Below, piece by piece: positions 1 through 64,000 of a DNA stretch of 64,000 nucleotides. The position numbers and the translations under genes are program-made. Source of the stretch: Thermoanaerobaculia bacterium (GTDB lineage Bacteria; Acidobacteriota; Thermoanaerobaculia; Multivoradales; Multivoraceae). How positions within the stretch are numbered: the stretch's first letter is position 1; each line of letters begins with the position of its first letter. The stretch covers positions 3,648,001 through 3,712,000 of the forward strand of contig OY762911.1 in the NCBI GenBank assembly GCA_963666565.1. The letters are read 5' to 3'. The notes under the pieces were generated by a model, which was not told the origin of the DNA, did no database searches, and worked only from the letters and a program-made list of their open reading frames with translations.

Positions 1-682
1 CTTCCTCCGACACCAGTTGCCCCTTGTCGAGCCGCACGAGCCGCTTCGCCCGCGCCGCCGCGTTCGGATCGTGGGTCACCATGAGAATCGTCTTGTTGAA
101 CTGCTCGTTCAGTTGACCGAGGAGGTCGAGGATCTCCCGCCCGGAGTCCGCGTCGAGATCGCCGGTCGGCTCGTCGGCGAGCAGCAGAGTCGGGTCGGTG
201 ACGATCGCCCGGGCGATCGCCACCCGCTGTTCCTGGCCTCCCGATAGCTGCCGCGGGTAGTGCTTCATCCGGTTCTGCAAGCCGACCACGGAGAGCGCGG
301 TCTCGACCCGTCGCTTGCGCGCCGCCCGCGACCCGCGCCGGAGCGTCAGCGGCAGTTCGACGTTCTCGTAGGCGGTGAGCACCGGGATCAGATTGTAGAA
401 CTGGAAGATGAAGCCGATGTGCCGCTGGCGCCAGCGGGCGAGCTTGCTCTCGTTCATCCGGCTCACCTGTTCGCCGGCGACGACGAGATCTCCGCTGCTC
501 GGCTGGTCGATGCCGGCGAGAAGGTTGAGCAGCGTGCTCTTGCCGGAACCGGACGGCCCCATCAGGGCGACGTAGTCGCCCGCCTCGACGTGCAGGGTGA
601 TGCCCTGGAGCACCTTCAGTTCGAAGGCGTCGCGCCGGTAGTTCTTCGTCACATCGTGCATCGCGACGACGGTTTCAGCCAT
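1..682 (-). CDS. ABC transporter ATP-binding protein, MacB/LolD-like (3' end runs off window)
   Basis: Translated by hand from the ATG at 682: [30 protein letters not shown]; Walker [19 protein letters not shown] signature, LADEPTG Walker B. Not in the ORF track because no stop falls inside the window. Confidence 0.92.
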
Positions 683-809
683 CTATCTGCTCCCTCGTTT
701 CTGTCTGTCCCTCGTTCCAGGAACTTGCGCCGCGGAACGCAGCGACGCGAGTCTACGGCTCACGCTCCAGGGAGAGGTTCGGATGGGCCGACACATCGGT
801 CTCGGAACG

Positions 810-2045
810 CTAGGAGGCCTCGCGCACCCGCAGGCCCGGCGTGAGTTCCGGTGTCGGACTTCGCACGACGACCTCGCCGCCTCGAAGGCCCGACAACACC
901 TCGAACCGGTTGCCGTCCTGCTCCAGACCGAGTTCGATCGGCGCCCGCTCCAGGCGGCCCTCGTTCAGCAGCAGGACGTAGTCGCCGCCGCCGTCATTCG
1001 CGACCGCCTCGGCGGCGACCAGGATCTTCGGTTCCGCCCGGAGCGCCGTCTCGTCGACGCCCTCCTGGAGGAAGGTGACGCTGCAGCTCATGTCCGGCAC
1101 CAGGCGTTCGTCCCGGTCGTCGATCGTCACCTTGACCTGCACGACGGCCCGCTGGCGGTCGGCCGTCGGCACGATCTGCCGCAGCGCGCCGCGGTACTCG
1201 TGGTCGGGCACGGCGTCGACCTTGATCGTCGCCGGCTGGCCGAGCTGGATCCGGGCGATGAAGCTCTCGTTGATGTCCGCCTCGACCTCGAGCGAAGTCG
1301 GATCGGCGATCCGCACGAGCGCGCCCGTGGCCTGCTGGCTGGTAAATCCTCCCGGCGCGACCATCTCCCCCACTTCGACCGTCCGCTCGATGACCACTCC
1401 GTCGACCGGGGCGTGGATGACCGTGTAGGCGAGCTGCGCCTCGATCGACTCCAGGTTCGCCCGCGCCGTGCCCACCTGGGCCCGCGTCACGTGGAGCTGG
1501 GTGACCGCCGCGTCCAGGTCGGCGGAGGGCGCGACGCCCGCCTCGACGATGCGCCGCTGGCGGGCCTCCTCCCGAATCGCATCGGCCAGCCGCGCGGTCG
1601 CTTCGATCAGCGCCGCCTGGGCGCGCCGCACCGCCGCCTCGAGGTCGTCGCTGTCGAGCACCGCGATCACGTCTCCGGCCGCGACCGCGTCGCCCTCATC
1701 GACGTGGAGTTCGGTGATCCGGCCGATGATCTTCGCCCCCACCGCCGCCCGCACCCGCGCGTAGGTGTAGCCGGTCGCGGTGAGCACGGTGGACGCCTGC
1801 TCCGGCGTCAGGCGCTGGACCGTGGCCGTCTCCACCTCGGGCATGAGGTAGGGCACGTACTGGTCGGGCGGCAACCGGTAGACGGCGAAGACCGCCGCGG
1901 CGGCGAGCACGAGGAGGATCCCCCACTTGACGAAGCGTCCCCGCCGGGGACGGTATTCGTACTCGTCGTCGTCGCGCAGGATGGACAGATCCGGCCGCGG
2001 CGGCGGCGATTCCGAGCCGCCGCCCTCGTTCGCCAAGGCGCTCAC
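810..2045 (-). CDS. Efflux periplasmic adaptor subunit (MacA/HlyD-like MFP)
   Basis: N-terminal TM helix, lipoyl-like halves (GRITELHVDEGD; IHAPVDGVVIER) around a helical hairpin; directly upstream of the ABC ATPase. Confidence 0.9.
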   Translation of the reverse strand: MSALANEGGGSESPPPRPDLSILRDDDEYEYRPRRGRFVKWGILLVLAAAAVFAVYRLPPDQYVPYLMPEVETATVQRLTPEQASTVLTATGYTYARVRAAVGAKIIGRITELHVDEGDAVAAGDVIAVLDSDDLEAAVRRAQAALIEATARLADAIREEARQRRIVEAGVAPSADLDAAVTQLHVTRAQVGTARANLESIEAQLAYTVIHAPVDGVVIERTVEVGEMVAPGGFTSQQATGALVRIADPTSLEVEADINESFIARIQLGQPATIKVDAVPDHEYRGALRQIVPTADRQRAVVQVKVTIDDRDERLVPDMSCSVTFLQEGVDETALRAEPKILVAAEAVANDGGGDYVLLLNEGRLERAPIELGLEQDGNRFEVLSGLRGGEVVVRSPTPELTPGLRVREAS

Positions 2046-2163
2046 CGGCGTACCGCCAGCCTCGGCGGACGCGCGCCGCCGGCAGATCGTTCCATGCTGC
2101 GCATTCTATGGTCCTGGTCTACGCGATGCGGGCGCGTTGGTTTCGGGCCGGGCCGCCTTCCAG

Positions 2164-3330
2164 CTACTCCCCTGGGGCTCGGCGAAGGTGCTCGTCCGTC
2201 ATGAACACGTACTCCGTCACCTGCCGATAGGTCTCGCCGGGCCGCAGTACCGTGCTGGGGAAACCGGGCTGGTTCGGGGAATCGGGAAAGTGCTGGGTCT
2301 CGAGGCATAGACCGCCCCGATGCAAGTAGGGTCGACCGCTCTTGCCGACCAGGGCGCCGTCGAGGAAGTTCCCGGTGTAGAGCTGCAAGCCCGGCGCGGT
2401 GGTCGTGACCAGGAGCAACCGCCCGCTGGCCGGCTCGTGGAGCCGCGCCACCGGCGCCGGTTCGTCGGCGGCCTCGGCGGACCGGTCGACCACCCAGTTG
2501 TGGTCGTAGCCGCCACCGAAGCCGAGTTGCTCGAAGTCGTCGTCCACGCGGTCGCCGATCCGAGTCGAGCGAGTGAAGCTCATTGGCGTCCCCGCAACGG
2601 ACGCGATCTCGCCCGTGGGAATCAGATTGGCGTCGACCGGAGTGTAGGACCCGCTGACCAGGCTGAGTTCGTGGTCGAGGATGTCCCCCTCGCCTTCCCC
2701 CTTCAGGTTGAAGTAGGAGTGGAAGGAGAGATTGACGACGGTGGGCCTGTCGGTCGTTGCCTCGGCTTCGATGCGGAGCTCGCTGATGCCCAGGATGTAC
2801 CGCACCTCGAAGTCGACGTTGCCCGGGTAGCCCTCTTCGCCGTCCGGGCTCCGGTAGCGGAGCGCGACGCCCCTGCCGTGCTCGGTCCGTATCGGTTCGC
2901 CGTCCCAGACCACCCGGCTGAGTCCGCGGACGCCGCCGTGGAGGCTGTTCTCTCCGTCGTTCCGCGGCAGCGTGTACGCCTCGCCGTCGAGCGTGAAGCG
3001 GCCGCCGGCGATCCGGTTCGCGTAGCGGCCGACGATGGCCCCGAAGTACGGGTTCGTGTCCGCGACGTAGGACTCGAGGTCGTCGAAGCCCAGCACCACG
3101 TCCGCGAAGCGGCCTTCCCGGTCCGCGGCCGTCAGCGACACGATCGCGCCGCCGAACTCGGCGATCTCGACGACCGTGCCGGAACGAGACTCGAGCCGGA
3201 ACAACTCGACCTCCTTGCCGTCGACTTCGCCCCAGGGGCGGCTGGTCACTTTCACGAAGAGTCCCGCGTCAAGAGAACACCCCCCGGCCGCCAGCGCGGC
3301 CGGCAAGGCAAGCGACACGAGGAAGCGCAT
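2164..3330 (-). CDS. galM: Aldose 1-epimerase (galactose mutarotase), probable lipoprotein
   Basis: [30 protein letters not shown] and [12 protein letters not shown] motifs; signal peptide ending LAAGGC. Confidence 0.95.
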
Positions 3331-3394
3331 GAGACACGGCGCAGACTACCGAACTTGCTTCGCGGCCCACCGTCGCGCAGACTCGGGGACAGCC

Positions 3395-5044
3395 ATGCCC
3401 GATTTCCAGCACCAGCGCACCTTCGAACACCGCGGCGACGAGCCGGAGTACCGGCTTCTCACCTCGGACCACGTCCGCGTCGAGTCCGCCGGCGGCCGCG
3501 AGACCCTGCACATCGATCCCGAGGCGTTGCGGCTGATCGCCCGCGACGCGATGGACGACATCGCACACCTGCTGCGGGCCAGCCATCTGGAGCAGTTGCG
3601 CCGCGTCCTCGACGACCCGGAGTCGTCGGCGAACGACCGCTTCGTGGCGATGGAGCTGCTCAAGAACGCGAACATCGCGGCCGGCCGGGTGCTTCCCGGC
3701 TGCCAGGACACCGGCACCGCGATCGTGCTCGGCTACAAGGGCCAGGACGTCTACACCGGCTTCGACGACGAGGAGGAACTCTGCCGGGGCATCTTCGACG
3801 CCTACCGTGAGCGCAACCTGCGCTACTCCCAGATGGCGCCGCTGTCGATGTACGAGGAGAAGAACACCGGCACCAACCTGCCCGCCCAGGTCGACCTCTA
3901 CGCGGCGCGCGGTGACGAGTACCGGTTCCTCTTCGTCGCCAAGGGCGGCGGCTCGGCGAACAAGTGCTTCCTGTACCAGGAAACGAAGGCGATCCTGAAC
4001 CCGATCTCGCTGATGAACTTCGTCGACGAGAAGCTGCGCACGCTCGGCACGTCGGCCTGCCCGCCCTACCACATCGCGCTGGTCGTCGGCGGCACCTCGG
4101 CCGAGGCGACGATGAAGACGCTGAAGCTCGCGACCTGCCACGCGCTGGACGACCTGCCGACCAGCGGCAACGAACGCGGCCGCGCCTTCCGCGACCCGGA
4201 TATGGAGCGCCAGATCTTCGAGCTCTGCACCCGCATCGGCATCGGCGCCCAGTTCGGCGGCAAGTACTTCGCCCACGACGTGCGGGTCGTCCGGTTGCCC
4301 CGCCACGGCGCCTCGCTGCCGGTGGGCCTCGGCGTGTCCTGCTCGGCCGACCGCCAGATCCTGGGCCGGATCAACCGGAACGGCGTGTTCCTGGAGCAAC
4401 TCGAAGAGAACCCGGCGAAGTACCTGCCCGAGATCGACGAGGACGAACTCAGCGGCCAGGTCGTGGCGGTCGACCTGAACCGGCCGATGGACGAAATCCG
4501 CGCCGAGCTGTCGAGGTACCCGGTCGCCACGCGGCTGGCGCTCACCGGCCCGATGGTCGTCGCCCGGGACATCGCCCACGCCCGGCTCAAGGAACTGCTC
4601 GACCGCGGCGAGGACCTGCCCCGGTACTTCAAGGATCAGCCGGTCTACTACGCCGGTCCCGCGAAGAAGCCCGAAGGCAAGGCGTCCGGCTCGTTCGGGC
4701 CGACGACCGCGGGGCGGATGGACCCCTACGTCGACCTGTTCCAGAGCCGCGGCGGCAGCATGGTCATGCTGGCCAAGGGCAACCGCTCGCCCGAAGTCCG
4801 CCGCGCGTGCGAGAGGCACGGCGGCTTCTACCTCGGCTCGATCGGCGGCCCGGCGGCCGCCCTGGCCGAGCAGAGCATTCGCAAGGTCGAGTTGCGGGAG
4901 TTCGAGGACCTGGGGATGGAGGCTATCTGGCAGATCGAAGTCGAGGACTTCCCCGCCTTCATCGTCATCGACGACAAGGGCAACGACTTCTTCGCTCCGT
5001 TCGCCAAGTCGGGCGCCGTGGCGATCGGCGGCGGGCGGTCCTGA
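3395..5044 (+). CDS. fumA: Class I (Fe-S) fumarate hydratase, FumA/FumB type
   Basis: [30 protein letters not shown] and [13 protein letters not shown] motifs; start placed at ATG 3395 (MPDFQH). Confidence 0.95.
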
Positions 5045-5061
5045 AGGACGAGGCGGCAGCC

Positions 5062-6525
5062 ATGACGAACCTGAAGACGTCGGCCGGACTTCGGCGCAAG
5101 CCCCCATCTCCTTCGGGCAGGCGCCGCTCTGTCGCTCGGCGCCGCTCTGTCGCTCGGCCCCGCTCCGCGTCGGCCCGCCGTGGCCTGGAGCTGGCCCCGC
5201 TTCTCGGGCTGCTCGCGTTCGCCGCGGGTCTCCCGGCCGCGGCACAGCGAGCCACCTATCCGCCGGAGGAGTTCGCCGAACGACGGGCGCGCCTCTGCGA
5301 GCGTCTGGGCGGCGGCGCGGTGCTCATGTTCTCGGAGACGATGCCGCGTTACGGCGCCCGTTTCCGCCAGGACCACGACTTCTTCTACCTGACCGGGTAC
5401 GAAGGGCGGAACGCGGTGCTGCTGCTTGAGGTCGACGGCTGCGAAGCCCGGCTCTACCTGCCCCACCAGGGCGACCGGGAGAAGTTCATCGACGGCCCGA
5501 ACTGGCTCTACGCGCCGGAGAAGGCCGAGGGAACCGGCTTCGAGGTCGACCACCTCGCCTACCTGCCCGAGCACTTGGCCCGGCGGCGCGGCCGGCTGCC
5601 GGGAGAGGCCGGGAAGCTCCTCTGGATGCGCCTCGGCGAGCGCGACGAACTCGACCTCGCCCGCAGCGAGAAGGGCCTCTACCTCGGCCGGCGCGAGCAG
5701 AACCCCTGGGGCGGCCAGCCCACCGAGCAGGCCCACCAGATCGCGACGATCCGCGGTCGCTACCCCTACGCCGAGCTGCGCGACCTGACGCCGCACCTCG
5801 ACCGGCTGCGGACGATCAAGACGCCGCGCGAGATCGAGATCCTGCGCCGCGCCGGCAAGGTCAGCGCCGACGGCATCGCGGCTGCCATCCGGGCGACCCG
5901 CGCCGGCGGCTGGGAGTACGAACTGGAGGCCGCCGCCAAGCACGTCTTCCTGAAGCACGGCGCCGAGATGGAGGCGTACCCTGCGATCGTCGGCTCAGGG
6001 CCGAACGGCCTGATCTGGCACTGGGTCAGGAACGACCGGCAGTTGCAGACCGGCGACCTCGTCGTCATGGACTACGGCGCCTCCTTCGCCTACATGACGA
6101 TGGACATCACGCGCACCTGGCCGGTTACGGGCAAGTTCGACGAAGTCCAGGAGCGCGCCTACCGCGCCGTGCTCGAAGCGCAGAAGGCGATCATCGCCGC
6201 CATGCGCCCGGGCGTCACCCGGCGCGAGACCGCCGCGATCTGCCGCGAGATCTACGACCGCTGGGGCTTCGAGGACAAGCCCGCCCACGGCGCCGGCCAC
6301 TTCGTCGGCCTCTCGGTCCACGACGTCGGCGACGGCTCCCTGCCCTTCGAGCCGGGCATGGTCATCGCCGTCGAGCCGATCCTCGAGATCCCCGAGCGGA
6401 ACATCCACATCCGCATCGAGGACACGGTGCTGATCACCGACGGCGAACCGGAGATCCTGAGCGCCGCAGTGCCGAAGGAAGTCGATGCTCTGCTGGCGCT
6501 GGTGGGTGGAGAACCCCCTCCCTGA
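5062..6525 (+). CDS. Xaa-Pro aminopeptidase family (M24) peptidase, secreted
   Basis: FRQDHDFFYLTG N-domain, DYGA..DITRT, HFVGLSVHD, AVEP and RIEDTV metal ligands; signal peptide ending AAAQ. Start could lie slightly downstream. Confidence 0.9.
   Translation: MTNLKTSAGLRRKPPSPSGRRRSVARRRSVARPRSASARRGLELAPLLGLLAFAAGLPAAAQRATYPPEEFAERRARLCERLGGGAVLMFSETMPRYGARFRQDHDFFYLTGYEGRNAVLLLEVDGCEARLYLPHQGDREKFIDGPNWLYAPEKAEGTGFEVDHLAYLPEHLARRRGRLPGEAGKLLWMRLGERDELDLARSEKGLYLGRREQNPWGGQPTEQAHQIATIRGRYPYAELRDLTPHLDRLRTIKTPREIEILRRAGKVSADGIAAAIRATRAGGWEYELEAAAKHVFLKHGAEMEAYPAIVGSGPNGLIWHWVRNDRQLQTGDLVVMDYGASFAYMTMDITRTWPVTGKFDEVQERAYRAVLEAQKAIIAAMRPGVTRRETAAICREIYDRWGFEDKPAHGAGHFVGLSVHDVGDGSLPFEPGMVIAVEPILEIPERNIHIRIEDTVLITDGEPEILSAAVPKEVDALLALVGGEPPP
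5120..5155 (+). repeat. 18-bp perfect tandem duplication GGCGCCGCTCTGTCGCTC x2, followed by a degenerate third unit
   Basis: Read directly; encodes RRRSVA-RRRSVA-RPRSAS in the peptidase N-region. Confidence 0.9.
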
Positions 6526-7798
6526 CGAGCCGAGCCACCAGGGTCAGCTTTCCCCCGGCATCCAGGCAGTCGGGCAGATCCTCGATGGCGAACTCGTCAG
6601 CCGTCGTCGCGAACCGGAGCGCCGGCCACACGCCGGCCGGCAGCCTGAGTTCCCGGCCACCGAACCGGAGGAGGCACGACTCCCCGTCCGTCACGGCTTC
6701 GGTAAGCAGCCCGGCCCGGCGCCTTACCCGCGAGCGGGGCGTCAGCCGGTCTCCGTGGAGCCGCTGGCTGAGCAGGTCCGTGAACAGGGGTACGTCGGCG
6801 GCGAGGACCTCGTCCGCGAAGCGGCGCCACACGACCTCGGCATCGAATCGCGACTGCACGAACGCCAGCTTCTCGCCGAACAGGCGCTCTCGCTCGGCCA
6901 GGGGGAACTCCTCGCGAGCGAAGTCGCGAGGAAGATTCCGGCGCAGCGATTCTTCCTCGAGCGCCGCCGCGGCGACGCTCTCGACGAGGAACTCGGCCCA
7001 CGTGAACGCCGTGAGCCCGAGCGTGACGTGCAACGACGTCTGCCCTGTCGAACGGGCCGAGTGCATCAGACCTCGTGGAAGGTAGAGGGCGCTGCCCGGG
7101 CCGAGCTCGAACTCCTCGCTGACGTCGCCGGGAGGCGTACCGCGTTCGAAGCCCTGGCCCCGGAGTGGCAGTTTCACCTTGGTGTCGTAGATCGACCACC
7201 GCTTGGTGCCGCTGATCTGCAACACGAAGACGTCGTGGGTGTCCCAATGCGGGGCGAACCCCTGCGCCTCGGGCGGCGTGAGATACACGTTGGTCTGGGC
7301 CCGCGACGAGAAGCGCCGTCCGAGCGCGCCGCACAACCGAGCCAGCGTCGGTACGCGCGTTTGAAGCTGGTTGAAGATGACGGTCGCGCCGTCGTCGAAG
7401 TGCCTGGCGACCTCAAGCGGCTGGACCCTGCCGGCGTCGTTCGCGTACTCGCGGGAGGCAACGTCACCGTCGGCACGAATCAGCTTGATGTCGCGATGAC
7501 CGGCCGAGTGGGTGCCGAGCACGGTGTCGAGGTCGCTCACCGAGAGCAGCCCGGCGTAGTACGCCGGCGCGTCGCGCCGGATGTGAAGAAACCGTTGCTC
7601 GTAGTAGTCGTTCTCGAACTCCGCCGGCGGCAGCGGATCGAGGAGCCAGGCGAACCAGTCGCGGTCGTGACGTCCGACCGCCCGCGGTCGGGCGCTCGGA
7701 CCGTGACGCTGGTGACGCGCGGACGCGCCGCCAGGGTTCGCCGATCCCGGCCCGGTGTGGTCCGTCGTCATCCGGGCGCTTCCTGCGTCGTGGTCCAT
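6434..7798 (-). CDS. JmjC/Cupin_4 Fe(II)/2-oxoglutarate oxygenase (RoxA/NO66/MINA-like) with C-terminal winged helix
   Basis: FENDYYEQRFLHI, NVYLTPP..QGFAPHWDTHDVFVLQISGTKRW (HxD), LYLPRGLMHSA (distal His), SLHVT; C-terminal LVARLVREGVL. Start ATG 7798 or 7771. Confidence 0.92.
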   Translation of the reverse strand: MDHDAGSARMTTDHTGPGSANPGGASARHQRHGPSARPRAVGRHDRDWFAWLLDPLPPAEFENDYYEQRFLHIRRDAPAYYAGLLSVSDLDTVLGTHSAGHRDIKLIRADGDVASREYANDAGRVQPLEVARHFDDGATVIFNQLQTRVPTLARLCGALGRRFSSRAQTNVYLTPPEAQGFAPHWDTHDVFVLQISGTKRWSIYDTKVKLPLRGQGFERGTPPGDVSEEFELGPGSALYLPRGLMHSARSTGQTSLHVTLGLTAFTWAEFLVESVAAAALEEESLRRNLPRDFAREEFPLAERERLFGEKLAFVQSRFDAEVVWRRFADEVLAADVPLFTDLLSQRLHGDRLTPRSRVRRRAGLLTEAVTDGESCLLRFGGRELRLPAGVWPALRFATTADEFAIEDLPDCLDAGGKLTLVARLVREGVLHPPAPAEHRLPSALRRSGSPVRRR

Positions 7799-7842
7799 CG
7801 TGGTTCGTTCTCGCGCATTGGCTCCGGCAATCGGGCCGCAGC

Positions 7843-7871
7843 TTGACACCCAAGGCCCGCATCTCTACCAT
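7843..7871 (+). promoter_or_regulatory. Sigma70-type promoter for the small lipopeptide gene
   Basis: TTGACA (7843-7848), 17-nt spacer, TACCAT (7866-7871); AGGAG RBS at 7904-7908. Confidence 0.75.
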
Positions 7872-7915
7872 ACCGGACTCAGTCGGTCTCATTTTCCGAA
7901 CTCAGGAGCAAGGTC

Positions 7916-8164
7916 ATGGGCAGATCCGAGAACAGCGAGCCTGAAGTCAATCGTCCCGGCACGCCGATGTCGCTGACGGACGAGGACATCGCCACTGTCC
8001 GAGTCGATCGCCGCTCGTTCCTTTCTCGCGCGGTCGCGGTCGGATCGCTCGCGGCGGCCGCCGCCTTGACGACGGCCTGCCCCGGCGGGACCGACTCCGA
8101 CGGCGAGGGCGACGCCGCTGCCCCGGCCGAATCCGAGCAGGCGACGGACTCCGATCAGCAGTAG
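7916..8164 (+). CDS. Small Tat-signal lipopeptide with acidic TDSD-repeat mature region (candidate modified-peptide precursor)
   Basis: 82 aa with a good RBS; LTDEDIAT segment, DRRSFL twin-arginine motif, hydrophobic stretch, LTTA-C lipobox-like site; mature CPGGTDSDGEGDAAAPAESEQATDSDQQ. Confidence 0.8.
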   Translation: MGRSENSEPEVNRPGTPMSLTDEDIATVRVDRRSFLSRAVAVGSLAAAAALTTACPGGTDSDGEGDAAAPAESEQATDSDQQ

Positions 8165-8169
8165 AAGCG

Positions 8170-9312
8170 CTGTCCCTGCGCAGGGCGATCTTCTGGATCC
8201 ATCTGGCGGTCGGCGTCGCCGCCGCCGTCGTTGTCCTCATGCTGGCGGTGACCGGCGTGATCCTCACCTACGAGGCGCAGCTCAACGAATGGGCGCTGCG
8301 CGACTATCGCGCGGACCCGCCCTCCCCGGGCGTCGCGCCGCTCGGGCTCGACGACTTGATCGCGCGCGTCTCAGGCGGGCCGGCCGCCGGTCTCGTCACT
8401 TCCGCCGCGTTGCACAGGGATCCGCGACAGCCGGCGGTCGTCGGGCTCGACGATGGCGCCACCGTCTATGTCGACCGCTTCACCGGCGAGCGGCTGGGCA
8501 ACGGCGACACGCGGACGCGACGCTTCCTCCGCGGCGTCATGCACTGGCACCGGTGGTTCGCCCTCGACGGGGAGCACCGGATCATCGGCCGGACGGCGGT
8601 GGCAATCGCCAACCTCGGGTTCCTGTTTCTGCTCGTCAGCGGGGTCTACCTCTGGTGGCCGTCGACCCGCAGCCGCGCCGCCTGGAAACACGCCCTGTGG
8701 TTTCGGCCGCGCCTCAGGGGACGGGCGCGCGACTACAACTGGCACAAGGTGATCGGCTTCTGGTCGGCCGTTCCGCTCGTCATCATCGTCTTCAGCGGGG
8801 CCACCATCTCGTATCAATGGGCCGCCGACCTCGTCCATCGGCTGGCGGGCGACACGCCGCCGTTTCAGCAGTCGCCGCGGCCGCTGTCGGACGCGCGGGA
8901 GACTCCCTCCGTCGCGCCGGACCCGGTGACCCCGCTCTTCGAGCTGCAGGCACTGGCCGCGCAGGCCGCCGCCGAGACGCCCGGATGGCGGACGCTCACG
9001 ATCGACCTTCCCGAGGCGATTCACGATCCCGTCGTGGTCACGGTCGACCGCGGGACGGGCCGCCAGCCGTCGAAGCGCGAGGACCTGCTGTTCGACCGGG
9101 CGACCGGCGAACTGGTCGGGCGCGCCGGCTATCCGACCTTCACGCGCGGCTTCAAGATTCGCCGTTGGCTGCGGTTTGCCCACACCGGAGAGGTGTACGG
9201 CGTGGTCGGGCAGACGATCGCCGGCCTCGTGTCCCTCGGCGTAGCCGTCCTGGTCTGGACCGGTCTCGCGATGAGCTGGCGCCGTTTCTTCGGCCGCACC
9301 GGCCGGACCTGA
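8170..9312 (+). CDS. PepSY-associated TM helix protein (iron-uptake-associated membrane reductase family)
   Basis: Frame extends upstream of the called ATG 8239 to CTG 8170 (LSLRRAIFWIHLAVG..LAVTG); conserved His motifs WIHL, MHWHRWF, NWHKVIGFW, RFAHTGE; VYVDRFTGE PepSY motif. Confidence 0.88.
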   Translation: MSLRRAIFWIHLAVGVAAAVVVLMLAVTGVILTYEAQLNEWALRDYRADPPSPGVAPLGLDDLIARVSGGPAAGLVTSAALHRDPRQPAVVGLDDGATVYVDRFTGERLGNGDTRTRRFLRGVMHWHRWFALDGEHRIIGRTAVAIANLGFLFLLVSGVYLWWPSTRSRAAWKHALWFRPRLRGRARDYNWHKVIGFWSAVPLVIIVFSGATISYQWAADLVHRLAGDTPPFQQSPRPLSDARETPSVAPDPVTPLFELQALAAQAAAETPGWRTLTIDLPEAIHDPVVVTVDRGTGRQPSKREDLLFDRATGELVGRAGYPTFTRGFKIRRWLRFAHTGEVYGVVGQTIAGLVSLGVAVLVWTGLAMSWRRFFGRTGRT

Positions 9313-9388
9313 CGGCCCACGTCCCCCATGCAACGCGGGCCGCCGCGCCTTCCCGCCGGCCCAGGAACTGCGGAGACGGATTCGAAGC

Positions 9389-10495
9389 CTACTCGGCGCC
9401 GGTGCTGGCGCCGCTCAGGGCCTCCGACTCGAGGAGGCGGGCGCCGCGGAGGGTGCCGCCCATCGAGTAGTTGCCTTCGTGGCAGGCGTACTCGTAGACG
9501 AGGCCGTCGGCGGCCTTCCACAGGTACTCGCCGGTCCACGGCGCTTCCCAGACGGTGTCGTCCTCGACGGTGAAGTTGTAGATCACGTTGCCATCGTGCT
9601 GCACGGAGAAGCGCTCGACGACGTGGGTGTTCTCGGAACCGCCGCGGAAGCCGCGTCCGCCGACGCGGAAGTTCGTCGTGTCGACGACGAGGGTGTCGCC
9701 TTCCCACCAGCCGATCGAGTCGCCCAGCCACTTCGTGACCTCGGGACCCGGATGCTCCGAGTTCAGGCGCACGATGCGGGCGTCGTGGATCATCTCGAGC
9801 AGGATCATGACGTGAGTCTCGGTCTGCACGATCCGCTTGTAGTTGTTGTACAGGCTCGGGAACGTCGGCGCGGCGCCGGTGAAGCCGGCGAGGCAGCGCT
9901 CGCTCGTGGGGAGCGACTCGGGGCCGTCGTAGGGGCCGGGGCCGTCGTGCTCGACCCACCAGGCCGTTCCGTCATTCGGACGGATGAGGCCGGCGAGAGC
10001 GGTCCTCATCCGCTGCTGCGCCGCCGCCGTCATGGACGGCATCCGGCCGTTCGGCGGATCGATGATGATCGAGGTCGGGATCTGCCCGTCGACCAAGTAG
10101 GTGTCGGTTCCCCGGTCGATCCAGAACAGGTTGTAGCCGCCGACGTTGCCGGCGCCGAACTCGTTGCCGCCGCCGGCGGTGTGTTCCAGACCGACGACCT
10201 TGGCCCCGCCCTCGGGCGGCGCCTCGCGGTTCGCGTCCGACTGGGCGACCGCGCCTTCCTGGATCAGCCGCTCTTCCTCCGCGATCTCCGCGGCTTCCTC
10301 GGGCGTCAGGTACGCCCGCTCGCCGAGATGCACCGGCCGCTCCAGCGGAGTCAGCGTGGCGGCGTCGTAGGTGCCGGTCAGGTCGGGACGGCCGCTCGCG
10401 GTTCGTGGAATGTCGTCGCTCTGCGCGGCCAGGGCCGGGGCGAAGGCGAGGGCCAGAACGAGAACCGAAGACAGGCTTGCGGTGCGCTTCATCAT
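9389..10495 (-). CDS. Secreted uncharacterised protein (GRPDLTG...YEYACHEGN family)
   Basis: Signal peptide; conserved-looking motifs GRPDLTG, IIDPPNGRMP, ERC, GDSIGWWEGDTLVVDTTNF, YEYACHEGNY. Confidence 0.8.
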   Translation of the reverse strand: MMKRTASLSSVLVLALAFAPALAAQSDDIPRTASGRPDLTGTYDAATLTPLERPVHLGERAYLTPEEAAEIAEEERLIQEGAVAQSDANREAPPEGGAKVVGLEHTAGGGNEFGAGNVGGYNLFWIDRGTDTYLVDGQIPTSIIIDPPNGRMPSMTAAAQQRMRTALAGLIRPNDGTAWWVEHDGPGPYDGPESLPTSERCLAGFTGAAPTFPSLYNNYKRIVQTETHVMILLEMIHDARIVRLNSEHPGPEVTKWLGDSIGWWEGDTLVVDTTNFRVGGRGFRGGSENTHVVERFSVQHDGNVIYNFTVEDDTVWEAPWTGEYLWKAADGLVYEYACHEGNYSMGGTLRGARLLESEALSGASTGAE

Positions 10496-10605
10496 GGGAA
10501 ATCTCCAGTGGATGCAGGGTCGATAGGCCTAGTGTACTCCAGAGAAGCTGGCCGGCGGGCTGTGAGAACGACCCGGCCACACCGGCCCGTGCGAGGGGAG
10601 CTCTG

Positions 10606-11910
10606 CTACGGCGAGGCCCCTTGGTCGGTCGGACTCCTCGCGGCTTCCGCCGCCCGGAGGACCCGCAGGAAGTTGCCGCCCCAGATCTTCGCGATGTCCT
10701 CTTCGCTGTAGCCGCGCTCCAGCAGGCCGACGGTGACGCCCAGTGCCTCGCTCGCGTCCGCGAAGCCCTCGACGCCGCCGCCGTGGTTGAAGTCCGTCCC
10801 GATGCCGACGTGGTCCACGCCGATCCGGTCGACAATGTAGTCGAGGTGGTCGAGCATGGCGTCGACGCTGCCGGGGCCCAGCAGGTCGCCGATCGACTGC
10901 GTGAAAGCGGCCCTGGCCTCGGGATCGTCGATCTCCCAGTAGAGCTCGAAGGGATAGAGGTAGTCCTCGAGGACGCCGGCCGCGCGCCGCGCCTCGCGGA
11001 GCGCCTCGTCCAGAGCGGCATCGTTCGAGTCGTAGAGGTAGCCCCGGAACGGGCAGACGTGAATCACGCCGCCGCCCGCGCCGATGCCGTCGATCTCCTC
11101 GTCGCTCAGGTTGCGGCTGACGTCGGTGAGCCGGCGCACGTTGGAGTGGCTCGCGATGACCGGCGCCGTCGAGACGTCCAGCACCTGCAGGGTGGCGTCC
11201 CGCGACAACTGCGTCACGTCGACGACGCCGCCCAGGGCGTTGATCCGCTCGATGGCCGCGACGCCCGGGTCGGACAGGCCGCCGTGCTCGGCCGCTTCGT
11301 GCGTGCCCTTGGCCGCGTCGAAGACGGGCCGCGACGAGTCGGCGAAGTCGTTGTGCCCCATGTGGGTGAGCGCGAAGACGCGGGCGCCGGCCCGGTGGAA
11401 CTCGTCGAGCGCCGAGACGTCCGTGCCGAGGATCATCGCGTTCTGGAAACCGAGGACAAGAGCCGCCTTGCCCTGCTCGTGGGCGGCGACGATCTCGTCG
11501 GCGGACAGCGCGACCACCGCGTCGTTCGCCGGATCCGCCGCCAGCGCGTGGACGGCCGCCACTTCCGCGTCCGCCCTCGCCCGCGCCGCGGCGTACCCTT
11601 CCGGCGTCCGCGGCCCGGGCCCGACCGCGACCGACATGACGACCGCGTCGACGCCGCCGGCGTGCAGCTTGGCCGGCGCGACCTGCGACAGCCCGTCGTC
11701 GCCGACGTAGGGGGACGGCGCGTCGGTAAGTTCGGCGTCCGCGTGGGCGTCGAGAACGAGTACGCGCTCGTGGATCGCGCGGGCCCGTTCCAGCAGTGCT
11801 TCCGGCGACGCGGCGGCGTCCGACGCGCTCTCGCTCCCGGGACCGCCGCAACCGACGCAGAGCAAGGCCGCGGCGACCGTCAGGGACCGGAACTTCGCGT
11901 TTCCTCTCAT
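10606..11910 (-). CDS. Membrane dipeptidase (M19) family lipoprotein with degenerate metal site, PvdM-like
   Basis: DAHAD, ASHSN, RNLSDE, DHVGIGTDF and KIWGGNFLRV motifs; lipobox-like CVGC; start at ATG 11910. Confidence 0.85.
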   Translation of the reverse strand: MRGNAKFRSLTVAAALLCVGCGGPGSESASDAAASPEALLERARAIHERVLVLDAHADAELTDAPSPYVGDDGLSQVAPAKLHAGGVDAVVMSVAVGPGPRTPEGYAAARARADAEVAAVHALAADPANDAVVALSADEIVAAHEQGKAALVLGFQNAMILGTDVSALDEFHRAGARVFALTHMGHNDFADSSRPVFDAAKGTHEAAEHGGLSDPGVAAIERINALGGVVDVTQLSRDATLQVLDVSTAPVIASHSNVRRLTDVSRNLSDEEIDGIGAGGGVIHVCPFRGYLYDSNDAALDEALREARRAAGVLEDYLYPFELYWEIDDPEARAAFTQSIGDLLGPGSVDAMLDHLDYIVDRIGVDHVGIGTDFNHGGGVEGFADASEALGVTVGLLERGYSEEDIAKIWGGNFLRVLRAAEAARSPTDQGASP

Positions 11911-11936
11911 CTCTTCAGCCCTCCCCGGACCATCCG

Positions 11937-12956
11937 TCACGACGCCACGCGCACGATCCGCGTCCCCACGTTGCCGCCGGCCAGCAGATCGACGAACGCC
12001 TCCGGCGCCCGCTCCAGACCCTCGAAGACGTCCTGCTTCGGCACCAGTCTGCCGGCCTCGACCCACTCGCGCATCCGGGTCCAAGCCTCCGGATAGCGTT
12101 TCGCGTAGTCGAACACGAGGAAGCCCTCCATGCGGACGCGGAAGTTGATCAGGAGGCCCGGGACGCCGAACGGTCCCGGCGACGGCTTGGACGTGTCGTA
12201 CTGGGAGACGACGCCGCAGCAGACGATGCGGCCACCGACCTTCATCCGCCGCAGCGCGCTGCCAAGGACCTCGCCGCCGGTGTTGTCGAAGTAGATGTCG
12301 ATGCGATCGGGCGTCGCCTCGTTGAAGTCGCTCCGGAAGCTCGGGCTCTTGTAGTCGACGGCAGCGTCGAAGCCGAGCTCCTCGGTGAGCAGACGGCACT
12401 TCGCCTCGCCGCCGGCCACGCCGACGACGCGGCAGCCGACGACCTTCGCCATCTGGCCGACAAGGTGGCCTACCGAACCGGCGGCGGCCGAGACGAGGAC
12501 GGTCTGCCCTTCCTTCGGCTCGCCCACGTCGAACAGCCCGAAATACGCCGTCAGCCCGTTCGTGCCGTAGACGCCGAGGTGGTGGGCCGGGTCACCGCCG
12601 CTGTCGCCCTCATCGACGAGACGGACCTTCGCCGCCTCGTGTAACGAGTAGTCCTGCCAACCGGCGGGACAAACGACGAGCGAGCCGACCGGAATCTCAT
12701 CGTCATTGGACGCCTCGACGCGAGCGACCGCGGTGCCGCTCATCACGACGCCCGCACGAGGCGCGCCGGCGTAGCTCGCGCTGCCCTGGAGACCCGCCCG
12801 CTGGCCGGCGCCGATCGTGATCGCGAGCGTGCGGCACAGCACCTCGCCCTCGCCCGGCGCCGGCGCCGGCGCCTCGACGGTCCGCAGCGCGTAGTTGCCG
12901 GGCTCGAGCCGGTCCGTCGGCAGCGAGTCGATGATGATCTGGCGGTTCTCGGTCAT
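11937..12956 (-). CDS. NADP-dependent oxidoreductase (prostaglandin reductase/CurA-like MDR)
   Basis: GLTAYFGL, VSAAAGSVG, YFDNTGG, CGVVSQY and RMEGFLVFDY motifs. Confidence 0.92.
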   Translation of the reverse strand: MTENRQIIIDSLPTDRLEPGNYALRTVEAPAPAPGEGEVLCRTLAITIGAGQRAGLQGSASYAGAPRAGVVMSGTAVARVEASNDDEIPVGSLVVCPAGWQDYSLHEAAKVRLVDEGDSGGDPAHHLGVYGTNGLTAYFGLFDVGEPKEGQTVLVSAAAGSVGHLVGQMAKVVGCRVVGVAGGEAKCRLLTEELGFDAAVDYKSPSFRSDFNEATPDRIDIYFDNTGGEVLGSALRRMKVGGRIVCCGVVSQYDTSKPSPGPFGVPGLLINFRVRMEGFLVFDYAKRYPEAWTRMREWVEAGRLVPKQDVFEGLERAPEAFVDLLAGGNVGTRIVRVAS

Positions 12957-13008
12957 GGCTGGCTCCGGGGATCGTGGGTTTCACCGGCCGCGCGCCGGTC
13001 GCGGCACC

Positions 13009-13608
13009 CTATCCTCCGCCGCCGTCGCCCAACCGCTTCTCGATCCGCAGCAGCGAGTCCCTGATCTCGCCCAGCAGCTTCGCCGATTCCACGCTCGCCT
13101 CGCCCTCCGCGGCCGTGGCGGGCGCCGACGCGGATGACGCTGCCCCAGCCCTCCCGATCCGCTCGCGTTGCGCCAGAACGGCCGCGCGGAACTCCTCGGT
13201 CCCCTCGATGCCGACCAGCTTGATCAGGCTGCCCGGACCGGACTGGCCGGCCGTCTCCACCGACAGACCGCGCAGGCCGAGGTGCCGCATGATCGGCCCG
13301 TGGGACATCGCCAGATCCGTGATCTTGTCCAGCGGAACCGTCTTCTCCTGCCGCACCAAGACGCCCCGCGCGACGTGGAGGTTCTTCTCGGTCAGCACGC
13401 AGCGAACGCGCTCCAAGTAGCGGCCCGTCAGGGCGTGGCCGATGGGAAACCAGAGGATGAGAAGGGGTATCCCGACGATGCTGACGGTCAACACGAACGC
13501 ACCCGTCAGCAACCAGTAGGTGCGCACCCTCGGGTTGAAGGTCGCCTCGCGGAGGATCGGCTCCTCGCCCGTGTGCAGGTCCGGATCGGCCATGGCGCTG
13601 TCGTTCAT
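13009..13608 (-). CDS. Bacterial PH-domain (bPH_2) membrane protein
   Basis: Two TM helices, then RGVLVRQEKTVPLDKITDL..GPIMRHLGL..LSVETAG; AGGGAG RBS before ATG 13608. Confidence 0.82.
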   Translation of the reverse strand: MNDSAMADPDLHTGEEPILREATFNPRVRTYWLLTGAFVLTVSIVGIPLLILWFPIGHALTGRYLERVRCVLTEKNLHVARGVLVRQEKTVPLDKITDLAMSHGPIMRHLGLRGLSVETAGQSGPGSLIKLVGIEGTEEFRAAVLAQRERIGRAGAASSASAPATAAEGEASVESAKLLGEIRDSLLRIEKRLGDGGGG

Positions 13609-13882
13609 GCGCGGCTCCCTGGTCAAGCGGTTCGCCGGTGTGGCGGCGGCGCTCCACATGCGGCGTCCGACCCCGCTGCCCGGCGCCTTCGAGAGTACCT
13701 TGCCTGTCTTTCGGTTCGTCCGGCGAGACGATCGGGCAGAGCCGCGTCTTCCGGATCTCACTGCCAGTGACGCGCTCATTCCGACGTGCCAGTTCGACCA
13801 CGGCATCGGCTCGTTCTCCATGAACCCGGTCACGGTTTCCAGTTCCGCATCGACGCTGATCGACATCTGAGACACGTTACAC

Positions 13883-13911
13883 TCGACAAATACGCCTTTT
13901 TTCGGTACTTT
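13883..13911 (+). promoter_or_regulatory. Sigma70-type promoter, probably giving a leaderless abiEi mRNA
   Basis: TCGACA, 17-nt spacer, TACTTT, ending 6 nt before GTG 13918; no SD sequence. Confidence 0.55.
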
Positions 13912-13917
13912 TCATGA

Positions 13918-14721
13918 GTGAGATCCACGCCAACCCGCCCTCGGGCAGCCGACCTGCTTCGCGACTGGGCCTCCCGCGGTCGCTATCACTTCTCGACAGA
14001 GGAACTCGCCGACGAACTCGGCGTATCGCTGACGGCAGCGAGGTCGGGGCTCAGGCGTCTCAAGAGGAAGAGGCTCGTGGCGACTCCTTACCGAGGCTTT
14101 CACGTCGCTATCCCGCCAGAGCACCAGAGACTCGGCTGTCTGCCCGCCGAGCAGTTCGTGCCTCAACTCATGGGCCGGCTTGGAGTCCCCTACTACGCCG
14201 GGCTCTTGACGTCCGCTCGATACCGCGGCGCCGCACACCAGCAGCCGCAGGTCTTCCAGGTCGTCGTCCCCAGGAACCGGCCGCCGATCCACTGTGGACT
14301 GGTCAAGGTCGCCTTTGTCGCTCGCCGCAACGGAGCGGCGATGCCGACAGAGAGGGTGAACACGCCGCGAGGCTTCCTCCGGATCGCTTCTCCCGAGGCC
14401 ACGGCCTACGACCTCGTCGGCTACCAAGGGCACTGTGGCGGGCTTGAGAACGTTGCCACTGTTCTCTCGGAACTCGGAGAGAGTCTGGATCCGGCAAGAC
14501 TCTCGTCGCTCGGCGAGTTCTCGCCCATTCCCTGGTCCCAGCGGCTCGGTTTCCTCCTCGACCTGGTCGGGCATTCGTCCCGGTCCAGGTCCCTCGCCGA
14601 CTTCGTGGAGAATCGCGCGACGGCAACAGCGGTTCTGGTCCCCGGCGGAAGCAAGGCCTCCGCCAACCGCAATGCACGCTGGAAACTCCTGGTCAACGCC
14701 GACCTGGAACCGGACCTTTGA
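13918..14721 (+). CDS. abiEi: Type IV TA antitoxin, AbiEi family
   Basis: N-terminal wHTH (GRYHFSTEEL), YYAGLLTSA..GAAHQQPQVFQV, SPEATAYDLV, QRLGFLLD, RWKLLVNADLEPDL; overlaps the start of an AbiEii remnant. Confidence 0.88.
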   Translation: MRSTPTRPRAADLLRDWASRGRYHFSTEELADELGVSLTAARSGLRRLKRKRLVATPYRGFHVAIPPEHQRLGCLPAEQFVPQLMGRLGVPYYAGLLTSARYRGAAHQQPQVFQVVVPRNRPPIHCGLVKVAFVARRNGAAMPTERVNTPRGFLRIASPEATAYDLVGYQGHCGGLENVATVLSELGESLDPARLSSLGEFSPIPWSQRLGFLLDLVGHSSRSRSLADFVENRATATAVLVPGGSKASANRNARWKLLVNADLEPDL

Positions 14722-14837
14722 TCCCCGCGGACTTCATCGCCGAATGGCGGGAGCAGGTCCCCTGGGTTCAGGAGTCGCAGGTGGAACAGGATCTGGTCAT
14801 CAGCCGAGCCCCCTGGAAGGGGATCAAGGAAGGCTGA
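14718..14837 (+). pseudogene. abiEii: AbiEii nucleotidyltransferase toxin remnant (internal deletion)
   Basis: TTG overlapping the abiEi stop gives MIPADFIAEWREQVPWVQESQVEQDLVISRA-PWKGIKEG*. QVEQDLVISRA is the AbiEii N-terminal signature; only 39 aa remain. Confidence 0.8.
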
Positions 14838-15008
14838 CGATCACGGCCGCAGCCGTTGAAGAAGCGTCCCGCCATCGGTCCGAGGTCCGAAGCTCAACCC
14901 CGGGAACCAGTGCCTGCACTGGCGACTTGCCCCGCGCCAGATCCCGGCGGGACGATAGGATGCGCCCTTGTCTCCAGGACAGGTTTCAGGAGCGAAGGAG
15001 GAAGGCGG

Positions 15009-18000
15009 ATGAGAGTTCCGGCCGCGCCGGCATTGGTACCGATCGTTCTACTGGTCCTGGCGGCGCTCGTCGCCGGCTGCACGCAGGGCACGGGCGCCGA
15101 AGCCCAGGAAACCCCGAGTGCCGTGCCGCTACGGGCCGTTCAGGACGAGGAAACCGGCTCGATCTCGATCTACCGGGAGGGCGAAGAGGAACCGATCGTC
15201 ACCCAGAACGCCGGCGCGGAGCACCGGCCCTTCCTCCACCCGATCGTCGCTCCGGACGGCAAGGGTCTGGCCACGGAGTACAGCCCGGGCCACCACCCTC
15301 ACCAGACCGGGCTCTACTGGGGCTTCACCCGGGTCAACGGCGAGCCGATGGATGCGGACACGCTCCGCCAGTGGTTCTACCGCCGCGACAAGCCGGAGGA
15401 CATCGCCCGCGCCGTCGGCCGGGACTACTTCCACAACCCCGGCGGCGACTACTGGCGCCGCGAGTCGTCGTCCGTCGTGACCGAGTCCGGGACCGAGGTG
15501 CAGTGGCAAACGGTCTACGGCATGCTGGACGCCGACGGCAAGGCCTTCATGACCGAGACCCAGAACTGGTCCATGCGGGCCGAGGAAGACCGCTTCATCC
15601 TCGATCTCGAGTGGGCCGGCGAGGCGCACACCGAAGTCTCGATCAACGAGATGTCCTACGGCGGCATGTTCCTGCGCATGCCCTGGCACAAGGACATCGC
15701 CGGCGAGGCCGTCAACGCGGCCCGCCAGCGCAACCGGCAGGCCGAAGGCCAGCGCGCGATGTGGGTCGACGTCGGCATGCAGGTCGAGGGCCGCGACGAC
15801 CTGCTTCATGTCGCCATCTTCGACCACCCGATGAACGCCGGCTTCCCGCAGACCTGGCGCGTCGACGGCCAGCTCGGCGTCGGCCCGGCGCGGTCACGGA
15901 TGGGCGACTGGCACATCCCCGAGGGCGCGACCGAGGTCATCCGCCATCGCCTGATCGTCTACACCGGCGAACTGAACGACCTCGAACTGACGGAGGACTG
16001 GGAGGACTACACCGGGGCTGCCGAGGGCTCCTACTCGACGTCGTCGCTATGGGGCATCGCCCAGCGGGAAGCGAAGCAGGAGAAGTTCCTGACCCCGGAA
16101 GAGGCGGTCGATGCGATGACCGTGCGCGAGGGATTCAAGGTGAACGCCTGGGCCTCGGAGCCCATGATCACCCAGCCCATGGCCTTCGCCTGGGACGACC
16201 GCGGCCGCATGTGGATCGCCGAGAACCGCGACTACGAGACCCGCGGCCGCGGTTTCTCCGGCTCGGGCGACAGCCGCATCCTGATTCTCGAGGACACGGA
16301 CCGCGACGGCGCCGCCGACAGCAAGAAGGTCTTCGCGGAGGGCATCCCCTTCCCGGCGGCGCTTGCGGTCGGCTTCGACGGCGTCTTCGTGGGCGCGCCG
16401 CCCCACCTGCTGTTTCTCCCCGACCGCGACGGCGACGACGTCGCCGACATGGACGACGCCGAGATCCTGCTGACCGGCTGGGGCATCCGCGACCGTCACG
16501 AGACGATCAACAGCTTCCACTGGGGGCCCGACGGCTGGCTCTACGGCCTCGAAGGGTTCGCGACGCCCTCCAGGATCCGCAAGCCGGGACCAGACGAGAC
16601 GATCTACGGCCACAACGACCCCTTCCCCGACGACCTGTTCGAGTACGACGGCGTCGACATCAACGGCGGCGTCTGGCGCTACCACCCGACGAAGGACCGC
16701 TTCGAGGTCGTGGCCCACGGCTTCAGCAATCCGTGGGGCATCGACTACGACGCGAAGGGCCAGATCTTCATCACCGCCTGCGTGATCCCCCACCTGTTCC
16801 ACGTGGTCCCCGGCGGCATCTACCACCGGCAGGGCGGCAGCCACTTCAACCCGTACGTCTACGGCGACATCCGCACGATCGTCGACCACCGCCACCGCTC
16901 CGCGCACGGCGGCGCCCGCGTCTACCTCTCGGACGCCTTCCCCGAGGAGCACTACGGCCGGCTCTTCATGGCGAACATCCACGAGCACGCGGTGCTCTCG
17001 GACGAACTCGAACCCAGGGGCTCCGGCTTCGTCGCCCACCACGGCGAGGACTTCCTGCTGGCCAACAACAAGCAGTGGGTCGGCTTCAGCATGGAGATCG
17101 GGCCGGGCGGCGACGTCTACGTCCTCGACTGGCACGACGCGGATATCTGCGGCAACGACGTCCAGCACAAGGAGACCGGACGGATCTTCCGCATCACGCC
17201 CGAGCAGTCCCTGGCGGACGACTGGGAGGGCCGCTACGACGACGTCAAGACGATGTCGAACGACCAACTCGTCGAGCTGCAGCTCTCGAAGAGCGCCTGG
17301 CACGCGCGCCGGGCGCGGGTCGTCCTCCAGGGCCGCGCGGCCAGCGGCGAAGTCGACGCCCCGGTCCACGAGACGCTGCGCGAGATGTTCGCGTCGAACC
17401 CGGACGGCGACCTGCGCCTGCGGGCGATGTGGGCGCTCCACGTCACCGGCGGCTTCACGTCCGGCGAGCTGACGACGGCTCTGGACGACGAGGACCAGCA
17501 CGTCCGGGCCTGGGCGATCCAGCTCCTGACCGAAGACCACGACGCGCCCGCCGCCGCAACGGAGAAGTTCATCGAGCTGGCGGACCGGGACGCTTCGCCG
17601 ATCGTCCGCCTCTACCTCGCGGCGGCCCTCCAGCGCGTCGAGCACGACGTCCGCTGGTCGATCGCCGAGCACCTGGTCATGAAGGGCGACGACGCGGACG
17701 ACCACAACATTCCGAAGATGATCTGGTTCGGCATCGAGCCCCTCGTTCCCGAGGACCCGAAGCGTGCCCTGCGGCTGGCCAGGACCTCGCAGATCCCGAT
17801 GCTCACGGAGAACATCGCGCGCCGCGCGGTGGACGCGGACGAGCTGAAGTTCCTCGTCACCTCGCTCGACGACCGCTCCGAGGCCCGGCCGGCCCTGCTC
17901 CGGGGCATGCTGGCCGGACTCGAAGGTCAGGTCTACGCCGAGCCCCCGGACAACTGGGAACGGGTCCACGGCCGGCTGAAGCGCGACCGCAACGTCGCCG

Positions 18001-18944
18001 ATCTCGCCCTCCAGGTCGAGCAGCAGTTCGGCGGCGTCGAGGTCGCGCGGCAGTTCCTCGCCACGCTCGACGACGAGAGCGCGGCGCCCGAAGATCGGCG
18101 ACGGGCCATCCAGGGCCTGGCCGACCAGCAGCACCAGGCACTCCGCGAGCGGCTTCCGGCCCTGCTGGACGAACCGGAGCTGCGGATCGCCGCGATCCGC
18201 GGCTTCGCCGCGTTCGACGGAGGCTGGGAAATGGGGTTGCTGCTGATGGGGCGCTACGAGACCTTCAACGCAGACGAGAAGCTCGCCGCCGTCCAGACCC
18301 TGTCCTCCCGCCCCATCTACGGCAGGATCCTGATGGGGGCGATCGACAAGGGAGGCGTCCCGCGGCGCGACGTGCCGGCCTACGTCGCCCGTCAGCTCCA
18401 CCGCGTCGTCGGCAGCGGCTTTCTCGAGGTCTGGGGGCCGATCACCCGGGTCTCCAGCGAGAAGGCCGCGGCCATCGCGAAGTACACGACGATCTTGAGC
18501 GACGACGCGATCGCCGCGGCCGACACCGACCGCGGCGAGCAGATGTTCACCGAGCTTTGCGCCGTGTGCCACCAGATGTTCGGCGAGGGCGGCCTCATCG
18601 GTCCCGACCTCACGGGATCCAACCGCACGGAACTCGACTACCTGCTGACGAACATCCTCGACCCGAGCGGCGACATCCAGGACGTCTACCAGACACTGAT
18701 GGTGACCACCCGGGACGGCCGCACCTGGTCCGGCACCGTCGCCACCAAGAGCCCCCGCTCCCTGACCCTGCGCGTCGTCGGCCAGGACGAAGTCGTCATC
18801 GCGCAGTCGGATATCCAGTCGTTCGACTACTTCCCGCTCTCGATGATGCCGGAGGGGCTGCTCGATCCGTACGACGACGACGAGGTGACGGACCTCGTGG
18901 CGTACCTGATGACCGCGCAGGAAGCGAACGAGCAGGGCCCGTAG
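15009..18944 (+). CDS. PVC-type heme-binding CxxCH lipoprotein: PmoA-like/DUF6807 N-domain, beta-propeller dehydrogenase-like domain, HEAT repeats, cytochrome c
   Basis: LVAGC lipobox; RPFLHP..HPHQTGLYW..IFDHPMN; WASEPMI.QPMAFAWDDRGRMW; WGPDGWLY; GFSNPWG; CAVCH..IGPDLTG..NILDPS..SMMPEGL. Confidence 0.88.
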   Translation: MRVPAAPALVPIVLLVLAALVAGCTQGTGAEAQETPSAVPLRAVQDEETGSISIYREGEEEPIVTQNAGAEHRPFLHPIVAPDGKGLATEYSPGHHPHQTGLYWGFTRVNGEPMDADTLRQWFYRRDKPEDIARAVGRDYFHNPGGDYWRRESSSVVTESGTEVQWQTVYGMLDADGKAFMTETQNWSMRAEEDRFILDLEWAGEAHTEVSINEMSYGGMFLRMPWHKDIAGEAVNAARQRNRQAEGQRAMWVDVGMQVEGRDDLLHVAIFDHPMNAGFPQTWRVDGQLGVGPARSRMGDWHIPEGATEVIRHRLIVYTGELNDLELTEDWEDYTGAAEGSYSTSSLWGIAQREAKQEKFLTPEEAVDAMTVREGFKVNAWASEPMITQPMAFAWDDRGRMWIAENRDYETRGRGFSGSGDSRILILEDTDRDGAADSKKVFAEGIPFPAALAVGFDGVFVGAPPHLLFLPDRDGDDVADMDDAEILLTGWGIRDRHETINSFHWGPDGWLYGLEGFATPSRIRKPGPDETIYGHNDPFPDDLFEYDGVDINGGVWRYHPTKDRFEVVAHGFSNPWGIDYDAKGQIFITACVIPHLFHVVPGGIYHRQGGSHFNPYVYGDIRTIVDHRHRSAHGGARVYLSDAFPEEHYGRLFMANIHEHAVLSDELEPRGSGFVAHHGEDFLLANNKQWVGFSMEIGPGGDVYVLDWHDADICGNDVQHKETGRIFRITPEQSLADDWEGRYDDVKTMSNDQLVELQLSKSAWHARRARVVLQGRAASGEVDAPVHETLREMFASNPDGDLRLRAMWALHVTGGFTSGELTTALDDEDQHVRAWAIQLLTEDHDAPAAATEKFIELADRDASPIVRLYLAAALQRVEHDVRWSIAEHLVMKGDDADDHNIPKMIWFGIEPLVPEDPKRALRLARTSQIPMLTENIARRAVDADELKFLVTSLDDRSEARPALLRGMLAGLEGQVYAEPPDNWERVHGRLKRDRNVADLALQVEQQFGGVEVARQFLATLDDESAAPEDRRRAIQGLADQQHQALRERLPALLDEPELRIAAIRGFAAFDGGWEMGLLLMGRYETFNADEKLAAVQTLSSRPIYGRILMGAIDKGGVPRRDVPAYVARQLHRVVGSGFLEVWGPITRVSSEKAAAIAKYTTILSDDAIAAADTDRGEQMFTELCAVCHQMFGEGGLIGPDLTGSNRTELDYLLTNILDPSGDIQDVYQTLMVTTRDGRTWSGTVATKSPRSLTLRVVGQDEVVIAQSDIQSFDYFPLSMMPEGLLDPYDDDEVTDLVAYLMTAQEANEQGP

Positions 18945-19074
18945 TGTTCCGCCTGAGAAAGCCGGATGCAGGCAAGGAGCCCTGGCGCAGTCCGTTGCCT
19001 CCGATGAGGGACCCACGGCCTGGTTCGCGGGCCTCGCGGATGCCGCCGCCCGGGTTGCCAGGAGCGACAGGAAG

Positions 19075-20187
19075 ATGACGAACGTCGCCATGATCGGCCT
19101 CGGCTTCGGCGCCGAGTTCATCCCCATCTACCAGTCCTGTCCCGGCGCCAACGTCCACGCGATCTGCCGCCGCGACGAAGCGGAACTCAACCAGGTGGGC
19201 GACCAGTTCGGGATCGAGCGTCGCTACACGGACTACGACGACGTGCTCGCCGATCCGGACGTCGACTACGTCCACATCAACACGCCGATCCCGGACCACG
19301 CCTGGATGTCGCTTGCCGCGCTCGACGCCGGCAAGCACGTCATGTGTACCGTGCCGATGGCGACGACCGTCGACGACTGCCGCAAGATCGTCGAGAAGGT
19401 CGCGGAAACGGGCCTCAGGTACATGATGGCCGAGACGGTCGTCTACAGCCGCGAGTTCCTGTTCATCAAGGAGCTGTACGACAAGGGCGAACTCGGCGAC
19501 ATCCAGCACCTGGCGGCCTCGCACCCGCAGGACATGGACGGCTGGCCGTCCTACTGGGAGCGGATGATCCCGATGCACTACGCGACCCACGTCGTCAGCC
19601 CCTGCCTGGGCCTGGTCGACGGCCTGGCCGAGTACGTGAGCTGCTTCGGTTCAGGCGTCGTTCGCGACGACATCGCGGAGAAGTCCGGCAACCGCTTCGC
19701 CGTCGAGACCTGCCACATCAGGGTCAAGGACAGCGACCTGGTCGCCCACATCTGGCGCTTCCTCTACGACGTCGCCCGGCAGTACCGCGAGAGCTTCGAC
19801 GTCTACGGCACGAAGAAGAGCTTCGAGTGGACGCTGATCGAGGACGAACCCCACGTCCTGCACACCGCGAAGAAACCCGAGCCGGAGATCCCGGAGAAGG
19901 TCGAGGTGCCCGACTACGCGCACCTCCTGCCGCAGGAGATCCGGCACTTCACCCTGCCCCAGGAGATCCACGACGCGGAGCATCTCTCCTTCATCCAGGG
20001 CGGCGGCCACGGCGGCTCCCATCCCCACCTCGTCCACGAGTTCCTGAGCGCGCTCGGCGACGACCGCGATCCCTGGCCGAACGCGGTCACCAGCGCCAAC
20101 TGGACCTGCGTCGGCATCTGCGCCCACGAGTCCGCCAACAAGGGCGGCGAGATCGTCCGGCTGCCCGGCTTCACGCTCGGAGCTTGA
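19075..20187 (+). CDS. Gfo/Idh/MocA family oxidoreductase
   Basis: GLGFG Rossmann motif, HINTPIPDH, AGKHVMCTVPM, GHGGSHPHLVHEF. Confidence 0.9.
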   Translation: MTNVAMIGLGFGAEFIPIYQSCPGANVHAICRRDEAELNQVGDQFGIERRYTDYDDVLADPDVDYVHINTPIPDHAWMSLAALDAGKHVMCTVPMATTVDDCRKIVEKVAETGLRYMMAETVVYSREFLFIKELYDKGELGDIQHLAASHPQDMDGWPSYWERMIPMHYATHVVSPCLGLVDGLAEYVSCFGSGVVRDDIAEKSGNRFAVETCHIRVKDSDLVAHIWRFLYDVARQYRESFDVYGTKKSFEWTLIEDEPHVLHTAKKPEPEIPEKVEVPDYAHLLPQEIRHFTLPQEIHDAEHLSFIQGGGHGGSHPHLVHEFLSALGDDRDPWPNAVTSANWTCVGICAHESANKGGEIVRLPGFTLGA

Positions 20188-20230
20188 AACTGCCTACCCC
20201 CAACGCAACGGACCGCCTTCAGGAGGGCCA

Positions 20231-21664
20231 ATGAACAAGACGAAACTACTGATCGCGAGCTTCCTCACCATCCTGGTTGCCGGCCTTGGCACGGCGGTCC
20301 GGGGCGGCCTCCTTCTGGAGTGGGGCACGGCGTTCGGCTTCACGCAGACGGAACTCGGACAGATCACCGGCGGCGGCTTCGTCGGCTTCGGACTCGTCAT
20401 CCTCGTCGCCAGCGCGTTCCTCGACCGCTACGGTTACAAGCCGTTCCTGCTGGGCGCGGGCGTTCTGCACGTGCTGTCGGTCGTCGTGGCCGTCGCGGCC
20501 ACCTTCGTCTACAACGGATCGATCGAAACGAACCCGGACTTCGCCCGTGCCGGGGCCTACTTCTGCCTGTTCTGGGGCGTCTTCATCTTCGCGGTCGCGA
20601 ACGGCATCTGCGAAGCGGTCATCAACCCGCTGGTCGCGACCCTGTACCGCAAGGAGAAGACCCACTACCTGAACATCCTGCACGCCGGCTGGCCCGCCGG
20701 CCTGATCTGCGGCTCTCTCCTGGGTATCGGCCTGATCGGCCGCGTGCGCTGGGAGATCGTCCTCGCGCTCTATCTCGTTCCGACCCTCATCTATGTCCTG
20801 ATGATGGTCAAGGAGAAGTTCCCCACGTCCGAGGCGGCCGCCGCCGGCGTCAAGTTCGTCGACATGGTCAAGGAGTTCGCGGCGCCCATGCTGCTCTTCC
20901 TGCTCGTGCTCCACGTCTGCATCGGCTACGTCGAGCTCGGCACGGACAGTTGGATCGTCAACATCATGGACACCGTCCTCGGCGGCAAGGGGTTGTTCAT
21001 CCTGCTCTACACGTCCATCCTGATGTTCGTGCTGCGCTTCTTCGCCGGCCCGATCGTTCACCGGATCAATCCGCTCGGCCTGCTGTTCGTGAGCGCCGTC
21101 GTCGCCGCCATCGGCCTCTACTCGCTCGGTTCGCTCGCAGGCGCGGTCACCGTCATGATCGCCGCCACGATCTACGGCGCCGGCAAGGCCTTCTTCTGGC
21201 CGACCATGCTGGCCGTCGTCTCCGAGCGCTTCCCGCGCGGCGGCGCCCTGACGCTGGGCGCCGTCGGCGGCGTCGGCATGCTCTCGGCGGGGCTGCTCGG
21301 TGGACCGGGCATCGGCTACCTCCAGGACCGGCACGCCTCGCAGCACCTGCTGGAAAACAGACCCGCCGTCTACGAGGAGTACAAGGCCGAAGGCACGAAC
21401 AGCTTCCTGTTCTTCGCCCCGGTCCAGGGCCTCGACGGCTCGAAGGCCGGCCCGGTCATGGAGAAGGCGAAGGACTTCAGCATCACGCTACCGCCGGACG
21501 AGCAGGCGGTGCGCGACGCGTCGTTCCACGGCGGCCAGACCGCCCTGCGGATCACCGCGGCCATACCCGTGTTCATGGCGCTCGGCTTCCTCTACCTGAT
21601 CCTCCACTTCCGGCGTGCAGGCGGCTACAAGCAGATCGAACTGGAGGCGCAGCAGGAGACCTGA
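20231..21664 (+). CDS. MFS transporter (sugar type)
   Basis: About 12 hydrophobic helices; DRYGYK loop, EAVINPLVATLY, FFWPTML..SERFPRGG. Confidence 0.9.
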   Translation: MNKTKLLIASFLTILVAGLGTAVRGGLLLEWGTAFGFTQTELGQITGGGFVGFGLVILVASAFLDRYGYKPFLLGAGVLHVLSVVVAVAATFVYNGSIETNPDFARAGAYFCLFWGVFIFAVANGICEAVINPLVATLYRKEKTHYLNILHAGWPAGLICGSLLGIGLIGRVRWEIVLALYLVPTLIYVLMMVKEKFPTSEAAAAGVKFVDMVKEFAAPMLLFLLVLHVCIGYVELGTDSWIVNIMDTVLGGKGLFILLYTSILMFVLRFFAGPIVHRINPLGLLFVSAVVAAIGLYSLGSLAGAVTVMIAATIYGAGKAFFWPTMLAVVSERFPRGGALTLGAVGGVGMLSAGLLGGPGIGYLQDRHASQHLLENRPAVYEEYKAEGTNSFLFFAPVQGLDGSKAGPVMEKAKDFSITLPPDEQAVRDASFHGGQTALRITAAIPVFMALGFLYLILHFRRAGGYKQIELEAQQET

Positions 21665-21697
21665 AAGGAACCGCGCGACCGAAGGCCTGCCCACACG

Positions 21698-21784
21698 ATG
21701 ACCGACCTGCTCGGCGCGGCGCCGGGTCTCTACGAGTCGGTGGAAGACATCGACCGGGAGATCGAGGACGGGCGAGCGGAGTGA
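21698..21784 (+). pseudogene. Possible antitoxin C-terminal remnant (28 aa)
   Basis: MTDLLGAAPGLYESVEDIDREIEDGRAE* resembles antitoxin acidic tails; weak resemblance only. Confidence 0.25.
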
Positions 21785-21912
21785 GGCCTCGTCCGTCGTG
21801 AGTCGTCGCGTGCGGGCGCTTCAGGACCTGGACGGCTGAGGACGAAGGGGGCTAGCGCCTCGTGGTCCGGCGCGTCCTTCCGGTAGCCTCCACCGTCTGC
21901 CAACGCCCCAAG

Positions 21913-24900
21913 ATGCCCGATTCGCCACTCAGTGAGCTGCGCGGCAAGCGCAGGATCACGGTTCCCCTGGATGCCGGCCGGGCACCGACCTTGGCCGCCG
22001 CTGCCGAAGTCGTCCTCGGCGACGACCCGCATGGCGGCGAGCTGCAGGTCCTGATCGCGAAACGCCACGGAGCCGGCGACCCGTCGATCCCGGAGCTCCG
22101 CACGCTGCATCGCTGGCGACAGGGCAAGAGGACGTTTCCACTGGTGACGGTGATCCGCCCTGACACGGAAGAACCGGGGACGATCAGAGACGTCAGCGCC
22201 GCGACTGGCGCGGAAACCAACCAGCCGAGCCTGCTGACCGACCGCGGCGACGAAGCCTCGTTTCGCCAGCGCTGGCTCAGCGGGCAGGGAGGTTTCTCCG
22301 AAGAGAGTGCAACCGGCGAGCCGTCCTGGGTTCTCGTGCTGGGACCGGACCTGGAGGTAGCCCCCGCACGACTTCCCGAGGAACAGGCGGCGCGGATGCT
22401 CCAGGCCGCCCTCGACGAACCGTCCGCGGTTTCGGCCCGGCGGCGAATCGTCGGCCTGCTGAAGCAGTCGGCGGGAACCGGAGACGACACCGGCACGCGC
22501 CCCGGCATGAACAACGCCGGTCTCTTCTCACGGCACTACCTGGTCCGATCTCTGCCGGGCGAGGCACGCTGGACGGCGGCGCGGCGGCGCGCGCGGCTGC
22601 TGCTTGACCGACGCGGCATGGACCTGATCCGCGGCCTCGGCTTCCGGATCGGCGATCGATTCGATCAGGCTCTCGTCCTCTTGGGCAAGAACAGCGGACA
22701 GCGCGCAGTCGCCGTCCTTCTCGAACGAACGGAGACCTTTGAAGCCGGGAGCGGGCGTCTCGGCATGTCGCCCGCCGCCTACGGTCTGGACAGGGCCTCG
22801 AAGCGTGGCGCGGAGTGGCTCATCCTGCTCCGAGGCGATCAGATTCGCCTCTACGCCACGAAGCCGGGAACGGGGGTCGGCAGCCGAAGCCCGGTAGACA
22901 CATGGTTCCAACTAGACCTCGCCGCGCTCGCCCCGGAGGACGCCGGGTACCTGGACCTGGTCTTCTCCGCCGCCGCTCTCTCGCCGGAGGGCGCCGTCGC
23001 CAACCTGCTCGCCAGATCGAGGCAGTTCGCCACCGACCTCGGCGATCGTCTCCGGCAGCGCGTGTACGAGCGGGTCATTCCCGGCCTCGCCGTTGGCGTA
23101 GCGGAAGCGCTGGACCGGCTGCCGGGGCGCGAGGGGTCGGGCGACCTGAGCTACGCCTACCGGCTCAGCCTGCGGATCTTCTTCCGGCTCCTCTTCCAGG
23201 CCTACGCCGAAGACCGCGGCCTCCTTCCCTACGGCCGGAACGATCGCTTCGACCTCCACTCCCTGAAGCGCCTCGCCGTCACGCTCTCCTCCTCCGACAG
23301 GCCAGCCGCGACGTTCGACGCCGGCGCCACCACCCTGTGGCGCGACCTCCAGACGATCTGGAAGGCGATCGACAAGGGCGACCGCGGACTGGACGTCCCC
23401 GCCTACAACGGTGGCCTGTTCGACGCGGACCCCGGCTTCCGGCGCGAGGGTACGGACCTCGCGGACATCGAACTCGGCGATGACTGCATCGGGCCGGCCC
23501 TGCGCGACCTGCTGGTCGACGAGACTCCGGACGGCGACGTCGGCCCCGTCGACTTCCGGTCACTCTCCGTGCGCGAGTTCGGGACGATCTACGAAGGGCT
23601 GCTCGAGTCCGAGTTGAGCCGGGCAGACATGGACCTGACGATCGACAAGAAGAACGTCTACGTGCCCGCTCGGCCGAAAGACGAGGTCGTCGTCCCGAAG
23701 GGTGACGTCTACTTCCACAACCGGTCCGGCGAGCGCAAGGCGACCGGCTCCTACTTCACGCCCGAGTTCGCGGTGGAGCACCTGTTGGACCACGCGCTGG
23801 AGCCAGTCCTCGCGGAGCACCTGAAGCGCGTGGAGAAACTGCACGACCGGGGCGACCACGCGAGCGCCGCCGAGGCCTTCTGGGACTTCCGCGTCGCCGA
23901 CATCTCGATGGGCTCGGGCCACTTCCTGATCGCGGCCGTCGACCGCATCGAGCGGGGGATGCGCAGGTTCCTGGCGGACCGCCCGCTCGCCAGCGTGAAC
24001 GACGAACTCCGCCGGCTCGAGCGCAAGGCGCGCGAAGCGCTCGGGTCCCCGGGCGACCGCCGGCGGGACGGTCCCGAACTCGAGCCCTCGACGCTGCTCC
24101 GCCGCCAGATCGCCCGCCGTTGCATCCATGGCGTGGACGTGAACGAGACCGCCGTTGAGCTCGCGCGGGTCGCGGCCTGGATCCACACCTTCGTGCCCGG
24201 CTTGCCCATGTCGACGCTCGATCACAACCTCGTCCGCGGCGATTCGCTGACCGGTATCGGCACGGTGGACGAGGCGCTCGACGTGCTGGACCCGGATCGG
24301 GGCACTGCACAGGGGTCGCTGTTCTCGCAGCCGATCGAGGAGGCCATGGCCGAAGCGGCCGAGGCGCTCGGAGAGGTGGCCGCTGCTCAGGAAGCAGACA
24401 CGGCGGAGGTCCTACGGAATCGCGAGGCGCTGGAAGACGCGAAGGCCCGAGCCGTGCCGGCCCGCCGCCTCTTTGACGCCGCGGTCGCGGTCCGGCTGGG
24501 CGTTGCCGAGACTAAGGCCGTGGGCGACGTAGAGGCGATCGCCAGGATCGCCGACCGGCCCGAGGTCGAAGGCGAGATAGAGCGCCTGCAGCCGGTCCAC
24601 ATGCCGCTTCGGTTCCCGCAGGTGTTCGAGAGAGAGTCGCCCGGGTTCGACGTTCTGATCGGGAATCCGCCTTGGGAAGAAGCAACGGTGGAAGAACTCG
24701 GGTTTTGGACAGCCCGGTTTCCCGGTCTCAAGGCACTGAGGCAGCAAGAGCAGATCCCGAGAATCCAACAGATCCGCCAAGACCGTCCGGATCTGGTGAC
24801 CCACCTAGACAACGAGGTCTCCCGTGCCCAGCGCCTCAGGAATGCACTCCACGCCGGCCCGTATCCCGGCATGGGAACCGGTGACCCAGACCTCTACAAG

Positions 24901-26322
24901 GCCTTCTGCTGGCGCTTCTGGCACGTCGTCCGGGAGGACGGCGCCTTCGGCGTCGTGCTTCCCGGGTCGGCACTCACGACCAAGGGGTCGGCCAACTGGA
25001 GAAAGGCGGTCTTGAAAGGAGGCGCATTCTCCGACTTGACGCTGCTGGCGAACAGGAACGAGTGGGTGTTCGAGATCGACCCAAGCTACACGATCGGCTT
25101 GGTCACCGCGCGGAAGGGACGCGATCACAGTGGCGTCCTTCGGCTCCGCGGCCCCTTCGACGACTTGGCCTCCTATCGACGCGGAGCGAAGGCCACCGCG
25201 ACCGAGATCCTGGTCGAGGAGTTCCTGACCTGGACGAAGACAGCCTCGATCCCCGCCGTCCCCAGCGATGAGGCACTCAGGGTGTTCCGTCGCATGTGCG
25301 CCCATCCACGCCTAGATTTCGCCTCAGAGAATCAACCGGAACCTGCGCGCACCTCGGGTTTGGTGTCGACTTGGCGAGCGCGCCCAGCGACCGAATTCCA
25401 CGCCACCAACGACAAGCGGTTCTTCCGGCTCGATGTTCCGGCCATCGACGTGTCCGACCGCGGCGCCAGCTTGACGCGACCAACGGCAAGCGACACAAAG
25501 GACGGGCCATCCCTTTGGCCCGTCTACGGGGGCCGGTCCTTTCACTTCTGGAAGCCGGATACGGGTGAGTACTACGCTTGGGCCGATCCAGGCCGCATCG
25601 TCAAGGTACTCCAGAAGAAGCGGCTGCGGGGCCAACGTACCAGCACTTCGCCCTTCAGAGAGTTCAGTCACGAATGGGCGGCCGATTCGGCCACCCTGCC
25701 CTGCCTTCATCCTCGGGTCGTCTTCCGCGACATCGCGGCAGCCGCACGCCCACGCGCCGTCATCGCGGCCTTGATCCCGGGAGAAAGGGTCATCACCAAC
25801 AAGGGACCGTACCTACTGTTGCCGCTGGGAACAGAAGCGGACGAGGCCTTTCTCGTCGGCATCCTGAGCTCCATGGTCCTAGATTGGTTCGCCCGGAGAC
25901 TAGTGAAACTGAATCTGAGCTTCTTCATCTTCAACGCTCTCCCCATCCCCCGGCCCGAGTTCGACGATCGGGACCCCAGCTCCCCTGGCATCCGGCTCCG
26001 CACCCGCGTGATCGAGATCGCCGGCCGCCTCGCCACGGCCGAGCCGGACCACCCGGGCTTCCGCGAGTGGGCCGCCGCGGTCGGGGTTGATGCAGGTTCC
26101 GTCCGTTCGGAGGCCGAGAAGAACGACCTGATCGAGGAACTCGACGCCGTGGTAGCGCTGCTCTACGGGCTCGACGACGCGGATCTGACCGTCATTTACG
26201 ACACGTTCCACACCGGCGCGGACTACTCGGATCGCTGCCGGCGTGTGATCGAACACGCACGGGCCTGGCGGAATCGCCTCGGATTTTCGGTCGGCGACTC
26301 GGGTTCAGGCGACACACCGTGA
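21913..26322 (+). CDS. Large N6-adenine DNA methyltransferase (Eco57I/type IIG, DrmMI/PglX-like architecture)
   Basis: RLLFQAYAEDRGLL, YNGGLF, FGTIYEGLL, RKATGSYFTP, motif I DISMGSGHFL, motif IV GNPPW, DLYKAF, C-terminal TRD and ELDAVVALLYGL. Start uncertain (21862 or 21913). Confidence 0.92.
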   Translation: MPDSPLSELRGKRRITVPLDAGRAPTLAAAAEVVLGDDPHGGELQVLIAKRHGAGDPSIPELRTLHRWRQGKRTFPLVTVIRPDTEEPGTIRDVSAATGAETNQPSLLTDRGDEASFRQRWLSGQGGFSEESATGEPSWVLVLGPDLEVAPARLPEEQAARMLQAALDEPSAVSARRRIVGLLKQSAGTGDDTGTRPGMNNAGLFSRHYLVRSLPGEARWTAARRRARLLLDRRGMDLIRGLGFRIGDRFDQALVLLGKNSGQRAVAVLLERTETFEAGSGRLGMSPAAYGLDRASKRGAEWLILLRGDQIRLYATKPGTGVGSRSPVDTWFQLDLAALAPEDAGYLDLVFSAAALSPEGAVANLLARSRQFATDLGDRLRQRVYERVIPGLAVGVAEALDRLPGREGSGDLSYAYRLSLRIFFRLLFQAYAEDRGLLPYGRNDRFDLHSLKRLAVTLSSSDRPAATFDAGATTLWRDLQTIWKAIDKGDRGLDVPAYNGGLFDADPGFRREGTDLADIELGDDCIGPALRDLLVDETPDGDVGPVDFRSLSVREFGTIYEGLLESELSRADMDLTIDKKNVYVPARPKDEVVVPKGDVYFHNRSGERKATGSYFTPEFAVEHLLDHALEPVLAEHLKRVEKLHDRGDHASAAEAFWDFRVADISMGSGHFLIAAVDRIERGMRRFLADRPLASVNDELRRLERKAREALGSPGDRRRDGPELEPSTLLRRQIARRCIHGVDVNETAVELARVAAWIHTFVPGLPMSTLDHNLVRGDSLTGIGTVDEALDVLDPDRGTAQGSLFSQPIEEAMAEAAEALGEVAAAQEADTAEVLRNREALEDAKARAVPARRLFDAAVAVRLGVAETKAVGDVEAIARIADRPEVEGEIERLQPVHMPLRFPQVFERESPGFDVLIGNPPWEEATVEELGFWTARFPGLKALRQQEQIPRIQQIRQDRPDLVTHLDNEVSRAQRLRNALHAGPYPGMGTGDPDLYKAFCWRFWHVVREDGAFGVVLPGSALTTKGSANWRKAVLKGGAFSDLTLLANRNEWVFEIDPSYTIGLVTARKGRDHSGVLRLRGPFDDLASYRRGAKATATEILVEEFLTWTKTASIPAVPSDEALRVFRRMCAHPRLDFASENQPEPARTSGLVSTWRARPATEFHATNDKRFFRLDVPAIDVSDRGASLTRPTASDTKDGPSLWPVYGGRSFHFWKPDTGEYYAWADPGRIVKVLQKKRLRGQRTSTSPFREFSHEWAADSATLPCLHPRVVFRDIAAAARPRAVIAALIPGERVITNKGPYLLLPLGTEADEAFLVGILSSMVLDWFARRLVKLNLSFFIFNALPIPRPEFDDRDPSSPGIRLRTRVIEIAGRLATAEPDHPGFREWAAAVGVDAGSVRSEAEKNDLIEELDAVVALLYGLDDADLTVIYDTFHTGADYSDRCRRVIEHARAWRNRLGFSVGDSGSGDTP

Positions 26323-29300
26323 CGACGACGCCGAGTGGCGCCCGCGCCATCTTCCCTCCCGTTTTCGCCACGAACCGGCCGGAACGGGGCGAGACGGTCG
26401 CGGCCGAGATCAACCGATTGCTCCGGGGCAAGCGGAAGTCCCACCGCGCCCCGCAGCCCGTCGCCATCGCGACGGCCTACCTCAATCCGGCTGGCATCGC
26501 GTTGCTGCTCGACGAACTGGAGCGGGCGCCCCGGGTCCGTTTGCTGCTGGGCGCGGAACCGGACCGGGCAACGGCGCGGCCGACGACGGCCGGGCTGAGC
26601 CTCAAGGACCTCCACCAGGCCCTCCGGCTGCACGAGGCCTGGCTCGCCGCCGAACGGGACCTGACGGGCTTCTCCCGCGAGGCGGACGGCGCTGCGCGGA
26701 GGCTGGTCGAGTGGCTGCGCTCGAACGATGCCGGCGACGGGCACAGAGTCCAGGTCCGCCGCTACGAGGACGGCTTCCTGCACGGCAAGGCGTTCCTCGT
26801 GGAGCACGAGATGGAGCCCGCCGTGCTCGCGGGTTCCTCAAACCTGACCCACGCCGGACTGATGACGAACGCCGAGCTCAACCTCGGCTATCCGTCGAGC
26901 CAGCACACCCACCTCGTGCAGGGCTGGTTCGGGTACTTCTGGGAGCATTCGGCGCCGTTTCCGCTGGCCGAGATCTACGCCTCGCGCTGGGATCCTCATT
27001 CCCCCTGGATCGTCTTCCTCCGCATGCTCTGGGAGCTCTACGGCAGGGATCTCGAAGCGGACGACCGTGCGGCGCTAGCCGAGGAGCTCAGCCTGACGGC
27101 CTTCCAGCGCGACGGCGTGGCCCGCGCGCTGCGGTTGCTCAAGGCGAACGGCGGCGTCCTGGTCGCGGACGAAGTCGGGCTCGGCAAGACCTTCATCGCT
27201 GCCGAGATGATCCGCAGGGCGACCGAGGAGAACCGACAACGGGTGCTGGTGCTGGCGCCGGCCGCGCTCAAGGAGAGCATGTGGGATCCCTTCCTCGATG
27301 GACACGGATTCTCCCGCCGGGTCCAGTGCATGTCTTACGACGAACTCCGGGTCGCCTGGCAGCGCGACGAGGAGGACACGCGACGGCGGCTCGACGACTA
27401 CGCGCTGGTCATCGTCGACGAGGCACACAACTTGAGAAACCCGCAGGCGCAGCGGACGGAGACGGTCGCAGCGCTGGTCGGCGGAGAGCATCCGAAGCAG
27501 GTCGTCCTGCTCACGGCCACTCCGGTCAACAACAGTCTGGGCGACCTCCACGCCCTGGTGTCGCTCTTCATCCGCAACGACGCGTTCTTCGCCCATGCCG
27601 GCATCCCGTCGATTCGCGGCTACATCGCGGAGGCCGAGCGCATCGACCCGGAGTCGCTGTCGCCCGAACGCCTGTTCGATCTGCTCGACCGCACGACCGT
27701 CCGCAGAACGCGGAGCTTCGTCAAGGACCACTATCGGAACGACCGCTTCGTCGGCCCGGACGGCACGGAGCAGACGATCACGTTCCCCACGCCCGCGCTC
27801 CACCGACTCGACTACGAACTCGACGCGGCAGGCGAAGCGCTGCTCGATGCCGTCACCCGCGCGCTGGACTCGCCGGACGAACCCGGCGGAGAGCAGCCAG
27901 GCGGGACGGAGGCCGCGGCCGACCCGGACCGGCTGATTCTCGCCCGCTACACGCCGGACGCATACAGGCGGCGCGGCGGCAAGGAATACCGGACACAGCT
28001 CTCGAACGCCGGCCTGCTCCGCTGCGCCCTGCTCAAGTGCCTGGAGTCCTCGGCGGCGGCTCTCCGGTCGACGCTGGGCACGCTGATCCACTCGCACGAG
28101 GCGTTCCTCGAGGCTCTTGGCGCTGGCTGGGTGCTGACGGGCGACGCGCTCAGGGACTGGATCGCCTCCGATGCGGAGGATCTCGAAGAGCACATCGCTT
28201 GGCTCGATGATCGCTCGAAGTCCGGCGCCGCCGAGGCTTCCGAGTACCGGGCGGCTGACCTGGGCGCCGACGTGCGGGCCGACCTAGCCCTGCTGGAACG
28301 ACTGAGCGCCCTGGCCGAGGCGGCTGCGGGCCAGGCGCGCGAACCCAAGTCCGAACGACTCGTATCCCGCCTGCGCGAGGTGGCCGCCGAGGCGCGGACG
28401 GTCAGCCGCGAGGGAATCGCCGCCTCCGACCGGCGCAAGACGATCGTCTTCACGAGCTTCGTCGCCACGGTGCGAGACCTCCAGGAACGGGTAAGGCAAG
28501 CGGTTGACGCCGCGGTGCCCGACGACCCGCTCTCCGACTTCCGCGGCCGACTCCCCGGGCAGCCGATCCACGGGCAGAAGACCGGGGTGGACCAGCACCA
28601 CCGGGCACGGGTCCTCGGACGCTTCGCGCCCAGGACCGCCGGCTCGGGGCACGAAGAGGATCGTTACGACCTCCTGTTCTCGACCGACGTTCTCTCCGAA
28701 GGCGTCAACCTCCAGCAGGCCGGACGGATCGTGAACTACGATCTGCCATGGAACCCGATGCGGGTCGTCCAGCGGCACGGGCGCATCGACCGCATCGGGT
28801 CCTCCCACCGACGCATCGCCCTCGACTGCTTCTTTCCCGCCAGCAGGCTCGAAGAGCTGCTCGACCTTGAACAGCGCCTGCGCCGCAAGCTGGCCCTGGC
28901 CAACGCCGCGGTCGGCACGGGCGACGTGCTGCCCGGGGTCGACTCCGGTGCCGGCCAGGTCTTCAGCGACACGACGCGGGACCAGATCATGGAAATCCAC
29001 GACGAGGACGCGTCCATCCTGGAACACGGCGGGCAGCACCGGGCGCTCTCCGGCGAGGAGTATCGGCATCGCCTGCGCCAGTCGATGAAGCCGGACGCGG
29101 AGCGAGGGGAGGTCCTGGGCCTGCCCTGGGCCTCCGGGTCCGGCTTCCGCAATCCCGGCACGAGGCAGTCCGGTTTCGTCTTCTGCATTCGTGTCGGCCA
29201 ATGCCGGACCGAGGCCGCCTCACGTTCCCGGAGCAGACCCTCTGCCCCAAGCCGACGCCCGACCTGCGGCCGGGCGGACTGCGAAGTCTGCCGCCGCGAT

Positions 29301-29843
29301 CCGTTCTTCCGCTTCGTGCCCACCTTCGCGGACTGGCGGCCGCTCAGGGACGGCAAAGGCGACCCGATCGTGGAGCGCGACACTCTCCAGGCGCTGATCG
29401 CCGCCGACCCGGTTCGGGAGGACACTGCCCGTGAACTCTCCTCCACGGCCTACGACCGCGCGTTCGACGCCTGGGACATCGCCCGACGCGACGTCTGGGA
29501 GGAGTGGATGCGTCTCGTCGACCCGGCGAACCTGCAGCCGGACCTGCCGAAGGCGTTCCGCGACGCGGCGGAACTGCTCCACCGTCATGGCACGGAGGCG
29601 CTCGGCACGGACGAACTCGAGAAGCTCATTCCTCGATTCCAGACCGTGCCCACAGCGCGGGTTCAGCGCGACGTGCGCGCCATCCTGAACGCGGACGACG
29701 AGAACGAGGCGAAGGTCCGCCGCCTTCGGGACTTCGCGCTGCAGACCGGTCTGAAGCGACCGACGCCGGTCGAACCGCTGCCCGAAGTGGCCGAGGAAGA
29801 GGTTCATCTCGTCGCCTGGATGGCGATAAGGGCCGGCGCGTAG
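26319..29843 (+). CDS. PLD-nuclease-SNF2-like SF2 helicase fusion
   Basis: IATAYLNP, LHGKAF..GSSNLT (HxK..GSxN); ADEVGLGKT, DEAHN, LTATPVNN, SEGVNLQ, YDLPWNPMRVVQRHGRIDR; GTGA overlap with the MTase stop. Confidence 0.92.
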   Translation: MTTTPSGARAIFPPVFATNRPERGETVAAEINRLLRGKRKSHRAPQPVAIATAYLNPAGIALLLDELERAPRVRLLLGAEPDRATARPTTAGLSLKDLHQALRLHEAWLAAERDLTGFSREADGAARRLVEWLRSNDAGDGHRVQVRRYEDGFLHGKAFLVEHEMEPAVLAGSSNLTHAGLMTNAELNLGYPSSQHTHLVQGWFGYFWEHSAPFPLAEIYASRWDPHSPWIVFLRMLWELYGRDLEADDRAALAEELSLTAFQRDGVARALRLLKANGGVLVADEVGLGKTFIAAEMIRRATEENRQRVLVLAPAALKESMWDPFLDGHGFSRRVQCMSYDELRVAWQRDEEDTRRRLDDYALVIVDEAHNLRNPQAQRTETVAALVGGEHPKQVVLLTATPVNNSLGDLHALVSLFIRNDAFFAHAGIPSIRGYIAEAERIDPESLSPERLFDLLDRTTVRRTRSFVKDHYRNDRFVGPDGTEQTITFPTPALHRLDYELDAAGEALLDAVTRALDSPDEPGGEQPGGTEAAADPDRLILARYTPDAYRRRGGKEYRTQLSNAGLLRCALLKCLESSAAALRSTLGTLIHSHEAFLEALGAGWVLTGDALRDWIASDAEDLEEHIAWLDDRSKSGAAEASEYRAADLGADVRADLALLERLSALAEAAAGQAREPKSERLVSRLREVAAEARTVSREGIAASDRRKTIVFTSFVATVRDLQERVRQAVDAAVPDDPLSDFRGRLPGQPIHGQKTGVDQHHRARVLGRFAPRTAGSGHEEDRYDLLFSTDVLSEGVNLQQAGRIVNYDLPWNPMRVVQRHGRIDRIGSSHRRIALDCFFPASRLEELLDLEQRLRRKLALANAAVGTGDVLPGVDSGAGQVFSDTTRDQIMEIHDEDASILEHGGQHRALSGEEYRHRLRQSMKPDAERGEVLGLPWASGSGFRNPGTRQSGFVFCIRVGQCRTEAASRSRSRPSAPSRRPTCGRADCEVCRRDPFFRFVPTFADWRPLRDGKGDPIVERDTLQALIAADPVREDTARELSSTAYDRAFDAWDIARRDVWEEWMRLVDPANLQPDLPKAFRDAAELLHRHGTEALGTDELEKLIPRFQTVPTARVQRDVRAILNADDENEAKVRRLRDFALQTGLKRPTPVEPLPEVAEEEVHLVAWMAIRAGA

Positions 29844-29892
29844 CGTGCCAGGGGGACACGGCGGCGGCCGGTCAGGCCCGTCCGCACCGCCC

Positions 29893-30306
29893 TCAGCCGC
29901 CGTGAGTGCCGGGTGCCGCCTGGAGATCGAAGAGGGGCACGCCCATGGCTTCCGCAGCATCCGCCATCCGCCCGTCGTAGGTGGCGAGCTCGATCTGCCT
30001 CCGCTGCCGAAACAGGTACTCGGCTGTAGCGAGGTGTAGCGCGTCGCGCGTCCGAACCGGAACGGGGAACGCTTCGAGAGCCCGCTCGAGAGTCAGCGGC
30101 CACAGTTCAACCATCGCGACTCCATCGAGAAGCTCCCGAGCCTGTTCGCCAAGGGACTCGCCGCGGAAGCGGGAGTGGAGTACGACCCACACCTCGTACT
30201 CAAGAAGCCGGCTCGAGACGATCTCGGCCTTCCAGAACCGCTCTGGAGGGCGCCGCACTTCGACGAAGAGGTGCGCGAGCAAGACGGAACTGTCGACGTA
30301 GATCAA
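29893..30306 (-). CDS. vapC: VapC/PIN-domain toxin
   Basis: IYVDSS, LEYEV, RTRDALHLATA and LATYD acidic PIN residues; overlaps the antitoxin stop. Confidence 0.9.
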   Translation of the reverse strand: MIYVDSSVLLAHLFVEVRRPPERFWKAEIVSSRLLEYEVWVVLHSRFRGESLGEQARELLDGVAMVELWPLTLERALEAFPVPVRTRDALHLATAEYLFRQRRQIELATYDGRMADAAEAMGVPLFDLQAAPGTHGG

Positions 30307-30599
30307 AGCCGGTCACTTCGCACGTCGTCCAGAACCTCCATGAGTTCGTCGAGGCTCATGATCGGCGCGGGCTTCGGCGGCGGACCCGCGAACGGCTTCA
30401 GGGGCGGCGTCAGGATGCCCTTCCGCATCATCTCGGCGAGCTTCGCGTCGGCGAGCATCCGGCTTCGCTCTCGACGCGGCGGGCCGAGTTCGGCAACGAT
30501 CCGGTCGCGATTCGTGACCAGCACGGTCTCTCCACCGGCTGCGATGCGGACGTACTCGCTGAGCTTGCTGTTCAGCGTCTTGAGGCCTACGGATCTCAT
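30303..30599 (-). CDS. Phd/YefM-family antitoxin
   Basis: MRSVGLKTLNSKLSEYVRIAAGGETVLVTNRDRIVAELGPP. Confidence 0.9.
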   Translation of the reverse strand: MRSVGLKTLNSKLSEYVRIAAGGETVLVTNRDRIVAELGPPRRERSRMLADAKLAEMMRKGILTPPLKPFAGPPPKPAPIMSLDELMEVLDDVRSDRL

Positions 30600-30603
30600 G
30601 GCC

Positions 30604-30636
30604 ACGAAAGTAGCTACTAGTAGCTGCTTTCGTCAA
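30604..30636 (-). promoter_or_regulatory. TA promoter with a 30-bp palindromic operator
   Basis: ACGAAAGTAGCTACTAGTAGCTGCTTTCGT (30604-30633) is a palindrome with one mismatched pair; on the minus strand TTGACG-18 nt-TACTTT ends 7 nt before the ATG. Confidence 0.75.
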
Positions 30637-30745
30637 GGCCCCCGCCGGCAAGTCGCGCTCGCGTTCCGGCGAGTCGCGGCCCGGATCCCGGCGGTCCCCT
30701 CCGATCGCCGCTTCGCCCGGAGGCCCGCAGCCGGAGAAGGCGCCG

Positions 30746-31213
30746 CTATTGCGACGCAGCCTGGTAAAGCTCGATCTCGTAGCCGTCCGGGTCGTGGAAG
30801 AAGACGATCGTCGGCGGATTGTCGCCGGGAATCGTGACCCACCGGAGCGTGGAACCGGCCGCCTTGGCCTTCTTCGCGAGAGCCTTGGCGTTCGCCGTGT
30901 TGACGATGATCCGGCCGTAGCTTCCCTTGCCCTCAGGGAGCGGATCGTCGTTGAAGTGCGCCAGAACGAGTGTCGCGCCACCGCCCGGCGGCGCCAGACC
31001 GATCTCGATCACGTCGTTCCCGTCGGACGGATACGTCCACACGCGCTTGAAGCCCAGCACTTCGGCGTAGTACTTCTCGGACCGCTCGAGGTCCGCCACG
31101 TTGATGGCCACCAGCGCCAACGAAGCGTCGGACTTCTCGTCTCCCGCCATCAGCGGGGCACTCACGCACAACAACACCGCAAACACCAAGGCCCGAACCG
31201 CCCACTTCGACAT
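30746..31213 (-). CDS. VOC/glyoxalase family protein with signal peptide
   Basis: INVADLERSEKYY..VLG and FFHDPDGYEIEL; start MSKWAV at 31213. Confidence 0.85.
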   Translation of the reverse strand: MSKWAVRALVFAVLLCVSAPLMAGDEKSDASLALVAINVADLERSEKYYAEVLGFKRVWTYPSDGNDVIEIGLAPPGGGATLVLAHFNDDPLPEGKGSYGRIIVNTANAKALAKKAKAAGSTLRWVTIPGDNPPTIVFFHDPDGYEIELYQAASQ

Positions 31214-31284
31214 CCCAAGCTCCCTTCTGAGCATCAGACTCACTGTCAACAGAGGCAGGCGAGCATAGCGCGCCGAGGGCCGCG

Positions 31285-32304
31285 CTACTCCACCGGATTC
31301 GCGGCGATGAACTCGTTGATGATCCCCGCCAGTTCCTCGCCGTGCGTCTCCTGGATGAAGTGGCCCGCGCCTTCGACCTTGACGTGCGGCTGGCCCTGGG
31401 CGCCGGGGACTCGCCTCTGGAACGGCACCTCGCCGCCGCGCGTGATCGGGTCTCTGTCTCCGTAGGCCGTCAGGAAGGGCTTCTCCCAGCGTTCGAAGAC
31501 TTCCCAGGCCTTGCGGTTCGCCTCGTTCGCCGGATCGTCGGCGAAGACCGGCACACGCTGCGGCATGATCAGCGCCCCGGCCTTGTAGGCCGGCTCGGGA
31601 AACGGCGCATCGTAGGCGGCCGCGATCGACGGGTCGCCCGTGTTGGTCGCCAGCATGCGGCCCGTGGGAATGTCTCCGGCGTCAATCATCGCCTGGTTCC
31701 TGCGCTTCCAGCGGATGAAGGCGCTGTTCTCCGGGAAGTCCTCCGGGCCGGCCGCCCCGCCGACCGGCAGGCCTCCGTTGGAGAGGACGACCCGCGCGAA
31801 GCGCTCCTCGTTCTCCGCCACCACGCGCAGGCCGATCAGGCTCCCCCAGTCCTGGCCGAAGAAGGTCGCCTGCCGCAGGTCGAGCGCCTCGACCAGCTCG
31901 GTCATCGCGTCGACGTGGAACTTGTAGGTGTGGGTGTCCATGCTCGCCGGCTTGTCGGAGCGCCCGAAACCGATGAGATCGGGCACGATGCAGCGATGGC
32001 CGGCCTCGACGAGGACCGGGATCATCTTCCGGTAGAGATACGACCAGGTCGGCTCGCCGTGGAGCAGCAGGATCGGTTCGCCGTCGGCCGGCCCCTCGTC
32101 GAGGTAGGCGACCCGGTAGCCGTCGATCTCCAGGTAGTGCGGCTCGAAGTCGAAGTCCGGCAGGTTCTCGAAGCGGGCGTCGGGGGTGCGATACACGCCG
32201 GGGCGAATCTCCTCGGCAAGGGCTGGCGCGGTCATCGCCGCGAAGGCCAGGGCGACGACGCCCAGGGTCGCCGCCTCAACGAGGTCTCGTCGCGATCTCT
32301 TCAT
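31285..32304 (-). CDS. Haloalkane dehalogenase (alpha/beta hydrolase), exported
   Basis: RTPDARF, HGEPTWSYLYRKM, PDLIGFGRSDKP, GQDWG nucleophile, AGHFIQE; N-terminal signal with SRRDLV. Confidence 0.92.
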   Translation of the reverse strand: MKRSRRDLVEAATLGVVALAFAAMTAPALAEEIRPGVYRTPDARFENLPDFDFEPHYLEIDGYRVAYLDEGPADGEPILLLHGEPTWSYLYRKMIPVLVEAGHRCIVPDLIGFGRSDKPASMDTHTYKFHVDAMTELVEALDLRQATFFGQDWGSLIGLRVVAENEERFARVVLSNGGLPVGGAAGPEDFPENSAFIRWKRRNQAMIDAGDIPTGRMLATNTGDPSIAAAYDAPFPEPAYKAGALIMPQRVPVFADDPANEANRKAWEVFERWEKPFLTAYGDRDPITRGGEVPFQRRVPGAQGQPHVKVEGAGHFIQETHGEELAGIINEFIAANPVE

Positions 32305-32409
32305 CTCGGTTCCTCCGTTCCGTCTGGCGCAGGCCGTGGGAATGACGCCCGACTCTATCGGGCGAGATCGACTATCCTCTCTCCGCCCCGAGGAACGGAG
32401 CAGGCCCAG

Positions 32410-33360
32410 ATGACCCAGAACGGAACCGCCGTGCGCCTCTCGGGCGTGCGCAAGACCTTCGGCGCGCACACCGCGGTCGCCGACCTCGACCTCACGATCG
32501 AACCCGGCACGATCTACGGCCTCCTGGGCCCCAACGGCTCGGGCAAGACGACCACGATCCGCATGATGATGGGCATCCTGCTGCCCGACAGCGGCTCGGT
32601 GGAGCTCTTCGGCGGCCCGCCCGACTTCGGCCGGCGCAGCCGGGTCGGCTACCTGCCCGAGGAGCGCGGCGTCTACGAGAAGATGAAGGTGCTCGACCAG
32701 CTCGTCTTCTTCGGCGAGATCCGCGGCCTCGCGCGGTCCATGGCCCGCACCCGGGCCGAGGAGTGGCTGGACCGGCTCGGGCTCGGCGACTGGGCGTCCA
32801 AGAAGGTGCAGGCCCTGTCGAAGGGGATGCAGCAGAAGGTGCAGTTCATCTCCACGGTGCTCCACGACCCGGAGATGCTGATCCTGGACGAGCCCTTCAG
32901 CGGCCTCGACCCGATCAACCAGGACGTGCTGGAGGAGATCGTCCTCGAGGAGAAGGAACGCGGCAAGACGATCCTCTTCTCGACCCACCTGATGGAGCAG
33001 GCGGAGCGGCTCTGCGAGCGGGTCTGCCTCATCTCGCGGTCGCGCAAGGTGCTCGACGACGACCTGAAGGAACTGAAGCGGCGCGAGCGCTCGGGCGTCG
33101 TGGCGGTGGAGTTCGAGGGCGAGGCTCCCTCGGTCGCCGCCTGGCCGGAAGTCCTGGACGCCCAGCAGGTGGGCGACGCGTTCCACATGTCCCTGCACGA
33201 CGGGGTGCGCCCGGAGAAGATCCTGGATGCGGTGCTCGCGGAGGGCGTCAGCCTCCGCAGGTTCGAACTGCTGGAGCCTCGGCTGCACGAGATCTTCGTC
33301 CGCCACGCCGGGGACCCCGGCGACGACGATGCCCCGTCAGAGACGGGAGGTGCGTCATGA
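32410..33360 (+). CDS. ABC transporter ATP-binding protein (NatA/YhaQ-like)
   Basis: GPNGSGKTT, GYLPEERG, LSKGMQQK, LDEPFSGLDP. Confidence 0.93.
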   Translation: MTQNGTAVRLSGVRKTFGAHTAVADLDLTIEPGTIYGLLGPNGSGKTTTIRMMMGILLPDSGSVELFGGPPDFGRRSRVGYLPEERGVYEKMKVLDQLVFFGEIRGLARSMARTRAEEWLDRLGLGDWASKKVQALSKGMQQKVQFISTVLHDPEMLILDEPFSGLDPINQDVLEEIVLEEKERGKTILFSTHLMEQAERLCERVCLISRSRKVLDDDLKELKRRERSGVVAVEFEGEAPSVAAWPEVLDAQQVGDAFHMSLHDGVRPEKILDAVLAEGVSLRRFELLEPRLHEIFVRHAGDPGDDDAPSETGGAS

Positions 33361-34622
33361 AGCAGGTCTGGTCGGTGATCCGCCGCGAGTACGTGGAGCG
33401 CGTCAAGACGAGGGCGTTCATCCTCTCGACGCTCGGCATGCCGCTGCTCATGATCGGCATCATGGCGGTCGTCGGATTCGTCGCGTTCCTCTCCGAGCAG
33501 TCGGAGCGGCAGATCGCCCTGATCGACCTGAACGGACAACTCGGCGAACGCGTCCAGCAGGCCCTGGATCGGGCGGGATACGACGTGGAACTCGCGGCGC
33601 CCGAAACCAGCGCCGAAGACCTGGACCAGCAGGTGCTGGACGAAGAACTTGAGGCCTACGTCGTCCTCGACGACACGACGGCCAGCGAAGCCGTCTTTCG
33701 CTACCGGTCGAAGGAACCGCCGGGAAGCGTGCGTTCGCAGTTGATGCGATCGGCCGTCGTCGAGGAGGTCGTCGACCTGCGTCTCGGCCAACTCGAGGAC
33801 GGCGAATCGGTGCGGAGGCTCTTCGAGGGCGGCTCGCTGGAGTACGAGCCAGTGGGCCTGGACGAGGAGGAAGCGGAGGAAGCCGAGGCCGAGCGGATCA
33901 CCGGCATGATCACCGGCATCGCCGGCGGCCTCATCCTCTACATCATGATGCTCGCCTACGGTGCCCAGACGCTGCAGTCGGTCCTCGAGGAGAAGCAGAG
34001 CCGGGTCGTCGAACTGGTGATCTCGTCGTTGCGACCCTGGCAACTCATGCTGGGCAAGATCGTCGGAGTCGGGGCCGTCGGCCTCACCCAGGTAGCGATC
34101 TGGATCGCTTGCGTGGCTCTGCTGGCCGGCCTCGCGTTGCCGAGCCTGATCGCCGCCGCCTCGGACTTCGAAGAGCTGGCTGAGTTCCGGCAGTACCTTC
34201 CGGGCCCCGGCGCCGTTCTGCTGCTCGTCGTCTTCTTTTTGCTCGGCTACTTCCTCTACTCGAGCCTGTTCGCCGCGGTCGGCGCCATGTGCCGGAACCT
34301 GCAGGAAGCGGGACAAACCCAGGCGCCCCTCATCGTCCTGATCATCGTCCCGTTCATGCTTCAGATGATGACCTTCCAGGGGAACAGCATGCCGTGGATG
34401 AACTGGGTGGCCCTGTTCCCCTTCTTCAGCCCGATCATGATGTACCCCCGGGCCGTGATGGGGGACGTACCCGCCTGGATGGTCGCCGTCTCGATCGTGC
34501 TGATGGCGCTGACCGTCTGGGGCGCCGCCTGGGTGGCGGGCAGGATCTACAAGGTCGGCATCCTCAGTCAGGGCAATCGGCCCAGCCCGCGGGAACTGCT
34601 GCGCTGGATCCGGGAGGCGTAG
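33357..34622 (+). CDS. ABC-2 permease (NatB/YhaP-like)
   Basis: IRREYVERVK, EEKQSRVVELVISS, GKIVG, PFFSPIMM; ATGA overlap with the ATPase. Confidence 0.92.
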   Translation: MKQVWSVIRREYVERVKTRAFILSTLGMPLLMIGIMAVVGFVAFLSEQSERQIALIDLNGQLGERVQQALDRAGYDVELAAPETSAEDLDQQVLDEELEAYVVLDDTTASEAVFRYRSKEPPGSVRSQLMRSAVVEEVVDLRLGQLEDGESVRRLFEGGSLEYEPVGLDEEEAEEAEAERITGMITGIAGGLILYIMMLAYGAQTLQSVLEEKQSRVVELVISSLRPWQLMLGKIVGVGAVGLTQVAIWIACVALLAGLALPSLIAAASDFEELAEFRQYLPGPGAVLLLVVFFLLGYFLYSSLFAAVGAMCRNLQEAGQTQAPLIVLIIVPFMLQMMTFQGNSMPWMNWVALFPFFSPIMMYPRAVMGDVPAWMVAVSIVLMALTVWGAAWVAGRIYKVGILSQGNRPSPRELLRWIREA

Positions 34623-34704
34623 CAGGGCGCGGAGCGCACTGCTACGGCGAACCGGACCAGCTCAATGACCGCGGAGCGCGTCGCCAGACCGCGACGTGCG
34701 TTGA

Positions 34705-36645
34705 TCAGGTGGATTCGGGAGGCCTGAGGATCGGCGGCATCGGGCAGTTGATCCAGGCCGCCACGACCCGCAGCAGTTCGCCCTCCTCTACCGTCACCTG
34801 CCGGTCAGCCGTGATGCAGGCGACTGCCGCCTCCAGGACGCGCTTCTTCACCTGTGGCGCAGCCCGGTCCAACTCGACGAGAGCCACATCGAGTGCGGTG
34901 AAGCCGCATTCCTCGTGCGGAAGCAAGCCCCTTTCGGGAAGCGAAAGGACCCGCCACCCTTCCGCGAAGGCCCGTTCGGCCGCCTGGGGATCCCGATTGC
35001 CGACGTAAGCGAGCACCGACAGGAGCACCGCCAACGGGGATTGCACCGCGCCGGCCGAACGATGGCGCACCCGCGTCGGCCCCGACCTGCCGAAGGACGC
35101 CTGCATGTCGCGCAACAGGATGCGCTGGAGCGACCACTCGAACAGGTCGATGACCTCGTCCGCCTCGACAAGCGCCACGACGTTCTCCTGGAACCGCTCG
35201 ACCTGCCGCGACGTGAGGCTGCGAAGCGCGGGCAAAGCGATCTCGAGCACGGGTAAGCGCACTCTCGGATCGAGCCGCTCGACGACCGGAGCCAGCCGCA
35301 CGGTCTCTTCGTAGACGCCGTCGTCCGCCGCCGCCTCCAGGTGGGCGAGCTGCAACCGTCGCGGTCCCGGATCATGGTCGAGCAGAAGCGCGTAGACGAG
35401 GGCCCGGGCGCCGTAGGGCTCGTGCGCGGCCACCATGACCGGCTCCGGCAGGCGGTCGATCAACCCGGCCGCGTACTCCACGTGCGCAGGCGTCGGCTGG
35501 CCGACGTGGCCGATCGCGGCAGCGAGATTCGGCCCGGCGGCCCCTCCGCCATCGCCGCCCGCGAAGCCCACGGCACCTGGAGGACCAACCGCGCCCGGAG
35601 CACCATCGCCAGCCCCGAGCAGTTCCGGAAACTCGCCGTCCCAGGACGGATCGATCCGTTTGATCCGCTCCCCCAGCGGCGGATGGGTCGAGAACATCGC
35701 GCTGAAGCCGGAGGTCGCCCGGCCGAAGAACATGTGGCTGGCTTGCGGCGCGTTCGGGTTCTCCACCTTCGAGCCGGTCACGAAGCCGCCGATCTTCTTG
35801 AGCGCGCCGGCGATTCCCCAGGGATGGCGGGTGAACTGCACCGCCGAGGAGTCGGCCAGGAACTCGCGTTGCCGGCTGACGGCGGCCTTGATCATGTTGC
35901 CGAAGAAGGTACCCGCGAAGCCGACGATCGCGAGCCCGGCGCCGAGAGCCAGGATCGGCAGCGCGCCCTTGTTGTCTCTCGAGCGTCCACCCCCGGTGTA
36001 GAACGACATCCTGAGGATGAAGTAGCCGATCATCCCGATGAGGAAGATGCCGTGGAGCATGCCGATCAGCCGGATGTTCAGCCGCATGTCGCCGTTCAGG
36101 ATGTGGCTGAACTCGTGGGCGATGACCCCCTGGAGTTCGTCGCGGTCGAGGGTCGCCGCCGCTCCGCGCGTGACGCCGATGACGGCGTCCTGGGGCGCGA
36201 AGCCGGCGGCGAATGCGTTGATGCCCGCTTCGCCGTCCATCACGTAGACCGGCGGCGCCGAGGTGCCCGAGGCGATCGCCATCTCTTCGACGACGTTGAG
36301 CAGCCTGCGCTCGACCGGGTCCGACGTGCCGCCATCCACGAGGCGGCCGCCCAGTTCCTCGGCGATCACGCGACCGCCACCACGCAACTGGGCGAGCTTG
36401 TAGAGGCTCCCACCGCCGACCACCGACAGGGTGCCGAGCGTCGCCAGGATCAGCAACCGCGGATCGCCGACGGCCGTCCAGTCGAGCGCGCCCGTGTCGG
36501 GGTCGCGGCCGAAGTACCCCATCGTGGCGGCCAGCAGCACCTCGACCGAAACCACGATCGCGAGCACCGCCAGCGAGAACAGCACGACGAGGCGGGCGGT
36601 GCCCCGCCGGGCTGCGTCCTGCTGCTGAAAGAAGTCGGTCGCCAT
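34705..36645 (-). CDS. M48 (HtpX-like) metalloprotease with extended C-terminus
   Basis: INAFAAG, ELQGVIAHEFSH (HExxH), SRQREFLAD, STHPP; downstream of lemA. Confidence 0.92.
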   Translation of the reverse strand: MATDFFQQQDAARRGTARLVVLFSLAVLAIVVSVEVLLAATMGYFGRDPDTGALDWTAVGDPRLLILATLGTLSVVGGGSLYKLAQLRGGGRVIAEELGGRLVDGGTSDPVERRLLNVVEEMAIASGTSAPPVYVMDGEAGINAFAAGFAPQDAVIGVTRGAAATLDRDELQGVIAHEFSHILNGDMRLNIRLIGMLHGIFLIGMIGYFILRMSFYTGGGRSRDNKGALPILALGAGLAIVGFAGTFFGNMIKAAVSRQREFLADSSAVQFTRHPWGIAGALKKIGGFVTGSKVENPNAPQASHMFFGRATSGFSAMFSTHPPLGERIKRIDPSWDGEFPELLGAGDGAPGAVGPPGAVGFAGGDGGGAAGPNLAAAIGHVGQPTPAHVEYAAGLIDRLPEPVMVAAHEPYGARALVYALLLDHDPGPRRLQLAHLEAAADDGVYEETVRLAPVVERLDPRVRLPVLEIALPALRSLTSRQVERFQENVVALVEADEVIDLFEWSLQRILLRDMQASFGRSGPTRVRHRSAGAVQSPLAVLLSVLAYVGNRDPQAAERAFAEGWRVLSLPERGLLPHEECGFTALDVALVELDRAAPQVKKRVLEAAVACITADRQVTVEEGELLRVVAAWINCPMPPILRPPEST

Positions 36646-36779
36646 CGCGCCGCCGCCCGAACCGGCGAAACCGGACTACTCGCGCCCCGAAGCGTCTCGC
36701 AGACTCGGCGATTCGGACCAGCCCGTCCTTGCCGGTAGTCCGCGCCCGGAAGTCACTTCGTAGCCTGCCACGATGCAGA

Positions 36780-37388
36780 CTACTCGAACGAAATCTGCGG
36801 TGCTTCGGCGATCGCCTCGCTGTCGAACTCGAGCAGCGTCGCGTCCTGGCCGTGGCCGAACATCCCGGCGACGGTGACCGCCGGGAACCTCTGCTTGTAC
36901 GTGTTGTACGCGGTCACCGCGTCGTTGAAGGCCTGGCGCGCGAAGGCGACCTTGTTCTCGGTCGAGCGCAGTTCCTCGCTGACCTGCATCATGTTCTGGT
37001 TCGCCTTCAGGTCCGGGTAGGCCTCCGCCAGGGCGAAGAGGCGGCCGAGGGTGCCGGTGAGGACGCCTTCCGCCGAGGCGAGTCCCTGGATCGCGGCGGC
37101 GTCGCCCGGGTTCGCGGCCGCCTGCTGCAGTCCGCCGGCCGCCTCGTTGCGGGCCTGGATTACCGCCTCCAGCGTCTCCCGCTCGTGCTTCATGTAGCCC
37201 TTCGCCACCTCGACCATGTTCGGAATCAGGTCGTACCGCCGCTTGAGCTGGACCTCGATCTGCGCGAACGCGTTCTGGTAGCGGTTCTTCAGCGTGACCA
37301 GCTTGTTGAAGGTCCCGATCAGCGACGCGCCGAAGATGACGGCGAGGAGCGCCAGACCGGCCAGAATGACGATCGTCAGAATGCTCAT
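36780..37388 (-). CDS. lemA: LemA family protein
   Basis: QIEVQLKRRYDLIPN, EAYPDLKANQN, TENKVAFARQAFND; start MSILTIV at 37388. Confidence 0.95.
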   Translation of the reverse strand: MSILTIVILAGLALLAVIFGASLIGTFNKLVTLKNRYQNAFAQIEVQLKRRYDLIPNMVEVAKGYMKHERETLEAVIQARNEAAGGLQQAAANPGDAAAIQGLASAEGVLTGTLGRLFALAEAYPDLKANQNMMQVSEELRSTENKVAFARQAFNDAVTAYNTYKQRFPAVTVAGMFGHGQDATLLEFDSEAIAEAPQISFE

Positions 37389-37510
37389 GAAGTTGTCTCC
37401 GTCGGCTGGGGCCGCCCGTTGGCCGCGGCCCGGCGCCCGGGCGGCGAAGTCCCGCGCCACACCCGAACCAATTTCGAGCGTCCGTCAGCGGGTGCTCGAA
37501 CGGCATGCTG

Positions 37511-39832
37511 TCACAGGCGGAAGGTGTACTGCGCCTTCACCGCCAGCCTCGAGTCCTGCCGGCGGAAGTCGGTTCCCCTCTCGCCCACCTCCTGCACCCA
37601 ACCCTGGCCGAAGATGAAGAACAGGTCGTTGCCCGGCTCGAGGGTCCAGCGCACCCGGCCCTGGAAGCCGAGATTGCCCGAGCGGTTGTCGAACTGCAGC
37701 ACGTTCGAGAACGAGAGCAGCGGCGAAACCGCGTAGTTGAACTCGGCCCGGTGGATCCTGGCGACGAAGTCGCCCTGCGGCAGACGTGCGAAGGTCTGGT
37801 TCGTCTCGACGCTGATCGTCAGGCGCGGCGGCGCGGAGTACCGGAGGCCCACGCGGTAGGTCTCGGCGTCTCCCGACCAGAAGCTGCCGAAGGTGACTCC
37901 CAGGTTCGCCTGAAGCCTGCGCTTCTGCGCCGACATGAAGAAGATCCTGAGCGGCGTGAAGTCGTACTCGCCGGGCGGCAACACCACGCCGGGGGAGATC
38001 TCGAAGGGCTCGAACAGCCGCTCCCAGGTCGGGTTCACGTCGAACAGGCTGTGCAGCGAGTCGCCCGACTGGAAGTGCCAGTCGACGAGCGTGAAGTATA
38101 GGTCGCGGCTCTCGACCAGGCCGTTGTCGAGTCGCTTGAACTCCGTGTAGAAGACGTCGTGGTACATCTGCTGGATGCCCAGCCACTGGTTCTTCGGCCG
38201 CGGGTTGAAGCTGGCGCCCAGCCGCAGCATCCGCACGTTGCGGCGCTGAACGAACCCGAGCGCGGGATCGAAGTTCTCCTGAATCTCGCGCCACTGCACC
38301 TGGGCGTCGTACCGGTCGTTCGGGAACGCCGCCGCGAAGCCGAAGGCCGCATCGTCGTCGGCCGTGCCCTCGGCGGAAGGACCCTCGTTGTCGCTCTGGA
38401 GGCCCCAGGCGTTGAAGACGAAGTTCCGGCCGCTGCCCAGGATGTCGGAAGTGGCCAGGCGCAGGTCCACGCCCATCGTGGTGGCGTCCATGGCGCGCGC
38501 CTGGTTGCCGCTGGTGACGAGCGCGCCGATGTAGGACTGCTGCCAGAAATTCTGCCGCACCCGTCCGACGAACATGCTCTGGTCGTCCACGAACGAGGTA
38601 TCGCCGGTGCCGACGTTGAGCACGCCGACTTCGGTCCGGCCCACCCTGCCGGTCAGCTTCAGCCCGTAGTCGAGCGGCACCTCGCGACCTCGCAGCAGAC
38701 CGATCCGGCGGCTGAAGAAGGGGAAGATCTCGGCGCCGGTACCGGGGATGCCTCCCGGCTGGCTGACCCCGGTGGTCGCGAAGTTGAAGACGCCGGCATC
38801 CTGCAGGAAGAAGGACCGCTTCTCGGGAAAGAAGATGGAGAAACGGGTCAGGTTGATCTGGCGCGCGTCGACTTCCGTCTCGCCGAAGTCGGTGTTGAAG
38901 GTGGCCGTCAGCTTGAGGTTGGGCGTCACGTTGTAGAACAGGTCGAGTCCGGGCTTGCCGCGCAGGCTGTCGTCGCCGCTGGCGGCGCTGTGGTCCCAGC
39001 GCCCCGCGACGAACGGCCGGATGTCCAGACTGAGCCCCTGTTCGAGGCCTCCCATGCCGGAGATCGCCCCCGCCTCCGATACCTGGAAGAACTGCGCGTC
39101 GAAGCGGGCGCCCGCCCAGCGCGCCTCCTCGAACTTCCGCTGGATGTTCCGGCTGAAGTTGAACCCCCAGACCGTGCCCTCCGGCGGGAAGTTCAGGCTC
39201 TTGAAGGGGATCGCGAACTCCGCGCTCCAGCCCCGGTCCGAGCGCTGCGTCGCGACGTTCCAGATGGCGTCCCAGTCCTCGTTCGTCTCGCCGTTCGCGA
39301 ACACCAAGCCGTCGACCAGGGCGCCGTTCGGGTTCGTCGAAAAGTAGTAGGCGTTACTCTGATCGCGGAAGGTATCGAGCAGGAACTGGACGTAGTCGTC
39401 CGGCCTGAGCGAGGCGTCGCGGGCCATCTGCGATGCGAGAACCCGGTCCGGCTCGGAGTCGTGGCACATCACGCCGACGTAGAGGTGGTCGGCGTCGCGC
39501 AGCAGGGTGACCTCCGTGCGCTCGCTCGGCACGGCGCCCTCCGTCGGGATGCGTTGCACCAGGGCGCCGATCCGCGGCGACGATGCCCACGCCGGTTCGT
39601 CCAGGACGCCGTCGAGGAGAATCGGCTCGGACACCGCCGTAACGACCGCGGTCCGGGTCGGCCTGCTCGACTCCTCCTGGAGCGGAGCGGCGACAAACGC
39701 GGGCGGAGCGACGAGCGCCACCCACCCATGCACCACCACGACCGCCGCCAACCGCCTGCCGGGTACGCCGACCTCCGGTCGGCATCCGGGCACGGTCCGG
39801 CGCCCGGCCGGATCGGTCGCTCCCTCGGACAA
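37511..39832 (-). CDS. CBM9-like plus DUF5916 outer-membrane protein
   Basis: LDGVLDEPAW, GWSAEFAIPFKSL, NTDFGETEVD..NLTRF.IFFPEKRSFF, C-terminal KAQYTFRL. Start uncertain. Confidence 0.82.
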   Translation of the reverse strand: MSEGATDPAGRRTVPGCRPEVGVPGRRLAAVVVVHGWVALVAPPAFVAAPLQEESSRPTRTAVVTAVSEPILLDGVLDEPAWASSPRIGALVQRIPTEGAVPSERTEVTLLRDADHLYVGVMCHDSEPDRVLASQMARDASLRPDDYVQFLLDTFRDQSNAYYFSTNPNGALVDGLVFANGETNEDWDAIWNVATQRSDRGWSAEFAIPFKSLNFPPEGTVWGFNFSRNIQRKFEEARWAGARFDAQFFQVSEAGAISGMGGLEQGLSLDIRPFVAGRWDHSAASGDDSLRGKPGLDLFYNVTPNLKLTATFNTDFGETEVDARQINLTRFSIFFPEKRSFFLQDAGVFNFATTGVSQPGGIPGTGAEIFPFFSRRIGLLRGREVPLDYGLKLTGRVGRTEVGVLNVGTGDTSFVDDQSMFVGRVRQNFWQQSYIGALVTSGNQARAMDATTMGVDLRLATSDILGSGRNFVFNAWGLQSDNEGPSAEGTADDDAAFGFAAAFPNDRYDAQVQWREIQENFDPALGFVQRRNVRMLRLGASFNPRPKNQWLGIQQMYHDVFYTEFKRLDNGLVESRDLYFTLVDWHFQSGDSLHSLFDVNPTWERLFEPFEISPGVVLPPGEYDFTPLRIFFMSAQKRRLQANLGVTFGSFWSGDAETYRVGLRYSAPPRLTISVETNQTFARLPQGDFVARIHRAEFNYAVSPLLSFSNVLQFDNRSGNLGFQGRVRWTLEPGNDLFFIFGQGWVQEVGERGTDFRRQDSRLAVKAQYTFRL

Positions 39833-39863
39833 CCCGCTGGTCCGCTTCGGTCTCAGGGCGCTC

Positions 39864-41234
39864 TCACGGCGACGGCAGCAGCGCGTCCCGGTCCACCCAC
39901 TCGCCGCGCAGCATGACGCGGTCGATCTGCAACGTGTTCCGTATGTCTGCCAGGGGATCGGCGTTCAGCACGATCAGGTCGGCGCTCATGCCGGCGGTAA
40001 GCGTGCCGAAGTCCGCCTCGCCCACCGGCGGCATCCGGCCGGCGCCGGTCGCCGTGGCGGCGACCAGGGTCTCCATCGGCGTGAGACCCGCCTCGACGTA
40101 GAGCTCGAGTTCGTGGTGCGTGCCCCACCCCATCGGCACGTTCGGTGTACCGCTGTCGGTGCCGAGGGCCACCTGGATGCCGTGGTCGTGGAGCGTCTTC
40201 GTGAAGTCCTGCATGTGCCGGAAGGAGAGCTTGCGTCCCTCGAAGCCGTCCGCCGCCAAGATGGCGGCACGGGCTTCCTCGTCGCTGAAGCGCTCGAGCG
40301 CACGCGGGTTCATCACTGCCCGCAGTTCCGGGTCGTCCAGCAGTTCCGGGTGCTCGGCGAAGTGCCAGTTGTTCTGGACGATCGACAGGGTCGGCGCGAA
40401 GCCGCAGTCCTTCTCCAGGCACAGGTCGAGGAACGCCTGGCTGGGCACCGGGTCCTCCATCGGCACGCCGCCGCCGGGTCCGAAGGTCCGCACCGTGGTG
40501 TGCATGAACTCGTTCAGGCCGGCCTCGAGAAGCTGGAGGCCGTCCGCCTCCTCGTTGATGTGGGCGACCGGGATGAGCCCGTTCTCGTAGGACTCGTCGA
40601 TGATCGCGGCCCGGATCGCCGGCGGGATCTTGCGGTTCGGCTCCGCGACCTCGTTGATCCACATCTTCGTGAAGTGGACGCCGAGGGCCGCCTGCTCGCG
40701 GACCTGGGCCCGCGCCTCCTCCGGCGTTGTCGGCGTGTTCGGGAAGCTGGAGTTGAAGCCGCCCGGGTAGGAGAAGCCGAGCCCGGCGGTGAACGCCCGC
40801 GGCAGGTCCGGCCGTCCGGCGTTCGCCTCCAGCATCAGCGCCACCTTGTCCGGGCTGTCCGAGCCGATGCTGCGGGTCGTCGTGACGCCGTAGTAGAGCT
40901 GCGACCGCAGCGCCTGCTCCGTGGCCTCCACCGGGCCGCCGTAGTGGGCGTGCAGGTCGACGAAGCCGGGGATGACCGTCTTGCCCGCCGCGTCGACTAC
41001 TTCCGTGCCGTCGGGGACATCGACAGCGTCGCTCGGGCCGGCCGCCACGACGCGGCCGTCGTCGATCAGGACGACCGCGTCGGCGACGGGGTCGCCGCCC
41101 GTGCCGTCGATGAGCCGGGCGCCGACGATCGCCAGGTCGGCGGGTTCGACCGGAGGAGCGGAACCATCTCCGCAAGCCGCCAGAACGACGGTCGCCGAGA
41201 GTGCGAGTACCGGGGCAGCAGCGTACCTTGTCAT
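39864..41234 (-). CDS. Amidohydrolase family lipoprotein
   Basis: LAAC lipobox, IPGFVDLHAH, LGTDSG, ADLIVLNADPL. Confidence 0.9.
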   Translation of the reverse strand: MTRYAAAPVLALSATVVLAACGDGSAPPVEPADLAIVGARLIDGTGGDPVADAVVLIDDGRVVAAGPSDAVDVPDGTEVVDAAGKTVIPGFVDLHAHYGGPVEATEQALRSQLYYGVTTTRSIGSDSPDKVALMLEANAGRPDLPRAFTAGLGFSYPGGFNSSFPNTPTTPEEARAQVREQAALGVHFTKMWINEVAEPNRKIPPAIRAAIIDESYENGLIPVAHINEEADGLQLLEAGLNEFMHTTVRTFGPGGGVPMEDPVPSQAFLDLCLEKDCGFAPTLSIVQNNWHFAEHPELLDDPELRAVMNPRALERFSDEEARAAILAADGFEGRKLSFRHMQDFTKTLHDHGIQVALGTDSGTPNVPMGWGTHHELELYVEAGLTPMETLVAATATGAGRMPPVGEADFGTLTAGMSADLIVLNADPLADIRNTLQIDRVMLRGEWVDRDALLPSP

Positions 41235-41410
41235 GGTGCGAGCAGGCTACCAGCCGGCCCGCATGCCAGACCCAGCGCCTAACACCGGCTACGCCGGCCC
41301 GCCGGCCTCTGAAGACGCGCCGCGAAGCGGCGAACGCCCGAAGACTTGGCCCTGCGATCAGCCGTCGCACGAGAATGAGAGAATCCCGGCGATCCGCAAC
41401 GGAGCACCCG

Positions 41411-42964
41411 ATGAGCTGGCACGACGACGTCAAGGAGATCGAACGGCAACGTCGCATGGCCGAGCAGATGGGCGGCGCCGACAGCGTCGCTTTCCAGCAC
41501 GGCCGCGGCAAGCTGACGGTGCGCGAGCGGATCGACCTGCTCGCGGATCCGGGGACCTTCCACGAGATCGGCGCGCTGGCCGGCACGGCGACCTGGGAAG
41601 ACGGTTCGGTGGCGGCGCTCAAGCCGTCCAACATGGTCGTCGGCACGCTGCGCGTCGACGGCCGAAAGGTCGCCTTCTCCGGCGGTGACTTCACGATCCG
41701 CGGCGGCGCCTCGGACGCCAACGTCGGCAACAAGAGCCGGTTCGCCGAGCAGTTCGCGCTGCGCAGCCGGCTCCCGTTCGTCCGCCTCCTCGATGCGACC
41801 GGCGGCAGCGTCAAGACCTTCGAGCAGATCGGCAGGACCTACCTGCCCGGCGGCGCGGGCACCGACGTCTCGACCCATCTCCTGCAGGCGGTTCCGGTGG
41901 TCTCGGCCGTGCTCGGCTCCGTCGCCGGCCTGCCGGCCGTGCAGGCGTGCCTCTGCCACTTCAGCGTCATGGTCAAGGGCACGAGCCAGCTGTTCGTCGC
42001 CGGTCCGAAGGTGGTCGAGCAGGCAACCGGCCAGCGCATCACGAAGGAGGAGCTGGGCGACGAACGCACCCAGATGCGGAACGGCGTCGTCATGAACCTC
42101 GCCGAGGACGAGGCCGACGCGATCGCCCAGGTGCGCCGGTTCCTCTCGTACCTGCCGTCGAGCGTCTGGGAGGCGCCGCCGGAGCGGACGCCGGACGACG
42201 ATCCGGACCGGCGGGCCGAGTCGCTCCTGTCCGCGGTGCCCCGGGACCGGCGGCGAACCTACGATCCTCACGCGATCGTCGAGGCCGTCGTCGACGAAGG
42301 GAGTTTCTTCGAGATCGGGCCGCTCTACGGCCAGGCCCGCGTCACCGGCCTCGCCCGCGTCGACGGCATCCCCTGCGGGGTCATGAGCAACGATCCGCGT
42401 TTCAACGGCGGCTCGATGGACATCGCGGCCGGCGAGAAGATGCTCCGGCTGCTGGAACTCTGCGAGACGTTCCACCTCCCGCTCGTCTACTTCGCCGACG
42501 AGCCGGGGTTCTCCGTCGGTCCCGCCCAGGAGCGCCTGGGAATCGTGAGGGCGGGCGCCCGCGTCGTGACGGCGCTCAACTCGAGCCGGACGCCGTACAT
42601 CTGCTTCGTCGTGCGGCAGCTCTACGGAGTCGCCGGCGGCCTCCACTGGCGCGGCCAGGGCTTCTACCGGCGCTACGCCTGGCCCTCGGCCCACGGCGGC
42701 TCGATGCACATCCAGGGCGGCACCGCGATCGCCTACAAGCGGGAGATCGAGGCAGCCGAGGACCCGGAGGCCAAGCGCGCCGAGATCGAAGCGAGGCTCT
42801 TCGCCATCTCATCGCCCTTCCGCAACGCCCATGCATTCGGCGTCGAGGAGATCGTCGACCCGCGCGACACGCGGCCGCTGCTGGTGGACTTCGTCCGCGA
42901 CGCGCGGCGGGTGGTCGCGGCGGAGCTTCTCGGGCCGGCGACGGGGCCGAGCTACCGGCCGTAG
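41411..42964 (+). CDS. Acyl-CoA carboxylase carboxyltransferase (beta) subunit family
   Basis: GKLTVRERIDLLAD, DFTIRGG, FVAGP.VV, EELG, DEPGF.VG, EIVDPRDTR. Confidence 0.9.
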   Translation: MSWHDDVKEIERQRRMAEQMGGADSVAFQHGRGKLTVRERIDLLADPGTFHEIGALAGTATWEDGSVAALKPSNMVVGTLRVDGRKVAFSGGDFTIRGGASDANVGNKSRFAEQFALRSRLPFVRLLDATGGSVKTFEQIGRTYLPGGAGTDVSTHLLQAVPVVSAVLGSVAGLPAVQACLCHFSVMVKGTSQLFVAGPKVVEQATGQRITKEELGDERTQMRNGVVMNLAEDEADAIAQVRRFLSYLPSSVWEAPPERTPDDDPDRRAESLLSAVPRDRRRTYDPHAIVEAVVDEGSFFEIGPLYGQARVTGLARVDGIPCGVMSNDPRFNGGSMDIAAGEKMLRLLELCETFHLPLVYFADEPGFSVGPAQERLGIVRAGARVVTALNSSRTPYICFVVRQLYGVAGGLHWRGQGFYRRYAWPSAHGGSMHIQGGTAIAYKREIEAAEDPEAKRAEIEARLFAISSPFRNAHAFGVEEIVDPRDTRPLLVDFVRDARRVVAAELLGPATGPSYRP

Positions 42965-43000
42965 TCTGTGGAGTGCAACGGTTCCGCTAGCGCTTCCGAG

Positions 43001-45502
43001 TCAGTCTTGAGGAAGTCGAAGCCTCCCGGACTCCCGGGACCGTTCTCTCTTGTAGTCGAAGCTCTCGTCCCACTCGGAGAATTCGAGTAGATCAACCTCC
43101 TGGGAAGGCCCGGTGACACCGCGGTCGAAGAGGTCGTCGATCTCCGACTCCGAGAGGCCCAGCCGCTCCCGCAGCAAGTCACGACTGTGCTCGCCGAGAC
43201 GGGGCGGCGGCCGGTCGGAGCGCTCCGAGAGGCCGTCGATCCGCCAAGAGTGGCCGGCGTAGCGCTTCTCGCCCAGGTCGGGGTGCTCGATCCGGCGGAA
43301 CCAGGCGCGCTCGTCCAGGTGGGGACAGGCCATCACCTCTGCGGTCGACCGCACGACGCCGGCGGCGATTCCGGCGGTCTGGAGGCGCTCCATCAGTGGC
43401 TTGGCCCGCTGGGTGCGCGTCCACTCGACCATCGCCTCGTCGAGCTTCTCCGCGTTGGCAATGCGCTCCCGACGCCGACCGAAGGCCGGATCCGCGAGGG
43501 TCTCGGAACCGGACAGCGCTGCCAGGCGGCGCCACTGCTCGTCGGACTCGACAGCCAGGGCGATCCAGCGATCCTCCCCCGCGCAGGGATAGACGCCGTG
43601 CGGGGCGTGGTCGAGGTCGCCGTTGCCCACTGGCGTCCGCTCGTCTCCGAGGGCCGCATCGAGCAGCACCTCGCCCAGGTAGCCGGCAGCCGCCTCCATC
43701 ATGCTGCCGTCGATCGCCTGCCCCTCGCCGGTGCGCCGGCTGTGGAAGAGGGCGACGAGCGTCGTAGCCGCCATCTGGAGTCCGGTGATCGCGTCCGCCT
43801 GGTAGAAGCCCATGACCGTCGGCTCGCCGCCCGGATACCGGTGGAGCCAGTCCCAGCCGGAGAGCGCCTCGATGGAGGTCCCGTTCGCCTTGTAGTCGCT
43901 GAGCGGTCCCGTCTTGCCGAAGCCCGACCAGGAGGTCATCACCAGGCCGGGACTCAGCTTCTCCACGGCTGGCCAGTCGAAGCCGAACCGCTCCATGACC
44001 CGGGGCGTGAAGTTCTCCATCAGGACGTCGGCGTCGGCGATCAAGCGCCGCAGCAGGTCGCGCCCGTCCTCGGTCTTGAGATCGAGGCACAGGGACCGCC
44101 TGTTGCGGTTCACGCTGTTGTAGTAGGGGCTCGTGTTGATGTGGCCGCCGGGCGCGTTCCCGGCCGGCTGCGGATTCGCGAGCCATCGACGCCACACGTC
44201 CGGCCGCTGGTGCGATTCCACCTTGATCACGTCGGCGCCGAGGTCGGCCAGCAACATGGCGGCGTAGGGGCCGATCCAGGCCTGGGTGAGATCGACGATC
44301 CGGACGCCGGCGAGCGGCAGGGCCTCGCCTTGGTCGGCGCGCGACGCCGGAGGCTCGCGCGGTCCCCAATCGAGCCGCGAGGGGCGGATCCGTTCCGCGG
44401 CGCTCGGGGCAGGCACAGGCGCCGCCGCTCCAGTGCGTCCCAGCGCGGCCGCCGGACCGGCGAAGGGCAGCTCCCCCAGGCGCGGATGACGAAGCGTGCG
44501 GAAGAAGCCGCGAGCGGCCAGATGCTCGTCGGTCAGCAGGTCGGCCGGCGACAGCACCTTGCCGCAGACGACGCGCCGCTTCAGCAGGCCATGGAACACG
44601 TCGTCGGCCTTCATGTCCCTTACCTTGCCGGCCAGGAGAGGGATCAGCCTCCGGCGCCACGCGGGCGGATCCTCACCGTCCTCAATCGGCGGCCACTCCT
44701 TCTCGTCTACACCGAGCACCGCCCCGTAATCGTCGAGCTGTTCCTCGAGCGGAGGCATGAAGGTCACCCAGCCGTCCCGGCAGCGGTGCGCCCGCACGCC
44801 GGTCGTCGAGCCGCCCTCCCGCCGGGGATGCGGGCCGCCGTACTCGACCGGCAGCAGCGGCAGGATCCCGGCGATCACGTCGAACTCCGAAACCTCGATG
44901 AACCCGCCTCGTCCGCTCTCGAGCCGCGAAACGAGCGCCGCGAGCGCGGCGACGAAGGCGCTGACGCCGCAGGCGTAGCCCAGAACGTGTCCTGGCGCCT
45001 TGAGCGGGGCGCGCCTCGCGTCACCGTTCAGGAAGGCGTAGCCCGACAGCGCCTGAACGACCAGTTCCGAGCCGACCAGGCCGGCGAACGGGCCGCTCAG
45101 GCCGAACGGCGAGACGGAGACCAACACGAGGTCCGGACACCGTTCCCGGACGTCGTCGAGCGTCAGACCCCGGCGCTCCAGGTCGGCGTCGCCCCAGTCC
45201 GTCACGAGAACGTCGGCCCGCCCCAGGAGATCGAGTAGCGCCGCGGCGTCCGGGCAGGCGTCCGGCAGCGACGCCGCCCGCTTGTTCGCGGCGACGAACT
45301 GCCAAAGCAGCGACTCCCGCTCGGCGCCTACCCCCGCGTGCGGGCCGCGGCGCCGCAGCCGTGAGCCACCTTCACTCTCCAGCACAACGACATCGGCGCC
45401 CCAAAGCGCGAACTGCCGCGCGCAGTACGCCGCGGCGACGCCGTCGGCGAGTTCGACGACTCGAACACCCGACAGCGCCGGTCCGGTTCGCGATCGGTCC
45501 AT
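43001..45502 (-). CDS. Family III CoA-transferase (CaiB/BaiF), tandem double domain
   Basis: Two repeats: LSGVRVVEL..GADVV and LAGVRIVDLTQAWIGP..LADLGADVIKVE..NRNRRSLCLDL..ENFTP..PPRLGEH. Confidence 0.92.
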   Translation of the reverse strand: MDRSRTGPALSGVRVVELADGVAAAYCARQFALWGADVVVLESEGGSRLRRRGPHAGVGAERESLLWQFVAANKRAASLPDACPDAAALLDLLGRADVLVTDWGDADLERRGLTLDDVRERCPDLVLVSVSPFGLSGPFAGLVGSELVVQALSGYAFLNGDARRAPLKAPGHVLGYACGVSAFVAALAALVSRLESGRGGFIEVSEFDVIAGILPLLPVEYGGPHPRREGGSTTGVRAHRCRDGWVTFMPPLEEQLDDYGAVLGVDEKEWPPIEDGEDPPAWRRRLIPLLAGKVRDMKADDVFHGLLKRRVVCGKVLSPADLLTDEHLAARGFFRTLRHPRLGELPFAGPAAALGRTGAAAPVPAPSAAERIRPSRLDWGPREPPASRADQGEALPLAGVRIVDLTQAWIGPYAAMLLADLGADVIKVESHQRPDVWRRWLANPQPAGNAPGGHINTSPYYNSVNRNRRSLCLDLKTEDGRDLLRRLIADADVLMENFTPRVMERFGFDWPAVEKLSPGLVMTSWSGFGKTGPLSDYKANGTSIEALSGWDWLHRYPGGEPTVMGFYQADAITGLQMAATTLVALFHSRRTGEGQAIDGSMMEAAAGYLGEVLLDAALGDERTPVGNGDLDHAPHGVYPCAGEDRWIALAVESDEQWRRLAALSGSETLADPAFGRRRERIANAEKLDEAMVEWTRTQRAKPLMERLQTAGIAAGVVRSTAEVMACPHLDERAWFRRIEHPDLGEKRYAGHSWRIDGLSERSDRPPPRLGEHSRDLLRERLGLSESEIDDLFDRGVTGPSQEVDLLEFSEWDESFDYKRERSRESGRLRLPQD

Positions 45503-45660
45503 GTCCCAATCGTCTCAGAAACGCTGCACCGGCGTCGCCCGGGACGAACCCCGAGACTCTGTCTCAGTGCTACCATCGCCGGCGTCACACTGGCCCATCG
45601 ATCCCGAGCGGTGCGGGCCTGGACGCCACGGTAAGCACACCAGACGACTGCCCGCACGCG

Positions 45661-46323
45661 ATGAGTTCGGTAGCGCCCCTGACCGTTGCCGCCCTGCAGG
45701 CCGAGGCGGCGGCGTTCGCCGAGTCGCTCCGCCAACAGCCTGTGCCCGAGCTCTTCGGCACGACCGACGGCAAGGCCCTGGGCACATGGATCGAATCGAG
45801 CTTCAACGAGTTTCTGGCCAGCCGCTACGCCTTCGACGCCGGAAGCGCGGCGCGGGGCATCGACTTCCCCGAGCTCGACGTGGATCTCAAGGCGACATTC
45901 CTGTCGCAACCCCAGTCATCCTGCCCGTTTCGAGACGCTTCGCAGAAGGTGTTCGGACTCGGCTACCACCTGCTCGTCTTCGTCTACGAAAAGACCGACG
46001 TCAACGAGACGCGAACGGCGCGCATCGAGGTCCGCCACCTCGTCTTCATCGAGCGCGAGCGGACAGCCGACTACCAGACCACGGCGGGAATCCGGGGCAT
46101 ACTCGAACGCAAAGGCAACCTCGACGACCTTGCTGCGTTCCTTGAGGAGCGCAACCTCCCGCTCGACGACATCGGTCGCCGGACTCTTGCGGAACGCATT
46201 CTCGCCCGCCCGCCGCGGCAGGGGTACATCACGGTCAGCAACGCCTTTCAGTAGCGGCTCCAGTACGGACATGCCATACGAAACGCCGGGGAGGTGGCCG
46301 GTGTCCACGATCTCCTCCGCTGA
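45661..46323 (+). pseudogene. NspV-like type II restriction endonuclease interrupted by an in-frame TAG at 46252-46254
   Basis: TDGKALGTWIE, GIDFP..DLK, QPQSSCPF..QKVFGLGY, ERTADYQ, GYITVSNAFQ*RLQYGHAI; matches my recollection of R.NspV (..ISNALQWRLQYGRVI). Confidence 0.82.
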
Positions 46324-47935
46324 GGGCGGCGCCGGCCAAGGCAGGTCCGTTCGCGGCAAGCTGAAGAAGGAGCTAGGGGACTTCCAGACGCCGCTGGACC
46401 TCGCGCTGACGGCCACGCGCGTTCTGCGAGCGGCCGGCCACCGTCCAGCCCGGCTTCTCGAGCCCACCTGCGGCAAGGGTTCCTTCCTTCGCGCCGCCGG
46501 GGAGCAACTCGATAGTCCCCTGGAGATGTTCGGCATCGAAATCCAGTCCCGCTACGTCGAAGAGGCCCGCAAGACTCTTCGCGAGCATCCGCCTTCCGGC
46601 ATCGATTGGCGAGTCCAGTCTGGCGACATCTTCAGCTACGACCTGTGCGCCCTTCCCTGGCGCACGGCGGGACCCCTTCTGGTGCTGGGGAACCCACCAT
46701 GGATCACCCTTGCCGAGCTGGGCGCGATGAACTCCTCTCACGTTCCCCAGCGATCCAACGTCCGATCCGTGCGGGGAATAGACGCACTGACGGGCGACTC
46801 GAACTTCGACGTAGCCGAGTACATCTGGATGCGGCTTCTCACGGAACTGCGGGAGCAGTCGCCCACCGTCGCGTTGCTCTGCAAGACCTCGGTGGCGCGC
46901 CGCGTCCTCGTGCTCGCCAGGCGTCTTCAACTCCCGGTGGCGGAATCGGCGCTCTGGCGCATCGACGCCCAACGAGAATTCGGCGTCGCAGCCGACGCGG
47001 GCCTGTTCATGATCCGTCTCGATGGCGCCACCGGTCGCTACGACTGCAGTGTCTACGACTCCCTCGCGGCTCGCGCCTCCGTGACGACCATGGGCATCGT
47101 CGACGGCGGTCTCGTGGCCGATGTCGCTTCCCACCGGAAGTCGCGGGCCTTCGACGGTCGCTCGCCCATCGAGTGGCGTCAGGGAGTCAAGCACGACGCC
47201 TCGAAGATTCTGGAGTTGAAGCCCGACCCGGACGAGGGCCGCTGGCGGAACGGGCCAGGCGAGTTCGTCGACATCGAACCGGAGTGGTCGTTCCCTCTGA
47301 TGAAGGGTTCGGACATCTACGCCGGACGCGAACCGAGCCGGCGCATCCTCGTCACTCAACGGTCTCTCGGCGAGAATCCGCGCGGTTTGCGCCACATCGC
47401 GCCGAAGCTCTGGGCCTACCTGAACGACCACCAGGAGCACTTCGCGGCCCGGAAATCGTCCGTCTACCGATCGCGACCGAAGTTCTCGATGTTCGGCATC
47501 GGACCGTACACGTTCAGCCCCTGGAAGGTGGCGGTGTGCAGCCTCTGGAAGGAGCCCCGCTTCCGCGTTCTGCCTCCCAGCGGCGACCAGCCGGTTCTCT
47601 GCGACGACACTTCCTACTTCCTGCCATGCGACAACGCCGAGCAGGCAGCCATCATCGCAGCGATTCTGCGCAGTGACCCCGCCAGGAACCTGCTCAGGTC
47701 CCTGGTCTTCGTCGATGCGAAGCGGGTCGTGACCAAGAAGCTGCTCCAGAGAATCGATCTTCGGGCGATTCTGACCGGGTTTCGGGACCAGATCGTCGAG
47801 GACGCGGCCACGTTCTCAGTCGATTTCGCGCTATCGACCGATCGCGCAGGCGCCCTCGAAGCCGAGGCGGACTCCCTCCTTCGCCAATGGGCGCCGGCGG
47901 AGCGCTCTCTGCCGTTCGGCGAACCGACTTCGTAG
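46301..47935 (+). CDS. Type II amino-methyltransferase (M.NspV-like)
   Basis: GDFQTP, LEPTCGKGSF (motif I), GNPPW (motif IV), WRQGVKHD, RKSSVY..FGIGPYTF; GGAGG RBS before GTG 46301. Confidence 0.9.
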   Translation: MSTISSAEGGAGQGRSVRGKLKKELGDFQTPLDLALTATRVLRAAGHRPARLLEPTCGKGSFLRAAGEQLDSPLEMFGIEIQSRYVEEARKTLREHPPSGIDWRVQSGDIFSYDLCALPWRTAGPLLVLGNPPWITLAELGAMNSSHVPQRSNVRSVRGIDALTGDSNFDVAEYIWMRLLTELREQSPTVALLCKTSVARRVLVLARRLQLPVAESALWRIDAQREFGVAADAGLFMIRLDGATGRYDCSVYDSLAARASVTTMGIVDGGLVADVASHRKSRAFDGRSPIEWRQGVKHDASKILELKPDPDEGRWRNGPGEFVDIEPEWSFPLMKGSDIYAGREPSRRILVTQRSLGENPRGLRHIAPKLWAYLNDHQEHFAARKSSVYRSRPKFSMFGIGPYTFSPWKVAVCSLWKEPRFRVLPPSGDQPVLCDDTSYFLPCDNAEQAAIIAAILRSDPARNLLRSLVFVDAKRVVTKKLLQRIDLRAILTGFRDQIVEDAATFSVDFALSTDRAGALEAEADSLLRQWAPAERSLPFGEPTS

Positions 47936-48013
47936 TCGGAGGACGGACATCCGCTTCAGGCGAGCACGTAAGCTGGCTGGCCCACCAGCCACGTCGGCGA
48001 AGGAGGCGGTCCA

Positions 48014-49003
48014 GTGTCAACAAGCAGCAGCAATGCGACGGTCAGCCTGACGGACGGACCGATAGTCCTCGGGAACGGCATCGCCGGCGAGACGATCCCC
48101 ATCCCGACCGCCGATCCAACAGGCTTCCACCAGGCGATCTCCGAGCCGGACGCCATGCCGGCCACCGAGATCCTCGGCAGCCTGTTCGTGCCGCCCGGAG
48201 AGGGTCCGTGGCCCGTGGTGATCGTCGTGCCCGGGAGCCTGGGGGTCGCGCCGTCGCACGTCGCCAAGGCGGACCTGCTGACGGAGGCCGGCATCGCCTG
48301 TTGCGTGATCGACCCCTTCGGCACCCGCGGCGTGACCTCGACCGTCGCCAACCAGGCGCAGTACTCCTTCGCCGCCAGTGCCTGGGACGTGCTCGCAACC
48401 GCCACGGTGCTGGCCCGACGAGACGACATCGACGCCGCGCGCATCGGCGCCCAGGGTCACAGCCGCGGCGGGTCGGCCGTGCTGTCCGCCGCCTGCCTGG
48501 CGCCTCTGGTCGGCCCTGAACGGGCTCCCGACCTCGCCGCCGTGTACGCCGCGTACCCGTGGTCGGGCTTCCAGTTCCTGCGGCCGGACGTGGGGCGCAC
48601 CGTCGTGCGCTCCGTCATCGGCGACCTGGACGAGTGGTGCTTGCCGCTCCAGGTCCAGGCCCACATGCACGCGATGACCCTCTGCGGATGCGACGCCAGT
48701 TTCCGGCTCTTCCCCGACACGCACCACAGCTTCGACCGCGACACGCCGGTGGAACCGGTCCCCGACGCATCGACAAGTCCTGGGGCGCCGACGATCTACA
48801 TCCGCGAAGACGGCGCCCTCGTGCATCCGGTGACCGGCAAGGCCGACCCGGTCTTCACCGAGCGCGACGCGATGATCTACCAGGTCAAGTCGCCGTACGG
48901 CCGCAGAGGCGCCCGGATCGGCACCGCCGGCGACCAGGCGAGGGCGTTCCACGAGGACATGATGGCGTTCTGGACGGCCGCGCTCTCAGTCGCCCGCGTC
49001 TGA
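48014..49003 (+). CDS. Dienelactone-hydrolase-like alpha/beta hydrolase
   Basis: GPWPVVIVVPGS, IDAARIGAQGHSRGG nucleophile elbow, GDLDEW, HHSFD; AAGGAGG RBS. Confidence 0.88.
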   Translation: MSTSSSNATVSLTDGPIVLGNGIAGETIPIPTADPTGFHQAISEPDAMPATEILGSLFVPPGEGPWPVVIVVPGSLGVAPSHVAKADLLTEAGIACCVIDPFGTRGVTSTVANQAQYSFAASAWDVLATATVLARRDDIDAARIGAQGHSRGGSAVLSAACLAPLVGPERAPDLAAVYAAYPWSGFQFLRPDVGRTVVRSVIGDLDEWCLPLQVQAHMHAMTLCGCDASFRLFPDTHHSFDRDTPVEPVPDASTSPGAPTIYIREDGALVHPVTGKADPVFTERDAMIYQVKSPYGRRGARIGTAGDQARAFHEDMMAFWTAALSVARV

Positions 49004-49025
49004 GAAGCCCGGCGCCCTCCATGTA

Positions 49026-49050
49026 GCGCCGGTTCGGGCCGTACCGGCGC
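49026..49050. terminator. GC-rich hairpin between convergent genes
   Basis: Perfect 8-bp stem GCGCCGGT/ACCGGCGC with a 9-nt loop; no U-tract. Confidence 0.3.
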
Positions 49051-49128
49051 CTCAGCCGATGTCGCGGGCGACAGGGACACGGCCAGCGGCTGGCGCTCCG
49101 TTTCCTGGCGCCGGTCGACAGTAGAGCG

Positions 49129-51153
49129 TCACGCGGGTACTTCCCGTAGTTGCTCGACGATCCGGAACCTCAGCTTCGCGCGAGGCTTCATGTTCGGGAT
49201 GGGGTTGAACTGAAGCCGGTAGTCCTTGGGAACGAGTTCGAATCTGAAGTGGCGGGCGATCATCAGGACGTTGATCGCCAGTTGCAGCTCTGTCTGTCGA
49301 AAACCGAGACACCTGTGCGTGCCCAGGCCGTAGGGCGCGTAGCCGGGAGTGCGGTGCTCCGCCCGATCCGGCAGGTAGCGGTCGATGTCGAAGGAGTGGG
49401 GGTCCGGGAAGACCTCCTCCATGTAGTGCGGCGCGGTCGAAGCGATGAAGAGCCTTGAACCGACCGGGATCTCGTGGTCCTCGATCACGCAGGCGTTCAT
49501 CACGTTCCGGATCGCCATGGGGACGACCGGGTACATCCGGAGGGTTTCCATGAGGAAACGGTGCGTGACGTCGATAGTGGAGGAGTTGATGGCCTGACCG
49601 TCCGGATCGCCGTTCTCGAAGAGTGCGTCGGCTTCGGCACGGATCTGCTCCCGCAGTTCCGGCTGCGTCGTCATGGCGTAGAGCGCGAAGCTGATTGCGT
49701 CGCCCACGTAGACGCTGGCAACCAGAGCCGCGGAGAGCTGGAAGCGCAGCGTGGTTTCCGGCACGAACTGCGGGTCGCTCGCGTGGAGCCCGAGCCAGTC
49801 GTCCGCCAGATCGCGCGGCTGGTCGATCCGCTGGGCCGGAGTGTGTGAGATCTGGATGCGTTCCAGGAGCCTGTCGACGGCCCTGGCCTTGCGCTTCATG
49901 CCGGGCGTGTTCATCATCATCTTCGGCAGGGCCCGCATGATGTGAACGGCCAGGGCGCGCTCCTTGTAGGCGACCAGTTCCCCGATGAGGTCCTGCGAGT
50001 CCACTCCGATGGTGAGTGGAGAGAGTTGCGCGTTGACCAGGAGACGGCAGGACCGGACCGGTATGACGTCGCCCACCTTCCAGTCCGCGAGGTACGTTCG
50101 AAGATATGCGTAGAGCCGATCGAGCTGTCCGGCGAGCCTGCCGCGTGAGTATCCGGGCGACATGGCCTTGCGGAGTCGAAAGTGATCGGCGCCGTCCAGG
50201 GAAGGCATGACGCCGGACGCGCCGTAGACCTTCTCGAAGTCGCTGAAGTAGTCCTTCGTTCTCAGGTGCGTGCGCCCGCGCTTGTTGACCCACTGATTTA
50301 CCTCGGTTCCCGCCAAGCAGATCATGCGCTCGCCGATGGGCGGGCGGAGCTCGAAGACGGGCCCGAACTCTTCGGCAAGACTGGCGAAGAGGGCCGGAAT
50401 GTTGCCGTCGCGGGCGTACTGGTTGCGCAGCAACTTCCGTAATGGAATGCCCGGCATCTTCTTCGTCAGGGCCGAGTGTCGGCGGATCGGCTCCGCGATG
50501 TTCTGGGCAACCGCTTCGGCGATCGAACGCCCGATCAGGTCCATCCTGCAGACCAGCGCGATCCGTTCCTCGACGTCTTCGTCGATCTGGAATATGAAGC
50601 GCAGAACGTCGCAGGCGTCGACGATGGAGAGAACGATGATGTCTCGCGGATCGGGGATTTCGTCGTTGAAGATGACGTCGGCGATCCGGTCCCGAATGAA
50701 CTGGGTCGCGGTGCCTTCTTCGGATTGGCCGTGCGCGTCCGCCTGCCAGCCGGTCCGCGGAAGGGTCCAGAAGTCGCCGTCGTGGTACTGGAGGACGTTC
50801 CGCTTCACGAGGCGGTCGAGGGTGAGGTCGATGACGGTCTCGGCCTGCGGCGCGAGACGTTCGATCCAGTAGCGGGCCGTCTGCTGGTTCGCCGCCTCGG
50901 CCAGTTCCCCGAGAATCGGATCGAGAGCCGGGTCTCCCGTTTCCGTCGCGTCGACGAGATAGAGAGCTTCCGGGTCCGTGTCGATGCGCGACTGAAGGGA
51001 GAGCTCGGCGAGAACCGCGCCGGCAACCGCGCAGTGCAGGTGCCAGCCGGGTACTTGATGGAACCAGCCGTTCTCCTCGTTGAGGAGCATCAGGATCAAC
51101 TCGTCCGTGAGAGTCAGCCCCTGGCTCGCGAGACCTGCGGAGGTGGGAGTCAT
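49129..51153 (-). CDS. GPP34 (GOLPH3/Vps74-like) domain fused to cytochrome P450, copy 1
   Basis: N-terminal LTLTDELILMLL..AGAVLAELSL..TGDPALDPIL..LVKRNVL..IRDRI..PDPRD; P450 ETLR, FDIDRY, YAPYGLGTHRCLG. Confidence 0.88.
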   Translation of the reverse strand: MTPTSAGLASQGLTLTDELILMLLNEENGWFHQVPGWHLHCAVAGAVLAELSLQSRIDTDPEALYLVDATETGDPALDPILGELAEAANQQTARYWIERLAPQAETVIDLTLDRLVKRNVLQYHDGDFWTLPRTGWQADAHGQSEEGTATQFIRDRIADVIFNDEIPDPRDIIVLSIVDACDVLRFIFQIDEDVEERIALVCRMDLIGRSIAEAVAQNIAEPIRRHSALTKKMPGIPLRKLLRNQYARDGNIPALFASLAEEFGPVFELRPPIGERMICLAGTEVNQWVNKRGRTHLRTKDYFSDFEKVYGASGVMPSLDGADHFRLRKAMSPGYSRGRLAGQLDRLYAYLRTYLADWKVGDVIPVRSCRLLVNAQLSPLTIGVDSQDLIGELVAYKERALAVHIMRALPKMMMNTPGMKRKARAVDRLLERIQISHTPAQRIDQPRDLADDWLGLHASDPQFVPETTLRFQLSAALVASVYVGDAISFALYAMTTQPELREQIRAEADALFENGDPDGQAINSSTIDVTHRFLMETLRMYPVVPMAIRNVMNACVIEDHEIPVGSRLFIASTAPHYMEEVFPDPHSFDIDRYLPDRAEHRTPGYAPYGLGTHRCLGFRQTELQLAINVLMIARHFRFELVPKDYRLQFNPIPNMKPRAKLRFRIVEQLREVPA

Positions 51154-51179
51154 GCGTGTGACCTTGTCGTCGGGCAGCC

Positions 51180-54100
51180 TTATGCGGCCTCAAGGGCAGG
51201 GCCGGGCGCCCGGCGCCGAGAGGTCAATCGCAGGTGAATCGTGTACAGAGCCGGTACGAGCAGCATCAGAAGAGAGGTCGTGATGGCGATGCCGCAGCCA
51301 AGCGAGGCGGCGAACGGGACGAGGAACTGTGCCTGGATCGACGGCTCGAGAATCAGGGGCGTGAAGCCGAGAAACGAGGTCAGGGACGTCAGCATGATGG
51401 GACGGAAGCGGCCCTTGGCACCTTCAACAATCGCGTCTCGCGCGGAGAATCCCTCCCGGAGTTCCTGATCGATGAAGTCGATCATCACGAGGGAGTCGTT
51501 CACGACGACCCCCGCGAGGCCGAAGAACGCCATGAAGGAGACCGCGCTCAAGGGGATCCCGAGGAACAGGTGACCCAGGATCACGCCGATGAACCCGAAC
51601 GGGATCACGGCCATGACGAGGAACGGCTTGGTGTAGGAGCGGAGGGGGATCGCCAGCAAGGCAAAGATCATGAGCAGGGCGATCGCAAACCCGCGATAGA
51701 GGGCGCCCAGGGAATCGAGCTGCTGCTGCTGCTCGCCCCCGAAGCTGTAGGTCAGGTTCGGATCGGCGCTCGTCAGTTCCTTGAGAATGACGTCCTCCAG
51801 AATGTCGTTCGCCTCCCCGCCTGAGATGACGGTTGGGTCCACATCCGCGGTAACCGTGACGACACGCTGGCCGTCCTTGCGTCTGGCGGCGGGCGGCGAC
51901 ATGCCTGAGCTCAGGGAAGCGACCCGACTCAGCGGTACTTCGGCCCCGCCGGGCGTGCGGAGGAGGTACCCCTCGACGTCGGTGACCGCGTTGCGATCGA
52001 CTTCGGGCAGACGCACATAGACCCGGACCTCTTCCCGGCCTCGCTGAACCCGCAACGCCTCTTCACCGAAGAACGCGGCTCGTGTCTGCGAAGCCAGATC
52101 GTCGAGGGTAAGACCGAGGGTTCGCGCTTCCGGCAGCAGCTCGAGCTGGAGTTCCGGGACGCCCGGTGTGTGATCCGAGCGGATGTCGAAGACCCCTCCC
52201 ACCGCACGGAGTTCATTGACGACGGAATCGGCGATCTCAGCCAGGCGCTCGGGATCGGGGTGGGACAGCACCGCCTCGACGGGGTTCCCCAGGTCGATGA
52301 TTTCGCCGCTGAAGGTGACGCCGCGAACGTAGGGCGGAACTCCCGCCTCTTCGCGCCATGCCTGAACGACATCTCCGCTGGTGATCTGCCGTTGCCGGGC
52401 ACCCAGCAGCTTGAAGTCGATCGTGGCGATGTTGGCTTCGGGATTCAGGGTCGGCTCCGGATTGAGTCCGCCGCCCTCGATTCGCGGCCGGTGTCCGACG
52501 GTTACGGTGACTCCGGAGAGCAGCGGAGGCGCATCGTCCGGTCGATCCCGGGAGAGTCGGTCGATCGCGCGGTGGCCGGCCGCCTCCAGTTCCCGGGCCA
52601 CCTCGTACGTCCGCTGCGCGGTCGTTCCGTCGGGCATCTCCAGGCTGGCGGTGGCGAAGTCGCCCTCGACGTTCTCCGCGAAGGTGGCAGGTACGATGCC
52701 GGCCGGTACCAGGGCAACGCAGATCACGAGCAGTCCGACGCCTCCCGCGATCGTCACCCCGGGGTAAGCCGTCGCGAAACGGAGGCCATGGTCCAGGGGC
52801 CCTTGCAGGAACCGGTTCAGCGCGCGATCCACGCCGCCCTGGATCCGTGCCGCGACCCGATCGACGGGGCCGGTCGGCTTCCACTCCGGACCGTGCAGGT
52901 GAGACAGGTGGCGGGGCAGCACCAGCGTCGATTCGACCAGGGAAAACAGCAGCATGGCGATCACGATGATCGGCAGCGCCCCCCAGACCTCGCCGATTCC
53001 ACCGGGGATGAAGAGCAGGGGGATGAACGCCACGACCGATGTGAGCACGGCGAAGGTCAACGGCACCAGGATGCGTCGCGTGCCGCGGATCGCAGCGGTG
53101 AGCCCCGGCGTGCCCCGCATGCGTTCGTAGTGGATGTACTCGGCGACGACGATCGCGTCGTCGACGACGATGCCGATGGCGAGGACGAAGGAGAACAGGG
53201 AGATGGCGTTGATCGCCAAGTCGAGCGCAAGCATGACGGCGAGTGCGCCGATGCCCGAAACGGCGAGGCCGACGGCGACCCAGAAGGCGATCCGGAGTTC
53301 GAGAAACAGACCGAGCGCGATGAGGACCAGCAAGAGACCCAGCGCGCCGTTCTTGAGGAGGATGCTCGCGCGCTCCGTGTAGGCATCGGACTCGTCATTC
53401 CAGACGGTCACTCCCAGGCCGTCCGGAAGCGAGGGAGTCAACTCGTTCTCCACGTACGCCAGGACGGCGTTGGCAACGCCCATCGCGTGCTCGTCTTCGG
53501 CTCTAAAGACCTCGATGAAGGCGGCGGGCTTGTCTTGGTGCCGGACGATCAGGTCGGCATTCTGAAAGCCGTCGTGGACCTCGGCGACATCCCCCAGGCG
53601 GACCGCCGTGCCGTCGCTCTTGCTGAGGAGGATGATGTCCTCGAAGTCCTGTTGCTCGTAGCGTTGGCCGAGAGTCCGTACCCGGACCTGCGATTCCCGT
53701 GTTTCGATGCTGCCCGCGGACAACTCCAGGGAACTGCGGCGAATCGGCGTGGCTACGTCACCGAGTGTGAGTCCGAGGGCTCTCAACCGCCGGAGTGGTA
53801 CTTCAACCGAGATTTCGTAGTTCCGCACGCCGCTGATGTCGACCTGGGAAACCCCGGGAAGCGAAGTGAGTTGATCCTCGATCTGGTAGGCGAGTTCCTT
53901 CAGGGATCGCTCGGAGACATCGCCGTAGAGGACGAGCCGGATCATGCTCTGGCGGTTCGTCATCTCCCGGAACAGGGGACGTTCGGCGCCGCCCGGGAAC
54001 GACTGGATGCGACCGACGGCGGACTCGATTTCGTCCTGCGCCTTGGCCATGTCCGTACCCGACTTCATCTCGACCCTGACGGATGCCATGCCGGGAGCCG

Positions 54101-54383
54101 CCACGGACTTGACCGCCTTCACGTCTTCCAGACCGCTGACCTCGTCCTCGATCTTGACGACGATGGACTCCTCCACCTCCTCCGGGGTCGCACCGGGGTA
54201 GGCCATCGTGACTTCGATGTGGTTAAAGGGGACGGTGGGCCACGCCTCCCGTTCGAGACCGGTCAGCGCCACGAGCCCCGCGGCGATGATGGCCCACATC
54301 AGCAGGTTGGCGGCAACACCGTTGCTCGCCATGTAGGTGATCGGTCCGGGCCGTTCGCCGTGGCTGCCGTCGTGGGAATTCAC
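51180..54383 (-). CDS. RND efflux permease (AcrB/AcrD/AcrF family), copy 1
   Basis: YPGATPEEVEESI, GIVVDDAIVVAE, GVVVNDSLVM, RFRPIMLTS; 1067 aa. Confidence 0.95.
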   Translation of the reverse strand: MNSHDGSHGERPGPITYMASNGVAANLLMWAIIAAGLVALTGLEREAWPTVPFNHIEVTMAYPGATPEEVEESIVVKIEDEVSGLEDVKAVKSVAAPGMASVRVEMKSGTDMAKAQDEIESAVGRIQSFPGGAERPLFREMTNRQSMIRLVLYGDVSERSLKELAYQIEDQLTSLPGVSQVDISGVRNYEISVEVPLRRLRALGLTLGDVATPIRRSSLELSAGSIETRESQVRVRTLGQRYEQQDFEDIILLSKSDGTAVRLGDVAEVHDGFQNADLIVRHQDKPAAFIEVFRAEDEHAMGVANAVLAYVENELTPSLPDGLGVTVWNDESDAYTERASILLKNGALGLLLVLIALGLFLELRIAFWVAVGLAVSGIGALAVMLALDLAINAISLFSFVLAIGIVVDDAIVVAEYIHYERMRGTPGLTAAIRGTRRILVPLTFAVLTSVVAFIPLLFIPGGIGEVWGALPIIVIAMLLFSLVESTLVLPRHLSHLHGPEWKPTGPVDRVAARIQGGVDRALNRFLQGPLDHGLRFATAYPGVTIAGGVGLLVICVALVPAGIVPATFAENVEGDFATASLEMPDGTTAQRTYEVARELEAAGHRAIDRLSRDRPDDAPPLLSGVTVTVGHRPRIEGGGLNPEPTLNPEANIATIDFKLLGARQRQITSGDVVQAWREEAGVPPYVRGVTFSGEIIDLGNPVEAVLSHPDPERLAEIADSVVNELRAVGGVFDIRSDHTPGVPELQLELLPEARTLGLTLDDLASQTRAAFFGEEALRVQRGREEVRVYVRLPEVDRNAVTDVEGYLLRTPGGAEVPLSRVASLSSGMSPPAARRKDGQRVVTVTADVDPTVISGGEANDILEDVILKELTSADPNLTYSFGGEQQQQLDSLGALYRGFAIALLMIFALLAIPLRSYTKPFLVMAVIPFGFIGVILGHLFLGIPLSAVSFMAFFGLAGVVVNDSLVMIDFIDQELREGFSARDAIVEGAKGRFRPIMLTSLTSFLGFTPLILEPSIQAQFLVPFAASLGCGIAITTSLLMLLVPALYTIHLRLTSRRRAPGPALEAA

Positions 54384-54460
54384 TTGTGTTCCATGGGCTT
54401 ATGAAAGTAGCCGCTCTCCTCGTTGAGAAGCAGCAGGATCAGCTCGTAAGCCAGGTTCAC
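54380..54460 (-). pseudogene. 26-aa remnant of a third GPP34(-P450) gene
   Basis: VNLAYELILLLLNEESGYFHKPMEHK* aligns with LTDELILMLLNEENGWFH (copy 1) and FAEQLLLLLHSQDTGYF (copy 2); GTGA overlaps at both ends. Confidence 0.75.
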
Positions 54461-54816
54461 GGCTGCCCCCAGTTGGCGCCTTGCGACTCCGAAGCCCCCG
54501 TTCGGGTTCGTACGACGAGCCAGGGGTCTCCCGGACGGAGTCCGGTTATGTCGGCGCGGTAACCGGCATGCGGCGCGAAACGGCGGCTTCCGGGCGTTCC
54601 GGCTCGCCAGCGGTAGAAGAGAGGTTTGCGGGGCGACATCCGCTCGACCCAGGCCGGCACGGTTCCGGCCCGCGACGGACCGGCGGATGCCGGAGCGTCG
54701 TGAGTGGCCGGGCCTGTCCCCATTTCGTCCACGCGAAGCCACGGCGCACGAAAGCCCACCGACGGCCTGCGTGGCACCTGTCGGATAATGGCAACGATGA
54801 GCAGCAGCCATGTCAT
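54457..54816 (-). CDS. Hypothetical protein or decayed gene at the head of the RND-1 operon
   Basis: MTWLLLIVAIIR.. after an AGGGG RBS-like site; its stop overlaps the next start; no recognisable domain. Confidence 0.3.
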   Translation of the reverse strand: MTWLLLIVAIIRQVPRRPSVGFRAPWLRVDEMGTGPATHDAPASAGPSRAGTVPAWVERMSPRKPLFYRWRAGTPGSRRFAPHAGYRADITGLRPGDPWLVVRTRTGASESQGANWGQP

Positions 54817-55360
54817 GCGAGTACCACCCCTGAGTGTCCGTAACTCGCGCAAGCGGACGCCACGATGATTACACAAATCGGAGGTTGTAGTCTCGAAGCA
54901 GACACGGAGGCTCTCACGGCGATAGAGGACTGTCAAGCCTCAGCACCGGCGAGCAGTCGGCGAGCTCTCAACCAGTCGGTCCCGGGAGAATCTGGCTACT
55001 CGTGCCAGTGGCGAACTCGTGGCGGTACCAGAGACAGCCGTGTACAAAGCAGATCAGCTGGAGGCGCTGACTCTCTGAGGAGCGACCACAATGGGGACGT
55101 CGGTGCTTCAGCCAGCGGCAGAGCACCTTCAGGTGGCGGCGCACAGCCGCCATTCAGAAGCGGCGAAAGCGCCAAGGCTCAGCGCGGCAGGAGTCCAGCC
55201 GGCGAAGGCACCGGCGCAGCCGGTGCCGCCACGCAAGCCCCGTCGCCGGCGAGGAACCTCTTACGGAACAACCTCGCCGGGCTGGTCTCGGCGGGGATCA
55301 TCACGCCGTTCGCCGTGTACGAGTGGCTCTGCCCGCGCGCGGTCCCCAGCGTGACCGAGA

Positions 55361-55747
55361 ACGTAAGCTGGCTGGCCCAGCAATCCAGGGTAGCGAAGGA
55401 GCGCGGTCAAGTGTCAACAAGCCCTCTGCGGATGTGACGCCAGTTTCCGACTCTTCCCCGACACGCACCACAGCTTCGACCGCGACACGCCCGTGGAACT
55501 GGTTCCCGACGCATCCGTCAGTCCGGGGTCTCCGACGATCTACATCGGCGACGACGGCCACTTCGTGCATCCGGTGACCGGCGAGGCCGATCCCGGCTTC
55601 ACCGAACGCGACGCGATGATCTACCAGGTCAAGTCGCCCTACGGCCGCAGCGGCGCCCGAATCGGCACCGCCGGTGACCAGGCACGTGCGTTCCACGAGG
55701 ACATGATGACGTTCTGGACCGATGCGCTGTCAGTCGCCCACGTCTGA
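55361..55747 (+). pseudogene. Internally deleted paralogue of the hydrolase at 48014-49003, with its upstream region
   Basis: 55361-55422 resembles 47966-48025 (ACGTAAGCTGGCTGGCCCA..GTGTCAACAAGC) and joins directly to 55423-55747, which resembles 48679-49003. About 653 bp are missing, causing a frameshift. Confidence 0.9.
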
Positions 55748-55760
55748 CTCGACCTGGGCC

Positions 55761-56159
55761 TCAAAGCAACGGGTGCGCTTCGGCGCGCGCCGCAGCCGCA
55801 AGCGCGTTGTCCAGCGTCGCAAGGGGCGCGCCCGCGCGCAGCGCCAGCTCGAGGTAGAGAGCATCGTAGACCGAGACTCCACGCGCTCTGGCCAGCGTGA
55901 ACGCCGCATCGAAGCTCGGCGCCGAGTCGGTACGCACGGGCAGCCCGCCGACCTGGCGCAGCCGGGAATCCACGTCCTCCGGGCGCAGCCGGCGGCGGCG
56001 TTCGGCCCCGAGGAGCGCGCTTCTCACTTCCACGTGCCAGACCACCGGAACCAGGGCGGTCTCAACGCCAAGTCGCTCGAGCGGCGCTTCCGTACGCGGC
56101 TCGTCCTCGTCGTCGAGGAGCCACGCAACCGCGACCGAGGCATCGAGAACGAAGCTCAC
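55761..56159 (-). CDS. vapC: VapC/PIN-domain toxin
   Basis: GTG start: MSFVLDASVAVAW..WHVEV..SVYDALYLELA..LATLD. Confidence 0.88.
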   Translation of the reverse strand: MSFVLDASVAVAWLLDDEDEPRTEAPLERLGVETALVPVVWHVEVRSALLGAERRRRLRPEDVDSRLRQVGGLPVRTDSAPSFDAAFTLARARGVSVYDALYLELALRAGAPLATLDNALAAAARAEAHPLL

Positions 56160-56323
56160 CGGTGTCGCCCCTCCCGGATGAGATCGAGCACCTCTTCCGT
56201 CATCATTCCGACACGCGGCCGCCGTGCCCGCCAAGCTCGAAACCTCTCCGCAGCCGCGCGGTCGGCGTCCCGGCGATGGTCGGGCGGCGGAGCCAGGTTC
56301 GCGACGGTCCTGCCGCGGCGGGT
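56156..56323 (-). pseudogene. Phd/YefM antitoxin, 5'-truncated
   Basis: TRRGRTVANLAPP...EEVLDLIREGRHR* overlaps the vapC start; the N-terminal Phd helix and start codon are not found. Confidence 0.65.
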
Positions 56324-56471
56324 CGCGGCACCGCCGCGGCAACACAGACGGCGGGGTGGAGATCCGGGATGGTCGCCCGGCGCAGTCGGCCCGCGACGAC
56401 CGCGTCCGCGCCGGCCGAGCCGGCGCCGTCGCGCTAGAATCGCCGAACCGTCTCCAGAATCTCCGGATACA

Positions 56472-59400
56472 GTGACTTCCAACGGCAGCAACCACGGCGA
56501 GCGGCCCGGGCCGATCGCTTACATGGCGAGCAACGGCGTCGCCGCCAACCTGTTGATGTGGGCGATCATCGCCGCGGGCGTCGTGTCGCTGACCGGCCTC
56601 CAGAGGGAAGCGTGGCCGGAGGTGCCGTTCTTCCAGATCGAGATCTCGATGGCCTACCCCGGCGCCACGCCGGAGGAGGTCGAGGAGTCGATCGTCGTCA
56701 AGATCGAGGACGAGGTCAGCGGCCTGGAGGACGTCAAGTCGGTCAAGTCGGTGGCGGCGCCGGGGATGGCTTCCGTCCGGGTCGAGGTGAAATCGGGCAC
56801 CGACATGGGGCGGGCGATGGACGAGATCGAGTCCGCCGTCGGCCGCATCCAGTCGTTCCCGGGCGAAGCCGAGCGCCCGCAGTTCCGGGAGATGACGAAC
56901 CTCCAGAGCATGATCCGGCTCATCGTCCACGGCGACGTCTCGGAGCGCTCGCTGAAGGAGCTGGCGCACCGGGTCGAGGACGAGCTCACGTCCCTCTCCG
57001 GCGTGTCCCAAGTCGAGATCAGCGGGGTGCGGAACTACGAGATCTCCATCGAGGTCCCGCTGCGGCAGCTTCGCGCCCTCGGACTCACCCTGGGCGACGT
57101 GGCGAGCGCGGTGCGCCGCAGTTCGCTGGACCTGTCCGCGGGCAGCATCGACACGCAGGAGTCGCAGGTGCGGGTTCGCACCCTCGGCCAGCGCTACGAC
57201 CAGCAGGAGTTCGAGGACATCATCGTCCTCAGCCGCGCCGACGGCACGGTGGTGCGGCTGGGCGACATCGCCGAGGTCCGCGACGACTTCCAGGACATCG
57301 ACCTGATCGTCCGCCACCAGAACCACCCCGCGGTCTTCGTCGAGATCTACCGCGCCGACGACGAGCAGGTCATGAGCGTCGCCAACGCCGTCCGCGAGCA
57401 CCTGGCGAACGAGATCGTCCCCTCCCTGCCCGACGGCGTCGGCGTCACCATCTGGAACGACGAGTCGCAGGTCTACGAGGAGCGCGCCGGCCTCCTCGTC
57501 AAGAACGGCCTTCTCGGGCTGCTGCTGGTGCTCATCGCTCTGGGCCTGTTCCTCGAGCTCCGGCTCGCGATCTGGGTCGCCGTCGGGCTCCTCATCGCGG
57601 GCATCGGCGCGCTGGCCGCGATGTTCATGCTGGACCTGGCAATCAACACGATCTCCCTGTTCTCCTTCGTCCTCGCCATCGGCATCGTCGTCGACGACGC
57701 GATCGTCGTCGCCGACAACATCCACGCGGAACGGAGACGAGGCACGCCGGGCGTCGCGGCCGCCATCCGCGGCACCCGGCGGATCGTGGTGCCGCTGACC
57801 TTCGCCGTCCTGACGTCCGTGGCGGCGTTCGTTCCCCTGCTCTTCATACCCGGCGGAATCGGCGAGATCTGGAGCGCCTTGCCGGTCATCCTCATCGCGA
57901 TGCTGCTGGTCTCGCTCGTCGAGTCGGTCTTCGTGCTGCCCAACCACCTGTCGCACCTGCGGGACCCGGCAAGCCCGCCGTCGAACGCCGTCGAGCGGTT
58001 CATCCGGCGGATTCAGGGCCGGGTGGATTTCGCGCTGAACCGGTTCGTGCAGGGCCCACTCGACAAGGGGCTCAAGTTCGCGACCGACCAGCCCGCCGTG
58101 ACGATGGCGGCGGCCGTCGGACTGCTCATCCTGAGTTTCTCCCTGGTGGCGGCGGGGATCGTTCCGACGACGTTCGCCGACACGATCGAGGGGGACTTCG
58201 CCACGGCCAGCCTCGAGATGCCGGACGGCACGACGGCCGAACGGACGTACGAAGTCGCGCGGGAACTGGAGGCGGCGGGCCACCGCGTGATCGAGCGGCT
58301 TTCGCGCGACCGGCCGCCGGACGCGCCGCCGCTGCTTTCGGGCGTCACCGTAACCGTCGGTCAGAGGCCGCGGGTCGAGGGCGGCGGCCTCAACCCGGAG
58401 CCCAGCCTGAACCCGGAGGCGAACGTCGCCACGATCGACTTCAAGCTGGTGGGCGCGCAGGAACGGGAGATCTCGAGCGGCGAGGTCGTGCAGGCGTGGC
58501 GCGAGGAGGTCGGCATGCTGCCCTACGTGCGCGGCATCACGTTCAGCGGCGAGGTGCTCGACCTCGGCAGCCCGGTCGCGGCGGTGCTCTCCCACCCGGA
58601 ACCGGACAAGCTCGTCGAGGCCGCCGAGACCGTGGTGAACGGCCTTCAGCGACTGGGCGGCGTGTTCGACATCCGATCGGACCACACGCCGGGCGTTCCC
58701 GAGATCCAGCTCGAACTCCGGCCCGAAGCGCGAACCCTCGGACTCACGCTCGACCAGTTGGCCGGACAGGCTCGCGACGCCTTCTTCGGTTCCGAGGCCC
58801 TGCGGGTGCAACGCGGCGGCGAGGAGGTTCGGGTCTACGTGCGGCTGCCCGCCGCGGAACGGAACGCCATCACGGACATCGAGGGGTACCTGCTCCGCAC
58901 GCCGAACGGGGCCGAGGTGCCGTTGTACCAGGTGGCCCGCCTGAACTCCGGCACCTCGCCGCCCGCCATCCGGCGCGAGGACGGTCAACGCGTCGTCACC
59001 GTCACTGCGGACGTGGACTCCACGGTGATCTCCGGCGGCGAGGCGAACGGAATCCTCGAAGACACGATTCTCGCCGAGCTCGTCGCCGCCGACCCCGAAC
59101 TGAGCTACAGCTTCGGGGGCGAACAGCAGCAGCAGATCGAGTCCCTGGACTCGCTGTACCGGGGGTTCGCGATCGCCCTCCTGCTGATCTTCGCGCTGCT
59201 GGCGATTCCGCTCCGTTCCTACACCAAGCCGTTCATCATCATGGCCGTCATCCCGTTCGGCTTCATCGGCGTGATCCTGGGCCACCTCATCCTGGGCATC
59301 GAGATGAGCGCGGTCTCCTTCATGGGGATCTTCGGCCTGAGCGGCGTCGTCGTGAACGACTCGCTCGTCATGATCGACCTTATCGACCGGAAGCTCAAGG

Positions 59401-59696
59401 AGGGCGCCCCCGCGCGGACCGCGATCGTCGAAGGCGCCAAGGGCCGGTTCCGCCCCATCATGCTGACCTCCGTGACCACCTTCCTCGGCTTCACGCCGCT
59501 CATCCTCGAGCCGGCTATCCAGGCCCAGTTCCTGGTGCCGTTCGCGGCGTCGCTGGGCTGCGGCATCGTCATCACGACGGCGATCCTGATGTTCGTCGTC
59601 CCGGCGCTGTCGTCCCTCCATCTGCACGTGACCGGCGGCCACCGCAGCGCCGCCGCAGCGCCGCCCGCCGAGGCGGCTACACAGCCCGCCGGCTAG
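56472..59696 (+). CDS. RND efflux permease, copy 2 (close paralogue of 51180-54383)
   Basis: GTG start VTSNGSNHGERPGPIAYMASNG; the same motifs and long stretches identical to copy 1. Confidence 0.95.
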   Translation: MTSNGSNHGERPGPIAYMASNGVAANLLMWAIIAAGVVSLTGLQREAWPEVPFFQIEISMAYPGATPEEVEESIVVKIEDEVSGLEDVKSVKSVAAPGMASVRVEVKSGTDMGRAMDEIESAVGRIQSFPGEAERPQFREMTNLQSMIRLIVHGDVSERSLKELAHRVEDELTSLSGVSQVEISGVRNYEISIEVPLRQLRALGLTLGDVASAVRRSSLDLSAGSIDTQESQVRVRTLGQRYDQQEFEDIIVLSRADGTVVRLGDIAEVRDDFQDIDLIVRHQNHPAVFVEIYRADDEQVMSVANAVREHLANEIVPSLPDGVGVTIWNDESQVYEERAGLLVKNGLLGLLLVLIALGLFLELRLAIWVAVGLLIAGIGALAAMFMLDLAINTISLFSFVLAIGIVVDDAIVVADNIHAERRRGTPGVAAAIRGTRRIVVPLTFAVLTSVAAFVPLLFIPGGIGEIWSALPVILIAMLLVSLVESVFVLPNHLSHLRDPASPPSNAVERFIRRIQGRVDFALNRFVQGPLDKGLKFATDQPAVTMAAAVGLLILSFSLVAAGIVPTTFADTIEGDFATASLEMPDGTTAERTYEVARELEAAGHRVIERLSRDRPPDAPPLLSGVTVTVGQRPRVEGGGLNPEPSLNPEANVATIDFKLVGAQEREISSGEVVQAWREEVGMLPYVRGITFSGEVLDLGSPVAAVLSHPEPDKLVEAAETVVNGLQRLGGVFDIRSDHTPGVPEIQLELRPEARTLGLTLDQLAGQARDAFFGSEALRVQRGGEEVRVYVRLPAAERNAITDIEGYLLRTPNGAEVPLYQVARLNSGTSPPAIRREDGQRVVTVTADVDSTVISGGEANGILEDTILAELVAADPELSYSFGGEQQQQIESLDSLYRGFAIALLLIFALLAIPLRSYTKPFIIMAVIPFGFIGVILGHLILGIEMSAVSFMGIFGLSGVVVNDSLVMIDLIDRKLKEGAPARTAIVEGAKGRFRPIMLTSVTTFLGFTPLILEPAIQAQFLVPFAASLGCGIVITTAILMFVVPALSSLHLHVTGGHRSAAAAPPAEAATQPAG

Positions 59697-61090
59697 CGCC
59701 TGGCCTTTCTCAACCTCCAGCCGTACATGATGCCGCCGTAGTGGTTGAAGGACGCCCGCGCCTCCGGGTCGTCGAAGGGGTAGTCCGCCCCGATCTGCCT
59801 GGCCGCGGCAAGGCCGGTGACGAAGCAGGTCTCCTGGCTGTTGATCAGCGTGTGGGCGCCGCAGTGCCAGGCGCCCTTCCTGCCCTGGATGAAGCGGAAC
59901 AGAGGCACGAGCAGCGCGACGTGGCGCACGTCGTGGACGACGTGCTGGAACCACCACCTCTTGACGATCTTGTTCTCGTCGATCCGGCTGACCGGGTTGT
60001 ACGTCACCAGGCAGGGCTTGTCGGACCCGTGGGCCCACGGCTGCTGGTTGTGCATGATGTACGTGATCTCGTAGTTGTCCGGCCGTGACCCGTACTGCTC
60101 GATGTGGTTGCTCCGGGTCTCCAGCGCCTTCACGTCGCTCTCGGGGAGCACCGACGCATCCGAGTGGACGATCGCGTGGTTGTGGAGCTCGCTCTCGTAG
60201 CGGATCGACGAGAGGATCCAGCGCTCGAGGAGCGACGGCTGGTCGAGGATCATCAGCGTCTGGTTCGCGTTGCAGGCGAAGATCACCTGGTCGAACGTCT
60301 CCTCTACCCCCTCCTCGTCCTTCACCACGACGCCGGAGGAGCGGCGATACACCTTCCGGACCGGCCGTTCGAGGTAGATCTTGTCCCGGAAGCCAGCCGA
60401 CAGGTTCTCGTAAATCCGGCGGGTTCCTCGGTCCCACGTCTGCATCGGCGTGGCGCGCTCGATGTCGAAGAACTCGAGGTACCTCGAGAAGAGCGACGCC
60501 GGCATGTCGAACACGTTCGTCGCCATCAGGAAGTTGACGAACATCGGCTTCAGGACCTTGTACCTGAAGTCGCCGGACAGGCCGTGCCAGTTGAGCAGCG
60601 TCCCCATGCTGACGTAGTTGTAGGGGTTGAGCGCGTTCAGGAGCTTCGACCGGGAACGGGTCAGCCGGCCGAACCGGTGAAGGCGCTTCAGGAGGCGCTG
60701 GAACTTCTCGATCTCGGCCTCAAGGTCCTCCCGGATGTCCGAGTCGAAGTCGTGGGCGTAGACTTGACCACGGTACTTGACGCTGTAGCTGAACCTGGTG
60801 TCGAGCAGCTCGATGCCGAACTCCTCCAGCAGCAGCAGGATGTGCCGGTACACCGACGGGATGCAGGCGGTGACGGAGATGTCGAACGGGATCGAACTGC
60901 CGTCTTCCTGCGGCATGTCGGCGGTGACCGCGTTGCCGCCGAGCTGAGCCTGGGCTTCGTACAGCCGGACGTCGAAGCGGTCCGGATGGCGGTGGAGCGC
61001 CCAAGCGGCGGCAAGGCCCGAGATGCCGCCGCCGACGATGGCGATCCGGCGCGGAGTCCGGCCCTCTCCATCTCCAGCAGCCCGTGACAT
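59693..61090 (-). CDS. FAD-dependent oxidoreductase (COG2907-like NAD/FAD-binding protein)
   Basis: IAIVGGGISGL..LYEAQAQLGGNA, FDQVIFAC, IVHSDASVLP, LVTYNP, IQGRKGAWHCGA. Confidence 0.85.
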   Translation of the reverse strand: MSRAAGDGEGRTPRRIAIVGGGISGLAAAWALHRHPDRFDVRLYEAQAQLGGNAVTADMPQEDGSSIPFDISVTACIPSVYRHILLLLEEFGIELLDTRFSYSVKYRGQVYAHDFDSDIREDLEAEIEKFQRLLKRLHRFGRLTRSRSKLLNALNPYNYVSMGTLLNWHGLSGDFRYKVLKPMFVNFLMATNVFDMPASLFSRYLEFFDIERATPMQTWDRGTRRIYENLSAGFRDKIYLERPVRKVYRRSSGVVVKDEEGVEETFDQVIFACNANQTLMILDQPSLLERWILSSIRYESELHNHAIVHSDASVLPESDVKALETRSNHIEQYGSRPDNYEITYIMHNQQPWAHGSDKPCLVTYNPVSRIDENKIVKRWWFQHVVHDVRHVALLVPLFRFIQGRKGAWHCGAHTLINSQETCFVTGLAAARQIGADYPFDDPEARASFNHYGGIMYGWRLRKARR

Positions 61091-61114
61091 CGCGTTCGCG
61101 CCCGCAACTGCCGC

Positions 61115-63118
61115 CTAGGCGGCGGATCCGAGAGGATGCCGGTGCCCGGTGACCCGGAACTTGAACTTCTTGTTGACGCTGTTCTTGGGGAAGGGACTCA
61201 GCTTCAATCGGTAGTCGCGCGGCACCATCTCCAGTTCCAGGTGGCGGGCGAGCATGAGCACGTTCATGACCATCTGCAGACGGGTCCAGTTCGCCCCGCC
61301 GCATACGTGCGTGCCGACGCCGAACGGCATGTAGATGCCCGCGCCCTTGTGTTCGTTGCGCGGTTCCACGTAGCGGTCGATATCGAACTCCTGCGGTTCC
61401 GGGAAGTACCTCTCCATGTGGTGGGGCGCTGAGAAGGAGAGCATCACGGTGCTGCCGGCGGGTACCTCGATGCCCCCGATCTCGAAGGAGTTCATGGCGG
61501 TCCGCAGGTGTACTGGAACGACCTCGTGGAGCCGCAGCACTTCCATGACGAAACGGCGCGACGCATCGGTCGCGTCCGGCGTCAGGTCGGCCGCGGTCGG
61601 GTCTCCGCCCGCGAACAGCGCGTCCGCTTCGGCCACGATCCGCTCGTGGCAGCCGGGGTTCGCCAGCATCTCGTAGATGGAGAAGGCCACCGCGCTGCCC
61701 GTGTAGTGACCGGCGATGATCGGGGCGATCAACGCGAAGCCCAGGTCGGTTTCGGGCAGATACTGCGGATCCGCCTGGTGCAGCTCCAGCAGATCGTCGA
61801 CCAGGTCCCGGCGCCTTCCCGCGCGCTGCGCCTCGCTGTGGCTTGCGTGGATCAGGCCGTAGAGATCCAGCACGCGCTTCTTGCGGCGCTTCATCGCCGG
61901 AGTGCGCAGCGTGAACCTGGGCATCAGGCCCACCGTATGGACCATGAGCGCCCGGTACTCGAAGAGCAGCAGATCGTCGAGCAGCTCCTGAGAGGGATCG
62001 AAGCTCACGCTCAGCCTGGCGATCTGCGCTCCGACCAGCCGCTGGCAGGTCATCTCGACGGGAAGCGCCTTGCCCACTTCCCACTCCCTGAAGGAGGCCC
62101 GGCAAAGCTCCACGAGTTCTCCCAGCCGGTCTTCGACGACCTTGCGGGAGTTGCCGGCGCGAACCGCCCGGCGCATGCGAAAGTGGTCCGCCCCGTCCAT
62201 GCTGGCGATGGACCGCGCGGTCCCCCACTCCTGCTGGAAGTCCTCCAGGTAGTCGCGTGTCCGGAGGTGGAGGCGGCCCTTCTTCGCTACCCACCGGTTC
62301 ACCTCGACCCCGGCGAGCACGATGAGCCGCCTGCCCGGCAGCTTCCACTCGAAGACCGGTCCGACCTCCTCGGCCGTCTCCGCGAAGAACCTGGGCAGGT
62401 TCGCGGCACGGAAGGCCTTCGAGGCGAGAGAGTCCCTGAGCCCCACCGTCGGCATGGGCCGACGGCGGGCCGAGCGCATGCTGGCCGGCGGACGATAGGA
62501 ACTGCGCACTGCGGGACCGATCGCCCTGCCGATCAGATCCATGTTGCTGTAGAGCTCGATGAGCTCCTCGGCGGCCTCGTACTCCTCCGGCTCCATCATG
62601 GCCTTGAAGCCGTCGCAGTAGTGGACGAGGCCGATGATCACGATGTCCCTGGGGTCGGGGAACTCGTTGTCCAGGAGGATGCGGAAGATGCGGCCCTTGA
62701 TCTCCTCGCCCGCCCAGCCGTCCACCAGGGGATAGCGGCCGGTACGGGTCACCTTCTTCGAGAGGGACCAGAAACCGCCGGCATCGGACTCGAAGATGCC
62801 CTTCTCGACCAGCCTCTCGATCGCGTCGTCGCTGATCTGGTCGGCGCGCTGGGCGAGCCGCTCCACCCAGTACTGCGGCGGATGCACCTCTTCCTCGCTC
62901 GCAAGGTCCTCCAGCGAAGGATCGAGCAGGCCGTCGCCCGTAGGCGTCGTATCGACGACGGTCAGCGTCTCCAGGTCCGAGTCGATCCGGTCCTCCATGG
63001 CGAGGTCCATGAGCACGGCCCCCGCCAGGGCGCACGACATCCGCCACTCGGGAATCGGCACGAAGTACCCGGTGTCCTGGCTGTGGAGCAACAGAAGAAG
63101 CTGTTCGGCGAATCTCAT
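61115..63118 (-). CDS. GPP34 domain fused to cytochrome P450, copy 2
   Basis: FAEQLLLLL..LAGAVLMDLAMEDRID..PTGDGLLD..LVEKGIF..RYP..PDPRD; EVLR, FDIDRY, YMPFGVGTHVCGG. Confidence 0.88.
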   Translation of the reverse strand: MRFAEQLLLLLHSQDTGYFVPIPEWRMSCALAGAVLMDLAMEDRIDSDLETLTVVDTTPTGDGLLDPSLEDLASEEEVHPPQYWVERLAQRADQISDDAIERLVEKGIFESDAGGFWSLSKKVTRTGRYPLVDGWAGEEIKGRIFRILLDNEFPDPRDIVIIGLVHYCDGFKAMMEPEEYEAAEELIELYSNMDLIGRAIGPAVRSSYRPPASMRSARRRPMPTVGLRDSLASKAFRAANLPRFFAETAEEVGPVFEWKLPGRRLIVLAGVEVNRWVAKKGRLHLRTRDYLEDFQQEWGTARSIASMDGADHFRMRRAVRAGNSRKVVEDRLGELVELCRASFREWEVGKALPVEMTCQRLVGAQIARLSVSFDPSQELLDDLLLFEYRALMVHTVGLMPRFTLRTPAMKRRKKRVLDLYGLIHASHSEAQRAGRRRDLVDDLLELHQADPQYLPETDLGFALIAPIIAGHYTGSAVAFSIYEMLANPGCHERIVAEADALFAGGDPTAADLTPDATDASRRFVMEVLRLHEVVPVHLRTAMNSFEIGGIEVPAGSTVMLSFSAPHHMERYFPEPQEFDIDRYVEPRNEHKGAGIYMPFGVGTHVCGGANWTRLQMVMNVLMLARHLELEMVPRDYRLKLSPFPKNSVNKKFKFRVTGHRHPLGSAA

Positions 63119-63161
63119 CTCGACGCTTGTCCGGTGCGGCGCCCGGCAGAATCTCCTTGCC

Positions 63162-64000
63162 TCAGATGGCCCGCAACTTCGGCCGGCGCTCCGCCTCGAG
63201 TTCCGGATAGAACTGACGGCAATACTGGCGGTACTTCCCGATGGGGCCGTCGGCGCGGCACAGGCGTGGCGGAGACTTGTACCGCTTCCGCTCCCAGATG
63301 ACGATGTCCTCCTTCACGTAGCGCTTCTCCTGCCAGTTCGCGAACCAGTTCAGCAGCGGATGGCGCGCGCCCGTGGGCAGGAAGCGCAGCCCGGCGACGA
63401 AGTGCTTCGGCTTGCCGAGCCTGCGCACCTGGCTGACCAGCCTCATCTCGCAGAGCGTCCCGTCGACCGGCGTGGCCAGGACCCACAGCCTTGAGTCCAT
63501 CCCGATCGTCTTGTCGTGGAACTCGACCAAGGAGTACCCCAGCCCGTGGATGTGGGTGTCGGCCGAGACGCGGTTGACCAGGTATGTCAGCCCCATGACC
63601 TTCTGCACGGCCGTGAAGTCGAAGCGGCTCCTGAGGTACGCCCCGTCGACCGAGACGGAGCCGACCGGCCGCACGTCGTCGTAGCCGTGCGTGTAGCCCA
63701 GGTGTTCCACGTCCACGGAGTTCTCCGTCGTCTCCTGCGGATGGCCCCGGAACCGCAGGGTGCAGGACCGCAACTCGCTCCACTCGGCGCCGGCGGGCGG
63801 TTCGTCCGGCAGATGCCACTGCGACGAGCGACCGCCGGCGCCCCACCAGGCGAAGATCATGCCGAGGATCTCCGTCGTCTCGTAGGTCTGGAGCCTCGCG
63901 CCGCTGGGCGGCGGCGCATGCGGGGTCGCCACGCACCGGCCGGTCGCGTCGAACTCGAAGCCGTGGAACGGGCAGACCAGACAGCCGTCGCGGACCTTGC
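63162..64000 (-). CDS. Rieske [2Fe-2S] oxygenase, Neverland/DAF-36/KshA-like (5' end outside window)
   Basis: VCPFHGFEFD at the window edge; ENSVDVEHLGYTH iron motif; EDIVIWERKRY..LCRADGPIGKYRQYCRQFY C-terminus. Confidence 0.88.
   Translation of the reverse strand, partial: KVRDGCLVCPFHGFEFDATGRCVATPHAPPPSGARLQTYETTEILGMIFAWWGAGGRSSQWHLPDEPPAGAEWSELRSCTLRFRGHPQETTENSVDVEHLGYTHGYDDVRPVGSVSVDGAYLRSRFDFTAVQKVMGLTYLVNRVSADTHIHGLGYSLVEFHDKTIGMDSRLWVLATPVDGTLCEMRLVSQVRRLGKPKHFVAGLRFLPTGARHPLLNWFANWQEKRYVKEDIVIWERKRYKSPPRLCRADGPIGKYRQYCRQFYPELEAERRPKLRAI

Follow-up and report, generated by a model that had tools for sequence, protein, structure and literature searches.

The beta-hydroxy-Asp of the ribosomal peptide cinnamycin is made by CinX, a 2-oxoglutarate (2OG) oxygenase of a family other than JmjC, and its role there is lipid binding. 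Among JmjC hydroxylases, BipG acts on an Orn of the biphenomycin precursor (PMC12707348) and CzlI on a Phe of the curacozole precursor (PMC11575548), each precursor being encoded nearby according to the available parts of these reports. The available text of PMC13056109 describes the DAG-RiPPs, RiPP-lipoprotein hybrids whose precursors carry a signal peptide and a lipobox Cys and are modified in the cytoplasm before export and lipoprotein maturation, and the bufferins are described as RiPP metallophores with a signal peptide (PMC12710340, PMC13056109). RRE-like folds fused to PF08007, with bacterial homologues in RiPP-like contexts, also appear in the accessible part of PMC12710340. Of the PepSY_TM proteins, FoxB is reported to hold two His-ligated b-type hemes (bioRxiv 10.1101/2021.01.28.428567), and the known members have diffusible ferrisiderophores as targets or serve copper supply (PMC13038864).

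The window, the whole 64,000-nucleotide stretch analysed here (contig OY762911.1 of a Thermoanaerobaculia bacterium), holds genes for a JmjC hydroxylase, a short peptide with a Tat-type signal and a PepSY_TM protein, which by comparison of loci appear to form one conserved module in a group of Acidobacteriota. With a probability of about one half, and with support that is comparative or predicted throughout, we read the peptide as a RiPP-like precursor that would be hydroxylated in the cytoplasm by the JmjC enzyme, exported by Tat, anchored by a lipid and put to work with the PepSY_TM heme reductase, plausibly on metal. What the module suggests is a new peptide, modified by an enzyme and anchored in the membrane, that may handle metals.

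The enzyme gene (6434..7849, reverse strand) was assigned by Pfam, PDB search and Foldseek to the JmjC_2 Fe(II)/2OG oxygenases of NO66/MINA53-like, ribosomal-oxygenase architecture (Pfam JmjC_2, E 2.6e-26, 92.1 bits against a cut-off of 22). The ORF has 471 aa if read from GTG, the start codon is probably ATG 7798 or ATG 7771 instead, and the conserved part starts at residue 62 (7666). The first-pass annotation had described an intact HxD..H triad and a head-to-head arrangement with an 82-aa ORF, and both were confirmed: the triad H201-x-D203...H263 (codons 7247-7249, 7241-7243 and 7061-7063) lies in the catalytic barrel (6992..7348, reverse strand; Pfam stretch 168-286) and is kept in 56/56 aligned homologues, three of them only 29-30% identical. 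Beyond the triad, K216 and the HxT motif (H274, T276) are invariant, the invariant columns of this 56-sequence alignment (A2) being H140, D142, K155, H202, H213 and T215.

When the PDB was searched with the sequence, the matches were NO66 (1.8e-36), MINA53 (1.3e-30), YxbC (1.8e-11) and YcfD (4e-5), and the AF2 model (pLDDT 83.7) matched NO66 in Foldseek at 2.8e-31 over about 440 columns. The enzyme is a NO66/MINA53-like protein of the ribosomal-oxygenase type and not a YcfD orthologue (E 4e-5), and the analysis turned up nothing that speaks for a ribosomal substrate. It is also an accessory gene within the genus, with an orthologue in 14/41 further genomes of the genus and in 0/258 other genomes of the order, and a profile search of the genome gave no second JmjC_2 above the cut-off. 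Grouping with YcfD/RoxA had been named beforehand as an outcome that would speak against a peptide-modifying role; in family terms half of this holds, because the protein belongs to the ribosomal-oxygenase family by sequence and fold, whereas the YcfD orthology does not hold and the gene is accessory.

Using the peptide alone as query, 58 species-level loci were collected, and their neighbours were identified by tblastn. The JmjC gene adjoins the peptide gene in 57/58 loci and a PepSY_TM gene lies downstream in 54/58, counts that are not independent because all loci come from records of one phylum, Acidobacteriota. The linkage to PepSY_TM proposed at first reading extends to two lineages, the window type in 49 loci and a second, divergent one in 5, the latter recognized by Pfam (E 3.5e-57 for 2 of the 5 loci) and also by tblastn. 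The upstream M24 peptidase neighbour of the window is kept in only 7/58. Conversely, the peptide is adjacent in 14/15 genomes of the order having a JmjC orthologue at least 52% identical, and in the exception (G185) a contig end truncates the JmjC gene. Three gene orders of the JmjC-peptide pair occur. Most loci have the two genes divergent, L093 and L094 have JmjC followed by the peptide gene, and in G192-G194 the peptide gene immediately precedes JmjC; the last nucleotide of the peptide ORF in L095 is 6049, and the JmjC ATG comes at 6050. The neighbourhood survey suggested by the first-pass annotation finds the small peptide gene together with JmjC. A functional coupling of the JmjC and peptide genes is supported by these comparisons.

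The same data bear on the idea that JmjC simply hydroxylates ribosomal or other proteins and has no tie to its neighbours, the lipoprotein belonging to PepSY_TM only and the adjacency being synteny inherited in one lineage. Although JmjC has its full-length fold and sequence in common with NO66, MINA53 and YcfD, and kinship among loci that are all from Acidobacteriota inflates the counts, the pair is kept through three gene orders while both flanks change, it persists where PepSY_TM is missing, and the JmjC gene is accessory within the genus, which makes this explanation very improbable.

The small ORF (7916..8164, forward strand) encodes 82 aa, with an N-terminal leader, a Tat-type signal, a Cys and an acidic tail, as delineated from homologues, alignments A1/A3 and dN/dS. 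As first claimed, it has a near-consensus promoter and ribosome-binding site, and these are conserved in the alignment of upstream regions. The sigma-70-type promoter TTGACA-17 nt-TACCAT (7843..7871, forward strand) matches at 10/12 positions, such a site being observed once as against 0.0 expected in shuffles, and TTGAC and TAnnAT are conserved across 51 upstream regions; the AGGAG (7904..7908, forward strand) lies 7 nt ahead of the ATG. The family comprises 92 protein clusters and the gene is single-copy in the genome. Median dN/dS is about 0 for C55-G63, 0.28 for residues 18-54 and 0.60 for residues 1-17, and the ORF belongs to a genuine gene family under purifying selection. Two RNA libraries of one study yielded contigs over the small ORF of a close relative (X1, 7933-8288, which reaches into the start of PepSY_TM; X3, 7948-8152); as such libraries can contain DNA, this is no more than a hint. 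The 'BatC' annotation suggested at first reading for such peptides was not seen, the source names shown for the family all being 'hypothetical protein'.

Near the N-terminus, the motif LTDEDIATV (7973..7999, forward strand) is leader-like, with LTDEDIAT at residues 20-27; L20 and D22 are invariant and T21, D24 and I25 conserved at 90% or more in alignment A3, and a six-frame search of the genome (9.57 million residues) gave two occurrences of the motif. Its suspected role as a RiPP leader gains from its likeness to the L(T/S)DEDLESV-GG leaders, of double-glycine type, of precursors beside paralogous JmjC genes. The proposed LxDxDI leader motif is present in the window but missing from the 52% clade (relatives whose JmjC is about 52% identical to that of the window), where the peptide still adjoins JmjC. 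The only segment common to all members, this clade included, is TV-R-x-(D/N)RRSFL-x-RAV.

The twin-arginine-type signal consists of VDRRSFLSR followed by a hydrophobic stretch (8003..8077, forward strand), in which V30, D31, R32, R33, S34, F35, S37 and R38 are invariant among 53 sequences, the RR being residues 32-33. The Tat HMM TIGR01409 scored the peptide below its cut-off (13.8 bits vs 16.7); TatC, Lgt and LspA are present in the genome. It is plausible that the use of Tat implies a modification of the peptide beforehand in the cytoplasm. JmjC/2OG hydroxylases such as FIH and PHD act elsewhere as oxygen sensors, and the module could in the same way sense oxygen, iron or 2-oxoglutarate, JmjC modifying a residue of the signal region, such as one of the two RR arginines, and so gating Tat export of an acidic lipoprotein that is a mere PepSY_TM accessory. 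R32, R33 and R38 are indeed invariant and YcfD-type relatives hydroxylate Arg (PDB titles), but Tat alone already explains the invariance of the RR, NO66 and MINA53, which hydroxylate His, are much nearer to the enzyme than YcfD is, and our literature search found no precedent, so that we regard such a sensor as quite improbable.

The RR motif, the lipobox-like Cys and a 28-aa C-terminal part with TDSD twice were all found where first reported. The most constrained stretch by conservation and dN/dS, CPGGTDSDG (8078..8104, forward strand), begins with Cys55 and is the candidate site of modification, with C55 and D60 invariant and G58, T59, S61 and D62 conserved at 90% or more. The lipobox of the window, LTTAC, is non-canonical with T at -3, and the residue at -1 is Arg in 5/33 aligned members. 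Cys55 is followed by Pro and not by the acidic residue that, in the available text of PMC13056109, retains lipoproteins in the inner membrane, and therefore the product may not stay beside PepSY_TM. The remaining acidic, low-complexity tail (8105..8161, forward strand) has ATDSDQ-type repeats in variable number among relatives, its length ranging from about 12 to more than 80 residues; such free variation is as in a disordered spacer and counts against the preferred reading of a modified metal-handling peptide.

JmjC_2 paralogues in the same order, which align at 30-36% identity along almost the whole protein, C-terminal domain included, are found with LanB-type genes in 15/20 loci examined and with short ORFs having L(T/S)DEDLESV-GG-type leaders in 16/20. 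The C-terminal domain of the window enzyme (6491..6757, reverse strand), strands then helices, was modelled alone (pLDDT 89.0), and Foldseek placed ROX proteins at the top and then RRE domains: McbB 6gri (1.4e-2), TruD, LynD, ThcOx, PqqD 5sxy, TigE, the PbtF RRE 8t19 and TbiB1. The model thus resembles a RiPP recognition element in fold, bearing out the earlier suggestion of an RRE-like winged helix. NO66, MINA53 and YcfD have the same three-domain fold including this domain and hydroxylate ribosomal proteins, and therefore the RRE-like fold is no proof of leader binding.

Co-folding of JmjC with the peptide, a check proposed at the outset, gave a score of 0.51 (three runs, 0.50-0.53; at least 37% of contacts shared, partner pLDDT at least 44) as against 0.00 for the best of three controls. 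The mark for a complex is reached by 58/80 solved complexes and 2/110 mismatched pairs; scores that pass it but do not exceed 0.60 include only 7/80 solved complexes and both passing mismatches. The predicted complex therefore lends weak support to binding. It fits equally a peptide that is a membrane anchor or regulator on an uncleaved signal-anchor, its conserved cytoplasmic N-terminal segment recruiting JmjC beside PepSY_TM, where the enzyme would hydroxylate another (ribosomal or envelope) protein or receive Fe(II) produced by the reductase. In favour of this, conservation of the peptide is highest in its N-terminal and signal region, the lipobox is imperfect, with Arg at -1 in some members, and ROX enzymes act on protein substrates (PDB titles). 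We nevertheless consider an anchor unlikely: the strongest selection is on CPGGTDSDG, outside the membrane segment, the peptide-JmjC pair is kept without PepSY_TM in L093, L094 and G192-G194, and JmjC paralogues occur in true precursor-containing RiPP clusters.

The PepSY_TM gene (8170..9312, forward strand; Pfam E 3.5e-49) follows the small ORF as first described, but the distance of 5 nt from the stop requires CTG 8170-8172 as start codon. The frame has no ATG, GTG or TTG before 8239, where its first ATG lies, and this lack of a canonical start counts against the preferred reading; the CTG occupies the position of the ATG of MSLRR in most relatives, and the gene has a 20-nt deletion compared with its kin. 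His 11, 127, 192 and 338, one before each of the four hydrophobic segments, are conserved in 44/44 sequences, as expected from the two b-type hemes of FoxB in the accessible part of bioRxiv 10.1101/2021.01.28.428567, and speak for a functional heme reductase. Among the neighbour genes and in the upstream alignment, the module showed no transporter, Fur-type box or other metal gene, which also weighs against the preferred reading.

A minor possibility is that the peptide is a RiPP-like JmjC substrate but no metallophore, serving as a polyanion of the envelope or surface (for cation buffering, adhesion or interaction with minerals) or as a signal, with the reducing power of PepSY_TM used for something else. 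The range of tail lengths fits a bulk polyanion, and the upstream-region alignment gave no metal-regulation signal. Set against this are the invariant His ligands and the general chemistry of Asp/Ser/Thr-rich sites, which bind hard cations. The available text of PMC13038864 weighs both ways, since the range of PepSY_TM proteins extends beyond ferrisiderophores, CrpH supporting copper-dependent oxidases, whereas the known members reduce metal complexes.

For the modified, lipid-anchored precursor that we favour, we infer the following course. The N-terminal part would combine LTDEDIATV, inherited from double-glycine-type RiPP leaders, with the twin-arginine signal, and the cytoplasmic NO66-like JmjC would dock on it, probably via its RRE-like C-terminal domain. 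The enzyme would hydroxylate a residue in CPGGTDSDG, most likely Asp60 or Asp62, after which Tat would export the peptide, with cleavage and lipidation at Cys55 to follow. The product would be a membrane-tethered acidic peptide working with the co-translated PepSY_TM di-heme reductase, and it plausibly binds a metal ion, Fe(III) or possibly Cu(II), which PepSY_TM would reduce.

Compared with the described systems, BipG and CzlI are likewise Fe/2OG JmjC enzymes with a precursor gene nearby, but in the available parts of PMC12707348 and PMC11575548 they belong to other types of cluster (MNIO/rSAM and cyanobactin-like, respectively), their precursors are described without a signal peptide in contrast to the Tat-type signal here, and the top structural neighbour of CzlI is YxbC whereas the window enzyme is NO66-like. 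DAG-RiPPs and bufferins have in common with our peptide a precursor with a signal peptide, and DAG-RiPPs the lipobox Cys, but they use MNIO (DUF692) enzymes acting on Cys in place of a JmjC enzyme with a PepSY_TM partner, and neither 'Tat' nor 'twin-arginine' appears in the available text of PMC13056109. The PepSY_TM protein resembles FoxB and CrpH in its Pfam match and, as far as the accessible FoxB text goes, in a His pattern matching the b hemes; unlike them, it is translationally coupled to the gene of a putative ribosomal lipopeptide and has no canonical start codon. The leaders in the LanB-type clusters of the paralogues resemble LTDEDIATV, but the LanB N and C genes, C39-ABC exporters, HlyD and Cys/Ser/Thr-rich cores of those clusters are absent from the window, which has a Tat-type signal and PepSY_TM instead. 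With NO66, MINA53 and YcfD/RoxA (JmjC_2 / cupin_4), the enzyme has in common the HxD...H barrel, a helical middle domain and a winged-helix-like C-terminal domain, and it carries the HxT motif given for bacterial versions close to the eukaryotic ones in the available text of Iyer et al. (2010, PMC2938197); unlike NO66, MINA53 and YcfD, it is the product of an accessory gene tied to a small, putatively exported peptide.

The simplest reading of the module is that the 82-aa peptide is a putative RiPP-like substrate of the adjoining JmjC_2 oxygenase, and this reading fits the RiPP context of the JmjC paralogues, the likeness of the leaders and the RRE-like domain of the enzyme. The peptide is encoded by a small ORF at 7916-8164 of the plus strand, with AGGAG 7 nt 5′ of the ATG and a promoter, TTGACA-17-TACCAT at 7843-7871 of the same strand, that matches the consensus at 10 of 12 positions (1 site found where shuffles gave an expectation of 0.0). 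LTDEDIAT was located at residues 20-27 and RRSFL at 32-36, followed by a hydrophobic stretch, Cys55 in LTTAC and an acidic end of 28 residues containing TDSD twice. All of these elements, namely the promoter and RBS, the LTDEDIAT segment, the twin-arginine motif, the lipobox-like Cys and the repeated TDSD, had been proposed by the first-pass annotation and were seen in this ORF. When proteins of 45-144 aa were searched within a set of 5.8 billion, 92 clusters of peptide homologues were obtained (E ≤ 0.01, 49-94% identity, 68-141 aa); the 'BatC' label named for such peptides by the first-pass annotation was not seen in this search. NCBIfam gave the peptide only matches below threshold, and the ESM Atlas gave unnamed clusters, one of which carries TAT_signal in 31% of its members (score 0.87), a lead only.

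Alignment of the window peptide with 32 cluster members (A1) showed that M1, L20, R32, R33, S34, F35, R38, G43 and C55 were invariant, and D22, V30, D31, S37 and D60 were further invariant among 53 peptides taken from genome loci (A3). Median dN/dS, from a Nei-Gojobori script applied to every pair whose dS lay in the range 0.1-2, the pairs not being independent of each other, was approximately 0 for C55-G63 (CPGGTDSDG), 0.28 for residues 18-54 and 0.60 for residues 1-17. Beyond G63, the tail is of low complexity and ranges from about 12 to more than 80 residues, mostly by the number of ATDSDQ-type repeats; this freedom of tail length counts against the substrate reading. In the acidic tail (window 8105-8161; L002-L008 and L037-L094 among the loci compared), close genomes differed by whole 18-nt repeats of this type, one to six or more. 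DSD was the sole tail feature retained in the relatives whose JmjC is about 52% identical to that of the window (hereafter the 52% clade). The small ORF is a gene, present in one copy in the window genome. Two contigs from two RNA libraries of one study, X1 (7933-8288, reaching into the PepSY_TM start) and X3 (7948-8152), cover the small ORF of a relative with about 95% identity; such libraries can contain DNA, and the contigs are only a hint of expression of that ORF. JmjC and most of PepSY_TM were uncovered by them, so that they say nothing on the expression of either.

TTGAC, TAnnAT and AGGAG were conserved across an alignment of 51 upstream regions, which otherwise contained only a weak inverted repeat after the -10 element, and no Fur-type box was recognisable in this conserved region. 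The repeat lies at 7872-7887 in the window, just 3′ of the -10 element, and an imperfect palindrome, TGAGAC...TTCTCA, was found at the matching position of more distant loci. The element may serve as an operator or form a 5′-UTR hairpin.

The tie between peptide and JmjC was assessed by gene neighborhood. In a set of 40 relatives, 24 of them from the genus, the peptide, JmjC and PepSY_TM genes occurred in 7 genomes of the genus, the same 7 for each gene, and in no genome of the other 16. When species-representative genomes were scanned using only the peptide alignment, 58 loci came up, every one in a record titled as Acidobacteriota, of various orders; JmjC adjoined the peptide gene in 57 of them at 54-97% identity, and the window-type PepSY_TM was downstream of the peptide in 49 (both by tblastn, E ≤ 1e-5). 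A second PepSY_TM lineage was present in 5 of the remaining 9 (L062 and L064 by Pfam, E = 3.5e-57; L065, L068 and L072 by tblastn), bringing PepSY_TM of either lineage to 54 of the 58 loci; L092, L093 and L094 are without it, and L045 stops at a contig end. The M24 peptidase upstream of the module in the window was retained in only 7 of the 58 loci, and no enzyme gene other than JmjC was conserved in the module across them. In the reverse direction, JmjC orthologues (at least 52% identity) among 300 genomes of the order were confined to the window's genus, where 14 of 41 genomes besides the window genome have one, and the peptide gene adjoined JmjC in 14 of the 15 orthologue-bearing genomes, the gene of G185 being cut by a contig end. 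In both directions this survey, of the kind proposed by the first-pass annotation, showed the pair together, and the outcome named there as refuting, that no peptide co-occurs with homologues, was not obtained. A short precursor-like gene conserved beside a putative modifying enzyme, as looked for in RiPPs, is present in these 57 loci and 14 genomes. Comparative genomics could not make this tie any stronger within one phylum.

Three gene orders were observed: peptide and JmjC are divergent in most loci, JmjC precedes the peptide in L093 and L094, and the peptide lies directly 5′ of JmjC in G192-G194, where in one case (L095) the last position of the peptide ORF is 6049, with the JmjC ATG following at 6050. 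The loci of these three genomes (L095-L097) have no PepSY_TM and instead have, after JmjC, a conserved membrane-protein ORF of 151-174 aa without Pfam match (158 aa in L095); their peptide tails have three Cys and end in DPCP. Immediately upstream of the peptide gene, L096 and L097 have ORFs similar by eye to a tyrosine recombinase, which hints that this variant module may be a mobile island. L092 is the only locus with the peptide gene alone, and its neighbors resemble, by eye, a HigB/HigA-type toxin-antitoxin pair. In the window, a 368-aa secreted-looking protein without Pfam or NCBIfam match is encoded at 9389-10495 of the minus strand, and homologues with 32-94% identity lie no more than 6 kb from the module in 19 of the 58 loci.

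The JmjC_2 gene (6434-7849, minus strand; Pfam E = 2.6e-26, 92.1 bits against a cut-off of 22) is the single one above cut-off in the genome, and an NCBIfam profile search gave no match for it. Its Fe(II) triad, H201-x-D203...H263, was intact as first annotated and was invariant in 56 of 56 aligned homologues, and its median dN/dS was 0.24 (same script, pairs with dS 0.1-2). It contains the HxT motif, which Iyer et al. 2010 (PMC2938197) assign to bacterial versions near eukaryotic ones. Orthology with YcfD/RoxA, the grouping that would have contradicted the proposal, was ruled out by sequence ranking, since the closest characterised relative is human NO66 (E = 1.8e-36), followed by MINA53 (1.3e-30), YxbC (1.8e-11) and only then YcfD (4e-5). 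Because the AlphaFold2 model (pLDDT 83.7) matched NO66 by Foldseek (E = 2.8e-31 over about 440 columns) and then MINA53 and YcfD, the enzyme has the three-domain architecture of ribosomal oxygenases (ROX), consisting of JmjC, a helical domain and a C-terminal winged-helix-like domain. ROX enzymes of the same fold act on ribosomal proteins, which is a point against the peptide as substrate; the accessory distribution of JmjC, with 14 carriers among the 41 other genomes of its genus, argues against a housekeeping role.

The C-terminal domain (6491-6757, minus strand), modeled on its own with pLDDT 89.0, has four strands followed by helices. A Foldseek search with this domain alone ranked ROX proteins first and then almost only RRE domains (E 0.014-0.18), which were McbB (6gri, E = 0.014), TruD, LynD, ThcOx, PqqD, TigE, PbtF RRE and TbiB1. 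The model thus likens it, as fold only, to an RRE-type peptide-binding domain. RRE-like folds fused to PF08007, with bacterial homologues in RiPP-like contexts, are described in PMC12710340.

Within the same order, 42 genomes have JmjC homologues at 27-36% identity, and 20 of these paralogue loci were examined, namely 3 that the first search had given and, of the new ones, the 17 with the highest scores. Homologues of the N- or C-terminal part of LanB were found within about 7 kb in 15 of the 20, often with C39-ABC and HlyD, and short ORFs with double-glycine-type leaders in 16, the leader pattern having been written once the first precursor was known. Many of the leaders read (E/V)PL(T/S)DEDLESV(A/S)GG and are followed by Cys/Ser/Thr/Asn-rich cores. 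LTDEDIATV of the window aligns with L(T/S)DEDLESV, where VD stands for GG and RRSFL comes immediately after. Six-frame translation of the genome (9.57 million residues) contained two matches to L[ST]D[EDA]D[LIM]..V, a pattern chosen post hoc, and one of them is in the peptide. The leader motif LTDEDI(T)TV is similar to the paralogue leaders and rare in the genome, but it is missing from the 52% clade, a point against the substrate reading. The setting of the paralogues points to JmjC as a probable peptide modifier, and JmjC hydroxylases acting on RiPP precursors have been reported, namely BipG (PMC12707348) and CzlI (PMC11575548). The LanB-type split-dehydratase clusters with NO66-like JmjC_2 (L022 at G034:C5:603000-622900, L023 and L099-L114) have C39-ABC and HlyD exporters and Cys/Ser/Thr/Asn-rich cores that are often repetitive, and look like a hydroxylated lanthipeptide-like class.

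Co-folding, which the first-pass annotation had suggested, gave the complex predicted from the JmjC and peptide alignments a score of 0.51 (three runs, 0.50-0.53), compared with 0.00 for the best of 3 controls. Of 80 solved complexes, 58 reach the mark for this score, as do 2 of 110 mismatched pairs; among those that reach it with a score no higher than 0.60 are just 7 of the 80 solved complexes and both of the passing mismatches. Contact agreement was at least 37% and partner pLDDT at least 44 in these runs, whose output contains no interface, and the prediction gives weak support to binding.

D-R-R-S-F-L-S-R was invariant in A3, with a hydrophobic region after it. The consensus for Tat signals is S/T-R-R-x-F-L-K, and the peptide motif fits it. 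TIGR01409 TAT_signal scored 13.8 bits on the peptide, below its cut-off of 16.7 (E = 0.056). The genome encodes Tat machinery (TatC, E = 3.5e-68) and lipoprotein machinery (Lgt, E = 2.9e-45; LspA, E = 1.3e-39). Cys55 was invariant in 53 of 53 peptides (A3); the window lipobox LTTAC, with A at -1 and T at -3, is imperfect, and 5 of the 33 members of A1 have Arg at -1. The imperfect outcome of the Tat-signal and lipobox tests counts against the main reading, as does Pro, rather than an acidic retention residue, after the Cys.

The PepSY_TM gene (8170-9312, plus strand; Pfam E = 3.5e-49) has four His, each preceding one of the hydrophobic segments and invariant throughout the 44 sequences compared, a pattern consistent with FoxB, whose two b hemes have His ligands (bioRxiv 10.1101/2021.01.28.428567). 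The family also serves in copper supply, as shown by CrpH (PMC13038864). A start 5 nt after the peptide stop had been annotated; the frame indeed follows the peptide, but the codon at this position is CTG (8170, 5 nt 3′ of the peptide TAG), which is not canonical and occupies the position of the MSLRR ATG in most relatives. There is no ATG, GTG or TTG in the frame before 8239, itself inside the first membrane helix, and the lack of a canonical start is a further point against the main reading. Compared with close kin, the ATG was lost by a 20-nt deletion (window 8162-8240), leaving the ORF intact. No canonical start was present at the MSLRR position in 6 of 45 junctions (window, L037, L038, L050, L053 and L059), which have three sequence configurations. 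Since these ATG-less junctions recur with the ORF opening 2-14 nt past the peptide TAG, they suggest tight translational coupling, and re-initiation at a non-canonical codon is suggested. A -1 frameshift or a fusion between the peptide and PepSY_TM was considered, given the recurring junctions and a frame open from 7945, and was rejected because the topology of PepSY_TM would be inverted by a signal peptide ahead of it and because DNA this rich in GC often has open frames.

That the peptide is a general companion of PepSY_TM was ruled out by a paralogue in G018 with 55% identity, whose surroundings, out to 1.5 kb, contain neither a Tat peptide nor a JmjC. About 430 nt upstream of this paralogue (L033, G018:C132:11479-15603) is a 134-aa Sec-type lipoprotein ORF. 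Metal capture together with PepSY_TM is plausible as a putative function; the module contains no uptake or transporter gene and no metal-related regulator, which counts against it. For the modified residue, Asp60 or Asp62 in the invariant GGTDSDG is our best guess.

In its fullest form, the proposal is that the peptide would be the first ribosomal peptide to be exported by Tat, anchored by diacylglycerol and beta-hydroxylated at Asp residues of the invariant GGTDSDG by a NO66-like JmjC with an RRE-like domain. It would act as a ribosomal metallophore tethered to the membrane and served by a PepSY_TM heme reductase of its own, whose translation is coupled to that of the peptide, and would have evolved from a double-glycine-leader lanthipeptide-type precursor by a swap of export route. 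We put the probability of this whole at roughly one in five; putting three genes into a laboratory host would be enough to test it. Should the peptide prove to be the substrate, the NO66/MINA53-like JmjC branch would gain a function in bacteria and a substrate that is small and tractable, the C-terminal domain of such enzymes would be able to bind leaders, and the likeness of the leader to LanB-cluster precursors would be a concrete case of a RiPP precursor switching its export route. The peptide would also be the first ribosomal peptide tied to a PepSY_TM reductase, suggesting cell-bound reductive metal capture in uncultured Acidobacteriota.

JmjC RiPP hydroxylases, signal-peptide RiPPs and lipoprotein RiPPs are already known from the literature; a Tat-type RiPP precursor, a JmjC-modified lipoprotein precursor and a PepSY_TM-coupled ribosomal peptide were not found in the literature searched, supplements aside. 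RiPP precursors using the lipoprotein pathway, the DAG-RiPPs, were reported in 2026, in a text without mention of Tat (PMC13056109). DAG-RiPPs have an MNIO (DUF692) modifying enzyme, whereas the enzyme beside the window peptide is JmjC_2, and membership in the MNIO-modified DAG-RiPPs as described was rejected on this ground. The module would instead, if the proposal is true, be a Tat-dependent, JmjC-modified addition to the signal-peptide RiPPs, beside bufferins and DAG-RiPPs.
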